The position numbers and the translations under genes are program-made. Positions 1 to 63,544 of a stretch of DNA of 63,544 nucleotides are shown piece after piece. Origin of the DNA: Ionaspis alba (taxonomy: Eukaryota). The stretch's first letter is position 1, and the number at the start of each line of letters is the position of its first letter. The notes beneath the pieces are model-generated. The model ran no database searches. It saw only the letters and a program-made list of their open reading frames with translations, and was not told where the DNA came from. Location of the stretch: NCBI GenBank assembly GCA_964255285.1, contig CAXUUL010000021.1:1-63544 (forward strand). The letters are read 5' to 3'.

Positions 1-1
1 G

Positions 2-196
2 CTGGAGGAAGCTGTGACGTGGGCGGAGGAGATTTGTAAGGGAGGCCCGGGGGCTACGAGGGCGGTTTTGAGGGCGGTGGGAAGGGGCGAGGAGGTCGAG
101 AATAGAGAGTATGATGGCGTGCTTGGGATGGAGGACCGGGATGAGGCGTTGGCGGCGTTTGCGGAGAAGAGGAGGCCGAGATTCAGAGGGGTGTGA
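2..196 (+). CDS. 3' end of crotonase-family enoyl-CoA hydratase (methylglutaconyl-CoA hydratase-like), partial
   Basis: Frame is open from the window edge: LEEAVTWAEEICKGGPGATRAVLRAV...EDRDEALAAFAEKRRPRFRGV*. The DRxEALxAFxEKRxPxFxG tail is typical of the crotonase C-terminus. Confidence 0.8.
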   Translation: MEEAVTWAEEICKGGPGATRAVLRAVGRGEEVENREYDGVLGMEDRDEALAAFAEKRRPRFRGV

Positions 197-266
197 GGAG
201 AGGTTGGGTGCTTGCCTTGTTGGACGGGAGGGGAGGGACCGGAGAGGTGCAGGCGGCGAGGGGATG

Positions 267-326
267 AGCTGGGTGAGATGGATGAGACGGTGGATTGCAG
301 GAGTGGAAAGCTGGGTGAGATGGATG
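267..326. repeat. 18-bp direct repeat AGCTGGGTGAGATGGATG (267-284, 309-326) in the 3' region between convergent genes
   Basis: Two exact copies 42 bp apart, read directly from the sequence. Confidence 0.8.
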
Positions 327-455
327 TGGTAAATGGTACTTATGGATATAATTTATATATTGCTACAGTGTCATGTCAAACTGCGTGGGTATCAGGAATC
401 ATCACGAAAGCCAGACTCTGAGGTGCTGGTTTATAGACATAGTGCACGGGGAAGA

Positions 456-3400
456 TCATAACCTTTTGCCAATCTGGCAATACTCCTCAACCTCTTCATC
501 TGTTGGCCAGCCGTCCCATTGTTCCGTCTCCTCAATAATCGTATATACCCTCTGCATGATATGTTCAGGTGCCGCAGTGTTCGAACGTTGTTCCCGCTCA
601 TCCTCACTTTCCACGTCGCCCGGCCACGAACCCTCAAGAAAGATTCTGGCTGCAATCAAGGTTCGCCGGAGTGATCGTCGTCCATTTGTCATTTCATCGG
701 ATAATGCTTTGATCGCTGAAGCATAGTTGGACATCCATTCCATTAGTTCGAGGATTCCGGCATAGTCTTGTGCAAGCCCTAAGACCCGGATGAAAGCATG
801 GAGATGCACCCCAGCAGGGACCTCGAGCAAATTTGGCAACGAGTTTGCACGATTTAAAGCTTGTGATGGAGCCGTGGTCGCCCGGAGAGTTCCACAAGCC
901 TCTTTGAACAGTGTTTTGACGAGTGCGCAGCCCTGTGTCAACAATGCCTCCGCCTTCAATCGAGCCTCACGCGAGAGATCTTCTGGGTCCTGCTGCAGTT
1001 CTTGAGAATCCAATCTTGCCTCAGCAGCTTTGGAAGGATCTTGCGTGGCAGACATCACGACCTGACTTGCTCTGATAGTCTTCTCTAGAGTCTTGCATAC
1101 AAGGTAGAACCCAAAGAAATCTAGCTTTAGGTCGGCTATGTCCATGTATCCCACCAGGCTCTCTGCAAGATTCCACAACGACAAATCGCGAAGATAGTCG
1201 CTTGGATCGAAGTGCTCTTCATACGTCTTCAGCGTTATCTTTGACAAAGCGTGTAGTAATGAATACCACGTAGGTCGATATAGAGGTCGGGCCAAGTGCA
1301 GAAGTCGATGCGCCTGCTTGAGGGGATCAAGCTTCGCAGCCAAGCCTGAATGATTATCATCATCGACGAAATGACGGCGAGAAGACTGCCTGGAATACAG
1401 AATCACTCCAAAGCTGCTCAAATGATATATGTATGCAGCGAGGACCTGCTTCGGTAAAGCGGCTAAAGTCTCTCGAACCGTTCGTGCACTGAACGATGCA
1501 TTAGCCAGCAGTACACTTTTGGTTTTTGCGGACAGTGCACTGTGCTCTAGATATTTCAGACCTTCTTCGAAGGACTCTGCGTGATTGAGCAAGAACGCAA
1601 GAAAGCGTCCTGTGGGTTGATGCCCCTCTATGACCATAGTATGAAAGAAGTCGCTGATATTCGGAGGCGGTGCTGAGAGGTAAATACCGTCTCGAGGATT
1701 AGTAGGAGCTGGTGCCAGCTCTTTCCCATCGCCAGGTAAGATTAGACGATCTAGAAAGTCGTGTGTATTAGGATTGCCGCAAAACTGTGTTGAGCACTCT
1801 TCCTTTTTTCTCCGCCGATCATAGACCAAGCTTTCGAACATTGTGAAATATACCGTGGCAGGTACAGCTCCCAGCTCCCTTCTGCAAGCGAGAAAACAAG
1901 CCCAGCTCTCGTCCAAGGTCCGTGTAGCTCGGATTCTTGCTGTCCAGACATCCAAAGACTCCTTCCACCTATTTAAGTCGAGATTGGCTGTCGTGATTGC
2001 GAACGATCGATAAGAGGGAAGCAGGACCGAGCGTCTTTGTATCGTCGGGCTTCGATCGGTATCCCATCCACTCAGGATCTCAGCGGTCGCTTCCCAGTTG
2101 CCGCGTGAGTAACCTGCTTCGTACATCCTCATCAACGCGTCCATAGCACGACTCACTCCCATCTCGATACTTTTAACAGAGTCTATACCCAGTTTGTCCA
2201 CTTTCCAAGGGGGCCACGACTTGGCTTTCATTTCTGCCCATTCCCGTTCTCGGAGTGTTTTCCGGTGTGCAAGTTGAACACTAGCGATTGCCTGATACCC
2301 TTCTCTGGTAATAGTCAAATGTGGTCGGAATTGGTTCATTCTTCGAAGAACGTTAAATTGAGCTTGTTGACGGTAAGGGACCGACAGGAAGGGATTTTGA
2401 GAAGACGGCAGTGCAACCAATTTCAGTATGCGATTGTACATGAAACTGAGACGTATCGATGTTGTCTCGTCTAGGTCTTGTGAAGCAGGAGAATGGCCAC
2501 AAGATTTTCCACCATCAACATGCGTTGTCAGTATTGACACAATGCTCTCCATAGCTGCTGGCCATACCAGTCGCGCATGCCGGAGAAGACGAACTACCAA
2601 GAGCATGATAGTTTGTTCTGAAATCGTGCTGGATGTAGAAGTACAGGGTTTCTCGGATGCAAATAGTAACCAATCGTTGGCATGTTTGATCAACATTCGC
2701 AGAGCTGATGCCGTCACATGCGGTCGTCGTAGAAGGAACATAAAGACGAAGACCGGTACTGGATCGACGAGTAGATTGGTACGCTGCCAAGGTTTGTTGT
2801 AGAGGACATCAAGTCGGCTCACTGCTCGTTCAGAGGATTTTGCAGCGATGATCCATGCCCAACTCATCACATCTTGAACATCATAGCCCCTGGATTCCAG
2901 CAATAGCAAAGCCTCCTCGTCGAAAATTCGGAGAAGATGACTGTCGCTGCTTGCTTCGTCCTGACGGAAATCACCCACGAGGTCGTGTATTCTCAGCATG
3001 TATAGAGCGAGTACCGATTGTAGATCAGTTCGAGGGCCTGTATCAACTTCTCTGAACCTCTTCTGAGGTGTGTGGACGGACCTGCTCGGAGGCTTTCGAA
3101 GCGTTGGTGAGACATGTGAGAGATCCTTCTTCCTCGTGTATTGCTCCGGCACCGCGAAGTCGTAACCACCAGCTTCTAGTGCCGCAATCAACGCCTTCGA
3201 CGGTGTGTAAAAGCTCTTGACAGGTCCATGAGCCTTTGTGTTGTTCAAATCGTTCGCGGCTATTTTGGTAAGGGAGATATCTCGAGGACTGATGCTAGCT
3301 GACCCTGTGTGGTGGCTCGTGTAACCTATACCGAAAGAACGTCTGTAAATGGGAATGTGAGGCGAGTACCTCCGCGCGCGAGTACGGAGACCAAGGACAT

Positions 3401-3527
3401 GAAGCACGGCAGAACGGCGAATTGAGGGAATTCGAAGGCATTTGGCGCATACTGCTAGAGAATGTGAGGGTGGGGCTGAGGTATGAATACTACTGAACAG
3501 CGTGCTCGAATGACAGAACAATGGCAT
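456..3527 (-). CDS. Conserved fungal hypothetical protein, 1023 aa, probably mitochondrial and alpha-helical (PPR-like)
   Basis: Long uninterrupted ORF. The N-terminus is Arg/Ser-rich and acid-poor, with a VCAKCLR motif, like a mitochondrial presequence. Helical segments resemble PPR units (FMYNRILKLVA, TWYSLLHALSK, HLHAFIRVLGLAQDYAGILELMEWM). Confidence 0.75.
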   Translation of the reverse strand: MPLFCHSSTLFSSIHTSAPPSHSLAVCAKCLRIPSIRRSAVLHVLGLRTRARRYSPHIPIYRRSFGIGYTSHHTGSASISPRDISLTKIAANDLNNTKAHGPVKSFYTPSKALIAALEAGGYDFAVPEQYTRKKDLSHVSPTLRKPPSRSVHTPQKRFREVDTGPRTDLQSVLALYMLRIHDLVGDFRQDEASSDSHLLRIFDEEALLLLESRGYDVQDVMSWAWIIAAKSSERAVSRLDVLYNKPWQRTNLLVDPVPVFVFMFLLRRPHVTASALRMLIKHANDWLLFASEKPCTSTSSTISEQTIMLLVVRLLRHARLVWPAAMESIVSILTTHVDGGKSCGHSPASQDLDETTSIRLSFMYNRILKLVALPSSQNPFLSVPYRQQAQFNVLRRMNQFRPHLTITREGYQAIASVQLAHRKTLREREWAEMKAKSWPPWKVDKLGIDSVKSIEMGVSRAMDALMRMYEAGYSRGNWEATAEILSGWDTDRSPTIQRRSVLLPSYRSFAITTANLDLNRWKESLDVWTARIRATRTLDESWACFLACRRELGAVPATVYFTMFESLVYDRRRKKEECSTQFCGNPNTHDFLDRLILPGDGKELAPAPTNPRDGIYLSAPPPNISDFFHTMVIEGHQPTGRFLAFLLNHAESFEEGLKYLEHSALSAKTKSVLLANASFSARTVRETLAALPKQVLAAYIYHLSSFGVILYSRQSSRRHFVDDDNHSGLAAKLDPLKQAHRLLHLARPLYRPTWYSLLHALSKITLKTYEEHFDPSDYLRDLSLWNLAESLVGYMDIADLKLDFFGFYLVCKTLEKTIRASQVVMSATQDPSKAAEARLDSQELQQDPEDLSREARLKAEALLTQGCALVKTLFKEACGTLRATTAPSQALNRANSLPNLLEVPAGVHLHAFIRVLGLAQDYAGILELMEWMSNYASAIKALSDEMTNGRRSLRRTLIAARIFLEGSWPGDVESEDEREQRSNTAAPEHIMQRVYTIIEETEQWDGWPTDEEVEEYCQIGKRL

Positions 3528-4149
3528 TCATCGAAAATACACGACAGATGTGAAGTCGAACGTACTGCGTGGAAAATACGGCAGGAACTTCAAGTTGTTT
3601 GGCTCAGGTTCTGTGGTCCATAACGCAGATCACGTGCATCGGAATGTGCCGCGGGACCTAGGTGCTCAAGGCTCAAGGGAACACCGAATGCCGCAATCTC
3701 AATAAGAACTGGCCTAACTCTGGAATCAGCGAGCAGATCTTCATTCATAGTGCACTTTGATTGTTTCAACCATAAGGAAGATCTGCATCTGTTGATCATC
3801 GAGAGCTGCTGCATGAATGACGGGAATCCCCCCTGAATCCACACTCTTCTCCAATTCTCACAACTTTACGGCCCTCGCAGCATCGCGACGCATCAACAGA
3901 ACGCCTTTCGACCACAATACCCACATCTCCTCTGAAGACATAAAACCTGTCGAATGCACGTTTACTGCTATCTGGTCAGATCACGACCTGCCGCACAATT
4001 CCCAGAGTGCCTTGCCGGTGTTCTATAGGCAAGTCACTCCTCATCCGAGGGCTTTTATTTTGGTGTTTTGATAGAAGCACGGGCAAGCTAACAGGCCGCA
4101 TCAGACTTGGCGAGACCGTATCGCATCCAACTTCAAGCACCTGTGGAAG

Positions 4150-6975
4150 ATGTCGATACCGAATGGACTGCAAAGTCAAACTGCGGCTGTCGATTTTATG
4201 AACGCCGCACAATCCATCGGCAAACGGAAGCGATCTCACGATACAGAGGATGTAAAGCCTCCAGCAGCGGAGACCGATTATGTCGACGATGGCACAAGTA
4301 AGCAGCGCTTCCAGGACTTGCTGCTCGACCTCTTGGAAATATTGAAAAGGTAAGATTCATTATTTCTGAGTTAGGCTCGGATTCAATAGGTAGTCAGGAC
4401 AGAACACGAAAGCTGACAGCTCTTGTTCAGACGAGACACGACTCCGTCCATCTTGCACAAAGCTATTACCTCCGCCGCAAGTCAGCCGCGCTCTACTAAG
4501 CGGCCGAAGACGTCAGCACCGACTACAGAGACATCCATTTCGGCGCAGATAGTGTCCAGTGCTTACAGCACAATCGATGAACTAATAGCGGATGTCGATA
4601 CCGCTTCCAGTGCTCTCAAGAATTCTCCAAACAAACCCGGACTTACACACAGTAACCCATATCCTACTCCTCCCTCCGGCGATGAAAACGTAGATTCACC
4701 TCAAGTTAAGGTATTCAAAAAGGAACTCAAGGACGTTCTCAGCCGCGAGATGTTACAACGGCCTCAGAATCTGGGTCCTCGAAGAAAAAGTGCGATCGAC
4801 ACTTCAGAGAGCAGAATCGGAAGTGTTTTAACCAGCTCTAGATCTGGATCTATTAGTCGAGGGGAGAATATTGGCAAATCGGTTTTGACCCTCTATGGCA
4901 GTGCTCCTACCCCGAAACAGCTATTCTCCAGCTTGCAACAGTCCACGTCGTGCAGACTTCTACGGGATTCCGAGTCGTGCCAGCAGGGAACAAGCCACTC
5001 TCTGTTCCAGTCCCAACATGATATCGGCCACCAGTCTCTACGAGAGTCGGCTCTACCTAATGGAATATCCACGACCAGAATAATACCGGTGCACACTAGC
5101 AGTCTCGATAATACCTCGGAACGTGTACCGACTCTAGGAGAATCGTTTCCGGCTCCTTCGAGCATCCTTCCATTGAATCCTCCAAAGCAATCCAGGCATA
5201 CAGCAACTCGAAGTCAGTCGGTGAACTGGCATGATCCCAGCGAAGTTGCTGTGGCTCCTCGATCCCGAGGACGAGAGAGTTACACCGCTCAACCTCTATC
5301 TAGTGGTCAGTGGTTGACGTATAACGTCGCCCCTTCTGATGCACAGCTCGCCTCTCCTGGCGAGAAGCGTAAGCAAAGAGAACGTGCTCTCAGCTTTGGT
5401 GAAGCCAAGCCCTCCATACCACAAGAGACTCTCCTAGCACAACAACAGGCGAAAGAGGACGCACTTTTCAAAAGTGTCTATTCGAGTTTTGCACCAGACC
5501 ACGATGACTCAGCGGCGGTAATACCACAAGATACCAAGAACAGATTATGGTGGAAGCGTGTCTGTGAGGACAAGTACGACACATATGAGACTTCATTGCC
5601 TAACGAGCAATACAAGAGCGGTACGGCAGAGACGGCAGAGGCCGTCACGAATGACCACGGCGAAGATGAATTGTTCAGAGAGGCTGTTGAACAATTTATG
5701 CCCTTGGAAGTACCTGCAGGGTTTCAGCCTTCGGACGAGGTGAAGGAACGGGAGACCCAAGACAAGAACGTGGATGAGATTCTGAACGAGATTTCGGAGC
5801 TGATCGAAACGATGAGCTCTTACCAACGCGCAAGGAATCTGTCTCTATCAACTACTACACGCGCAACTGCCGGACAGAACTCACAGGTTACGGCTATGTT
5901 TGGAAGTCCAACAACCCCATCGTCCGCAGAATTCAATATGTACGATATTCTGAAGTCGCAACTCTCCTTGATGGTATCTAGTTTGCCACCATATGCTGTG
6001 GCAAAGTTGAATGGGGACCAGCTTGGTGCCTTGAACATTAGCACGAAGCTACCAGCCGTGACCAAGAATTACAGAGGTACGATGGATGACAATGAGGCCT
6101 TCAAAGCACGACCTACGACGGTGACCACGACGTCTGCAGCATCCATACGCACACCGGTATCCCATCCAAGCATACCTGCACGGAGTGGCTATTACCAGCC
6201 GACAGCTGGGAGCCCTGCGCAGCGAGCAAGCTATTCCTCCAGGCCGAATGCACCATCTGCAACATATCCTTCCCAATACTCAGGCCGTCCGTCGTCCGCG
6301 TCTCAGAGCACATCATACAATACCTACACAGCATCGCAGACACAGTCATCTGCTGTGCGTAACTCCTATTCGGTGGGACAATATGGTCAGCAGACACCCC
6401 AAGCTCAGACTCCACACTATGCAAATGGGCATAGGCAATACCCCACGCAAAATGGTTATTCCCATTACGGCCAGCAGTTTGCAGGACCTCAGTCTGTAGG
6501 ATCTTCGGCACAGGGTCAAGGACCTCAATACCAACGACCAAGCCAACCCAGCTACCAACAGCGAGCTCAAAATTCGCAGACTTACAGCTACGGTCCAGTA
6601 GCGACCGGCAGGAGCGCATCTCCCGCCAACCCAGCAACAGCTTATAGTCCACCTCGAGCTTCCTATTCCACTCCTGGTCAAGGCCAGGTACGCGCGCAAT
6701 ACTATCAAGCACAGTCTCAACCGTCAGCCACGAATGCAAACGCTTTGCAGCTCAATGGCACAATTGGGACAGTGGGGACGGTCGGGCAACACATTCATCT
6801 GACTGCTGAAGAACAAGCAATGTTGATGAGTCGCCAAAAAGCTCAACTGGCTCAGCAGGTGCAGCTGAATAGTGCAAGGCAAGGATCAGGCACACCGCAG
6901 CCGCCGATGAGCGGAGGGCAGAGCAATGGAACCGTGGCACCGCAGCAGAATGGGGTAACGGTTGAGAAGGTTTGA
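4150..6975 (+). CDS. Nuclear protein with degenerate bromodomain-like N-terminus and Q/Y/S/G-rich tail; Rsc58/BRD7/9-like candidate (exons 4150-4349, 4431-6975)
   Basis: Intron 4350-4430 (GTAAGA...GCTGAC...CAG) joins the 4150 ORF to the 850-aa ORF in frame. Contains an NLS-like GKRKRS and the motif YSSFAPDHDDSAAVIP. Confidence 0.75.
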
Positions 6976-8134
6976 CGAAGTTGACCTGCGTGGTATTGTA
7001 TGATATAATGGGGTATAAGTCTTTGGTCGTTGTACTCGTATTGATGCGGGTAGCCAGATCTCGCCGGCAAGCTTTATCCAGACGGCTGATGAAGTACTGA
7101 AGGAGTGTTCATGGTAGCTTGAGAGACAAGGCGGATGGAGGCAACCTCGAACCGGGTTCATACTAGACGGGGTTGCATTAGTGCACACCTGATCTGTTTA
7201 GAAGAAGCAACAATAATAGACGATCTCCGTGGCACTCGAAGATTTCGAGTTTGTCCTTAGAGTTCGGAACACTACCAATGGCAAATATTCTGAAGCTGTT
7301 GGTCAAATCCATTGGCAGATGCAAGACAATTTCATTATCACAAGTTAGTGCTATACGACCGGCATAAGGGGGATTGATGCTACGTACGGCCTACATACAT
7401 GCATCGATGCTGTACCATAACCTTTTTTGCAGCCTTCTGCCGTTCCCTCGACCGTAAAATAACATGCGCAGCCAACTCATCGACAAATGAAACGCAAGCC
7501 CCCTCGGCCATGGACTTGAGGGCAGCCAATGCTATCATCGCGACCCTTTGTTCATTGGCATAATTCCTGCCGCATCGATAAGCTGCGTATCGATAACGCG
7601 GCTCGCTGCAGAGCATCAACCAATGTTGTGCAGCCCACTTGCGCGTCGAACTGTGGTTTGGTGGGGAGAGTGATGCCTTGGGTCGTACTTCCGTCACTTT
7701 GTATGAGGTGGCACACATTCAACGCAAACAAGGCCTGCCCTCACCCCAAACTTCCCTCCCTACTTATCACCGTGCCCTGTTTCAGCCAGCCGGTTGTGAA
7801 TTCGGCGGGTCTCGTCATTTAGGCTCTGGTGCTTGCTTTCTCTCTTCTCCCATCATCAATGCTTGTCTCTGTTTGATGCTTATATGGAATTCTAATTGCC
7901 TTTACCCCTCTTCTTCTCCTTCATTACTTGCTTTGCTGTCGCTGGTCTTCACGGCGCGTGTTTAGCTACGAATTCTGACAGCCTTGTTCACCAACTCGAC
8001 TCGACGTCTATACCAGTACCCGGGAAATCCGGAATCACATTGATTTGACACGATCTGCTATAATACGATTTCCTTTCACCTTCGGTTGCTCTACTCTCCT
8101 CTTCTGTGGCCAGTATATAGCAAATACACTCACA

Positions 8135-9754
8135 ATGGCATCGGTTATCAACACGCGAAGCACTACTCGCTCCAAGAAGCCCCCTGCCCGAAAGAAGCAC
8201 GCTTCACCGTCAATGATATCGCTCTTCTCGAATGCCACGCATAATTCGAACGGCTCGAACGAATCAAATGCTACCGTCACGCCGGAGAGTGTCGCTCGTT
8301 CGAGACAAAGGTCTTCGACTACTAAATCGAATGCACGGAGGTCGACGACCACGACCAGACATGCAACCAAGAGGATCTCGGCACGCGCCTCGCCAACTGC
8401 TTCGCCGCTGGAAGAGAGACCGCCCGTGGATGTTTTTGCGTTCATGGAACAAGACGAGGACGACGCTGCCGAACAAAAACATGCTGCTGAGTTAGACGGT
8501 GTGGCAACGAGGCAGGAACTTCGTATTCAAACCAATTCCAAACCCCCTGATACAGCTGCAAGGCAGAGCCTTGAGCAGATTGCCATGCAGTATCAGACTC
8601 TCCAAGAAGCTCGTTTGGGATGGGACAACATCTCGAAGTCCGTCGGAGTACACTCTGACTCGGGTATATCGGTTCGATCGAGCAGTCCAGAGAGAGAATC
8701 TCCTGTCTTACACTATAGATCTATCAAGAAACGATTGTCTCAGCCAACGACTACGACTTCGACAGCAGGACCGTCGCACTCATCCACGCAGTTTCATACT
8801 ACGAGCTCTCGGGTTCTGGGACCTTTTGACGAGATTCCTGACATGAGCCCAGAGGCTTTCTATTCTGTCGCTTCAAGACCGACAATGCAGCATGCAGAAT
8901 ACGAGACCACATCAGATCATCTACCCTGTCACCGCAGCGTCGACCTGAACTCCACCCACGAAGACCACGATCCCGAACTTGAGGCAGAGGGCGCAGCTTC
9001 AACCTTTGACCTTGCAGCACACAGTGTTTCCTCCAACGAACAAGTAGCCCTGAAACCGATCTATCGCAAGTTCGAGTCATTGAATAATCGAGTTCTCTTG
9101 CATCTGCAAAGCGAGATTAGCGATCTGGAGGACGATCTCAAGCACGTTGATGCGGCTGTTGTGGCTTCAACAAAGGCCGCTCAGAAAGACAAGAGTCCGC
9201 AACACGAGGAGATGAGATCGACTACACCCCTGCAGTGGCGCCGTAAAGAGCTCATAGAGCGGATTCTGGCAAAGTTAGATCAATACAGTAGGATCCAATC
9301 ATTCGTCTCTAGAAACACAAGTACTAACCACTTCTTAGACCGCAATCTTTCCTCGTACAGCAATCTTACGAGAGGTCTCGATACTGCATGTCCTCGAGAC
9401 ATCACCGCCTATAGCGAATGGCTTGCCCTGCACAATGATCTGGCAGACTTAGAAAGGACGTTCCTCAACCATGCTACTGATCTCACAACCATCCGTGCTC
9501 AGCATGCCCAAGAACCTCAGCAGTCAGACAGAACGGCAATAACAACCGGCTGCGCCATTCTGATGACGATAATCACTTTCAAGCTCGTGCCTGAGCTCCT
9601 CTCCAGATTGGTCATCGGCATTGTTGTCGGAGGAGCGATGGTGCTATGTGGATCACCGCCTGCAACTTTGAACGAGGGCTGTCTGCGAGAGTACGGGAGG
9701 CGCGCTGCGGTTTATGGAGGAGTTGTGGTGGTGTTGGCTTTCACTGTGGGGTGA
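8135..9754 (+). CDS. DUF6594-type protein with C-terminal transmembrane helices
   Basis: First ATG at 8135. Has the motif IYRKFESLNNRVLLHLQSEISDLEDDLKHVD and three hydrophobic C-terminal segments. Probable in-frame 51-nt intron at 9288-9338 (GTAGGA...ACTAAC...TAG). Confidence 0.75.
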   Translation: MASVINTRSTTRSKKPPARKKHASPSMISLFSNATHNSNGSNESNATVTPESVARSRQRSSTTKSNARRSTTTTRHATKRISARASPTASPLEERPPVDVFAFMEQDEDDAAEQKHAAELDGVATRQELRIQTNSKPPDTAARQSLEQIAMQYQTLQEARLGWDNISKSVGVHSDSGISVRSSSPERESPVLHYRSIKKRLSQPTTTTSTAGPSHSSTQFHTTSSRVLGPFDEIPDMSPEAFYSVASRPTMQHAEYETTSDHLPCHRSVDLNSTHEDHDPELEAEGAASTFDLAAHSVSSNEQVALKPIYRKFESLNNRVLLHLQSEISDLEDDLKHVDAAVVASTKAAQKDKSPQHEEMRSTTPLQWRRKELIERILAKLDQYSRIQSFVSRNTSTNHFLDRNLSSYSNLTRGLDTACPRDITAYSEWLALHNDLADLERTFLNHATDLTTIRAQHAQEPQQSDRTAITTGCAILMTIITFKLVPELLSRLVIGIVVGGAMVLCGSPPATLNEGCLREYGRRAAVYGGVVVVLAFTVG

Positions 9755-11402
9755 GAGGAAATGGAGGTATGGCGCAAAGAAGGACAAAACTCCCTCTTCG
9801 AAGATGCTCAAGCTACTTACTACGAGATATCCGGAATTCAATGGAAATTTGCGGATATCCTCGAATCGTCGCTATCCTGAAAGGGACGGTAGGTAGATAG
9901 GCCGAATGTTCGACCTCTATTTCTACCAGCAGCACATCGAATTTTGCCTCTTATTGAGATTCGTCCTGCACCACGTCGGGGCCAAGCCCGCAAAAGTCGC
10001 GAGTGTAACGCAATGTTATCCACCAGGGGCTTGAGAAGACTTCGATCCATTTTACGTTGTGTCCGTACGGTGTCGGCAACCACGGTCTTTATCTCGTTCT
10101 CGGGGCTAAGATTGAGCAAGCCAATGAGATTATGAGCTCTCAAATCCTACGCCTGGGTTCGAGGACAGAAATCCCGATGTCTACGAAGATCGCTCTTCTG
10201 TAGTCACACATGCTGCGGCTCGACTCTGGCGCTAGCAGTGTCGTGGTCATCACGACTGTCACAAGATTAAAACTGCCTGCGAAATTACCACAGAGCAGAC
10301 AGTATTACGGTCGCTTGCGGAGGAGAGCCTTCCACGCGCTCCACCAACCATTGAAGATCATGGGGCTGTGTCATTGTGCAGAGGTTACACAAGGCTGGAC
10401 GTAGATTTGGGACGCACTACTGCGACCTGAAGAGCGACCTCCGTTGTGTTCAGCATACTGAGGCTGCCGGAAGGGGAGAGCAACGTACCCAACGAGCTCA
10501 ATTGAGCACGGGGAGAGCACGCTGCAAGGAGGTCGACGGACAGATAGGAGTCTGAGCCAGTCAGAGCACAGATATGTCGACTATCTTTTCACGGGCAGTC
10601 TTACAGTCACATGGACAGCCAGGCGAAGAGGGACAATACTTGTGGATCTTCGAAATATCTTCATGACGAACGAGATCAACGGATGAGGAGGATATTTGCT
10701 TTCAGCCTTTGTGTTAACAAAATTCTGACCACTATAATGATCAGCTTCATCATTGTGTTACAATCAAATTATGCTTTCAAGCTTCAAAGCAGCTACAGCC
10801 TTGAGTGCTTAACCGCAGCATCCCGCCTCACGGTGTGATCACTTGGAGTCCACCTCCCATCGAGGGAATGTAACATGACAATCGTTTATGTAGTCCACCG
10901 ACAAACACCACTGGTTGCGGCCGCCGAGAGCTTCCCCGCTAGATCAGGGGAGCAGCGGGCTTTGGGGGCCTACGGTTGCTGGTCTCCGCTAATTTACCCC
11001 CGACCGAGCCCCCTTGCAACGTCGGTCGTGGTACCTAACTTGGGAAGGTAGCGGACCGCATCACCGAGATGTCCTGCATCGACCATGTTGTCCATCCCAA
11101 CCCTATGATAGGTTGGATGATGACATCCTCTTCCCACTCTTTTGTTCTTCCTCGAGCATCCTTTTGTTCCCTCACCCACTTTAGCTCTTCCTCAAGCAGA
11201 CCATGCCCCGGCGCCACGCTATACTGACTGACCAGCCAGGAAGCTCAGCTGCAGGTCGGCTGTCACTTCCCACCTGCCCTGGATGGCTCTACTCAGAGAA
11301 CAAGTTTCGCTGATCTTTCGGTACGACAGTCTACTTAAGAGCTGCGATGGTGCTCTTCGCTCTGTCCGTTCGATCCTCGGTCTACGCTCCTTTTCTGACA
11401 AC

Positions 11403-12975
11403 ATGCCAACTCTTCTACCCTCGTTACGCTCGGTCGCCAAGTTCGCTCTAGGCTCTGCCCAAGTGGTCCTCATCCAGCATGAAAGCTTTGTAAGAGGAGG
11501 AGCTCCACTTTCTTGTTCGAATACGCAACTAAGCTGTCATAATACGACGGCTGTGGCTGATACGTGCTGCTTCAACTCGCCGGGAGGGCAACTGCTACAG
11601 ACGCAGTTCTGGGACACGAGTCCCTCAACAGGACCCACAAACCACTGGACCGTCCATGGATTGTGGTATGAAGTAATTTCCAAGAGCTATCCAGAAACCG
11701 AAGGTTGACTAATGAAACAGGCCTGACAACTGCGACGGCACGTACCAAGCTTTCTGTGACATGTCCAGGCAGTACACCAACATCACCGCAATCCTCCAGT
11801 CCTACGGACAGACCGCTCTACTCGATTACATGAACACGTACTGGAAAGACGCTAACGGGAACGACGAGACCTTCTGGGAACACGAATTTGGCAAACATGG
11901 AACGTGTATCAGCACCCTCGATACGAAATGCTACACTGGCTATACCCCGCAGGAGGAAGTGGTTGATTACTTCAACACGACTGTGGCACTCTTCAAGACC
12001 CTAGACTCATATGCTGTACGTACCTACCACCTGGGCACGAACGACGTCGAAGAGCAGAGGCTAATACTTCGTTAGTTCCTTGCCGCAGCAAACATCCTCC
12101 CCTCCTCAACAACAACCTACACCTCCAGCGCCATCATCGCCGCCCTCAAAGCGCCTCGCGGTGTCATCCCCGTTATCAAATGCGCCAGCGGCGCCCTCGA
12201 CGAAATCTGGTATTTCTACGACGTCAAAGGTAGCGTTCAAACTGGACAGTTCGTGGCCGCAAATCCAGGTACCCCTTCCTTCCTATAGAAACCCCCTGGC
12301 TCCACCACCCAAGTTCTTATGCTGATTTGGCATACTAGTGGGCGCATCATCCAATTGTCCCTCAACAGGTGTCAAATATCTGCCAAAGAGCGGCGGTACA
12401 CCCGTACCAACCACTTCGGTCGCTCCTCCACTTCCGCCGCCGACGTCGACCACTGCGCCGAGCCCAACGGGTACATCGGACCCTGGTGCGCCGTTTAGTG
12501 GAAAAGGGTATTTGATGGTTACGTCTGATGGGAAGACCAATGGTTGTATCATCAGTGGTGGGACGTGGTATACGACAGGGACGTGTGCGACATTTACCGC
12601 TGCTGCTTCTGGTACGAAGTCTCCCCTACACCCCAAGATCTTCCTCTTTACCAATGTTTTCACTCTATCGATGGCTACTTATATCACCTAGGTCCTGGTA
12701 GCACACTCACATCCAGCAAAGGCCCCTGTGCCATCGTCTCTGGCCAGTTGAGCTGTGCTGGTTCGAATTCTGCTGGTGTCTTCACAGTGCGTAGAACTCT
12801 TCATTGGACCTCTGAAAGTCAAATGGCTAAACTGTCATAGAATGTCGGAGGCAACGTTGCTACAGGTGGTAGCGATGCCTTCTACGCGACTAGTGTACCA
12901 ACTGGGAGTATGCAGGCAAGGGTTTACACCACAACGCAGGCGACCGCGTTGACGATCCAGTGGGTGGCGATTTAG
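11403..12975 (+). CDS. RNY1: Ribonuclease T2 (Rny1-like) with P/T linker and C-terminal extension; exons 11403-11665, 11721-12015, 12076-12268, 12339-12611, 12692-12786, 12841-12975
   Basis: Spliced product contains CAS I WTVHGLWPDNCDG and CAS II FWEHEFGKHGTC. Five GT-AG introns keep the frame. An upstream in-frame ATG exists at 11283. Confidence 0.92.
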
Positions 12976-13664
12976 ATAGTGCATCCGCTGGCGTTGGATA
13001 TGGTCGATTAGAACTACAATACAGGAATCGTCGCAGTCATGATAATCGAGACACGTTATTCATTTGTACTCGCACAATGACCTTGATCAATGCCGCGCAC
13101 TCTTAGAAATATTAAGCATGAGCACAGCTTCATCGGCGAGCTCTGTAGTAGTCTTCCCTCCCGTCCTCAAACACGTCCGATCCATTGAACCAGAAAGGGC
13201 ATAGTAGCCCGGTCCTCGCACCCACGCGCGCCATCCTCACAATCCAGCCGCAGGGACTAGACGCTCCGGCTTTGTGTTTCATATTAGAGAAAAGTACCTG
13301 CCAATCACCAGAGCTCTGCACCGATCCCTCAGCATCGATACTGAGTACAGTTGCATGTGAGTGGATGGTGTATTGCAGAGATGATGAAGGGCATTGCTAT
13401 GCCGCAGCGCATACAGAGCAAGAGGAATGGGTCTTTCCTGGGGCTCCACCTGGCGCGCGGGTGATTAGGAATGAGGTATATCGGGGGAAGGGAATCATTG
13501 ATGTCCCTCTTGAAACTTCGAGACGAGATAGATTAATAGCCGACGGTCAAAGATAGATGAGAGAGCCTTGACAAAAATCGATATTTTTGGGTATCTAAGT
13601 ACAGGATACACTAGTCTCCGCCGTCACTGGAGGATATACAAGCAGGTGGTATCACATCATCCAA

Positions 13665-15678
13665 TCAGCTCGGGCTCGCAAATAGGACTTTTCTTTTCGA
13701 AGCCAAACTATTCGTCAAGCCTCCAAGACGCTGAGGAATCCCATTCGACATACCTTCGAGTATCCTATCCATTCCATCGACATCAAGCTCGCCATGAGCG
13801 AGCAGCTCCTGGTCTTCGATCACTGTCTTATGAGGAGTTCGGTGCGTCGATGAGACCTCAGGGCCACTCAAGGGCGGAGCAACAACGACAAAGCTTCTTT
13901 CCCCAGAGATAAGTATTTCTGGCTGCTTAGGAGCCACTCCCGATGCCGAAAGTCCTTCGTCGACCGGGAAAATTGACACCGCAGTTCGCCGCTCTCCGCT
14001 TAAATTGACGTTCGCAATGTCTCGGAGTTGACCACTTAACCCGGTGCCGAAGAGATTTCCCGAGCCTTTGATCTTGTTCTGCCAATAAGCTTGCACACTG
14101 GCTATCATACTGATCTTGTCTCCGTGCCAGAAGACCACGGTCTCGTCATCCTCTTTGCCGCCGTAGGTTTTGCCTGTGTTGTAGACCCCGATGCCTCCAG
14201 ATGTGGAGAAGCTTGATCGAGGGGTTGAGCCCGTGAACAGGGCTTCTTGTCGAACTCTGCGAGTACCAGGCGTCATTGGGGCCAGGTTAGATGTTTTCTG
14301 CTCTCTTGTGCTGCTGGCCTTGGATGCGCTGCCGGAGACAGGTGTGCTACCGATCCAGCCGCTGAGAGTGAACTTCGTATGACTTCCGCCGGAAATGACC
14401 AGATTCTTCTTCGCAGCACTCGCAGTATTCGTAGTTTCGTATGAAATATTCCAAATGCCCCATTCGCCATCAACAGCTAAGACAGTAACCGCTTTGCCGG
14501 AGAAAACCCAAGCAGCATCTAGGAGCCGCTTGTGTTGTGTGACACCCTCTGCGCTGGTCTGGAGAGCAGGGTATAGTGACAAGGCCCATGAACCTTGTTC
14601 GCGACCGGAAGCTGAGCAGCAATCAAATATCCTGACAGCTCCATTCCTCTCGCCGAGCAGAATACGAGGATACCTTGGCTGGTCTGCGTGAGTAGAAACA
14701 TGCAGATCCATAGACACGGCCGGAGCAGCCAGCTGTTGTGATCGCCATAGAATTTGATTGTCTGGGACCTCTTCTTCCAGCCAGAATCCATCTTCCGTTA
14801 CGGGAATCCTATGCACCAAGAACGTGCCATTTAGATCTGCAGAATGGGAAGCGAGGATTAGATCCCACTCATCCTCATGATTCTCGTTAATGTCGTCGCC
14901 GTCGTCGCCGTCGTCGTCGTCACCATCGATAGCCGCTTCACCTGCGGCGATAGCAGTCCTAAGAGAGAAAGCAACACGTACTCCTGCAGGCGGGTTGCGA
15001 TGGCCAAGCGTATTTGGTATCGTGATCATCTGCTCGTCCCAAGCGCCTTGACCAGCGTAGCTCATGTCAATCTTCTCTCTGAGCTCCGGTCTCGCTTTGC
15101 TTTGAGGTGAAGGAGGAGACAAGGGTACTGTCAATATCCTAACGGTACAATCCGAACAACCGACGGCAAGGACGAGCCTTTCTCGAAGCAATTTCGGCGA
15201 TAGCTGAGCCGGCGCCTGGTGAGACAGATATGGTAGTCGAGGAAATGACAGATGTAAGACTGCCGTTCCAAGTGGGAGGTCTAGATGCTGGATGATGGGC
15301 TGGAACGGCTTGGACGGGTCCACTTCCTCTTCCTCATCTTCAAATTCCGGCGCATCTCCATCTGGCTTGGAATCTAACTCCGTGGATATTTCATTGCTTG
15401 TTCCATTGAATTTGCTTCTGTTACTCCTAGTACCCGTAGCTGTTTTGAAAGGGCGTCCGCCTCTCCAGAGGATAAGGAGGCCTTGGTCATGACCGCAGAC
15501 TATAATCGTTGAACCATTTGGCGCGGTGAGAGGATAAATCTTCGAGGTATAAATCTGCTGAGGTAGACCGTACCTGCCAACAGGGTTGTTAGATTGCCCA
15601 AGAGGCACTTGAAGAAGGGTGAACGGCGGCATACCTCAAGTGGAGTAGTCCCTCCACGGATTGTGCTTTTGGCTTCAT
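13665..15678 (-). CDS. NUP37: Nucleoporin Nup37-like beta-propeller (exons 15678-15635, 15573-13665)
   Basis: Intron 15574-15634 (GTATGC...CTAAC...CAG) gives MKPKAQSVEGLLHLRYGLPQQIYTSKIYPLTAPNGSTIIVCGHDQGLLILWRGGRPFK, which resembles the N-terminus of filamentous-fungal Nup37 as I recall it. WD-like strands follow. Confidence 0.75.
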
Positions 15679-16460
15679 ACTCGGCGATCGTGGAAGACCT
15701 ACATGCCTCACAGGAGTAGCATTACCAGACCTATTTCAGTATAGCCAGCGGAAGGTTACAGCTCGGCGTCATTGCTTATCGTATTGATGGTTGTGTTTTA
15801 TCCGGCTGTCGTCCATGAATAGGTAGGTGTACGCGTCGAATATTCATATCCAACTACGTGATCCCTGCTTCAGACAACGCGGTGTGGCGCCAACCAGGGT
15901 ACGAAGCGGCTCTCCAACTTCTGGCTCCTTTGACGCAAACGAATAGAAACCCTGAGTCTAACCTCTATGTGATCCATTGTTGAAACAAACCTAGATCGAA
16001 ATCTGCTAATCAATTATCATCTTGTGGAAGATGTGATTTGTGGCCATGTCTTCTTGGAGCGTGTTTCTACAGACTATGCTGCGGACACGAACCTTCCTTA
16101 CGCAGTCTACGCTCTTTAATTACCTCTGGTCAAGCAGAGAAAGCTGTCAATTCTATTGTAACGGGTGACAAAAACCTTGTCCAAAACCTTTGCTACAAGC
16201 CGTGGTCATCGTAGAACGCATCAACTGTTCGATATTGTTGGTGCTCTGAAGCCACAAAAAGGACGGCCCTCTAAATTACATGCAATACCGCATCACCATT
16301 CTCTAGGACGCCAGGTTGATCTAGCTGTAAGAAAAGAAAGGATACATCGCACTCATGTAGAGCAAATGGAAAGCAAAGCGAATGATAATTCTGAAAACGT
16401 GACGCAGATGCAATCATGACTTTCGTCAACATGCTCTCCTCCCACTCCTTCTTTCCATCT

Positions 16461-18693
16461 CTACAAGAGCATCAAAGTCATCAAGAGCACACCAAGGATG
16501 GACACAGTGACCAGATTCTGCTTTGTAGCAAGCCCTTCAAAAACCATTGATGCCGTAGGAACGGCATAACTGCCATTACCCAGGTAAGTTGGGATCATCT
16601 GACCTCCTGGTACTATGGAAGGACTACCGAAGACGCCTTGAGATGCGGTCAGGTACCCACCACTAGCTACTGTGGCCCTAGGGTTAGCAACAATGCTTAA
16701 GCCCAGGACAGGGGTTGATTGCCCAGGCTTGAGTGAGTATCCGTATCCTGGTGGTATCCCGATGCTAGGGCTAGCTGTCACCATGACATAGATGGACGGG
16801 GTCTGTATGAAACCACCACCATATGCATTGCCAAGCATTGCCGGAACCCAGAGAGGAAGCACGGCGCCACTAACATTGGGAACAGTACTGGAAGTAGTTG
16901 AGTACGATGAAGAAATGATAGTGGTTGTAGTTGGCATTGATCCTAGTTGGGCGGATGCTTGGCTTGTTACAGCTACCGCGGCGGCTTGAGGTCCGAGTGT
17001 TTCTTTGCTAGATGCAGACGGGACCATGGAAACCGAGTCTTGTGCTATAGAATCGAAGGTTCCGCCCGTGGCTTCGGCTGCCGATGGCGAAGACAGCGAA
17101 GGCTCATTGATAGTGGGCAGCGAGAAGTAATCTAAGACAGCGGAAGATAAGGATGGCTCCGTGGTGGTGGAATCTTGAGCTGTAGCCATCAATACCGCTG
17201 AGGAAGCGGCGACCACAGGGGAAATGACTGTGGTGGATGTAATTGTAACCCTCTCCTCGGTCGCCACGACAGGAGTGTCACTAGTTTCTCCAGAGGTTGG
17301 AGTCGAAGTCGATATGCCCATGGTGCTTAACGAGTCACTCAGGGATGAATCAAAAGGGACCAACGCGGAAGCTGGTATTGGCGAAGATGAGGTGGAGGCA
17401 GAATTGTAAGCCGAGGTGGAGGTTTCAGGGCTCAAGGTCAAGGTCAAGACGTCTCCAAAGGTTTCTGGTGGACTTGAGTATGATGATAGTGAGAACGTGC
17501 TTCTGACAGGTAGATCCGTGACGAATACTATATTGGTTGGCCTAACGATGAACCCAGTTGTGGGAGGAATCGTGGATGCGGCGGATGCTAACGGTAGTGC
17601 TGGGAGCTCAGAGCTAGACTGAATGTTTGTGGACAGTATAGTGTTAACATTGGCTGCTGTACTTCGGCTTGAGCTAAGCACAAGGCCAGTATCAGTCCCA
17701 GTAGTAATTACAATTAGGGTCGACTGGGACATAGCAGCCAGAATTTTCACTACTGTCTCAGAGCCCGGCAAGCCAGCTGATGTAAGGTCAGGGACAGGAG
17801 CACTGGTCAAGTCTTTGGCGGATACGAGAGTAGAGCTTGCCTTAGTGGTACTGGGTACGCTGGAGCTGGGAATGGTGGTCGTGGTAATGGCCATTATTGA
17901 CAGATCCTTTGCTGGTGTTGTCGTGCCCTGGTCATGATATGAAACTGTACTGGTTTGATCTTTGGCTAGCACTGCCGGGGTCTGGTCTTTTAGCGGTACA
18001 GAAGAACTAATCGCCAGCTCTGTGATGCTTGTCGGCAAGCCCTTTGCAGATATCCACAACGTATTCGTCTGATCTTTGGCTGGGATGGTTAGAAGAATTG
18101 GCGCCGTGGTAGATAGATCCTCGGCTGCGACAGTCGTCGAGGACGACGACGTAGTCAGGTCTTTGGCAGAAATTGAAGGCATCGCCATGTAGGAAGATAT
18201 AAGATCCTTCAAAGACACTGTTGGGAGACTGGGCTGATCTCTTGGAATGGTTGAAGAAGCTGGACGATCTGTGGCTGGAATTGTGGAAATAACGTTACCC
18301 ACAGAGCTCATGTCTGTGACTGGTAGAGACGCTGCCACTAAGTCTCTGGCTGGAGCTACTGGGATCGGCGTTGCGGTTGCTTCTGATCCCAGATAGGAGT
18401 CTTTGGAATCTGTAAACAATTCCATCGTCAGCTTCTAGCAAAACTGACAGTACCATCAGATGGTCTCTGCAGAGTCATTTAGGTATCAAAGGGATAATCA
18501 GACGTCAGTGTCGGGACATACCTTCGCCAGTTTTTCCCAGAAGTTTAGGTACTGAACACCGTGAGCTAGTAAACAGAGGAGTATTAAGCTCCAATTCACA
18601 CATTGACCACAACTTACCCCTCACGAACGGAGAAATGGCCAGAGTGTATGGCATGGTCACAGCCATAACGACCAAGTAGGTGGACAGCTGCAT
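16461..18693 (-). CDS. Secreted Ser/Thr-rich, probably GPI-anchored cell-surface protein with (P/S)AKD(L/Q) repeats; exons 18693-18618, 18565-18522, 18466-18454, 18409-16461
   Basis: Three GT-AG introns give MQLSTYLVVMAVTMPYTLAISPFVRAHGVQYLNFWEKLAKRPSDDSKD in frame with the 654-aa ORF. Signal-peptide-like start and hydrophobic tail FEGLATKQNLVTVSILGVLLMTLMLL. Confidence 0.72.
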
Positions 18694-19569
18694 GCTGTGT
18701 TCTGTGTCTTGTAGCAAGGGTTCTGCAATAGTATATCCTGAGTAAGTGAGATGAGAGAGCTCGACGCTGCACCGTGAGCGAATGAGCGTGAGAGATGGAG
18801 AAGAAAGAGGACTCTAGAGAGAATTGAGTAGATGCCCTTGCTGAAGGAGGAAGGAGTTCCCTTGTACTGCAGAGGCAGGAGGTGGACGTTGACGATGGCA
18901 CAGGGATTCCTGACCTCGAGGATACTTGGCGGAGCCTTGGCGGGGTAGAGGAGGAAGGAAGGAAGGAAGCAGGTCCGAGGTAGATACGGGTCCTAGAATC
19001 GAGGAAGGAGAGGCAACAGGCAGCCACGATGAGAGGACGAAGACACTGGGATCTCCGGGTATGCAGGCGTGAAAGGTGAAATCTGCGGCAGAGGCAGACT
19101 GGTCGACGGGGGGGTCAACGAAACGGGGGTGGTTGGGGCTTCGAAGCAGCAGCCAACCGTAGATAGGGGTAACCACAGTTCTTTGAGGCTTGCAGATACT
19201 GTGGGCTAACTCAGGAAGCCGTATTCATCATACAGGAGGGCCTACTCTATCAGCTTGGAAAGATAATCATCAAGGCTCAACGCAGCAGCAGGAGACGACA
19301 GTAGAGGAGACTTGCACTGTTTGGACGAAGGCTCAGGGACGCGGGTAGGCGCGCCCTACCTTAGCTCCTTTCTCGCCTATATATTCGTCCTCCTCACCTC
19401 GACTTCCCACTTCCTTTCTTCCTCCACAACATCCACTTCCACGTTCATCTTCCACCCGCATTTACACCCATCTACCAAACCTCCCACTTGCATTGCTCTT
19501 TGCATAGCTTCCTTCAAGTACCCTTCTTCAACAACATCACTCCACTTAACTCAACATCTTCAAGTCACG

Positions 19570-20845
19570 ATGATGTATTTCGTCGAGATCCTCACCCTGG
19601 TCTTCCTGGCCTTGATCCAGGTCACTGCGTCTGGTAAGTACTTGCATCAAATCTTTGACTCTTCTCGCATGCCTGCATCGTCTCTCTGCATCATCCTGTC
19701 ACCTCCCTCTGTCTGAAGCGACGGCCTCCCGTGTGAGGTGACACCCTTGGCTTGACCTGAGGTCTCATCAACATACGCGGCGGCCGTCCGCCTCATGCTC
19801 TTTTGTCTCTTCCACCACGGTACACCATGTGTCCAGTTGATGCTCTCACCCGCGAACTTTACGTGAGATTGGCACATTCCAGCATATTGCTCCTTTTCCT
19901 CAACATTTACCCGTGGGCGGCCGTCCGACTCAGAATGTCTGCCCTCACTTTCTCACTTCGAGATGATGAATGTCACTCGATGCTTTTGCCCGCGATTTTT
20001 ATGCGTACATGACACGCGTGGGCACACGCTTCTTTCTTCTCACTTCTGCTTATCTGTGGCGACTATTCGGGACACTCCACCCCACCAACCTCGAAGATTT
20101 CTTGCCACGGAGATAGAGGTTCTTAAGACTAACACTCTTTGTCTCCAGGAAAGGTCAACCATGCTCGTGTAAACGAGTACAGCCTAGACAAGGGAATTGG
20201 ACGTGAGTGGCACCTGAGTTCTCCACCGCCTGACTTTGTTGCTGACATCTGTTTCCAGGCGAGATCTTGGTTCGAGAAGGTTAGCCTCAACATTCTGACA
20301 CAGGCACTTCTTCATGCAAGATCTCAGCTTACCCGGTAGTAGTCGCGGTGACAGTGACGGTGACCACCATCCCCGATTACTGCCTAACCACCAATCCAAG
20401 CATTGTCATCACCGGAACGGTAACCCCAATCACTTCGGTCCCAATTCCGCCAGCCACTCCGACTGCAGCTTCAGCAGTCACGACCACCGAAGTCAAGTCG
20501 ACTGAGACAGCCCCGGCTCCACTGACCATGCCCACGACCGTTAGTGCACTAATCACCACGGCACCAGTCACCACGGTTCCCATCCCAACCGGGACGTCGG
20601 TCGTGGGGTCAATCACTTCTGGCCTAGCCTCGAGCGGATCTCTTGTCCCGTCAAGCGTTGTAACCAAGCTCTCTAGTATCACCTCGGTGGAGTCGAGCTT
20701 GAACCCGGTCACCAGCCACACCGCGACTCGGAGCACCATCGCTCCAAACCCGACCACACCCTCCAACGGCGGCGGGAAAATGGATTTCAATCTCCTATTG
20801 ATAGCCATTCCGGCTGCGGCGTCTGTCTTGGTCTTCGCGGTCTAG
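19570..20845 (+). CDS. Small secreted Thr-rich GPI-type protein; tentative exons 19570-19633, 20148-20201, 20259-20279, 20328-20845
   Basis: Exon 1 encodes signal peptide MMYFVEILTLVFLALIQVTAS followed by GTAAGT. The last exon is T/P/V-rich and ends SNGGGKMDFNLLLIAIPAAASVLVFAV (omega site plus hydrophobic tail). Internal exon choice is uncertain. Confidence 0.6.
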
Positions 20846-21491
20846 GTAGCTACCTGGATGGACATTAATCCACATGAAGGCAGCGGCGTCTAAATGGGCA
20901 CTAAGGTGGCTGGGATGACTTGTTTTTCTTTTCTTTTTCTTCCCGAGGTTACAAAGAAGATGATGTAGTAATGGTGACGACTTGGCGGTACATCTGATGT
21001 CTTCTCATACCTCGAGCGATTGTTGTTCATTTTCGGTGACTTGTGGTTTTTGTTTCTCATTGAGGCGCGCTCGTTAGGGAGGCTGGCTCTTGTGGTTCTC
21101 CAATCTGTACGACGCTTAGTAGATAGATTCAGATCAAGCCCGTCACCTTCACTCTTCGACATACCTGTTCCTTCATGATTTTGTTGTCGTGGCCCCGTTG
21201 TCGTGCGGTGGGTTGGCGACGTTCTTCGTAAACATGAGGTTTGAAGTCAATCCATTAAGCGAGGTCTGTGTGCGACATCACATCTACCACGCTAACAAAG
21301 GCTCTGAGAAGGCTTCTCAAGCTCAGTCACGAAGTAAGAGCAATAAGAAACTTGTATACTTGCTGCTAAGTATGCAGTAAAGAGCTCCGGTCGTCGACAA
21401 AACTCAGTCAGCTAATCCCCACGCTATGCGTTGCAGTCCAACCTCACCAACTCCAAAGCGTCGTCACCTCACTCATCAGCAATCAAAGTCT

Positions 21492-24400
21492 TCACCGGCC
21501 GTCTTTATGTAGAGTAATCGGACACCCACTCCCGACTGTTCCCTTCAACTCCCTAGCTCTCCTCACCTTAGCCCCGACGCCTCCTTCATCTACACTATCC
21601 ATCTCACTCGCCGGACCAACAGAAACCTGATTATTTGCATCATCTTCAGCATTATAACTCAAGTAACAGGGCAAGTGAAAGATGTGCCCGCACACAAACC
21701 CAACCATCGTCATCTTCTCCAGACCCTCCGCCGCAAAAGGCTCACCACAACCAGTACAGTGCCCAGCTTTGACAGGCAGTGATCGATCGAGCTTCTTCCT
21801 TCCCTGCTGCCCATGCCGACTGCCAGGCCGTACATGACTGACCTCGAACTTAACCCCTCTTCCTCTGCCAGCTCTTAATTTCTCCATGCTAGCCACCACC
21901 TCCCCTCTCAGTACCCTCGCCACTCCCTCACCGATGGAATCTTGTAGCTCGTACTCTTTGAGCATGCGACTCAGTCCCTGACGTAAACCAGGAACTTCCA
22001 GTCCCTCAGGGATGCGTCTCACAAGCGTTACGGGTTCGATGGCAGTGCCCACTTCCTCCAACAATGCTTTTACAAAGGCGGGCTTCTCCATCGCGTAATC
22101 AAGCAGATTGTTCCAGAGCTCAGAATCATTTTGTTCCTTAGCGAAAGCTATAGCCTGACTGATATCACCCAGCTCATCGATTATAAGCGTTAAAGCCCTA
22201 GCTGTACGACCTTGTTTAGCAAGGAGGAATACGAGTTCCGGGATGTAGTGACGCTGGTCGCAGACAGTAGTGGCGAGAGAGAGGGAGTATGATTGGGATG
22301 TTTGGAGGAAGGAGAGAAGAAGCGGTCGGGAATAGGATGCGAAGAGATTGAGAGCTATGTCTGCATGGGCGTTGACGAGGGATTTGCCCTCTGTTGCGGC
22401 CAGGTGGTCGCTAGCAGTCGTGGTAGCGGAGTTGGTGTCGCCATTCCACAAGGCGCGGAAATAGAAGAAGAGGTATGGGGACATATTGGAGCTGGCTTGG
22501 AGCTGCTTGATTACTGTGGATGGGGGGACGATGCCGTGGTGAGCTTCTTCGACTAAGAGACGTATTGGTTCCGAGGAGAGCTCTTCCAGCTCGGAGAGAG
22601 GTGCGATAGCTGCTTGTTCTTTCGTGATCCGGAGGAGAATGAAGCCGGGGATGTTGTCTGAGACCACTTCGACTAAGTGGTATTCTTTGATGAGGTGCAT
22701 GGCTTCGTCGGCGTCCTGGAGCTTGATGCAACATCTGAGGGCGTCTTTGGCTCGGCCATCTGCGAGATAGAGCTTTGTGAGGCATTGCATAAGGATCCTC
22801 CAGTCTCGCCCAATCTCGCCACCCTCTGTGCTGTCTTCACGGACATCGCCGATCCTGAGCTTGCTTTCGATGGTCGTAATGATACTGCCAACGTCGAAAA
22901 GTTCCGGAGACCATCTATCAAGAAGTTCCTTCAAGCGTGGCCTATCGCGCGAAATGTAGTGACCTAGAATCATTTCGTATACAGTGGACGGCAGTGGAGG
23001 CTGAAACCGTTCCGTTGGAATGTAAGGAGTGATCTCGGCATATTTGTCTGCTTCCGCAAATACGTATACCCAATGTTCCCAGCTGGAAGAGGTGCCTAGA
23101 ACTTTACCTGCCACCTGACCAGCTTTTGTCCAGTCGCCGTTCCTGATCAGCTCCTTGAGCCACTTCTCGCCAATGCGACGCTTCTCCTTTTCTGCCTGTG
23201 AGTTAAAAGTTCGACTGGCTGAAGTCGTTGTTTGTGAGCTATCGTCTGCGAAGAAGTCGACAAGACTAGTCTGGCCCTCGACTGCATTTGTTCGTGCTTT
23301 GGTCGGAGTACTTGGCACACTTTCAGGTGACTCGGCTGACATTGTGCTGGCAGCTTCAGGGTGTGAGTCCAGCAGAGTCCACGCTTCTTCGTACTTTTCA
23401 TGCGAGTCCAGCCAGAGCAGATGATCTGATATAGTTGGCCTGGTAGCAAGAACGCAGTCATATGGACTCTGTATGAAGATTTTCATACCCCTGGTCAACG
23501 TGGCAGGATGCGGGCCTTGACCGATCTTAAAAGGAGTCGAGCTATCGTTTGAAACGATACCACTTGTAGCTTTGCTGCTCGATTGCTTCTCGCTATTGCT
23601 ACCTCCACTATGGACACTCGCAGCAGACGTAAAGAGTCGAGTAGGATACATTGTGGCATCCCAGATTGTGCCGCCAATGCCCATACTGATGTCGCCAATA
23701 AGTCCCAACGCGCCTCGCTGAGGGGCGACTTTGGCTGTAGAACGAGAAACGGGTAAGACACCAAGATGGTAGTCCGTTGCAGACAGACTCTCGAATCTGC
23801 TGACGTTTAAGGTATCTGCCGGGCACACTTCTTCCTTCGTATTGATGTCGATAATCCTCATCTCGGGTTGTAAGGCATTCTGTCTCCGAGATACGCCACG
23901 TTTCGGGGTAGTTTGAGCAGAGCTGTTTAGAGTTTTCTTCTCGTCCGGCTCAACATATGCAAGTACTAGAAGCAGATTTGGGGTATAAAGCGAAATTCCA
24001 GATATAATACAATCGGTCCGTAGACTTTTCAAGGTCAGCCAGGGAAGGCCTGAAAGTTTGTTGAACTTACATGGTGACAACCTCCACCCGACCTGCTTTG
24101 CGCTCGCCGATCTCTTTACCTACGCCAGGTCCTCCAGCATAGACGTCAATAATCCATATACTTCCACCCCATCCAACAACCAATTTTTCCAGGCGCTTTG
24201 AATGTGTGGTTTTCCTCAAGGATTGAGTATCGGATGGCATTGAAACCGCCCCCGTTCCATCCTTTAGGGCGATACCATTGGCTAAGCTGTAATCTTCTGC
24301 ATCAGACTCAAGTCCCTCTTCATTGATCCACTCTGCTCTTGCTTTCCACAATCCTGCCATTTCTTCCCAACCAGGACGATTGGAGCGATCAATATGGCTG

Positions 24401-25453
24401 ATACGTTTCCAAGAAAACTCCGAATCAGCGGGATCGAGATACAAGTTCGATCGCATGATTTTGATGCCCTGCTCGTTCACCCAGACAACGTACTTTCCGC
24501 TCAGGGACCACTTGATAGTACTGATACTACCCTCGCCAGAATGTAGCACCGTATCTGTGCCGTTGTTGGAGCCCAGACCAATCGTACCTAGCCAACCCGA
24601 AGCTAGTGTAGCACCTCCTGTGGTGTTTGATGTCGAGCTCGTCCCAGACCGTCCTCCTGCTGTCAGTACCAAGTTGCCCGCCAGGCCACCGGATATGTAG
24701 GAGCGATCATTCTTGTAATCGGGAGACAAAGCCACTGCTTGCACAGGCCGGCCAAAATTCCGTAGTAGCACATCTTTTGAGTCGACTAACGAAGACACGC
24801 AGACGTTGCCATCTATAGAAGAAGTGGCAATGTGGATAGCATTCGATGGGGTTGCAGGAACTTGAGGTTGCCTCGGGCTCTTGGCGGAAGGTGATGCAGA
24901 AGTAGATGCGTACGAGGACGGAGAACGCTTGAGAGACTCGCGGGTCTCCAAAGAAAGCCTGCTGATTGTGTCTGATTTTGCGCTTGGTAACGATGGTGGG
25001 TTTGGCGATATCGATATCGCTGTGACAGAGGCCGAATGGGCATGGTAAACCCTTAGAGATTGGAATGAAGGTAGCGAGAAAACATGCTACATCTATGTCA
25101 GAACTACCTCTGGGGTTGCACAGTGACGGAATTACCTACAATGTTTCCATTATGGGTTCCTATGATCTATTCGAGATTTAGTATCAAGCTCATGACCCCT
25201 ATTCCAACAGCACTTATGCTGTATAATTGTGTCATACCATCTTATCTCCGGCCACCATGAAAGCACTCGTAGCATCTCCATTTCGATATACAGATGCTTG
25301 AATTTTGGTCAACGATGCATATTTCAACCGTGGTTCGTCGTCGTCATCCTCTTCTTCTTCTTCGTCGCTGTGTGCTTCCATATTGCCGCTGGTTCCCGAA
25401 TTTGGCGCTGTCTTAGAACCATCCTGGCCTTCTTCCTCGACATCCAGCGCCAT
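21492..25453 (-). CDS. VPS41: Vacuolar protein sorting protein Vps41 (HOPS subunit); exons 25453-25238, 25166-25140, 25086-24071, 24024-21492
   Basis: Acidic N-terminus, then EPRLKY; WD region (FGRPVQAVALSPDY, VLHSGEG); clathrin-repeat region (AIAFAKEQNDSELWNNLLDY, LVRRIPEGLEVPGL); C-terminal RING-like CTGC...CGHIFHLPC. Confidence 0.93.
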
Positions 25454-25749
25454 GCGGATACTATGGAGCTGTCAAAATCCCATATTGCGGGTCGCAGAGA
25501 TGGTCGTCACGAACAACGAATTGGACCTGATCGACAAGTTCCCGGTTCACGGTTTCTTCGCGCCGGTATTCCTCGGCCCGGCGCCTCGGCTCGCCAGCCC
25601 TCGTCTATAAGCCCTCCATGGTTGAATTCTGCGTAATAAGTTCTGGGTTACTTACGCATCAAACTTTCTATTGTCAACCTCAAGTGTAGTCTTTCGTGCC
25701 CACCTGGTTACAGAGCTTTTCAGATTTATGTTTCTCGCTTCGAGAGGTT

Positions 25750-27235
25750 ATGATTTGTTCTCGACATCTCCAAAGCAGACTTGTGACAGAGACGATCTTT
25801 CCAAGTGCAACCGGACGCTATCTCTTCAAAAGTAAACTACCAGAGTGCCGCTTTTCGTGCATATCACCCTGTAGACCAGTCGTGAGTAATTCCGCCGTAC
25901 GGGTACTCTCAAATCGGCTGTACAGTTTTACTTCGATCGACATCGGGCAAGATGCCAAGCAGGAGTTTAGCAAGCAGGAAGGTAGCGCTCCGGAACAGGA
26001 TCAAAGTCAACGGCGGAAGAAGAGAAGGCCTCCAGCAGCTAAGACATCGCTGAAACAAACCGCACTGGAGGCTCAAAGATCTCTCGGTGGGGGCCAACCG
26101 CAGAAGACTGTACCTCCAGATGAGGCCTCTAGGAACAAGGTAATTTGAGTTGCTTCTCGCTGGATCACAAAGACCGATTTGGTAACGGGATAAATAGATC
26201 GTGTCTGCCTACTGTGTGGCCGAAGAACTTGACATGATCCATGTTGGTCAGATCCTACAGAGTCAAGGATATAAACTCGACCCTTGTGGGACTAAGCTGT
26301 ATCCTCAAGTAGTGCATATCGAGATGCCAATCAGCTGGAAGAAGACGCCGCACGCCATCAACGAGGATCCTTTTGCACCCACAGGAGATGTCTTCATTTT
26401 CCCATCCGGGACCGTGGTGGCGTGGGGTGTACCGGAAGCTTCTGTTTCCTGGCTGGCGGCCAAAACGTTGCGTTCTGCAGCCCGTAATCCCCTTCAAGAA
26501 AACAGGATCGAGACTGAAGATCTGGAGTATGCTGAAGACCTCAATCGCGACAACAGCGTCCTCAAAGGCGATACCATCATCCTCGGGGCCAAAAATCAAT
26601 CGACCCACATCAAACGCCCGTCCACTTCGGACTCGACGGACGATATGTCAGCCTTAGTGGAGCCCGAAGTTCGTAGTAAGGAGCAACGTCGAGAAATTGA
26701 CACCGTTCTTGCCAAGATAGCCTTCTCGTCAGGTCTTGCACGGTCTACAAAGCTAGCCGTCCTAGAAAGCCTTCTAACAGACTACTTCGAGTCTACAAGA
26801 TCCATACCTACAATACTGTCCGGCAACGGTCGTCTGCCCTTCACCCGTGCCTCAATACTGCAAAATATTGGACAGCTCCTTAGTATTCGAGCTCAATTGA
26901 ACCTCTACTCTGAGCTGACTGATTCTTTGCCTGACCTCTTCTGGGATAGTCGTCACGAGCTTGGCTTGGAAGCGTACTTCGATCAAGTTGGAAAGGCACT
27001 CGACGTCGGAATACGAATCAAAATACTCAACGAAAAAATTGACTACTCTCAAGAGATTGCAAGCGTCCTTCGCGAGCAGCTGAGCGAGAAACACGGCTTT
27101 CGACTCGAATGGGTAATCATTATCCTGATCGCGGTTGAGATTAGTTTGACCATGCTTTTTGAAGCTCGCCGATCGTTGAAAGAACATCAGCTGAGCAAGG
27201 TTGTGGAGGAGCAGTCCGTGATCTCTAAGAGATGA
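25750..27235 (+). CDS. RMD1/DUF155 family protein, mitochondrial type (Mrx10/RMND1-like); exons 25750-26139, 26198-27235
   Basis: Motifs AYCVAEE, DVFIFPSGTVVAWG, AFSSGLARSTKL, LDVGIRIKILNEK and RLEWVIIILIAVEI. Presequence-like N-terminus. Intron 26140-26197. Confidence 0.88.
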
Positions 27236-28659
27236 TTCCAAGCTGATGGTCAATTGTCTCTGCTCAATGCATGATTCGACCAAGGACATGTCAGTCCTAT
27301 TTTGCCTGTGCTTTGTTTGCGATATACCCCTCTCGGCTCTATATTTATCTCTAATCAATAGACATTGAGACATTTTGTTGTTGCACCATCTACTCATTAA
27401 GTCTCCATATGTTCTTGGTATCTTGCAGTTGGTAGTGAAAATATTATGTGGTACATTGGTGTACAACAGGACAGTCCCTTTCCCAACGTATGATGGCTCG
27501 AAAGAGCGGTCTGCCAGGAGATTCTCGCAAGGGCAAGTGGAATGATGCAAGACATCGGTGCTTCTAATCCTTGGGGAGACGCGGATGCTTCTCAAAGGCC
27601 TGAGCCTCCCCGATATTCTGAATAGCCTACTCGAACTTTCCAGCAAGCCCTCGATATGGGTCTCAATTGGTTTGACTTACAGGTGGCGCCGATTGGGCTC
27701 CTCACCGTACAGTCCCATACATCACCCAGATTTACACACCAAAATCCGGTGGCTCTTACTAGCATCAAGTTTCTCAAATGGATCGGTTGTCTATCATAAA
27801 ACTATGTTCATTGCAATATTGTTTTCTGCTCCTCAGTCACTGATACAATCTTGCATCCTGCAAAGGCCTAACCTCCTCGCTGCAAGAAAATGCATGCCCA
27901 ATCCTGTCATCCTCTCTACTCACCTCCTCATACATAAGCGGCAACACTGCAATATCACGGTCGTTCTCCTCCGGCTTCGGGTGACACGCCGTAGCAGTTG
28001 CTGAGCTACAACTCGACACGATTAAAATACCAACTCTATATCTGCGAGAGCCGACGCCGAAGAGCACGAGGATGATAAAGCCCCTGACAATGAGCATGAA
28101 GATAATAGCAACGACTGACAATGGCATGCCTTGATAGCAAGGCTTTTGTCATGCCCGCCGTTAGAGTCGTAGACTGCGATTTGCACAAGGACGATTCATT
28201 GCGAAACGAACCATTGCAACCTTTAAGAATTGCATGCTTGCACCTGTGTCCACATGCTGCAAAAAGATGCATCAATTTGACTCATTGCTTGACATTGGCT
28301 GGGAGTAACGTCAGTGTAAATTGCGGTCCTTGGGATTTGTCCGCCATCTATATGCATGTGGCAACTCGTCTATCCTGCTCATATAATGCATAGAAGGCTT
28401 CTTCTGCAGACCTACTGTCACGCAATATATCAAGATGGAATGAAACGGTGGAATGATCACCCTTCGAGGCCATTTGTCGCACCAAAATCATCTCGTATCT
28501 GCAATGGTTGAAATCTCTATTCTAGATAGTCCCCACCCATTGCAGTATTTTGAGACTATGATCGGAGGTTCTGCTGCCGAACTCCCGATGGAAACCCTGC
28601 AATAATTTCTCTCAAGATGGACGCACGCGGTAGGTATCCATTTCCTTTACCACAGCAGC

Positions 28660-31600
28660 ATGCGACGGCGAACCATCTTGGTACATATGGCATCTTGTGA
28701 GCAGCCTGGAAGGAAGCTCTCACTGACAGTGCACAGACAGCCCGTACACAAGACCTTTGCATCTTTTGCACATTGCGCCTCCAACCACTTGCCGAACGCC
28801 CCCGTGGCCGACCATATGCACAACGGCGATTACTCAATTCGTCTGCTCCTTCGAGAAGGCCAACGCAAGTCACTGCTGTTCTCGGACGAGAGGAAAGCGT
28901 CTACAATCCTTCAGATCTACAACAATTAAGCCGAGAAAATGGTCACTCCAACTCAGCGCAACCGAAGGGGAGGACTAGCTACACAACCTCGCCAACCCAT
29001 GATCGGACGCGCATCAAACCCATTAATGAAAGACGCAAGGTCATTAGAGATCTTAGAACCATAGAAGCCACGATGATGGGATCTCCGCTGTCCCAAGCCA
29101 TGTTCAAATCTCCGGCTCAGAATTCGAGAAATAATGAGAAATATCGGGGACCTCATCAAGCCAAGGACAGGAACTTGATAGGGATCTCTCTCAAGGAACA
29201 GGCGGTCGATATTAAGAACAATGCACCACCGTCCTCACGCGACGAAATCTTAAAGCATCACATAGAAGATCTACGTGGACAACACCTGCCAACTTACCGC
29301 GTTTGCTCTCCGGAGGAAATAGCCCGATCAGCAGAACAAAGAAAGAAGACCATAGGGCCTGATCGCTGGGTTTGTGAAACTTGTGCCAGGAAATGTTCTG
29401 TGCTCGACGATGCTTGTATTAGATGTTGGAACCCCCGTGACAAGTCTGAGGAGGGGATTCAAAAAGCTAAAGCGATGAAGGCGAAGCAGCTAGCCTTTCT
29501 TAAAAAAGGACTCAGCCCAGGGCATTGGATTTGTACTCAATGTTTGTATGTACATGCTTTTGCCGAACGCTCTTGGTGCCATCGATGCAACACTTTTCGA
29601 AGCAATGATACACTTCAGAGTAGCGACAGCCAACAAGATGGCATGGGTAGCGTCCTTGACGCTCGAATTGCAGCTGCCGTAGCAGACCAGAGGCAAATGG
29701 ACACTCTGGCTACCAATGCTCAATCGTGGGCTAGTAAAGGCAATTGGTCTTGCATAGAGTGCGGCCATCAAAATAGCAGGCAGGATTGGGTCTGCCGGGA
29801 ATGTCAGACCTCTCGAGAAGCCGTTCCGCATCAGAACACCGTTGCGCCCAAGACAAGCCATACTCAGGAGGTCAATTCTGACCAGTACTGGAGGCATCTC
29901 AAGCGTAAAGGGAGATCAAATGGTCCTCCAGACAAGGGAACTTCATCTAACGAGGCGTCTGAAGTGGTCTCTGAGCTCGACGCCAATGGACTATTCAGTC
30001 GAAGGGAGGAAGAGCAACAAGCGCGATTCCGCAAAGCAGCAGAGGGAAATTTCGTTGGATTTGATACTGACCCAGAATTACTTCCTAACATTAGAAGAAC
30101 CTTTGCCGAGCCATCAGACTCATTGACCGGGCCAATGACCTCTGCTCCCACATCAAAAAAGGAGAACATGATCATCCGGCATTATCCCACGGAAGGGAAA
30201 GACCCACCACTGGAACACTCGGCTTACTACTGGGCGCCCGCACAGGAAAGAGGGGACGACTCAGATTTCAAGAGGAACCTAGTAAGAAACGTTACGATCG
30301 GTGTAGGCGGAGTGGAACAAAGCGACGCTGAAACTGTGATGGAGCGGGACTCGGGTGTGGCAAGAGGAAGAGCAAGGTCAGGTTTTCCAGAGCAGGAAAA
30401 TGTCGCCAGGAGTTACAAACCAGCCTCGTCGGCTCAAGACAGAGATCGTGTGTACGCGAGACAGCGCTCTCATGCTGCTCTGGATGACTTTGATGATTAT
30501 GAAGTTGATGATGCACCATCAAGCTTTGAGCGCAAACGGCAACGAAAGAAAAATAAGATTGCCCAGAAGGCTGCAGCAGCCCCAACGCCCATCATACTTC
30601 CCGAATTTATCAGTATCGGTAACTTGGCTACTGCTCTGAAAGTCAGGGTCGAGGATTTCGTAAGGAAAATGAAGGTGCTTGGGTTTAGCGAAACAAGCAA
30701 TGATCATATTCTCGACGCTGAGACTGCAGGCCTGATTGTTACAGAATTCAATTTTGAGCCGATGCTCGATCAGGAAGACGGCGCAGATCTCGTTGCTTTG
30801 CCTCCCACTGAAGACAAATCTCTTCTGCTATCTCGCCCGCCAGTTATCACTATAATGGGACACGTCGACCACGGCAAAACTACATTGCTAGACTGGTTGC
30901 GGAAATCCTCTGTCGCAGCCTCCGAGCATGGCGGTATCACTCAACATATTGGAGCCTTTACGGTTCCTATGCCTTCTGGAAGAGTCATCACGTTCCTCGA
31001 TACTCCCGGTCACGCAGCTTTCCTAAGTATGCGTCAACGAGGAGCCAATGTTACGGATATCGTGATACTTGTCGTTGCGGCAGACGATAGCGTGAAACCG
31101 CAAACCATAGAAGCCATCAAGCACGCTCAAGCAGCCAAAGTCCCCATGATCGTCGCTATCAATAAGATCGACAAAGAAGACTCCAACATCGAGCGCGTCA
31201 AGCAAGATCTCTCGCGCCACGGTGTCGAAATCGAGGACTTTGGCGGGGAAACCCAAGTCGTTTGCGTCAGCGGAAAAACAGGTCAAGGCATGGAAGAGCT
31301 CGAAGATGCCGCTGTAGCCCTCGCAGACGTCCTTGACATGCGGGCCGAGACAGACGGCCAAGTCGAAGGCTGGGTCTTGGAAGCCACGACGCGAAAAGCC
31401 GGCCGTGTAGCAACCGTACTCATTCGTCGCGGAACCATTGCACCTGGCGCCGTTGTCGTAGCCGGCAAAACCTGGGCGCGTGTCCGGGCTCTCCGCAATG
31501 AAGCAGGTACCTCCATTTCCTCTGCCGGACCCGGAACACCAGTCGAGATCGACGGCTGGCGCGAACAGCCTGAAGCCGGTGACGAGGTCCTCCAAGCACC

Positions 31601-32477
31601 GAATGAGCGCCGTGCACGTGAGGTCGTCGAGTACCGGCTTTCCCGTAGTGACAAGTCAAAGATGGCGGAAGATGTCGTCGCTGTTAACGAGGCTCGTCGC
31701 GCTGAACAGGAGAAGCGTGAAAGGGAAGCTCGGTTGGGAGACGAAGGCGAGGCGAGAGCCACTCGGGACACCGCAACAGGCATGAAAGAGATCCCTTTCA
31801 TTATTCGTGCGGATGTCTCGGGTTCCGTCGAAGCTGTCCTCAATTCTGTCTCTTCTCTCGGGAACTCCGAAGTGCGTCCCAGCATCCTCCGCACAGCTGT
31901 CGGACCTGTAACATCTTCGGATATCGAGCATGCGGCTGTTGCCAAGGGTCATATAATCTCTTTCAATACGTCCACCAGTGCTGATGTGCGACGCCTCGCC
32001 GAGAGCAGTGGCGTGACGATTCTGGAACAGAATATCATTTACAGGTTGATTGATGACGTTAAGAAGAAATTGGAGGAGGTGCTGCCGTCGCAGGTGACGC
32101 AGAGGGTCGTGGGAGAAGCGGAGATCGCGCAGGTGTTTGACATCAATGTCAAGAAGAGAGTTATGGTGCCGATTGCGGGATGTAGGGTAAGGAATGGGGT
32201 CATTTCTAGAGGCACGAAGGTCAGGGTGCTCAGGAATAAGGCTGTTGTTTTTGAAGGTATGTTCTACTTCGTCCTCTTCTCCTTTGGGGTTTTATCGGAT
32301 GGGCCTTGTTAATTCGTGGTTACAGGCGCCCTTTCATCCCTCAAAAGTCAGAAGAAAGATGTCACGGAGATGCGTAAGGGCACGGAGTGTGGTCTTAGCT
32401 TTGAGGACTTCACGGCCTTCCGGATCGGTGATCTTGTGCAATGCTATGAAGAGAAGAGTGAGCGTCGGACTCTTTGA
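28660..32477 (+). CDS. IFM1: Mitochondrial translation initiation factor IF2 with long N-terminal extension; exons 28660-28680, 28737-32256, 32326-32477
   Basis: G-domain motifs RPPVITIMGHVDHGKTTLLD, GGITQHIGAF, DTPGHAAF and NKID; C-terminal KKDVTEMRKGTECG. The spliced start MRRRTILTARTQDLCIFCTLR is presequence-like. Confidence 0.95.
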
Positions 32478-32985
32478 GTAGATCCAATATTAGGTGGGTA
32501 GAGAACCCGATGGCAGGAAATATAGATGTTCTATTGAGTTGGCCAACTGTGAGATTAAGTGATGTGCTACGGGATGTATCTTTAGCAGAAGTATACATAG
32601 ATCAGAGCCTTGGTGTGGCAGCGAATCTATCGTCCGATCGATGCTCAACGGAATTGTCATCTCATTTTATTAACGGTAAACCATTTCTCCCATACTTTTT
32701 AGTTCTGTCAGTGACTGGCACAGTCACTCTAGAGTGTACATGTTGATGCATTAAGCTTGCAGACGTTCACTGACAGTGCCGCCCGCTCTATGATCATATA
32801 TCACAGATCAATGTGATGTAATGTAGAAGAGTAGAGACAGAAGGACCATCAGTGCATTGAGCTGACACGCCGATTCCATGCTTGATCATCCTGTCTAAGC
32901 CAACAGCATGGATGTCCAGTCACACTCAAGCGGGGTATTTGCCATCCACATACGCCCATGTTCACTCTATTCACTGCCTGCACCC

Positions 32986-34580
32986 TCAGAAAAATAGCTC
33001 ATCAAGCCCATTTTTCGTCTTTGCCCGATCTGCAGCCATCAAAGCAGCAAATCCCATTAGGGGACGAGTATCCACAGTCGGACTAGGATACTGCTGACCA
33101 AGAAAGTTCTCAGAATCGTGAGCCGAGGTAACGTCCTGCAGGACGGCAGCGGGATTTGCGGCAACGTTGATATCTCCACCACCGGCTGAAAGAGATGGCG
33201 GCGATAGGTGTTGAGCCTGTGAGTGATACGGCATCGTAAAGCTAGGTTCAGTGTACCCAACTCCAAAGGACGTTGGTGTAGACGTGGCAAAGACATCTTC
33301 GTGATTGCCACTGTCAAACACAACGCCATCGTTCGCTCCATCGATAGTCCCCTCAGCGGCAGTACCCTTCTTGCCATTTTTCAACCCACCTTTCTTTGGC
33401 GTGGCAGCAGCCTTAGCCCTACCACCTCTTACACCACCTCTAGGCCTCTTGCTCCTGTTCGTGTACGACTTATCCTCTATCAGCTTCCTCTTCTGGTTCC
33501 TCGTTCCTTTCTTCGGTTTCTTCTCCGTCCACCCCGCTTCAGCTTCATCTTCCTCGGCGTTGCGAGAGGCAGCATTTAGAGCCGCAATTTCGCTGTCTGC
33601 AAAACGGACTCTACGCTCGCCTGACTGTTGGCTTGAAGAATGCTTCTTGGGTACGAGGGTGCCAGTCAGAGAGCTATATTCGACGGAATTGGGGATGAAA
33701 GACGTGGACGAGCGGCGGGAGTAATCGTAGGCCGTGGATTCATTGTCGTCGGCACTCATTTTGTCTGACGATGTAGCGAGATGCTCGTCGTCGGCTTCTG
33801 TGATGGTATCAAAATTTGTGATTGCAGTCTCAATTCCAGTCGAGGCTGATTCTTTGCTTCCGCTGTCCTTTGCAAAGTCGGTGATGTGACCGGCTGATCG
33901 GTAGAGAGATGGAGAGACAGGAGGAGTTGGGAAAGAAAGAAGTCCTGGGTCAGGTGTGTAGGGCTTGGTGGCGGAAGACGAAAGGTTGTGGTCGATCTTG
34001 ATACCAACCCAGTAGGATGTGAAGAGGTCGCCATGAAGAATCTAGAGATAGAAGGGTCAGGTAAGGCAATAAGACTTCGGGCAGAGGCAAGCAAGAGAAA
34101 GTGAGGGGGCAAAAAAATATGAGACCAAAAGACCCTTCTCAACTGAAGATGCCAAACACCTGTTGACAGTGAGTGCATAAGAAGTCTGAAGTCATCCAGG
34201 AAAATGGTGCTGAAGCTGTGGCGTCGTTTTGGGATACTTGGTCCTCGCAGCGTGAAAGCAAACAATCTACAAGATGAAACTACCTACAGCGTTGTACCAA
34301 GAGAATTTGTATGCTGGGTCAAGATCAGACGCATCCAGACTCGTCAGAACGTTCAGGTCCACTTCTTCACGCGAAATCTTGGCGATCGTTCGCCTAGCCA
34401 CATGCTTTTTGACATGTCTGTTCGCGGATCCGAGGTAGAGTTCAAAAAGGCCCTATAAGTGTTCGCTATCAGCTTGAGAGACTTCTCGATTTTCAGAATT
34501 GTGTGAAGCTGCGATGGTGTTGTGACCGTGACACGAGTGTTGTTGTTCTCGCTTGAAACATCTGAAAGGCTTACAGTCAT
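32986..34580 (-). CDS. Orphan multi-exon protein with basic K/R/G-rich (NLS-like) segment
   Basis: The 257-aa ORF frame stays open upstream to an acceptor at 34042 (CTGAC...TAG|ATTCTTCATGGC). ATGACT|GTAAGC at 34580 splices to a protein-like exon starting at 34452 (GLFELYLGSANRHVKKHVARR...). The middle junctions are uncertain. Confidence 0.45.
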
Positions 34581-35424
34581 GTTTGATAAGCCGATTTCTT
34601 CTGAACGAATAGAGCAAATGTCAAGACGAGGCCAAAACTGTCTGCTGGTGGATAGCTTCGGGTTGAGCTAGATCTTGTGAAGCATGGCGAGGTGTTGTTC
34701 GGAAGACACAAAGCGAGCGACCTTTTTCGCGCAGCGTAAACGCGTTCGCGATAATTCAGCATGAGTAGCAGCACGTTAGGTCAACAACAATATGCTCCGG
34801 GCCTGATCAATAAAGCTGCTCTGGTTACGAGCATATATCCTGGTAGAGCACTTAACTTGCTTCGAACAACTTGTCTAGAAATTGGTATATTCCAAGTCCG
34901 CTGTCCCTTTGATCCCCGACAGCATGACAAGAGAATTTAGTCTTCCCAATCGTACAAAGACGCTCCAAACAGGAACGAAGTATAATGTTCAATCATGAGC
35001 CTCCACTGATATAGAACAACAGGGCCATCGGGCTTTGAGCAGGAAAACAATGATAGCCCCCTTCCCAATGTATTATCGATGAGGCAGAATAGATATCACG
35101 ACAAGGAGAATTGCTGACATGATTTGTACAGTAGTCATATTGAAGTCGACAGATAGGTAGAGCAGGACCTTGCATTCTGGTCGGGCTCTGGGACATTGAA
35201 GTTACCTGGTACGGTACCCTTCCACCGCAACGTAAATGGGGAGTAGACAACCGGCAAGACTCAGGTCGTGTCCTCCAAACTTTGTGTCGGAGAGATCCCG
35301 GCATACATGTCGTGATCAAATGTGAAGTACCACGCAGAGCTGGCTATGCTTTGAGCGAGTACAAGAAGAATAGAAAGTAGTAATAAAGATGTTACAACCC
35401 AAAGGAACTAGGGGTAATGTCCCT

Positions 35425-36252
35425 TCACCTTGCCTTCCATCTCACTCTGCGCACCCATCGAGCCCAAGCCTGAACATCCTCTCTCTCCATCAACAGCTCG
35501 ACACTCCATAAGTCCTTTCCAAGCTCCTCATTACTTGCTATCCGATGCACAAAGCTGTGGCAAGCTCGGCAGAGCCAAGCGACACTATTCAGTCTCCATT
35601 CCTCGTGCCACTTCCTCTTGAGAGCCTTCTCGTGTACTTGTTTTGGAATAAGATGGTGATAGGTCAGAGGTATCCAATCACGGTCACATATTTCACAAGC
35701 GGAAGTTCGAGTTGTGGCCCAAACAGGAGGAGGAGCAGCGACAGCAGCGACATAATCTGCGAGGACGGAGACCAAAAGATTGTGGAAGTCGAAGGATGAG
35801 GGGAGCAGGGCATAGGTTTCGAACGAGTCTGTGACTGACGCCGGTAATCTTGGAGCTATGCTCTCTGCTAAGGCTGAGCCTGATAGAGTATCATACTGCT
35901 TTGCCATCCGTGCGTCGTTCTGTAGAGCACTATAGGACAAGAGTTGCAGTTCTTCTGGGAGTGCCTCGAAAATCTCGGTGCTCAGGTACTGCGGACTATT
36001 AGCACGGATCACACAAGCTATGGTTTCGCATACGTCCAGGAACTCCGCTAGGTCATCGTTTTCGTTGCTGGTTGGTCCCGCACCACTACGTATTGGTGCT
36101 TGGGGGGAGGACAGGATAGCTTTTCTTTGGCCCTTGGTGCGGCCCGGTCGAGGTGGCGGAGAGGTTGTCCGGTGGATTACTTCTAGGACAGATGACGCAA
36201 AACAATCACGGAAAGTTGCATAATTTGAGGACCTTGTGGCAGAGGAGCTCAT
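35425..36252 (-). CDS. HNH-like zinc-binding protein (YisB-like)
   Basis: CEICDR...LTYHHLIPK...NSVAWLCRACHSFVH signature. ATG at 36252. In-frame 45-nt intron at 35989-36033 (GTATGC...GCTAAT...CAG). Confidence 0.8.
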   Translation of the reverse strand: MSSSATRSSNYATFRDCFASSVLEVIHRTTSPPPRPGRTKGQRKAILSSPQAPIRSGAGPTSNENDDLAEFLDVCETIACVIRANSPQYLSTEIFEALPEELQLLSYSALQNDARMAKQYDTLSGSALAESIAPRLPASVTDSFETYALLPSSFDFHNLLVSVLADYVAAVAAPPPVWATTRTSACEICDRDWIPLTYHHLIPKQVHEKALKRKWHEEWRLNSVAWLCRACHSFVHRIASNEELGKDLWSVELLMEREDVQAWARWVRRVRWKAR

Positions 36253-36480
36253 GGCTATAGAAGAGTACAGGCATTCTACTCCTGGACGTGCAATTGAAGT
36301 GAAAATCACAACACCTTAAGAGTGAAAAGGCAGAAGGTCGTTGAAAGATGACATCTACCAAGAGCTTACTAGACTAGTCTAGATACAGCGTAGAAGCAGT
36401 TGTCAGGCGCCCGACTCGGACAACCTCGTTGACCCAATCATGCCAATCCAGATCCATGCAAGGGAGTCCGGAGGTCTTCT

Positions 36481-37738
36481 TCACTCGTCCTCGTCTTCGT
36501 CCTCCTCCTCGTCCTCTTCCTCTTCCTCCCCGTCTTCCTCCTCTTCCTCTTTGTTCTTCTCTTTCAGTCGCTGTTCGTCGCTCTTGGCCACTCGTACTGA
36601 CCCTGTGGAGCTACTTGGACGCAGATCCCTAGCAATCGCCTTAGCCTTGTATCCGCGTAGATTGTCTGTGTCATTCCATCGGAGTCCATTTGGATTGCCG
36701 TTTTTCTTAACGCACGCCGGGAAATGCTTTTGCACAGATTTAGCTCGTGAGAAGGTGCCACCGCAGAGGCTACATTTCCACTGGTAAAAAACTCCTTGGT
36801 TTTCCCTTTTCACTACTAGTGGAGGCTTGACTGGGGTGTCGTTTTTTGCAGGTGTTGCTTTCCCGCAATAGCCAGTGTACCCATCGACAATGTCATTGTT
36901 GGTGGCCGTGATCTACCAGTGGTTTTCAGTATCTTGTTCTAGCACAAGACAGGTCATGATTTACCTGAGTGTTTGTCACATTCTCGCTCTCGGACAGCTC
37001 GATTGTAGCATGACGAAAGTGCTGATCTGCCATCTGGAAGACTTCAGCTCCAACTCGTTCTGTTACATGAGCAATACAATACTACCTTTGTGACAGCATT
37101 CTCTTCCTCAAGTGATATGAGGCGAGCGACAGGTTCGCCGTCTTTTGGCGGGGCATATGTCTCGTACGCCCTAGCTTTGTTGCTGCTAAGTGGAGTCCAC
37201 TACGTGCACGATTTCTAGCATCAGCGGATGATGTTCCTTTCACCATATTTGTTGAAGTTTATTTAGACGCGTGAGTACTTACTTCTGTGGTTCCTGCAGG
37301 ATAGGATTGGGGCGGTGCTGCATAAGTGTACTGTACTTCAGTCTGACCTGTTATTGATTTGGTCCGCTGTTGAAACACTTGTCTGAATTCATGGACCGAG
37401 ACGATGCGATGTTGATAACCAACGAAAGGCGCCAGGTTATCGTGAAGCGGATCATTAAGCTGGTATTGACTTTCAGTGACTGAGGTGTTGCTCTCGTCGT
37501 TATACTGTCGCTGGTCATCGGTCTGCAACTGTTCGATCTGGAGATGCTGGCCATTTTGCGAAGCTTGGACTACATTTTCCTGCTGTACTTGTTCGTTGTT
37601 AAAGCTGAGTCCGTGGTGGTTATGACCGCTTGCCTCCGAAGAGCCATCTGTTGGATGCAAAATCATTGCGCCATCATCATCTTCTCGTGATTCATACAGA
37701 TTTGTTCCGGGAACCCAGTCCATAGATTCGTCTGGCAT
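36481..37738 (-). CDS. Orphan protein with a single C2HC zinc finger and acidic tail; exons 37738-37283, 37199-37086, 37033-36965, 36912-36481
   Basis: Three phase-0 GT-AG introns join the 159-aa and 110-aa ORFs through two open internal exons. Contains WKCSLCGGTFSRAKSVQKHFPAC and a poly-E/D C-terminus. Confidence 0.65.
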
Positions 37739-37867
37739 CGTAACGAGCTTTGATGTGGATGAATGCGAGCGCAGAGGAATACACAGTGAGCTCGGCTAGA
37801 CTTTGTTTACACAGTGATAACTAGGGAACAGGCAAGCAGTTCTGCCACTAACCCTCTGCTTGCCGCT

Positions 37868-38666
37868 TTACACCCTCTGTGGCCTCACCGCCTTCAGAAC
37901 CTCTCCTAGGTCTTTGACAATTACAGTTGGCTGGCCGTTTCCACCCTGCACGAGCTGATCTGTCCATCCATTTCCCGCTCGATCGACCCAAGCAGCTTGC
38001 ATCCCAACGGCACGACTACCTACTACATCAAAAGGATTCCCGCTGACAAGCCAGATCTCAGCCATTTCCTCCTTACTCTTCCTCTTTCCGACCTTTTCAG
38101 CAAGATGATAATACACTTCAGGGGCAGGCTTGAACCTCTTCACCTCCTCTACTGTCACGATCTGACTGAAAACTGAGACATAGGACTTGAGGTCTGGACT
38201 CGATTTCACCGACCCACCGACCATGCTTTCGGTTCCATTGGAAAAGACGACCGCACTGATGTTAACTTCTTTGGCAAGAGCCTCGAGAGCTGGCCCAACA
38301 TCCGGGAAGGCTGACAACGAGTCGTACGCTTTCATCAGGGACTCGGTATCTTTCTCATCTAACGCAAGGCCATGCTCAACGAGAGTGTGTTTCAGGGAGT
38401 TTCTCGTGATGCTTGAGAAAGGCTCATATGTACCTAGGGACCGTAAGTACAGATATGAGCCTGAGGGAATTGGTAGCCTAAGGGCGCACACCCATGCTAT
38501 TGAGCCTCCATGTATATTCAAGCTGATACCTTCTCCATAGTGTAGCTACTGATTTGCCTTTCTCTTCACCAAAATGCTTTGTCAACTCATGAGCAATTGA
38601 CTCTGTAGCCAGTAGGGTTCCGTAGAGATCAAATGCTACCACTATTTTTCTCGTCTCGGACGACAT
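37868..38666 (-). CDS. Haloacid dehalogenase type II (HAD superfamily); intron 38434-38491
   Basis: Motif I VAFDLYGTLL, WRRYQLEYTW, FSNGT, FKPAPEVY and VSGNPFDVVG. Confidence 0.92.
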
Positions 38667-39336
38667 TGTCTCGTCGATTCTTTCTGCAATTTGGAGGAAG
38701 AGAGAAGTGTATGCACAGATATTCGTAGAACTACGTCCTAATAAACCAATGAAATGTCAACTTAGTTCTTGAGTTAATGGAGTGAGAAATGGTTTATGCC
38801 TTGAATCTTCGTGAAGATCTCCTCTCTCATCCGGTCTACCGCCATGTAATGTCGTCGAATGGACTTCACGTCATAGCGTGCTTGATCCTACACAACACAC
38901 CAGCGGAACCATATCCCGATTTATATTATCAACACCGTTCTGGCACTTTTATGGACTGCAAATATTTTCGAGACGTATGAAAAAGACTGATATAAACAAA
39001 ATGGTCTTGAGCGCGTTGACGTCTTCCAGCACAAGCCAGAGCTGTCCCCTCAGCACAGCACAATCCCTAATATGCACACCCAATGCCTGGTCTCAATATC
39101 CACAAACAATTCCACAAACCCTAACCATCTAACCAGCCTCATGATCTCCTTTCCAACGCCGTAAAAGCCCAATCACCATGCGTGTACATACATCAAACAG
39201 CCGGCGATCCCGTGGTATCGTACGACACGACCCAGTAATGAGAAAATCCAACCCTTTGGGAATCATGACCAAAGCCCCCATCGCCCTTCCCATATCGTGA
39301 ACTCTCCTCGAAGCCGCAAACACACAGAAAACGCCA

Positions 39337-42300
39337 TTATGTTGCCTCCAAGCTCTCTGGACTGATCATCCCACCTTCATTAACCACTTCCGCCCTCTTC
39401 CCCTTCTCGCCCTTTCCCTGAATCACGTCCCCGTCATCCACTTCCCCTTCAGCGTCCTCATCTCGACTCTCTTCCCTCTCCATCCCAACACTACCCTGCC
39501 CTGTCCCAGCAGCAGAGTTGACGTTTGCACCCTTCGCTTTAGTAACACCCTTTCCAGTCTTCGTTTCCTTTCCCTCCAGGTCCTTAACGGGCACCCAGCC
39601 TTCGCCTTCGATCATGCGCATCTTCTTCCGCGGATGGCCCTTGCCAGGCCCCGGTTCACGTACCGGCTTCTTGCGTGGGCTGGAGATCTTGCCCGTAGGT
39701 GGCAACCGCGGTTTCGGGAACCGTTGTTTCTGAGGGAGGTCCTCGTCTTCGACTAAAGGTGCGTCATTGTTGGCTCGAAGTTTGGCCACAAAGAAGTTCT
39801 GGATGAGACCAATTTCATGGGGTAGAGATTGTAGAGTTAGAGGCGGATATAGAGGTGGAGGCTCGAAAGTCAGGGCTGTGGTGACGGTTGCACTATTGGA
39901 ACGTGTTAGCGTTGGATCTTGAGAGAAGAGAGAGAGGTGGTGGGACGTACTTGTTGTTCTGCGATGCTTGATACGCGCTGTGCATCCTATTTTGCAGTAG
40001 ATGCAACGGCACGCTCAAGCTTGCGAGTCCAAATTCTTTGTCTAATCCCAATTCCTTAAAGCCGAAGAAATCTTCATCTAAATCCTCTGCAAAATCACCA
40101 CCAACAAATTGATCACTTCCGTCGTTGAAAGCATTCACGCCGTCAGGACCAGCGTCCGAGGAGAGTGCCGGACGGAGTAGATCCGCTAGGTGTGACTTCA
40201 TCCTATCGTGAATAACGCCAAGCTTACCCGTCGTGCGGTCCACGTCATCTTTGACATAGCTTTCGAGCGCCTCGAGCTCGACTCCGTTGTCTTGTAAAAC
40301 CTGTAACACTGATTCTTCGGCAGTATATTTAGGTTGCCAAGTAGTTCTCTGCACTGTCGAACCAGGAATGATGGTCATCACAGGTTGTTTTGGCTTCTGC
40401 GTATAATCAAAGAGCGAAGAGGTAAGTCTAGTAAAATAGTCCCCGGCAATGTCTGTGATTGCTTCAAGCGCAGATGGCTGGAAATCCTCGAAACCTGCGT
40501 GGTAAAAGATCTTGGCTACAGAGCGTTGCATTGCGGCACGACAGATTGGCCGTGATAAGATAGGTTCGTCGTGCGAGACCGCTATAGGTTCGATGTCTCG
40601 GTCCACGAAAGGCTCAGGGTCGTATTTTTGGAACTGATTTTGATACATCTGAAAGCGATAGGTCAGCCACGTAAGTGATACAAAAATAGAATTAACCAAC
40701 CTGCGATTGCAGTTGCATCTGCTTCACGACCCCGATCTTGGTACAAACCTTCCTGGTCTCTTGTAGTTGCCGCATATTCGCCGCGACCTTCTTTGTGAAA
40801 GTGCTCTCCGGTGTTTTGAACAAACCTCCCGGTACGATTCTCAAGAACTCTTCTGTTGGCGGTTGAACATGGCCTTCACCATCCTCGATCCATTGCATAC
40901 GTCTCGGTACCTCTGGTATGGCTGCCAAGGCGTCGTAGTAGTCAGGTAGTACTCTCTCCTCTGCCCCTTCCATACCCTCTGCCAGAGTCTCGCCGCTTGG
41001 TTCTGCTTCGCCATCGTCGGTCATGTCCCTTTTCCGTTTACCCAGAACACTGGTGACCTCGGCTTCACGCTGCTTTCGCAGCCATCTTCTCATACCAGCT
41101 TTTGTTCGCAGCAAAGCTGGCTCATCGGCGATGAGATGATCTCCTTTGAACAAACGGTGTCTTTCAGCAGCGACGAGAGCTCGGTCCTTTTTGGTGACCT
41201 GTTTCCAGGTTTTGAATTCCAAGTCATCATAGTCCGCCTCATGTCCGCCTAAAGGGCCAATACCATTAACAGAAGTACCAAAACCATCGATATCCATGGA
41301 ATCAACCTGGCTACTGACAGCCGCACTTGTGACACCATTGATACCAGCAGGTGTCATAGTCCCTGGAGGTGGAGTCGACAGCCCATTTTGACTTCCTTCC
41401 ATGGCAGCGTCGGAGTCTGCTCTCAGGAGCTCATGTCTTAGGGCAGTACTGGATCCATTCAAGGAGCTGTGAGTAATGGGTGTTACCTCCACACCCGGTG
41501 TACCTTCGTGAGCTCCTGGAGGTGCTTTTCTGGGAGCTGCGCCTTTCTTTGCTTTCTTTCCTGGAGCTTTCCGGCCTCTGGAAGAGATGATAGGCTCATC
41601 ATCACTGTCTTCAGCACCATCAAGATCGCCTTCAGCGTTATGCAGACGTCGCTCTTCTGCTTCGACTTCGGCACGGTCTCGAATGACGATATCAGGAATC
41701 AAGGGAACGAGCTTCTCAGTTTCTTTCCTCATAAATAGAGCGTGTTTGCGAAGATAATGTGCAGGGTCAGCATTATACTTGAGACAATTTGCCCAGATGA
41801 GATTCAAGTCTTCGACAAATTCTTGCTTCGACTTGTACTGAACGCCCTTGAGCTTTTTAGTCATGGTACTAAGATCCATGGGATGCTTAATGACTGCATA
41901 TCGTGGTCAGCACAATAATTCTTGATACCAACTGCCTTGATACCCACTGTTATAATAGTCCGGCGCTTCGCGCTTGTTAACCCTTTGCAGGAATGGCTGA
42001 GAATGCTCCGTCATCGCCTTGACTTCACTGAGGACCTTCTCCGCCGCTTCATACAGTTCCTCCTGTCCAACCTTTTCCTCGCTCGCCCATTTACTTCTGT
42101 TCTTCTTGACTTCAATCATGAGATTTCTCAGTTCTTGATCCGACGCGAGGACTTTGTCCCGACTCGCATCGATCCGCGCAATCAGATGTTTCAGCACTAG
42201 GCTCGAAGCTCCGAGATTGGCTTGGCTTAAGGTTCCTTCCGTGGCATTATTGGCAGCAGCATTTCCATGGCCAGACATCTCCACATCGACTTGTCGATCA

Positions 42301-43013
42301 GACTCCTCGAGCCTTTGCTGTTCGAGCATTGCATCCCTATCATTATCGATAGGGTAGAACAGAGTATGAAAACTGCGCTTTGCGGCATCTTCAGCAGCCT
42401 TTTTGTTCTCTTCTAGTCGCTTTCGTGCATCCTCGGACGTCTTTCCCTGCCATTGTGATGTTGGACCTTGTATGCTTGTGAGAGCTGGGCTAAGTGGCAT
42501 GCCAGGCTTCTTGATCGGAGACGAGACTCTGGGAATTGTGGTTGCGCCGGTGCTCCTAGCTTTAAGAGGGGACACATTTGCAGCAGGCTCTTCATCTTCA
42601 TCCTCCGAGTCATCATAGTTGTCTTCATCGATGATTCTGGCGGCCTTCTTGGGCACCTTCTTAGCCTGTGCAGATTCCGCCGCGTCTTCCACTCCTTTCA
42701 CATGTTCCTTAACCTCCCTTGCTTTCCCCACGGTTTTCGTTGTATCGCCATCTTGCTTGCCAAATAGCCCTTCCAACGCTGATTCGCTACGAACAAACAG
42801 GTCGTGGAAGAGGGCGGTTTTCTGGTCATCTTCGATGGTAAGCTCCGCTTCCGGCGCATTACCAAATTGGGAAGCATTGGAGGGTTCTGGGAGCAGATTC
42901 GGAGTTCTTGATCGCGAATAGCCGCGATGAAAGCCATTGACAAGCAGCGCGTTGCCTGCAACGTTGTGGGAAGCGTTCTGCGTCGAGTTGATATGGTTTG
43001 CGAGCGGCGACAT
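39337..43013 (-). CDS. SPT7: SAGA complex bromodomain subunit Spt7; introns 41894-41947, 40649-40700, 39893-39950
   Basis: [18 protein letters not shown]; bromodomain [23 protein letters not shown]...IWANCLKYN; histone-fold region ([13 protein letters not shown]); [16 protein letters not shown]. Confidence 0.95.
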
Positions 43014-43502
43014 CTCTCATCACCCCTCGCCCACCTAACCGACAGGGGTGGGCTCCACGGTGGAAGCCGTCACCTATAATTCGGATGGAGGTGTCGCCGA
43101 TCAGGTAAATTGGCACTGAGGGATAGCTGACATGCTGCCGAGCTGAAAGCACGACTTTTCAAGAGCAAAATCGATGGAATACGGTTGAAACTTGATGGAG
43201 CAGTTTGTCGCGATTTGCTGCGGAACTGGTCGTGGAGGTGACATGAGGTTCTCAGTACCAGCCCATAAGGCGTAGCGATCGGAGGCAAATGCACCGAACC
43301 TCCGGTGAAGAAGCCTTGGGCTTGGCTAAAGGGCAAAGATCTGGTCAAAAGGTAATTCACGCCGCGAGCTTTGCAAGAGCATTGGAAAACTCTGCTCCTA
43401 AGCAGCTTGGAGCTCTGAAGTCAGAAATGCCCATCTGAACATCTGTTCGACGGCGGGAACCCAGAGAGCGCTTCCATTCGTCCATCTCGACCTTTCTCCA
43501 TC

Positions 43503-44169
43503 ATGCGTATCAGATACCCGTTCGCCGGTCAGTTGCTCTCACATGCCACATGGAAGGCCATTCAGCATGTTGATATCTTCAATCTAGGAGTCTTCGTACT
43601 TATCCTCATTGTTCTGGGCTATCTTCGTCTCACAACTCTCCAAATATCTGCCATAAATGACAAAGTTCTCCATTTCCTCGCCTTCTTTCTCTTGACAGTA
43701 CAGCTCTTGCTCTCCATTATTTCTAGTTTAATGCTGAACCTAATGACAGCTGACCTTCTATTGGGCGCTCGACATCCCGCGACGGCTTCTTCTAAAAGTC
43801 ACTTTCTTTTGCATCACTCTTCTCCTGTCGCTAGCGTCCGAAGCCTTCCAATACTTCATCCCAAACGATCGAGCCTTCGATCTTTTCAACGAAGTCGCCA
43901 ATATCGTGGGGTCCGTTTTAGCTCTCGCTCTATGTGCTTGGTATCATAAGCGTATGCTCGAACGCAAGCGGCGACGGAAATTAGAGGGCTACGGGCTCGT
44001 AAGCGTCGGTGACGGCGAGGAGGACGTGGAGCTTGGCGAAAGTGGGCAGGAGACAGGCATCACCGACGTAAGGGAGAGCGAGGACGACGGTGGAGAGGCG
44101 TGGGATGAGATTGGGGGGAGTGAAGGGGATGAGGGATCCGGACGGCAAACGAAGGTCGATGCGAGTTGA
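43503..44169 (+). CDS. Small VanZ-like membrane protein; introns 43528-43587, 43698-43749
   Basis: Spliced product MRIRYPFAG...INDKVLHFLAFFLLTLTFYWALD...SEAFQYFIPNDRAFDLFNEVANIVGS shows the VanZ-type DKxxH / E..Q...R.FD....AN..G pattern. Confidence 0.8.
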
Positions 44170-44668
44170 CTTGTCAGAAGCGTCCGAACAGGGTGGCGTT
44201 TGGAGGTGTATTATATGGCGTCAACAATAGGTGTTACGAACAGCGGTTTGACTGCATGACAATTCTATTTGCAAACATTCGCTATAGACCGGCGTGGTAT
44301 TAGCTCACCCCATGATGGTTGTAGACGTTCTAACAATATAACAACGTGCATGTAACGCTCAGATATGAAATGAATCGCTGAAGGCTCGCCGGAAAATAGA
44401 ATGAACATGGGTATCGTCTAGAAGATAAGTCTGACAATGCTGCCACCAAAACTGTTACAAAATAAATAATATACAAGAAGTTAGTGATCGTCTGGGCGGC
44501 TAGAAAGCCATCGATGCACGGCGATCCATCACCAAACAACGGCATAAAAAAGGACTCCTGCGACAAAGGCCAAAAAGCCCAGGGAGGTACGGCTTTCCCA
44601 CAAGGTCCGTTGCAAAACACCAAAGCGCATGTGCCCTACCCTTAATCAGACACGCTCAGAAGGCAGGT

Positions 44669-46089
44669 CTAGGGTGTCTGCGGGGTCTTGCCTTCGCTCG
44701 AGGAGCCTTCCTTCTCTGAGGTATGGCTAGATCGTGATCTTGACCTAGATTTGCCCCTCAAGAAAACCTTTCTGATGCCTTTAGATAACCTCATGACCTT
44801 CGGCGAGGGTTCACCGCCAGCTGTTGGTAGCTTCTCTACCGCCAGATTCTCCTTGTCGACAGGCGTCTGGGATTGCAGCTTGTCTTGCCGTTTTCGATAC
44901 TCCTCCCGGAGAAGATCGTAGAGAAGCAAGTACTGAGAATCGCTCTGCACCATGAATACCCGCTGTTCGCGTAGTCGATTGACGCACTCGAAGATAGGGT
45001 CAACACCATCGTTGATTTTGTCGATGTTGCCGGAGTCCAGTTCCGTCAGAAGGTGCTCGAGGGCAATAAATGTTCCTGACCGACCGACGCCGGCACTACA
45101 GTGGACAACACGAGGGTGTGATATGGGCCCATTCTTTTCCCTTGAAAGTTTGATGAGCTCTAGCAAAGCTGCACGATCCTCATTCTCTGGGACACCAAAG
45201 TCTGGCCATGCAAGAAAGAGTAAATGCCATACCGTTTTCCTCTGCCCGTCGCGGGACAGCTCGAGTTCTCGTATGGTTGTCTTCGAAGCTTCGTCATAGG
45301 TCGAATCGACTAACTTGACACAGCCTTGGAGTTCGTCACCAGCTTCATTGGTCATGTTAACGGCAAATTCGGCGCCTGTACCTTCCGGATAGTATTGGAA
45401 GCATTTCTCCATGTTGCCGTCTACAAGCTGGGTGAGCATCACGATCACAGCGACTGAATCTGTTTCCTGCCATATCATTTGCCAGAAATGACTGAGGCCG
45501 GTTTCTTTTGGTCCCTATGGAGGGCAATAATCAGTCATTGCATCTCCAGTGCTGGCTGATCGTCTTACCTGAGTAGCAATGTACTTCGTTTCCTTACCAG
45601 ACCTCGAGCAGCACAGAACAATCGGTGAAGCATTAATGTAATCGTTCGTTCCTTGCGGGACTTGCAAATGAATGCGAGAGTTCGCCCATGGCCAGACGTT
45701 GTCATATCGGTTCCGCAGCTTGATTTCTTGACCCGTGAGATATGCCCATCTAGACGTCGGATCTCGATTGTTCCTAGCTTCGGAGATGCGCATCGACTGC
45801 TGCCATAGCAGGTCTTGAAATTTAGTTCGGATTTCTACGACTGGTTAGAGGTGTTGTCCCGCATGCTGCAGGCTCGCGTATGCCAGCCGCTACCAGTAGG
45901 GAAATGGGCCCGAGTGCACTTACCAGTGGTCGATTGGCGGAGAAATGCAGGTAGGCTAGGGTCACTTCTGTAGTCGTTCTCATTCGAGGATTCTGGGACT
46001 GGTGTCGAAGGTGCTGATCCATCGTTGTCTGACGGTCGGGTGCGCTTGGAGGCGGATCTCGTTGGCCCGTTTTGGGGAGATGCATACAT
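44669..46089 (-). CDS. Classical protein tyrosine phosphatase (Ptp1-like); introns 45835-45923, 45515-45568
   Basis: RNRY, DYINAS, YIATQ|GP, WPDFGVP, VHCSAGVGRSG, and Q-loop MVQSDSQY. Confidence 0.93.
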
Positions 46090-47867
46090 GGTTGATAGGC
46101 CACAATAACGATCGGGTACCAATAATGTAACAAGAAAAGAAAATATTAGAGCTCGAACAGGAAGTCGACGAAGGAAAGTAAGCTTTGTCCCGGCGTGGAT
46201 TTCTCTTACGAGGTGTTGTTATGTGGTGGAGCGGCGGTGCACAATCCTGACAGAACCAGGACTTTAAACCTGTCAGAAGCGTGGCAAACGTGGACTTGTT
46301 TAGAATTCCAGTGATGGCGGAAGAAACATGACTTGGAACGATGCCATTGCGAGCATTGGTGAATGCGACGCTTTCCAGTCACACGTTCGCTGCAACGGTT
46401 GTTCCAAAATGTGACGAACACGAAGGCCAGCAGGAAGCAAAGGCGATCAGCAGAACTTTCAAAGCTGGAAGTCCCTTAGACCAGACATATGTTAGCCATC
46501 CAGATAAGCGGTTGACACAATCTTTCGTCTGGCTTGCTTGGTTCTTCAAGATTCGGTATCTGGATAGGGGATTGCCTGTCGCTTCCCGAAATAGAAATGT
46601 CGACATTCTTATCCGCTATTGGTATTCGACCCCAGAATATCATCTCATTCGCCACACGTCATGACCAAGCAGTCATAGAATTCGCTGGCTCCATCTCTAT
46701 GCAATACTTGTATTTCCTGAAGGATATGTATGTTCGCTTTCAACTTTGGTATTGATCCGATGGTCCAACGATAATGTGGGTTCGGGTATTGGAGGTGCGC
46801 TGACTACGAACATACCCCTAGAATGCGCATGCTGGGCTGATGTATAGTTCTAGGCATGGCTTACAGCTCGAGTCAGTACACTTCAGTCTGTCCGGATCCA
46901 ATACTATTGGCATGAGGCTCACCATGATCTCAGCTTCTCCAAAGTCCAAGCTTCCACCGAGCCGTACAGAACGTGCACAAAAGGGTACGGCACGTCAGAC
47001 ATGGCAAGGACCCTGAAGAAATGGGTGGAACCAACATAGACGGTCAAACTAAGCATCCAGGAACACTCAAGGATTTCATACTGATGGTGAGGGCAGATCC
47101 GAACGCGAAAAGATATGTCGACCATTTCGTCGAGGAGATCAAGGAGCAATTCCGGAGTGGCTCCTCAAACAAGAAATAGGTGTGGGATAAGCATCGGTTT
47201 CCATGCACAGGGACATAGCATCGTTTCGGGTTCGGCAAGTTATGGGTTATGATGTTTACGAAGCTCGAATATCAAAGCTAGGAGACATGAGAGCTTTACG
47301 TGGAAAACCGATGACCCACTATCGTTCTCAGCATTATGACCCCTTCCAACTCTCTCACAAGCTATTACCAATTTCGACGCTGCACGGATATAAGATTGGG
47401 CTTATTCGACCATTACCATGTCATTTGGCTCTCATTCATTCCGAAGAGAAAAGTACTGGATACGCACGAAGCGATAATAATGCCTCCAGGTCGACTTCGT
47501 ATTCAACTATTGATGTATACAAACTGTGATCTCTGATCTTCGTGATGGATGATCACCACCAACGAGTGTGAAACCACTCACAATTCAGTCGATTAATAAA
47601 ATTTCACCTCCTAAATTTGATCGTTGAGCACGGACTGTGACCACATTTCATCCGTGGGACGAAGTCGAAGAGCATCGAGCATTGAGCGCTAGAAAGACTC
47701 TTCTTTGAGCTCCTATGAAGAGACGATAAGCTGCGATGCAATACTAATTCCTGCTATTCGATGACGCCCTGAATGCAACCAATCCGTGTAAAATCCTTCA
47801 AATGCTTTGATTCCTAGCGCCTTCCATCGTTGAGACCACTGAACTCTCTCCACAACCTCACTATTCA

Positions 47868-50800
47868 TCACCTCATTGCCCCTAGAGTCCCGTCCACAAC
47901 CTCCTTCAACATCTTTAAACCATGTATACCGGCCACATTCTTCAAAACTTTCAACGTTTCCACAACCCCCCCCCTGCTCACATTTTCAACCCAAACACCG
48001 CTGCATGCACAATGCTCCATAAATTCATTTACCCGGATACCGCCACATTTCTTACACTTTAAGTCTTGTGTGCTCCACTCCACGACCACCTTTTCCACCC
48101 TGGCAATCAGCCGCTCCTCGATTTCGAGCCGAGAAAACTCTACTTGACAGTGCAGGCATCGCCAAGGCCTTTGCGCAGGCAAGTTCGAGGTGCCAGGGAC
48201 ACCTGGATCTGGCAATAAATCCTCATCTCGACAGAGCTCCAGCGTACGTGGAATCGTGCACTCGGCGCATGCGACATCAATCTCGCACTGCGCACTTGGG
48301 TCGGTGAATCTCGCCTCCTGACTGAATTCGCGGATCTCGAAGAGAGCTAGCAATTCCTTGCGGAGAGCACGAATCTCGAGATTCAGGGATTTGTCTAGCG
48401 CGAAGACGTGCATGAGTGACTTCACAAGTTGAAGGACTGGGTTCACATTGTGTAGAGCAAGATGGGAGCCAGGTAGCACGGGGTATTCGTGCTCATCAGC
48501 TAGGGTCGGGTGTGCATGTTCGGCACGGTGACGGGAAAGCAAGGCGAGTAGACGTCGTTTGATAGGCTTGGATATTGTGGAGTTGAGAGCGGACACTGTG
48601 GAGGCGGGTGTGTCGTCAGCGTCATCTGCGGTAGAGCCAATTCGGTGGTTGGCTGGAAGCTGGGTCAGTCGGTGTGTGCCAGAGGCTTGACTGGAAGAGG
48701 CAATGCGAGGGCGTTTGAGCTCGTGCATGAGGGTGATAAATTCGGTAACCCAATCGTGGAAGTCACGCTGATACACTGGTGGAAGGAAGGTGCTGAGTTG
48801 CCAGTGCATGATTGTATCCAACGTTTGCGCTTCCGCTTCGACCACTTCCTGGCATGCTTTGCCGCCATAGTTGAAGTCGTCGTACCAGATGAGATAGTCC
48901 CAATACTCCTTGATCTCGAGGTCGAGAAGGTGGAAAAGAGGTTTGGCTTTGATAGATTTGAGAATATACTGGCTGTAAGCGTATGCATTGCCAACCTCTG
49001 CTTTCGTGGTTTGAAGCAGTAGACGACTGGAGTTGGCGAAGATGACGTGCGACCCCACACGCTTGAAATCTGTCATCAGCTGTTGAAAGGCTTTGCGGGA
49101 CATCATCTGCACATAGTAGTGAAGCGAGCGGTCATAGAGGAAGGAGCCTGGATTTCCGACCCAGCGTACAAGATTTTGAACCATGACGTCTGCCATGCCG
49201 CTTCCCTTACAGGCTTCTGTCTGCCAGGCTTTTACCATCTCCTTAAGAACTGTCACTCCAGCAGATGTGAACGCGTTCTCCGAGTATAGTACACCCGTGC
49301 CATTGGAAGCGTCTCCTTCACTTGGTCCGGCAGGGTTGAACGTGACTGAGTCACTACCCTCGAGCTCGTTGATCAGCGAAGACGTGAGTATAGTGTTGAC
49401 CGCCAAGTTTTTGATGTCCAATTCAATACAGACAGAAGAATAAGTGCCAGGATTATTGACAGCCGGCATATTGACAGTCTCCATGGGCCCTAGGACGTCA
49501 TCTTTTTCGAAACCACCATGGTCTGGTCGTGGACCTCCTGACCACCACAAGACGACGTTACTCTTCTGTAATCGTCTCGCATAGGCAACGTCTATCAAGA
49601 AAAGTGGGTCGTCCTTTTCCAAATTGCAGATGGGAATGTCTCCATATTTAGCTAACTCCACTAGATGTGAGATCCAAGAGCCGAAACTCAGGTAATGCGT
49701 CGACAGTCTTTTTATAATTACCGATTGCCAGCCCAGTGGCGGTAGAGAAACATCTGCGATGTCGTTCTTGAGAGGTAAAATTGGGAGGTCTTTCAATGAT
49801 GGTATATCATGGACCAGAGCTCGCCTATGAGGTGACTGCATGACGAGCATCATAGGCTGAGTCTCGTCTTTACACACCTTTTTGAGAGCGTCGCCTAGCT
49901 CGAGATGAGCCTTTCTCCTTGTTGTGACTTGCGTGATCTTGAAGTGAATATTGGGTTGGTAGTCGAAGTTGTGCTGCCATTGCTCTCCACCATTCTCTTC
50001 TAACTTGCGACCGAGCTGCTCCGAGTAAATCTTGTCAGCGTTGGGAAGACCTTGAGTGTCCTTCGATCGGCTGAGGACGATGATGTGTGCTTCATCCTTG
50101 TTCGTGGAGAATAGGGCGAAAACTTGACGCTCACCGGCGACGACGTGATAGAGGAAGTAGTATCCTAAGACGACTCGAGATAGGTATGGCTCTTTCGCGG
50201 GTGTTCTCCTCAGAGTTGGAAGATCAAAGCCATGTTCTAAGCCTCGACCTAAAACGCCAGGCTGTGTCTCGTCGAAAGTACACAGATTACCCAGGTCTAG
50301 CACTGCGCGTACAGCTGGTGGGACTTGCTTTTCATAGACGCCTTCAACGCTAGGATGATTGAAGAGATACGCAAGCTTCTGCGACTCATTGATATAAATG
50401 TCCTCCGGCATAGTGAGCTTGAACAAATGAACCGAAGGATGTCCATTTGGGAGTGTATGAGTGACTTTTTCTACAGCGCATCCAGCAATCTCAACATCCG
50501 GTAGATCTTTGCCTTTCAGATTCAAGAACACCTGACGAGGGACCTTGACCTTCAGCATATGCACTTTCTTGTCAATCAAAATGAATGCTTTCACGATTCC
50601 TGGCGTATCTGATTCTTGGAGCTGTAGTACTTGCCAAGTGTTGGTGAAGAGCAGTTCTGCCTGATTCCGGAAGAGTCCACCTAAGGTATCGGATGCTGCG
50701 TTGCTTCGCTCCCCAAAGAGTTGTTTCCGCCTTATACGGGCTTGCTTCTGGATTTTCCACTTCTTCTTCTGGTATCTCAGGAAGCCTGCATAATCCTCGG

Positions 50801-53800
50801 TTGGTGAAGGAATAACCGCCGGCAGGCTCGCACATGGATCGGCAACTGCGACTGGCTCTGTATCTGGAGTCTTGCGCTTCTGGCCCATCTTCTTGACCTG
50901 GCTAATTTTTGCTCTGTGTGACTGAGAAGCTCCAAAGTCTTCCAAATCCGTGGGCAATCGATGATCTAGAGTGTTTGTGGGCAGCTCCGAAAGAGGCGTC
51001 TTGTCGAACAGGTCTGTCATTTTCCTCTGCTTGAACCGGTCATCCTTGACATTAATACGTCGCTGTAGCCACTCAGGGTGGACCACCCTAGGAACTGGAT
51101 TTCGAATCTTTTGGAGTGCCGCAGGAATGGTGATGAGCTTTTGGATCACTGAGCCTAGCCGCTCGAGGTAGTAGTCCCAGTCCAGAATTGTCCTCGGATC
51201 CATGTCCCCCGGATCATCACGCATCCATTTTCTAAGGAAATAATGTTTGACTGACTCCTCCGCTGAGAAAATGGCGACTGGTATGGCCCGGTCCGTCACA
51301 GGGGCGTTCTTCGGCTTGGATGCTATTATGTACTTGCAATTCAGTCCTTTATCTTTGGTCATCTGTTCTCCCAAGAACTCGGCCAAACGCTTTGCGGTCG
51401 TAATTGAGGTCGATTTCTGCGCTCCATACTCTTCTAGCGTTTTGGACATACTTCTGTTCTCGCAGATCAGTTCAATGAGCTCTTCGTCTGCAAGAGTAGT
51501 GCCATGTTGATGTAACACGTCAAGCCATTTATTTGATATCTTCGCCACAGCAGCGTACGTTTCCTCGAGAGTAGTGCCTTCGAGAAAGAACTTGAAGATC
51601 TGGGTCTGGAAGATCTTGATGAGCTTGAGTTCTCCTCTTCGTTTGACTTCGAATCCCTTAAGCTCAGCAAGAGTACCGTCATGATTGAATACTGCATAAC
51701 GCTTCTTCAGGTTCCGGTCCTCATCCTTCGACGTTGGGAGTATCATTGCTCTATATGGCCCATCGACTTCGAAGAAGATCGAGTTATCGCTGTGTGTCTC
51801 GTACCTAAATGTCTGAGGATCGACCAGGTCTTGGTATTGATGGTTGGTAAATCTTGCATGAACGAGATGATTGAGCATAACGCAAGGGTAGGAAATTGGC
51901 ATCTTCTTGCCGTTCTTGAGCGTGAAAGCCACGTTTTCTGGGAATGTTGCGGGCAGCATACACCAGATACCGTCAGTATCCAATTCAAGAGGTCTGCCTA
52001 TCCGCTCGACCAACTCTCTTGCCATTTGAATAATATGTGCACCAGTAAGACATGTCACACCAGCCATCTCCATAGAGTACCACCGCGAGCCCTTTCGCAT
52101 GACATAGCCGTAGAAACTATTCAGGATGACCTTGTGAGCAAGTTGAAGCGAATCGAAGAGGACGATCATTTTTTTGGCTTCTTCAATCTCTGATGCTGTG
52201 GCACCAGCAGCTTTCAAGCTTTCCGTCTTGCCTTTCCATACTTTCTGCTTGCCCTTGAAATCATATCGCCGGTCCCGAAAGTCCTTTACGGTGTCAACGT
52301 AGAATGGATTCTCTCGCTGACAGATGATGGCCTCTCGTTCGATTGTTTTCGTCTCGTGTATTTTGTGATAGATCTTCTTACTGTAATCTTGCAATCGCTT
52401 CTTGACCATGCTAGCTTGTTCGTCTACACTGAGATCCTGGAACGAACGAGCCAAGCTGTTGGCGTATCTTCCGGGAACCTTTTCATTCTCCAGGGCATGT
52501 CGAATCATGTTGTACTCGTTCTTCTGAGCCGGAAGAAACTCACCTCTCCATGACCATGGCATTCGTCGATCACAAGTCTTCCCAGGTCTGTTGAAGTCAC
52601 AGGCTGCACAGTCCGATTCTTTAATCATAGAGTCTGGCTGTAAACGATTAGTGGTCATGATGTTGGGGTACATGGAGGCGACATCCAGATGGTAGATTGA
52701 TGGTTTCTCGTGACGATTGGGGTTGTTCTTAAGATTTTCAAGCTTCTCAACGATTTGTGCCTTCACTTCGTCATAATTCGTAATATCGTCCAGTGATTTT
52801 TTCTCCTCCACCATGATACTAAATCGGAGAGCCGCATCAAGATCTCTTACAAGCTCGTCGATCGCAGTAGTGTCTAACACAAAATTCACCGGTATGTCGG
52901 ATCGAAAGACACCAGCCTCGATACTCTCGACATGGCCTCCCACATAAGTCTCTGATTCCAGCAGATGACCTTCCCAGAAAGTTTCCTTGGGTTCTTTGTG
53001 CTTGTTGGGCAAGACGATGCGCTTCTGGTATGCTTGGACCATGAGAAGCATCTCACAAAGTGTGCCAGTTCCTTTCCGTAGTGTGTCATCTGGATTTAGA
53101 GGAATGATTGTACAAAGTGAAAATATGAATGGATGTACATATTTCATGTAGAGATAGTACGTCGCCACAGCGTCAGAAACAGAGTATTCTGCGAGTATCT
53201 GAGGACGTTCGATTGCATATGGTGTCATGAGCTCCGGATCCAACTCGTCCGGGTCGTAGCCCAACTTCGCGACTGTGACTGCCTTGAGACCTCGACTGCC
53301 CTGAGGTAAATAGCTGTCGCGACTGACCCAACTGAAGCAATCCATGTGTACGCAGTAGTTGCTCTGGTATATGTCTTCACTGTTCTTTCGAAACCCGATT
53401 TCTCGGTACATATCGATCCCAAGCACGCTCGCTCTTGCTTCTATAAACGGCCAGTCGAAGAAATCTCCGTTGTAGGTGGCAATGACCGTGGGCTTACACT
53501 CTTTGATATGCAGAAAGAAACGCTCTAAGACTGCTTTCTCGTCTGGTTCGTTGAAAATCATGAATGGTCCGTCATATTCAGGTTTTGGGGTATAGTCGAA
53601 GTCTGAAATATCTTCAGACACTATTTCCCGATTCGTAATAAGGAAGCCCTGGCCGTCGATCATATAAGATATCATCATAACTTGGTCGATGACAGCATCC
53701 GGGAATTTCAGGGGTAATTTGGTAGTTTCGATGTCGAAAGCCAGAACCACTGGATCTGCACGCTGTAATCGCTCTTCAAGGCATGTAAGACTGACAACGC

Positions 53801-54694
53801 CGTGTTTTGCCTCTACCGTATACCATTTCCCGATCCGTATATCTGCAGGTCTCAGTATTTCGGAGATGACGTATCGAGCACGACAGGTTCACTGACCTTT
53901 ATCAATCGCAACCCGCACATGGTATGGTACATCGTACTCTCGAATATCAACAATGAAATCACTCGCATCTTTTACGCCATTTCCTCGTCTATCGTCGTCA
54001 CGGTCATCATCGTAAAAGTCGAACCCGGTATTAGCGCTGCCAAAACTGTCAGTCCCTCGCTAATCATTGGACAATGTAATGCCTACCTCGCAACCTCAGC
54101 ATATGTATCCATTGCATCCATCCTTCCCCTGTTCTTATCCGCAATTGGCATGATCACCTTCCTCGCACCCAAAAGATCTCCCACGTTCCAAAAAACAAGT
54201 TGCAAAAACCCCCTCCGGTATCCCAAGAGGTGATTTGGCATCTGCAAATCTTCTTTCTCCACCCTCTTCACAGTCTTGACAGCCTCGCATGATCTCCGAC
54301 ACCACTCCTCAACCTCGGCTTCCCGTCCTCTCCGGACGGCAATCAAGAAGTACGGCTCGTATTCCACCGTGGCCTTGAAACTCCCACCATCATCTTCGAG
54401 GAAATAGTAGTCGACCGCTGCCCGACCACCGGGCACTTTCCCATCCTCGATACTCGTGCTGTGCATGTTGCATAGCCAGCCGACCTTCTTCTTCCCGGAG
54501 TAATAGCGTGCGAATCCCATGCGCTCATCAATTGAGTGCGCCAAGCGTGTGGCTTCCAGTCTCTCATCTTGAGAGGTAGCTTCGTTTGCACGGAGTGAGG
54601 ATGCATCGATCGTCTTGGTCTTTCGAGGATTGAAAGAGGGTTTGGCCGAACGAAAATTGCGGCCACGGCTTCTGTCTGCCTTCCGGGTTGGCAT
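47868..54694 (-). CDS. POL2: DNA polymerase epsilon catalytic subunit; exons 54694-54087, 54036-53897, 53842-47868
   Basis: Exo I FDIETTKLPLKFPD, motif A LDVASMYPNIM, CAAC...C Fe-S motif, KVILNSFYGY, ELDTDG, and C-terminal CysA/CysB motifs. Confidence 0.98.
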
Positions 54695-54883
54695 AATGGT
54701 TGGGGCAGGGCGAGTCGTGTTGGAGTAGGGGCAGAATCAGAGTAAAGGCTCATGGCAGTGGTAGAGATGGCGAAAGAGCATCCATTACTCCCGCATTGCA
54801 GCTTTGCCCTTGCCAATGACTTTCGAAGCTGTAGTCTCTGATGTTCGGGAGAGATGAGAAACCACTTTAGGTCTTAAAGTTTG

Positions 54884-54911
54884 ACGCGTTGCGACGCGTA
54901 CATTTCACGTG
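54884..54911. promoter_or_regulatory. Two MluI cell-cycle boxes (ACGCGT at 54884-54889 and 54894-54899) and an adjacent CACGTG (54906-54911) upstream of POL2
   Basis: Sequence TTGACGCGTTGCGACGCGTACATTTCACGTG lies about 190 bp 5' of the POL2 ATG. MCB boxes are established G1/S MBF sites in fungal replication genes. Confidence 0.75.
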
Positions 54912-56729
54912 CCTTCTCCGCTTGCATGGTAAATGCTTGGCGTTGGTGTTTCCGGTCCTAGCTTATAATCAGGTATAATGTAGTATTCATCGGAACCATC
55001 ATATACAAGGAACGAGCGTATCCGGCTGGAAGTGTCGTCGGTCCTTTAGTTCTATACAAGAGCCGTCTGGGACGTCCCTATAGAACATTGGAACAGTGAC
55101 GCTTGCAACCTGACCTCACAAGCCAGTGCCCGGAACTAGAGACCTGTACTCCAAAGGTACTATCTCGTCGATGATCCTCTTGATTCCTGAGTTGGTATAC
55201 CTGAGCTACTACCTTTAAGGCTCATTTACGACACATTGTATAACCTCTGCGCCGGTCGCGCTCAAGACCCAATCGAACGTAGACAAGAAATCATGCCGCT
55301 TCGTGCGCCAATGATCATCAGTAGAGACCGCCTAGGCTGGCATGACGCATTGGTTTTTGGCGCGAATTTTCTTCAATTCTTCAGGCGTATCAACGGGGAG
55401 AAGTCGGGCATGGACTTAAATGTCAAGACAGAGGACGGAGCAAATGCATTCGAAGAATATTTGGGTCGAAATGAAGGATATAAGCTGGTCAATACCTAAC
55501 AGCTACGCAGTGGCTGGCCTCGTATGGGCAACCGGGCTTTCTCTGACTATGAATGCTTGTACTTTTTGGTGCAGTCTCTGCTTAATGCAACGTACCACCG
55601 ACATGCCCACGGCCAATGCAGGGTTTCCAAGGTTGGAGTCGCTTGGACATTCGGACTACCTCATTCTGAGGGTCTTACATCTTGGCGTTGTTGAAAACAT
55701 ATCGTTGATCCGTCAGATGCGAGAGAGGAGGTCAAGAAGTTTCGATGCGATGATTGCACATGACGTGGATGAAATTGCTTGAAGAATGGAAACTTCGTAG
55801 GCGACCTGGATTAACGACATTCGCTCAACATCAGCGTTCGGCCGCGCCTTGTGATTCAGTGACCCATCCTCTGAGACACCCCAAACCAAGGCCCCTAACA
55901 CTTAAGCTGTACCCATCACCTTTTCATCAGGTTGCCGAAATTGAACGACTAGCTCGGCCCCGAGATCGAGCGCTACAAGCGCCAATTCCTACCAGAACCA
56001 TAGATCGATATCGAGAGTAAAGGCTTGGATAACGCTCCAGCGTCAGTCCAGGACCTGTAATCGAAATGCAGCCAACGTGTTGGCTGTATCCTTGTCACGA
56101 TCTTGCATGGACTCTAAGCGTCGACTTCCTGTCATTTCACGAGGAGCAGACGTGCAAAATCGGGTGGAGCGGGTGGTAGTCGAAACAAGAGTGGAAACGA
56201 TGCTTACCGTCGGCAGGCATCCCGAGTACTTTCGCCTCAAACATTTGCCAACCACCATCAGCCAGATCAGTTACCCTCCCACCTTCCTCTAACCATAGCA
56301 TCGAGAACGGAGTATTTCTCCCAATGAGAAGTTCAAGAAGCAGTCCCTCTTATTTATGAGAAACTCCGCTCTGGGTCAGGATCGTGGGAGATGGCTCGCC
56401 TGCTCTGTGCTTGAAGACAAATGGAGTCTATCACCGTGCGCGACCAATGTTATCTTCCTTCTGACTCGGCGTCAAGCACCCAGGTGATCTGCCGATGCCA
56501 ATATCGGCTGTCCGGAGTCGGTCTAGGATCATAGCTTTGATGGCGGGAAGTCATCTACAATAGAAAAAGACCACATATATGACCTCCTCCTTGATCTGCT
56601 TTTCTCTCCCTCAGCACAGTCCTTTCCGCCCCAGGGTATCAGCCTGCCGTATTGTATAGTCTGTTGTTTGTTTATTCCATTCTTTCGTTCTTTACACTCG
56701 CTTCGGTAAATCTACTAGTTTTTCCAACC

Positions 56730-57794
56730 ATGTTTACCAATACTCTCTTTTTCGTCTGCTTAGTTCAGACTTCTTTTGCACTTGTAGCCCCACGCAACCC
56801 CCTTCCGCAGGCTGTGCCTCTCGATCCAAAGGCTCCAGGATTGTTCAGCAATGGCGCTCCTATCCTTACCGGCGAGCCTGATATGACCACCAATATTCCG
56901 TCAGATATTTATGGAGTTCGTCCTGTGGATATCCCGTTCAACCGGCTCTACCATGGTGACCTGAACTTCTTCAGTGCTGGCCAACTCAACACTCCCACCG
57001 GAAAAACGGATGCCTGGGGCTCTAAGAATGATAACGCCAACCAAAGCGCTTGTGGGATTCCTGACAACGCGTATTTCATCTCCAAGGTTGCAATCCATCC
57101 GTATTTTCTCAAATATGCAGATCTTAATCGTGAGTAGATCCATATCTCTTTACCTTGTTGATAGAAGAGAAAAAGCAGTTGTAACCTGTGATAGGCTACT
57201 GCATGCAGGACGTCTGCATCTCCTTCTGGAGGGAGGACGGAAAGTCCGACATGATCCTCAAAGTAACCGACATCTGCAGCACCGATCCAAACGATCCAAC
57301 ACACTGTGCCACCCCTGCCGACATCAAGATCGATAGAAACAAGGCAAATGTAATGGAACTCATTCAAAACGAAGCTGATCCTCGACTTACGGGTCCCAAA
57401 TACCCTGAGAAAGTCTGGTGGTTCTTTACCAAATGTTGGGCAGATGTGAGTCTCCAACCTCCATTTCATCCTAAGTGCTTTCACTCAAATAATCGTTCAG
57501 GGCCTTGCTCAGCCTGCGTATCAAGGCAACAACTGGTTTACCGACCCACCCCTTCCTAACAACCTCGAGTGGTCCCAATCCACAGCCACGGCACAATACA
57601 AGAACAATCAAATCGCCTACAAGGCCCGTGGCTGGCCCACCTATCCCGATGGAGGCTACAATACCGAGCGTGATGCCATCACCTCGCCTCCAATTACAGA
57701 CTGGATACCGGGACGAGAGCCAGCCTGGAACCCGATTGCTGGAGGGCGAGGTTGGGGATTACCAAATGTCGACGATCAGAGTTGCTCCTCCTAG
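56730..57794 (+). CDS. Secreted RlpA-like double-psi beta-barrel (expansin/loosenin-like) protein; exons 56730-57129, 57195-57445, 57501-57794
   Basis: Signal peptide MFTNTLFFVCLVQTSFA; DPBB-like pattern QSACG...VAI...C...VTDIC...C...IKID. Two GT-AG introns keep the frame to TAG at 57792-57794. Confidence 0.7.
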
Positions 57795-58638
57795 TCTTCC
57801 TCTTAGCTGCAGGTAGAGCTAGGGCAGCTGTGCTGTTTTTTACGTTCTCTGTATGTATAAATATGCCATTACTTTGCTCCTCCGAAAAGCCAGAACTGGA
57901 AGAAGGTGATGAAGAAGCTGCAGACGCATGAGAACCTGCATGTGCGCTAAGTCGAGACGCGTTCTGTGCAGCTGTTTCCCCTGCATTTGATACAGATGAA
58001 TGGTTAGTGCGGCTGGTCCTGCCGTGCGAATACTCAAGCTTCTCTCAAGGTCGTCCTTGGAAAAATCCTTGTCGTAAATTCCCTGTGCGGTAACACATTC
58101 CCTCACTATAATTACTCAGTTTTGCCTTCCCCCACATCCGCGATGTTCTGCATCTTGTTAGATCGCTTTCCCTAAGACAGTTTTCGCGATCACTATTATC
58201 GGACTCCCCATGACACCATGCTGCTCATAGCCTGGCACAGATACCCTGATGATGTCAGTTGTTCCTGTCTCTGCATCCCGTTACCTTTATCTCGCCTCCA
58301 GCGATGAAGCCTTTATTCTACCTACTACGCGATCCGTTGACCTGTCACTGCTAAGCAGTTCTCACATGGTAAGGTGAGTAGTAAGCGGACGGCTTCGAAG
58401 CTTTGGAGACAAACTCCGTGGCTTCTATCAACCGCCGCATCTCCGTATTACAGTAACTCCTTCCATCTCCCGCATAGAAGAGCGGATGAATGGTGGTAAC
58501 GGTCTTTCAGCTCCCCACCACGACCAATGTGATGGATAGATAGTTATAAGGACGCTCTACTCCATGAGATATGAGACCACATCAAAGGCTTGATGGTCTA
58601 GAAAGTCTATATCATCTCATTCCTGTACCATCATAGTC

Positions 58639-60600
58639 TCACCTCCTCGGCATGCCCCTCCCTCTCCCCCTCAAAGCCCTTTGCGCAGCCCCAGGCGGTA
58701 ACCCTCTCTGCGGCGCCTGCGGCTGCTCACTTGCTTCGTTCCTAACCGTCTCATCGACACTCAAAATCAAACATGTCGCCTCTACAGCCGCCTGAATAGC
58801 ATTAACCTTGACCAGACTCGGTTCCCAGACGAAAGCCTTCATGTTGTCTCTCACGCCCTCATTATCAAAGTCGACACCTGCCCAGATATTGCCCTTGCGG
58901 TGCTCGACGCGTAGCCGGTTGAGGATGTCGGTGGCGTCGTAGCCGGCGTTGTCGCAGAGTTGGCGGGGGATGATCTCGAGGGCTTTAGCGAAGGATTTGA
59001 TGATGGCTTGTTGTTTGTGCGGGATGTTTTTGTCGGCGTAGTGGTGGAGGTAGGCGGAGATTTCAATCTAGCGAATTTTTAGTCTGTGAGGAATATGGGC
59101 GGAAGAGGAAATGGCGATTAGAATACCTCGCAAGCACCACCACCAGCCACGATGTTGTTGTTCCGAATCGCTCTTTTGACGATCATGATTGCATCGTGCA
59201 GACTTCGTTCCACCTCTGCGATGAACTGCTCTGCACCTCCTCGTAGGACGAGCGTGCAGGTTTTGGCTGCTGGACACCCCTCGAAAAAGTTGAAGCGCTC
59301 GCCTCCGATCTGCTTCTCTTCGAAGCGCTCGCAGGTCCCGAGATGCTGAGGCTGGATGTCGGAGCAGGTGGAGGAGATGCTCCCCCCGCACGCTTGCACG
59401 ACGCGCTCGAGGTCGTCAGAGGAGACGCGGCCGGCGCAGAAGACGTCTCGGTCTGCGAAGTACCTGTAGAGGAGTCAGACCGAGAAGTTTCGCCGAGAAA
59501 TGTAGCACGCAGTCACTTACTGCGTCGCCAAGTCTCCTATTGGTAATTTACTCAAAACAACCTTCGCGCCGGTCTTGTACAACGCCTCCATCTTGTTATA
59601 GATGATCTGCCACTCTGCATCGACAATAGCTTGGTATTCCGAGACCTGCTCCACCCTGACCTCGGCGTTGTCCTTTTCACTCTTCAACTCCAACTCTACA
59701 TTTAGACAGACAATCTTCGGATTTTTGAAACTCTTTGGTTGTTGCTCGAATCCAGCGTACGAAAAGGTCTTCTTGAACGCTACCCCGTTGACGAAAAGCG
59801 AATCTTGTAGCGCACCACCGGTGATCTTCTTTATCCCTATCAACTTCTCGTTCAGATCGTCCTGGTCTAACGAGAGTACTGCGTCCACGACCACTACATG
59901 CCCATGTCAGCGATTTGTCTTGTGCAACTTCACGCTTATGTTAGAAGCCTACTCTTGGTAAAGAAATCCGCATTCCGATGTATCAATTTGCTGCTCATAG
60001 CTGTAGCTGCTAATCTCCTTAACGTCTCTCTCTTGTTGCCCTCATTAGTATTGACAGCGATCTCCTTGATCTTGTTCACGGCCATTGAAGATGCTCTTCG
60101 TAGACCTTTGATGATTGTCTGCGAGCTCACACCGTTTTCGACATGGTCTTTGACTTCTTTGAGGATCTCTCCAGCGAGAACAACGACCGAAGTAGTACCA
60201 TCTCCAACTTCCGCGTCTTGGGACCGAGCGATATCAGTGAGGATGCGAGCGGCGGGATGGACAATGTCGAGGAGCTGTATGGCATCAAGTCAGCCGAGTG
60301 GGTATAGTGGGCAGATAGGCCTAGAGCGACCTTCATGACAGTAGCACCATCATTCGTTATTGTCTGTCTGCCATTTGCATCTACCAACAGCAGATCTCCA
60401 CCATAAGGCCCCAGCGTACTCCGTATCGTCGCTTGAACTGCCAAACAGGCATTGATGTTCGAGAGGACTTGGCCTTTTCCTTGAGATGAATCGGTACCTG
60501 TCGACCACGTTAGCGGATCACCTCAAATTCATTCAGAGTGTTGGGGTATCAGACCCTCTTTCAACACAATGATAGTCGGAGTTTGTCCGCCGAAAGACAT
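58639..60600 (-). CDS. CCT7: Chaperonin CCT/TRiC subunit eta, five introns
   Basis: [96 protein letters not shown]. Confidence 0.97.
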
Positions 60601-61748
60601 TTTTGGGCGAAAGCTTCACAGGTTGGATCTTAGTGGGAGTCTCGCTGATTTATCACTCTGTGGGGAATATCCCTCCCTAATATTGTGAATTCGTGTCGTC
60701 GTAGCGGGGTTGATCATAGTATGGGGTATTTTTGGAGTTCTACATCACACGGAGCTTTAGCACTCTAGAGCTCGAAAATAAAGTGCTAGGGCGATGGACG
60801 CGTTACGCTCCAACCAATCGGAACAGGTACGACGTGGTGTAGGGCTGGTAGTACTGGAAGTCTTTTAGTGCTCGACGACTTGAGATATATTAATACATGG
60901 TCTCAGAGGTCGGATTGCTCTGCACAGTAACATCATTTCAGGAGGGTTCAGTATAGTCCAAGTTGGGTACATCGTTGTTGTCATCAACTTTCGCCGTGTG
61001 TATCACCGTAGCTCATCGCTCACTTCAATAGGATTTTTGTCCATGGAGCTGACAAGGTTCAATGCCAAGGCTTTATGATGAACTGTGAGCACATTTTATA
61101 AGCGCTCATTGATCTTCATAGTATCTCAAAATTTAGAAATCTTTTTTCATCGCTATTTATGGAATATCATTGATGAATAAAATCTCGACCTGTTAGATTT
61201 ATTTGTTTGGTATTGGGAATTTGAAGGACGCGATGGAGAAGTGTAAAAATCTCGCCGGCGTGACCTTATGAGCTGGCAATTCTGACTTGCAGTGAGAACA
61301 CATTTCTGGGGACAATGAATAGGGCAGCATTATGTTATATGACTGCGTCATCTAGTCCGTCCGTAGGGAGGGCAAATTCGGACAATTTCTGGACAAATGA
61401 GATCACATATATAACAACACAGTACAGGTAGTGTCTACGACTTTCTTTCCATTGGGTTCTCCAGATGCTCTTAAACTCTGTGACTCTTGTAAACAGATGT
61501 TGTTCCAGTGACGAACTTAACTACGATCTCATATGCCAAGAAGCATCGGGACGAGAATGCTTGCATTCTTGGCAGAGCAAAGAAAAGCTTGGTATTGGCA
61601 ATATACTTTTTTTCAGACAAGCACGGTTTGTTCAGACTCATCTATTGATCAATAAAACCTGTTCGAGGGCACGGAGTATGATGCGATGACTCGTGGATCT
61701 GTTTCACGTGGCCAAGGAGCAAATTCCGGCCATGAACCACGGCTTGGA

Positions 61749-61779
61749 AATGGCTTGATTCTGATTGGCTCTGTCCAAT
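61749..61779 (-). promoter_or_regulatory. Opposed CCAAT boxes upstream of CCC1, one matching the CBC/HapX bipartite CSAAT-N12-RWT motif
   Basis: Minus strand 61768-61749 reads CCAAT-CAGAATCAAGCC-ATT. A second CCAAT lies on the plus strand at 61775-61779. Both are about 320 bp 5' of the CCC1 ATG. Confidence 0.55.
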
Positions 61780-62092
61780 CTGTATAAACATGGAACGCTT
61801 GTGTCATTGACTCTCATCCCATCTATTATGGACCTGCCCTCCACTATATAACCTCCATCCATGATCTGTACCATTTCTTCTGGGAGCTCGTCTATCATTC
61901 TCGGCAATGCGATCACAGACACGCGTTGCGCACTTTTTCCTTCCCTCTACCGCGACTGATAGCATTGGCGAAACCCTCATATAATCTTATTTCATCTCCT
62001 TCCTTCTTGTCAGCCGCGAACCACTGTTCCACCCTCCCTTGAGACTGAACGTCAACTTTCGTTTCCGGCCTCAGCGCCTCGATTTGCATACG

Positions 62093-63069
62093 ATGGCAGC
62101 TCCACCTCCCAATCAGCCCTTCCCGTCCGAACCGCCCATCGAGCTCCGTCATCGCCCCACAAACCAACGCACCAAATCCGGCCGCTCCTTCCGTGAAAGA
62201 ACCCATGCCTCAAGTGAGAAGCACTCCAACTCCAGCGAAATCATTCACGACGCCATCATCGGTTTCGCAGATGGCTTGACTGTACCTTTCGCCTTAACGG
62301 CCGGCCTATCCTCCCTTGGCAGCGCGAAGCTGGTTATCATTGGTGGACTTGCGGAGTTGTTCAGTGGAGCCATCAGCATGGGTTTGGGCGCGTATTTGGC
62401 GGCCGTGACGGATAGAGACCACTACATTAGCGAAGAGAAAAGGGAACGCGACGAGGTGAAGGAGAAGCCAGACGCGGAGAGGGAAGAGATATCAGAGATT
62501 CTGGAAGGATACGGGATCGGCAGGGATGCGAGTCAGGCTGTGATCCGGGACTTGTGCAAAGATGAAGAAAACTGGATTAGGGTATGTTTTGCTACGAACG
62601 AGCAGTGGTAAAGTTGATCACGTTGATGATGTAGCTGATATGTGGATGGTAGTTCATGATGGATTTCGAGCTCAAACTTGAGAAACCGAATGTCTCGAGG
62701 GCATGGATCTCGGCGGCGACTATGGGTGCTGCTTACTTCATCGGTACTTTCCCCTCCAGCCTCTATCAAGACGAGTCCACGAACTGATTTTCTTACCTCC
62801 TAGGTGGTTTGATTCCTATGATACCCTACTTCGCAATGACGAATGTCACTCACGCACTGTTCGTGTCCATTGCCATCACTTTCGTTGTTCTACTCGTGTT
62901 CGGATTCGTCAAGAACTATATCACGATCAAGACCAAGCGGGCGGGCGTATATGGCGCATTGCAGACGCTTTTTATTGGTACTTTGGCGGCGGGTATAAGT
63001 TATGGAATTGTGAGAGGCATCAATAGTAGTAACATTGCTGGAGGGACTGGAGGGTCCGGGGCCGCTTGA
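62093..63069 (+). CDS. CCC1: Vacuolar iron/manganese transporter, VIT1/CCC1 family; exons 62093-62581, 62653-62743, 62804-63069
   Basis: DAIIGFADGLTVPFALTAGLSSLG, GLAELFSGAISMGLGAYL, FMMDFELKLEKP, and GGLIPMIPYF. Confidence 0.95.
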
Positions 63070-63544
63070 GGTTCCGAACGGTGAATTAATGGTATTTGGG
63101 TAAGCGTAGCATTCTTGTGGCTGGGGCAAATGAACCATTCCGCAAGAGCCTAGCTTCCGTGTTCCATGGTTTATGTTGATTAGACCATAACGGAACTATT
63201 TTTCGATCATTCCGATCCTGAATGCACGCACATGCAGTTTTGATATGTAGATCTTTTGACTTGAAGTCGTGATGAGAGCTTTTTTGTGAATTGACAAGAG
63301 GTGAGCTCCCCTTACCTCTTTCTCAGCGCCTCATCTCTTCATGCCTGTATCTGAATGTTATTGGCTGCCTTAGACAAACTAACATGGACTACTAGCGCCG
63401 TTATGTCACCGAGTTGCTCTGGGACACCAGGTTCCACTTTGTCACGTGATTCTAGGTCCGAGCACTTGATGCACTATACACTATGTTTGCAGTTGCAGCT
63501 CAGTGCACGCCCTTAGCGTTGTTATCATCCTCCTCCACTTGAAG

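Follow-up and report, generated by a model that had tools for sequence, protein, structure and literature searches.

The window (the whole stretch of DNA analysed, 63,544 nucleotides) contains on its forward strand an inferred gene for translation initiation factor IF2 of the mitochondrial type (IF2mt). In the gene model, translation starts at the ATG at 28617 and ends at the TGA at 32475-32477, and the 3.5-kb main exon lies between a short 5' intron and a 3' intron of 69 nt. The predicted product is about 1231-1239 aa long, depending on which 5' intron model is chosen. The following features were located:

28617..32477, + strand: inferred mitochondrial-type IF2 gene, whole (from ORF and frame; termini set by alignment to annotated relatives)
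28630..28729, + strand: putative 5' intron with ambiguous boundaries, read from the sequence
28630-28701, + strand: 5' intron model A, 72 nt, donor GTAGGT, frame kept
28634-28729, + strand: 5' intron model B, 96 nt, donor GTATCC, branch-like ctcactgac and then AG, frame kept
28752..28781, + strand: conserved N-terminal motif DLCIFCTLRL (from translation)
29361-29438, + strand: finger 1 (F1), DRWVCETCARKCSVLDDACIRCWNPR, ORF aa 97-122, W-x-C-x2-C-x3-C-x6-C-x2-C
29448..29507, + strand: predicted Lys/Ala-rich helix in the F1-F2 linker, EEGIQKAKAMKAKQLAFLKK, net charge +4
29520-29600, + strand: finger 2 (F2), GHWICTQCLYVHAFAERSWCHRCNTFR, ORF aa 150-176, 11-residue spacer
29739-29816, + strand: finger 3 (F3), GNWSCIECGHQNSRQDWVCRECQTSR, ORF aa 223-248, G-x-W-x-C-x2-C-x3-N-x6-C-x2-C-x3-R, the full RanBP2 consensus
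29889..29909, + strand: WRHLKRK motif, landmark directly downstream of the finger insertion site (from alignment)
30045..30065, + strand: GNFVGFD motif, second conserved island of the N-terminal extension (from alignment)
30600..32063, + strand: canonical IF2 core, every Pfam domain above its gathering score
30600-30758, + strand: IF2_N, ORF aa 510-562, Pfam 40.9 bits
30846-31319, + strand: GTP_EFTU, ORF aa 592-749, Pfam 125.8 bits
31362-31592, + strand: EF-G_D2, ORF aa 764-840, Pfam 73.5 bits
31770-32063, + strand: IF-2 domain, ORF aa 900-997, Pfam 104.5 bits
32257..32325, + strand: 3' intron, GTATGT...TTACAG, 69 nt (C-termini of relatives P0073 and P0094 compared)

The core domains (IF2_N, G domain, domain II and IF-2, or C1) occur in the order expected of bacterial-type and mitochondrial IF2. 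Core identity amounts to 80-82% with relatives P0002, P0003 and Xylographa trunciseda and to 76-79% with other Xylographa; the nearest named relatives are Xylographa and Trapelia (Lecanoromycetes, lichen-forming fungi). In UniRef, relatives bear the name "Translation initiation factor IF-2, mitochondrial".

The finger-bearing ORF spans 29073..32312 (1079 aa). Its first ATG (29073) is not the start of the gene. The frame is open upstream to 28701 and encodes the conserved N-terminal motif, so the fingers lie about 120 residues deeper in the protein than ORF numbering indicates. DLCIFCTLRL is also present near residue 12-20 in annotated IF2mt of Xylographa, Trapelia, Letharia, Xylona, Mollisia and Botrytis. 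Model B would place DLCIFC 13 aa from the initial Met, close to the distance in annotated relatives (about 12-13 aa). The Arg/Ser-rich stretch that follows the motif, QRRLLNSSAPSRRP, looks like a presequence. At the other end of the gene, excision of the 3' intron restores the conserved C-terminus (...FEG joined to ALSSLKSQKKDVTEMRKG...). An antisense ORF of 135 aa (29490-29897) faces the conserved coding exon and was taken as a chance ORF.

The original prediction placed three W-x-C-x2-C-x10/11-C-x2-C motifs in frame upstream of the IF2 G-domain, and all three are found in ORF 29073..32312. This single ORF also encodes the IF2 core, which places the fingers in the frame of the G domain and before it; they sit in the one 3.5-kb exon, about 340 codons ahead of IF2_N and the G domain. 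When the whole 63.5-kb window is translated in six frames, exactly three matches to W.C..C.{10,11}C..C are obtained, namely F1, F2 and F3. The same pattern gave a mean of 0.0 matches (maximum 0) in 100 mononucleotide shuffles and a mean of 0.01 (maximum 1) in 100 triplet-block shuffles.

Each finger displays C-x(2,4)-C...C-x2-C with a Trp two positions before the first Cys. The Cys pairs are separated by 10, 11 and 10 residues in F1, F2 and F3, respectively, and the second spacer, from the Asn position of the RanBP2 family to the third Cys, counts six, seven and six residues. The Asn position itself is occupied by Cys in F1, His in F2 and Asn in F3. Net charge is +1 for F1, +2 for F2 and 0 for F3. 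The helix in the F1-F2 linker is predicted by AlphaFold2 with pLDDT of 90 or more (model residues 42-61), and its KAK..KAK pattern is kept in P0002 and P0003.

PF00641 is the best Pfam family for each finger scanned singly, with 13.8 bits for F1 (E 0.034), 18.0 for F2 (E 0.0018) and 27.0 for F3 (E 2.7e-6). The gathering score of this family is 27 bits; F3 stands at this cut-off, and F1, F2 and the whole ORF (23.9 bits) stay below it. The finger stretch of relative P0092 scores 54.9 bits over three stretches. AlphaFold2 gave pLDDT of about 56-65 for F1, 91-94 for F2 and 89-91 for F3. In the models, the zinc-ribbon fold with two beta-hairpin knuckles is predicted for F2 and F3 and is not matched by F1. 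F1, under Pfam significance and poorly modelled, is the weakest finger of the three.

In a Foldseek search with the 176-residue model, a finger superposed on fingers of Nup153, ZRANB2, TRABID and HOIP (rmsd 0.4-0.7 A, 25-28 residues, TMt 0.87-0.91), with no match at E <= 0.001 (E-values 0.3 or more), which alone is not significant for so small a domain. The same holds for VIA-align (Z of 3.4 or less), which related F2 (model range 58-95) to RanBP2, Nup153, RBM5 and ZRANB2 fingers with Z 2.5-3.1 and F3 (model range 135-166) to TAB2 NZF and others with Z 3.2-3.4 and rmsd 1.3-1.8 A. Sequence search of PDB with the window's finger module retrieved Nup153 only (E 0.38-0.57). With PF00641 as top family of every finger and the core Pfam domains in the same ORF, the original reading of the motifs as C4 fingers of RanBP2 type, fused into an IF2 of mitochondrial type, is supported.

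Loss of the Cys residues in related species would have spoken against the fingers. All 12 are kept in both P0002 and P0003, though the N-terminal region as a whole is only 39% identical. Identity to these two proteins reaches 22/26 in F3, 14-16/26 in F1 and 14/27 in F2, and is 82/257 in the region downstream of the fingers. No other 26-aa window within the N-terminal 505 aa is as well conserved as F3 (identity elsewhere is about 32%), and the surface residues of F3 (GHQN.RQDWV.RE.Q.SR) hardly vary within the trio formed by the window protein, P0002 and P0003. Judged from the open 3.5-kb exon, the retained Cys and the 22/26 identity of F3, the finger region behaves as coding sequence. With the N-terminal region alone as query, three proteins among 6556 candidates were found at E <= 0.001, a single-sequence search that is insensitive according to a local phmmer test on 207 collected proteins. 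Of the contig sets matching the stretch, one is identical and another near-identical (2 substitutions and one 9-nt gap in 2.2 kb), and there is thus no codon-level divergence to analyse.

Distribution of the fingers was examined in related proteins. Among the 120 nearest IF2 proteins, at least one finger is present in 78 by the strict pattern (first pair C-x2-4-C) and in 88 by the relaxed one (C-x1-4-C); 42 proteins have no finger, 39 have one, 34 have two and five have three. Precomputed PF00641 annotation exists for 23 of the 120. The insertion site is common to relatives: within the N-terminal extension, an LTPEE-like motif is followed by the fingers and then by a WKHLRRR motif. WRHLKRK of the window protein aligns with W[KR]H[LV]RRR of Lecanoromycetes and Xylona, and similar motifs occur in fingerless classes. 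In the alignment, the first finger of IF2mt from other Lecanoromycetes falls on F2, and the one or two fingers of most relatives correspond in position to F2 and F3. F1 has no counterpart in the other Lecanoromycete proteins of the alignment and is an extra copy seen only in the trio. Its Cys-for-Asn variant recurs in a second finger-bearing ascomycete clade.

A Xylona-centred search added 87 further proteins, three of which carry fingers, and none of the finger-bearing proteins belongs to a named Leotiomycete or to another named class. On the core tree, fingers occur in 26/45 rows of the Lecanoromycete clade, 9/17 rows of the second ascomycete clade and 0/121 rows elsewhere. Named Lecanoromycetes differ from one another: Icmadophila and Trapelia have none by the strict pattern, and Trapelia has one C-x-C variant by the relaxed one. 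At least 17 changes of presence or absence are required on the 183-row tree, in which some zeros are truncated ORF calls; together with finger numbers of 0-3, this speaks for an accessory that can be dispensed with. The sequence between the Cys varies widely across relatives' fingers, and the N-terminal extension around them is poorly conserved.

We wondered which ligand such fingers might recognise. Ubiquitin-binding NZF fingers have T-F/Y directly after the second Cys. T-F at this place is found in 0/97 relatives' fingers, window F1 and F3 included, and F2 reads L-Y. The Ran-binding motif of Nup153/RanBP2 fingers, L/M/V-V/A-x-N after the second Cys, was likewise searched for: Nup153-type L-V-x-N is absent from all 97 relatives' fingers and from the window's three. 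To our knowledge, ubiquitin and Ran are not matrix proteins.

Aromatic and Arg residues have roles in fingers that bind single-stranded RNA. The RNA signature tested, common to RBM10 and ZRANB2, was Asn followed by an aromatic residue, which stacks on a base, and by two Arg two to three positions on. None of the three window fingers has this Asn-aromatic-x-Arg-Arg arrangement; F3 reads N-S-R-Q-D. Among the 97 relatives' fingers, it is full in seven, partial in 22 and neither in 68. Their logo reads G-D-W-x-C-P-S-C-G-x-x-N-[FY]-R-R-R, and Asn is present in 91 of these 97 canonical-spacing fingers. The finger of relative P0094 matches an RBM10 finger with E 3.8e-5 (common DW..C..C...NF.RRE.C) and also matches ZRANB2, TAF15, RBM5 and FUS. 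From sequence, the family-level consensus leans to the RNA-binding class. ZRANB2-type fingers are described as binding ssRNA GGU through a stacking Trp and side-chain contacts (PMC6384913). Fingers ZRANB1-B and T0B2.5 are described in the same source as binding no RNA (PMC6384913), and hence the RanBP2 fold alone does not predict RNA binding. RNA recognition, proposed originally for the window's IF2, thus fares differently at the two levels: some relatives' fingers resemble those of ZRANB2 and RBM10, but the window's own three lack the contact residues and are nearly uncharged.

Several explanations of these data were weighed. If the fingers came from a separate upstream gene, from an intron or from a chimeric assembly, no IF2 protein would carry them. 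The 5' end of the gene model, inferred from sequence, leaves some room for this. However, no stop codon interrupts the roughly 400 codons from finger 1 to the IF2 core, and conserved motifs flank the fingers on both sides in the same frame. Dozens of independent assemblies likewise have fingers and core in a single ORF, as do NCBI gene models, for example those of Letharia columbiana, Lepraria neglecta, Stereocaulon virgatum and Lecanora helva, and short, near-identical contigs from a second run span most of the stretch together with the fingers. An artefact is therefore close to refuted. Near-neutral accretion, in which zinc ribbons in a tolerant, poorly conserved tail would be folded, have no specific ligand and be gained and lost by drift, has in its favour the high turnover just described, the differences among named Lecanoromycetes, the diverse inter-Cys residues and the weak conservation of the surrounding extension. 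We consider it improbable, as F3 exceeds the rest of the N-terminal 505 aa in conservation, including surface positions not needed for zinc, all 12 Cys are retained across the trio, and 78-88 of the 120 nearest proteins have kept fingers at the shared insertion site.

A possible though rather unlikely alternative is that the fingers are protein-protein modules that would make no contact with RNA and would dock the IF2mt arm on a translational activator, on a protein of the mitoribosome or on a factor for assembly or import. The RanBP2 fold binds proteins in many families, and NZF-ubiquitin and Nup153/RanBP2-Ran complexes dominate the structural matches. Protein contacts are described as a frequent function of the RanBP2-type domain, and fingers engaged in them are listed (PMC7154859). 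The missing RNA-contact signature and low charge of the window fingers also fit, and the nearly invariant F3 surface is what a specific partner interface would be expected to show. Against this stand the complete absence of the NZF and Nup153-type signatures from the 97 fingers, the location of ubiquitin and Ran outside the matrix, as far as we know, and the family-level leaning to the RNA-binding class.

We favour, with a probability of roughly 0.55, the reading that the fingers are real and form a lineage-specific accessory docking module on IF2mt of lichen-type ascomycetes, with RNA as putative ligand at the family level. The gene would be the nuclear gene for mitochondrial IF2 of such a fungus. 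As in other Pezizomycotina IF2mt, an N-terminal extension of about 500-600 residues, poorly conserved outside a few islands, precedes the bacterial-type core. Insertion of RanBP2-type C4 zinc ribbons between the LTPEE-like and WKHLRRR motifs probably took place in the Lecanoromycete lineage, and later duplication, loss and divergence may have produced the 0-3 fingers per species. Most likely, the fingers and the basic F1-F2 helix would act in mitochondria as zinc-stabilised docking knobs on a flexible arm, which could anchor IF2mt to a partner located at the small subunit of the mitoribosome or close to it. Each finger would hold one Zn2+ by its four Cys. The favoured family-level ligand would be an mRNA leader or an rRNA segment. 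Because the known GGU-reading contact residues are absent, RNA contact in the window protein would have to be non-canonical.

A bolder version, which we regard as quite a long shot, is that IF2mt of lichen-forming ascomycetes and of the second ascomycete clade carries its own RNA-reading module. The fast-evolving finger array would recognise short motifs in mitochondrial mRNA leaders or a lineage-specific rRNA segment and help to place the start codon in the absence of Shine-Dalgarno signals. Its repertoire would co-evolve with the mitochondrial genome, and the divergent window fingers would represent new RNA specificities and not decay.

Most of what is known about how start codons are found in fungal mitochondria, which lack Shine-Dalgarno signals, comes from mRNA-specific activators in yeast. 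If a general initiation factor had ligand-binding domains of its own, this would add a new layer to start-codon selection. Even read modestly, the data give a clear example of a universally conserved translation GTPase onto which autonomous zinc-finger domains have been grafted, with quick turnover (0-3 copies in two clades), and the variation offers a natural variant series for the role of long N-terminal extensions in organellar IF2. Sequence data speak against simply transferring the equation of RanBP2 finger with RNA binding to the window's IF2. As to the expectation of an undescribed system, our literature search found no paper on zinc fingers in IF2mt; the architecture is nevertheless common in lichen-forming fungi and already machine-annotated in public databases, for example in Letharia columbiana IF-2 (precomputed Pfam).

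Compared with known systems, the window fingers have the same C4 spacing and Trp two positions before the first Cys as ZRANB2, RBM10 and FUS fingers, and their predicted fold superposes on 3G9Y, 2LK0 and 2K1P of this subclass. They differ from it in lacking the aromatic and Arg-Arg positions, in having Cys (F1) or His (F2) for Asn, and in the F2 second spacer of seven residues instead of six. The hosts differ too, nuclear splicing and transcription factors on one side and a mitochondrial translation GTPase on the other. The best structural superpositions of the modelled F3 and F2 are with NZF (Npl4/TAB2/HOIP/TRABID) and Nup153/RanBP2 fingers (TAB2 NZF Z 3.2-3.4; RanBP2/Nup153 2.5-3.1), whose ligands are cytosolic or nuclear and whose ligand-contact motifs the window fingers lack. 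F3 also shares the Asn and terminal Arg of the RanBP2 consensus, given as R/K-x-G-D-W-x-C-x(2,4)-C-x3-N-x6-C-x2-C-x3-R/K (PMC7154859).

Plant OZ proteins work as independent factors within editing and splicing complexes, in contrast to the window fingers, which form part of a core translation factor; nothing points to common descent of the two sets of fingers, and we know of no C-to-U editing in fungal mitochondria. OZ1 and OZ2 are described as nuclear-encoded, organelle-targeted proteins with 2-4 tandem RanBP2 fingers (PMC7154859), and OZ proteins as acting in organellar RNA editing and intron splicing (PMC7154859, PMC8034646, PMC4359148). The 37-residue insertion of mammalian MTIF2 and the terminal extensions of mtIF3 are reported to make extra contacts with the small subunit (PMC8280776, PMC6321546). 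There, as here, a bacterial-type initiation factor has gained mitochondrion-specific segments. Those of MTIF2 and mtIF3 are short peptides in or at the ends of conserved domains, with roles defined by cryo-EM, whereas the addition described here is a set of predicted autonomous zinc-ribbon domains, lies in an N-terminal extension of great length and is confined to some ascomycete lineages.

The stretch 29361-29820 lies within one open reading frame (ORF; 29073..32312, plus strand, 1079 codons) encoding a mitochondrial-type translation initiation factor IF2 (IF2mt). Pfam domains IF2_N (residues 510-562, numbered from ATG 29073), GTP_EFTU (592-749), EF-G_D2 (764-840) and IF-2 (900-997) were detected in it, all well above cut-offs. 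The three finger strings quoted in the original prediction match the window translation letter for letter and fall in this frame:

29361-29438, plus strand, finger F1, DRWVCETCARKCSVLDDACIRCWNPR
29520-29600, plus strand, finger F2, GHWICTQCLYVHAFAERSWCHRCNTFR
29739-29816, plus strand, finger F3, GNWSCIECGHQNSRQDWVCRECQTSR

Translated in all six frames, the 63,544-base window contains the pattern W.C..C.{10,11}C..C three times, always at these sites. Shuffled sequences yielded this pattern with mean 0.0 and maximum 0 (mononucleotide, n=100) or mean 0.01 and maximum 1 (triplet blocks, n=100). The whole ORF scored 23.9 bits against PF00641 (Zn_ribbon_RanBP; E 2.5e-5), under the gathering score of 27. 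When fingers were scanned singly, PF00641 was the top Pfam family for each: F1 with 13.8 bits (E 0.034), F2 with 18.0 bits (E 0.0018) and F3 with 27.0 bits (E 2.7e-6), equal to the cut-off. The predicted RanBP2 type is clear for F3; for F2 it follows from fold together with context, and for F1 the sole basis is pattern plus conservation. Judged by all sequence criteria applied, the fingers are real and exonic. We infer their zinc binding and their presence in the mature matrix protein, as well as their function. A minus-strand ORF (29490-29897, 135 codons) overlaps F2 and F3; it was taken for a chance ORF, lying across from a coding exon that is conserved.

ATG 29073 was rejected as gene start, since the frame is open upstream to 28701. 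This upstream frame encodes ...TQDLCIFCTLRLQPL...AQRRLLNSSAPSRRP..., matching annotated IF2mt N-termini of Xylographa, Trapelia, Letharia, Lepraria, Xylona, Mollisia and Botrytis, which follow the pattern M..(about 12 aa)..[DN][LV]C[IAV]FC..R...QRRF..S. An N-terminus of this type is obtained from ATG 28617 with a short intron, for which there are two in-frame models. Removal of a 3' intron restores the conserved C-terminus ...FEG/ALSSLKSQKKDVTEMRKG...ERRTL-stop (compared with relatives P0073 and P0094).

28634-28729, plus strand, 5' intron model (96 nt), branch-like ctcactgac directly before AG
28630-28701, plus strand, 5' intron model (72 nt), GTAGGT as better donor
32257-32325, plus strand, 3' intron (69 nt), GTATGT...TTACAG
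32475-32477, plus strand, stop codon, from C-terminus comparison with P0073 and P0094

In this two-intron model, predicted solely from sequence and homology, the fingers would lie mid-way in a 3.5-kb exon. A Cys-x-[FL]-Cys motif (DLCIFCTLRL, 28752-28781) is found about 12-20 residues from the IF2mt start in several Pezizomycotina classes (P0005, P0010, P0017, P0046, P0073, P0114, P0120, P0128, P0191, P0315, P0322, P0338). It falls in the expected presequence region, and a conserved CxxC pair is unusual for a targeting peptide. At 28518, upstream of the inferred start codon, 9 bases are missing from the contig of a second run; this is the sole indel between the two near-identical sources over 2.2 kb.

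A search with ORF residues 60-420 retrieved, besides the window's own protein, only two relatives, P0002 and P0003, each 39% identical there. Lack of Cys conservation in related species had been named as evidence that would speak against the fingers; all 12 finger cysteines are invariant in the alignment of the three proteins. F3 is the most conserved 26-residue segment within the N-terminal 505 residues.

Identity of the window protein to P0002 and P0003, respectively
F1: 14/26, 16/26
F1-F2 linker: 15/27, 13/27
F2: 14/27, 14/27
F2-F3 linker: 8/46, 12/46
F3: 22/26, 22/26
N-terminal region downstream of the fingers: 82/257, 82/257

Structure of ORF residues 85-260 was predicted from a 25-row alignment by AlphaFold2, which was trained on structures of such finger type (mean pLDDT 71.7). 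Values of about 90-94 were reached over model residues 41-90, comprising F2 and helix 42-61 (the Lys/Ala-rich F1-F2 linker EEGIQKAKAMKAKQLAFLKK), and about 89-91 over F3, with just 56-65 over F1. Foldseek gave no match to PDB at E <=0.001, which is no surprise for domains some 26 residues long. Nearly all the local matches it gave are to RanBP2-type or NZF fingers: Nup153 ZnF2/3/4 (rmsd 0.5-0.6 A over 26 residues, TMt 0.88-0.91), RNA-bound ZRANB2 ZnF2 (3G9Y; 0.6 A over 28, TMt 0.90), TRABID NZF1 (0.4-0.7 A) and HOIP NZF1. VIA-align matched both model ranges 58-95 (F2) and 135-166 (F3). Its Z values, 3.2-3.4 for F3 against TAB2 NZF and 2.5-3.1 for F2 against RanBP2, Nup153, RBM5 and ZRANB2 fingers, are low in absolute terms, and the fold is argued from which structures were matched and from the small rmsd rather than from significance.

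To locate the fingers within the extension, N-terminal regions of 24 proteins were aligned. All Lecanoromycete fingers lie between an LTPEE-like motif and W[KR]H[LV]RRR, which is followed by G.FVGF and, at the IF2_N entry, by the conserved landmark ERKRQRKK...PTPIILPEF.

29889-29909, plus strand, WRHLKRK, window form of W[KR]H[LV]RRR
30045-30065, plus strand, G.FVGF motif

In the alignment, window F2 corresponds to the first finger of other lichen fungi and window F3 to the second, and F1 has its counterpart in P0002 and P0003 only. The landmarks are present without fingers in Xylona, Pycnora, Mollisia and Botrytis, so the long N-terminal extension is general in Pezizomycotina and the fingers were inserted later.

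Fingers in other fungi were counted with a regular expression for C4 motifs on the N-terminal side of the G domain, either strict (first pair C-x2-4-C) or relaxed (C-x1-4-C). Among the 120 nearest proteins of an IF2-core search, those named are all from lichen-forming Lecanoromycetes (Xylographa, Trapelia, Circinaria, Stereocaulon, Lepraria, Lasallia, Lecanora, Letharia, Usnea), except Xylona and Pycnora, which rank lowest. At least one finger is present in 78 of the 120 (0, 1, 2 and 3 fingers in 42, 39, 34 and 5), or in 88 when the first pair may be C-x-C; counts differ because the strict pattern misses C-x-C fingers. Precomputed PF00641 occurs in 23/120. Truncated calls are less likely in the 102 proteins with G-domain start at residue 450 or later, and fingers occur in 76 (strict) or 86 (relaxed) of these. 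The W-x-C-x-C fingers, seen for example in Xylographa and Trapelia (P0005, P0009, P0010, P0017, P0208, P0209, P0215, P0315, P0322), are outside the RanBP2 consensus C-x(2,4)-C. In several deposited gene models (P0004, P0006, P0014, P0130), IF2mt is joined to a domain unrelated to it: two Xylographa models and that of Circinaria have PF00656 caspase, and that of Glutinoglossum has an rRNA aminocarboxypropyltransferase. Probably, automatic annotation merged neighbouring genes in these cases, and the architectures are not real.

With Xylona heveae as the centre of a further core search, 87 new proteins were collected, mostly named Leotiomycetes, the rest being Geoglossum-type fungi, Sarea, Candelina, Thelocarpon, Chaenotheca, Sclerophora, Piccolia, Trizodia, Cryomyces and others. 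Fingers were detected in 3/87 (strict) or 5/87 (relaxed) and PF00641 in 1/87; no named species of this set has a strict finger. Exhaustive whole-protein search of 1.84 billion cluster representatives returned 5470 matches at E <=1e-30, and the best 150 of these include 20 (strict) or 25 (relaxed) with fingers. A FastTree phylogeny of the core region, without inferred root, was built from 183 rows (representatives, 35 named proteins, and the window protein with P0002 and P0003). Fingers occur in 26/45 rows of the clade holding all named Lecanoromycetes (local support 97), in 9/17 rows of a second ascomycete clade (local support 99) and in 0/121 remaining rows, some zeros being false since many rows are intron-blind ORF calls. 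Presence and absence require at least 17 changes on this tree. The fingers are a lineage-specific insertion in the N-terminal extension of IF2mt, subject to rapid gain, loss and divergence. A fifth-Cys finger, C-x2-C-x3-C-x6-C-x2-C, with Cys at the family's invariant Asn, is shared by window F1 (29361-29438) and the second clade (P0231, with three, P0236, P0237), either by convergence or because this subtype of finger is old.

We wondered which ligand such fingers might bind. The logo of 97 canonical-spacing fingers from 67 proteins reads G-D-W-x-C-P-S-C-G-x-x-N-[FY]-R-R-R-x-x-C-x-x-C-Q-T-P-R, with Asn in 91/97. The signatures T-F of ubiquitin-binding and L-V-x-N of Ran-binding fingers were found in 0/97. 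The RNA signature (Asn, aromatic and two basic residues) is full in 7/97, partial in 22/97 and neither in 68/97. None of the window's fingers carries it: in F1, Cys takes the place of Asn and S-V-L-D follows; in F2, the residue there is His and the spacer has 7 residues; F3 reads N-S-R-Q-D from this position. Net charges are +1, +2 and 0. The F1-F2 linker helix (29448-29507; net +4), conserved in the three proteins, is the sole clearly basic element of the finger module and could be a nucleic-acid contact. The P0094 finger (ADWVCPSCTTLNFRRREVC...) matches that of RBM10 (E 3.8e-5), with DW.C..C...NF.RRE.C common to both, and also ZRANB2, TAF15, RBM5, FUS and Nup153 fingers. According to PMC6384913, ZRANB2-type fingers bind single-stranded GGU via side-chain contacts and a stacking Trp, and ZRANB1-B and T0B2.5 fingers do not bind RNA. 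RanBP2 fingers comprise RNA-binding and protein-binding members, plant organellar OZ family included (PMC7154859).

We favour, with a probability of roughly 55%, that the fingers form an accessory module for docking, carried on a flexible arm, by which IF2mt would be tethered to a partner at the small subunit of the mitoribosome. At family level the favoured ligand would be RNA, though not through the known GGU-reading mode in the window protein. An RNA-reading finger array co-evolving with mitochondrial leaders is quite improbable. A protein-binding module, which we consider rather unlikely, would be consistent with the near-invariance of the F3 surface and with the lack of charge on the fingers. 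Finger turnover is what near-neutral accretion would produce, but F3 is conserved, and this explanation is improbable. Artefact can be practically dismissed, since a single open frame recurs in dozens of independent assemblies and in NCBI models.

In public databases, the architecture of fingers on IF2mt can already be seen from Pfam hits assigned automatically to deposited proteins. No paper on zinc fingers in IF2mt was found in full-text literature, with most subscription journals outside coverage. A known domain is thus placed on a known factor, and their combination and distribution appear undescribed. Mammalian MTIF2 is described as comprising domains III-VI, which have homology to E. coli IF2, and a 37-residue insertion replacing IF1; this description, in the available part of PMC8280776, mentions no finger.
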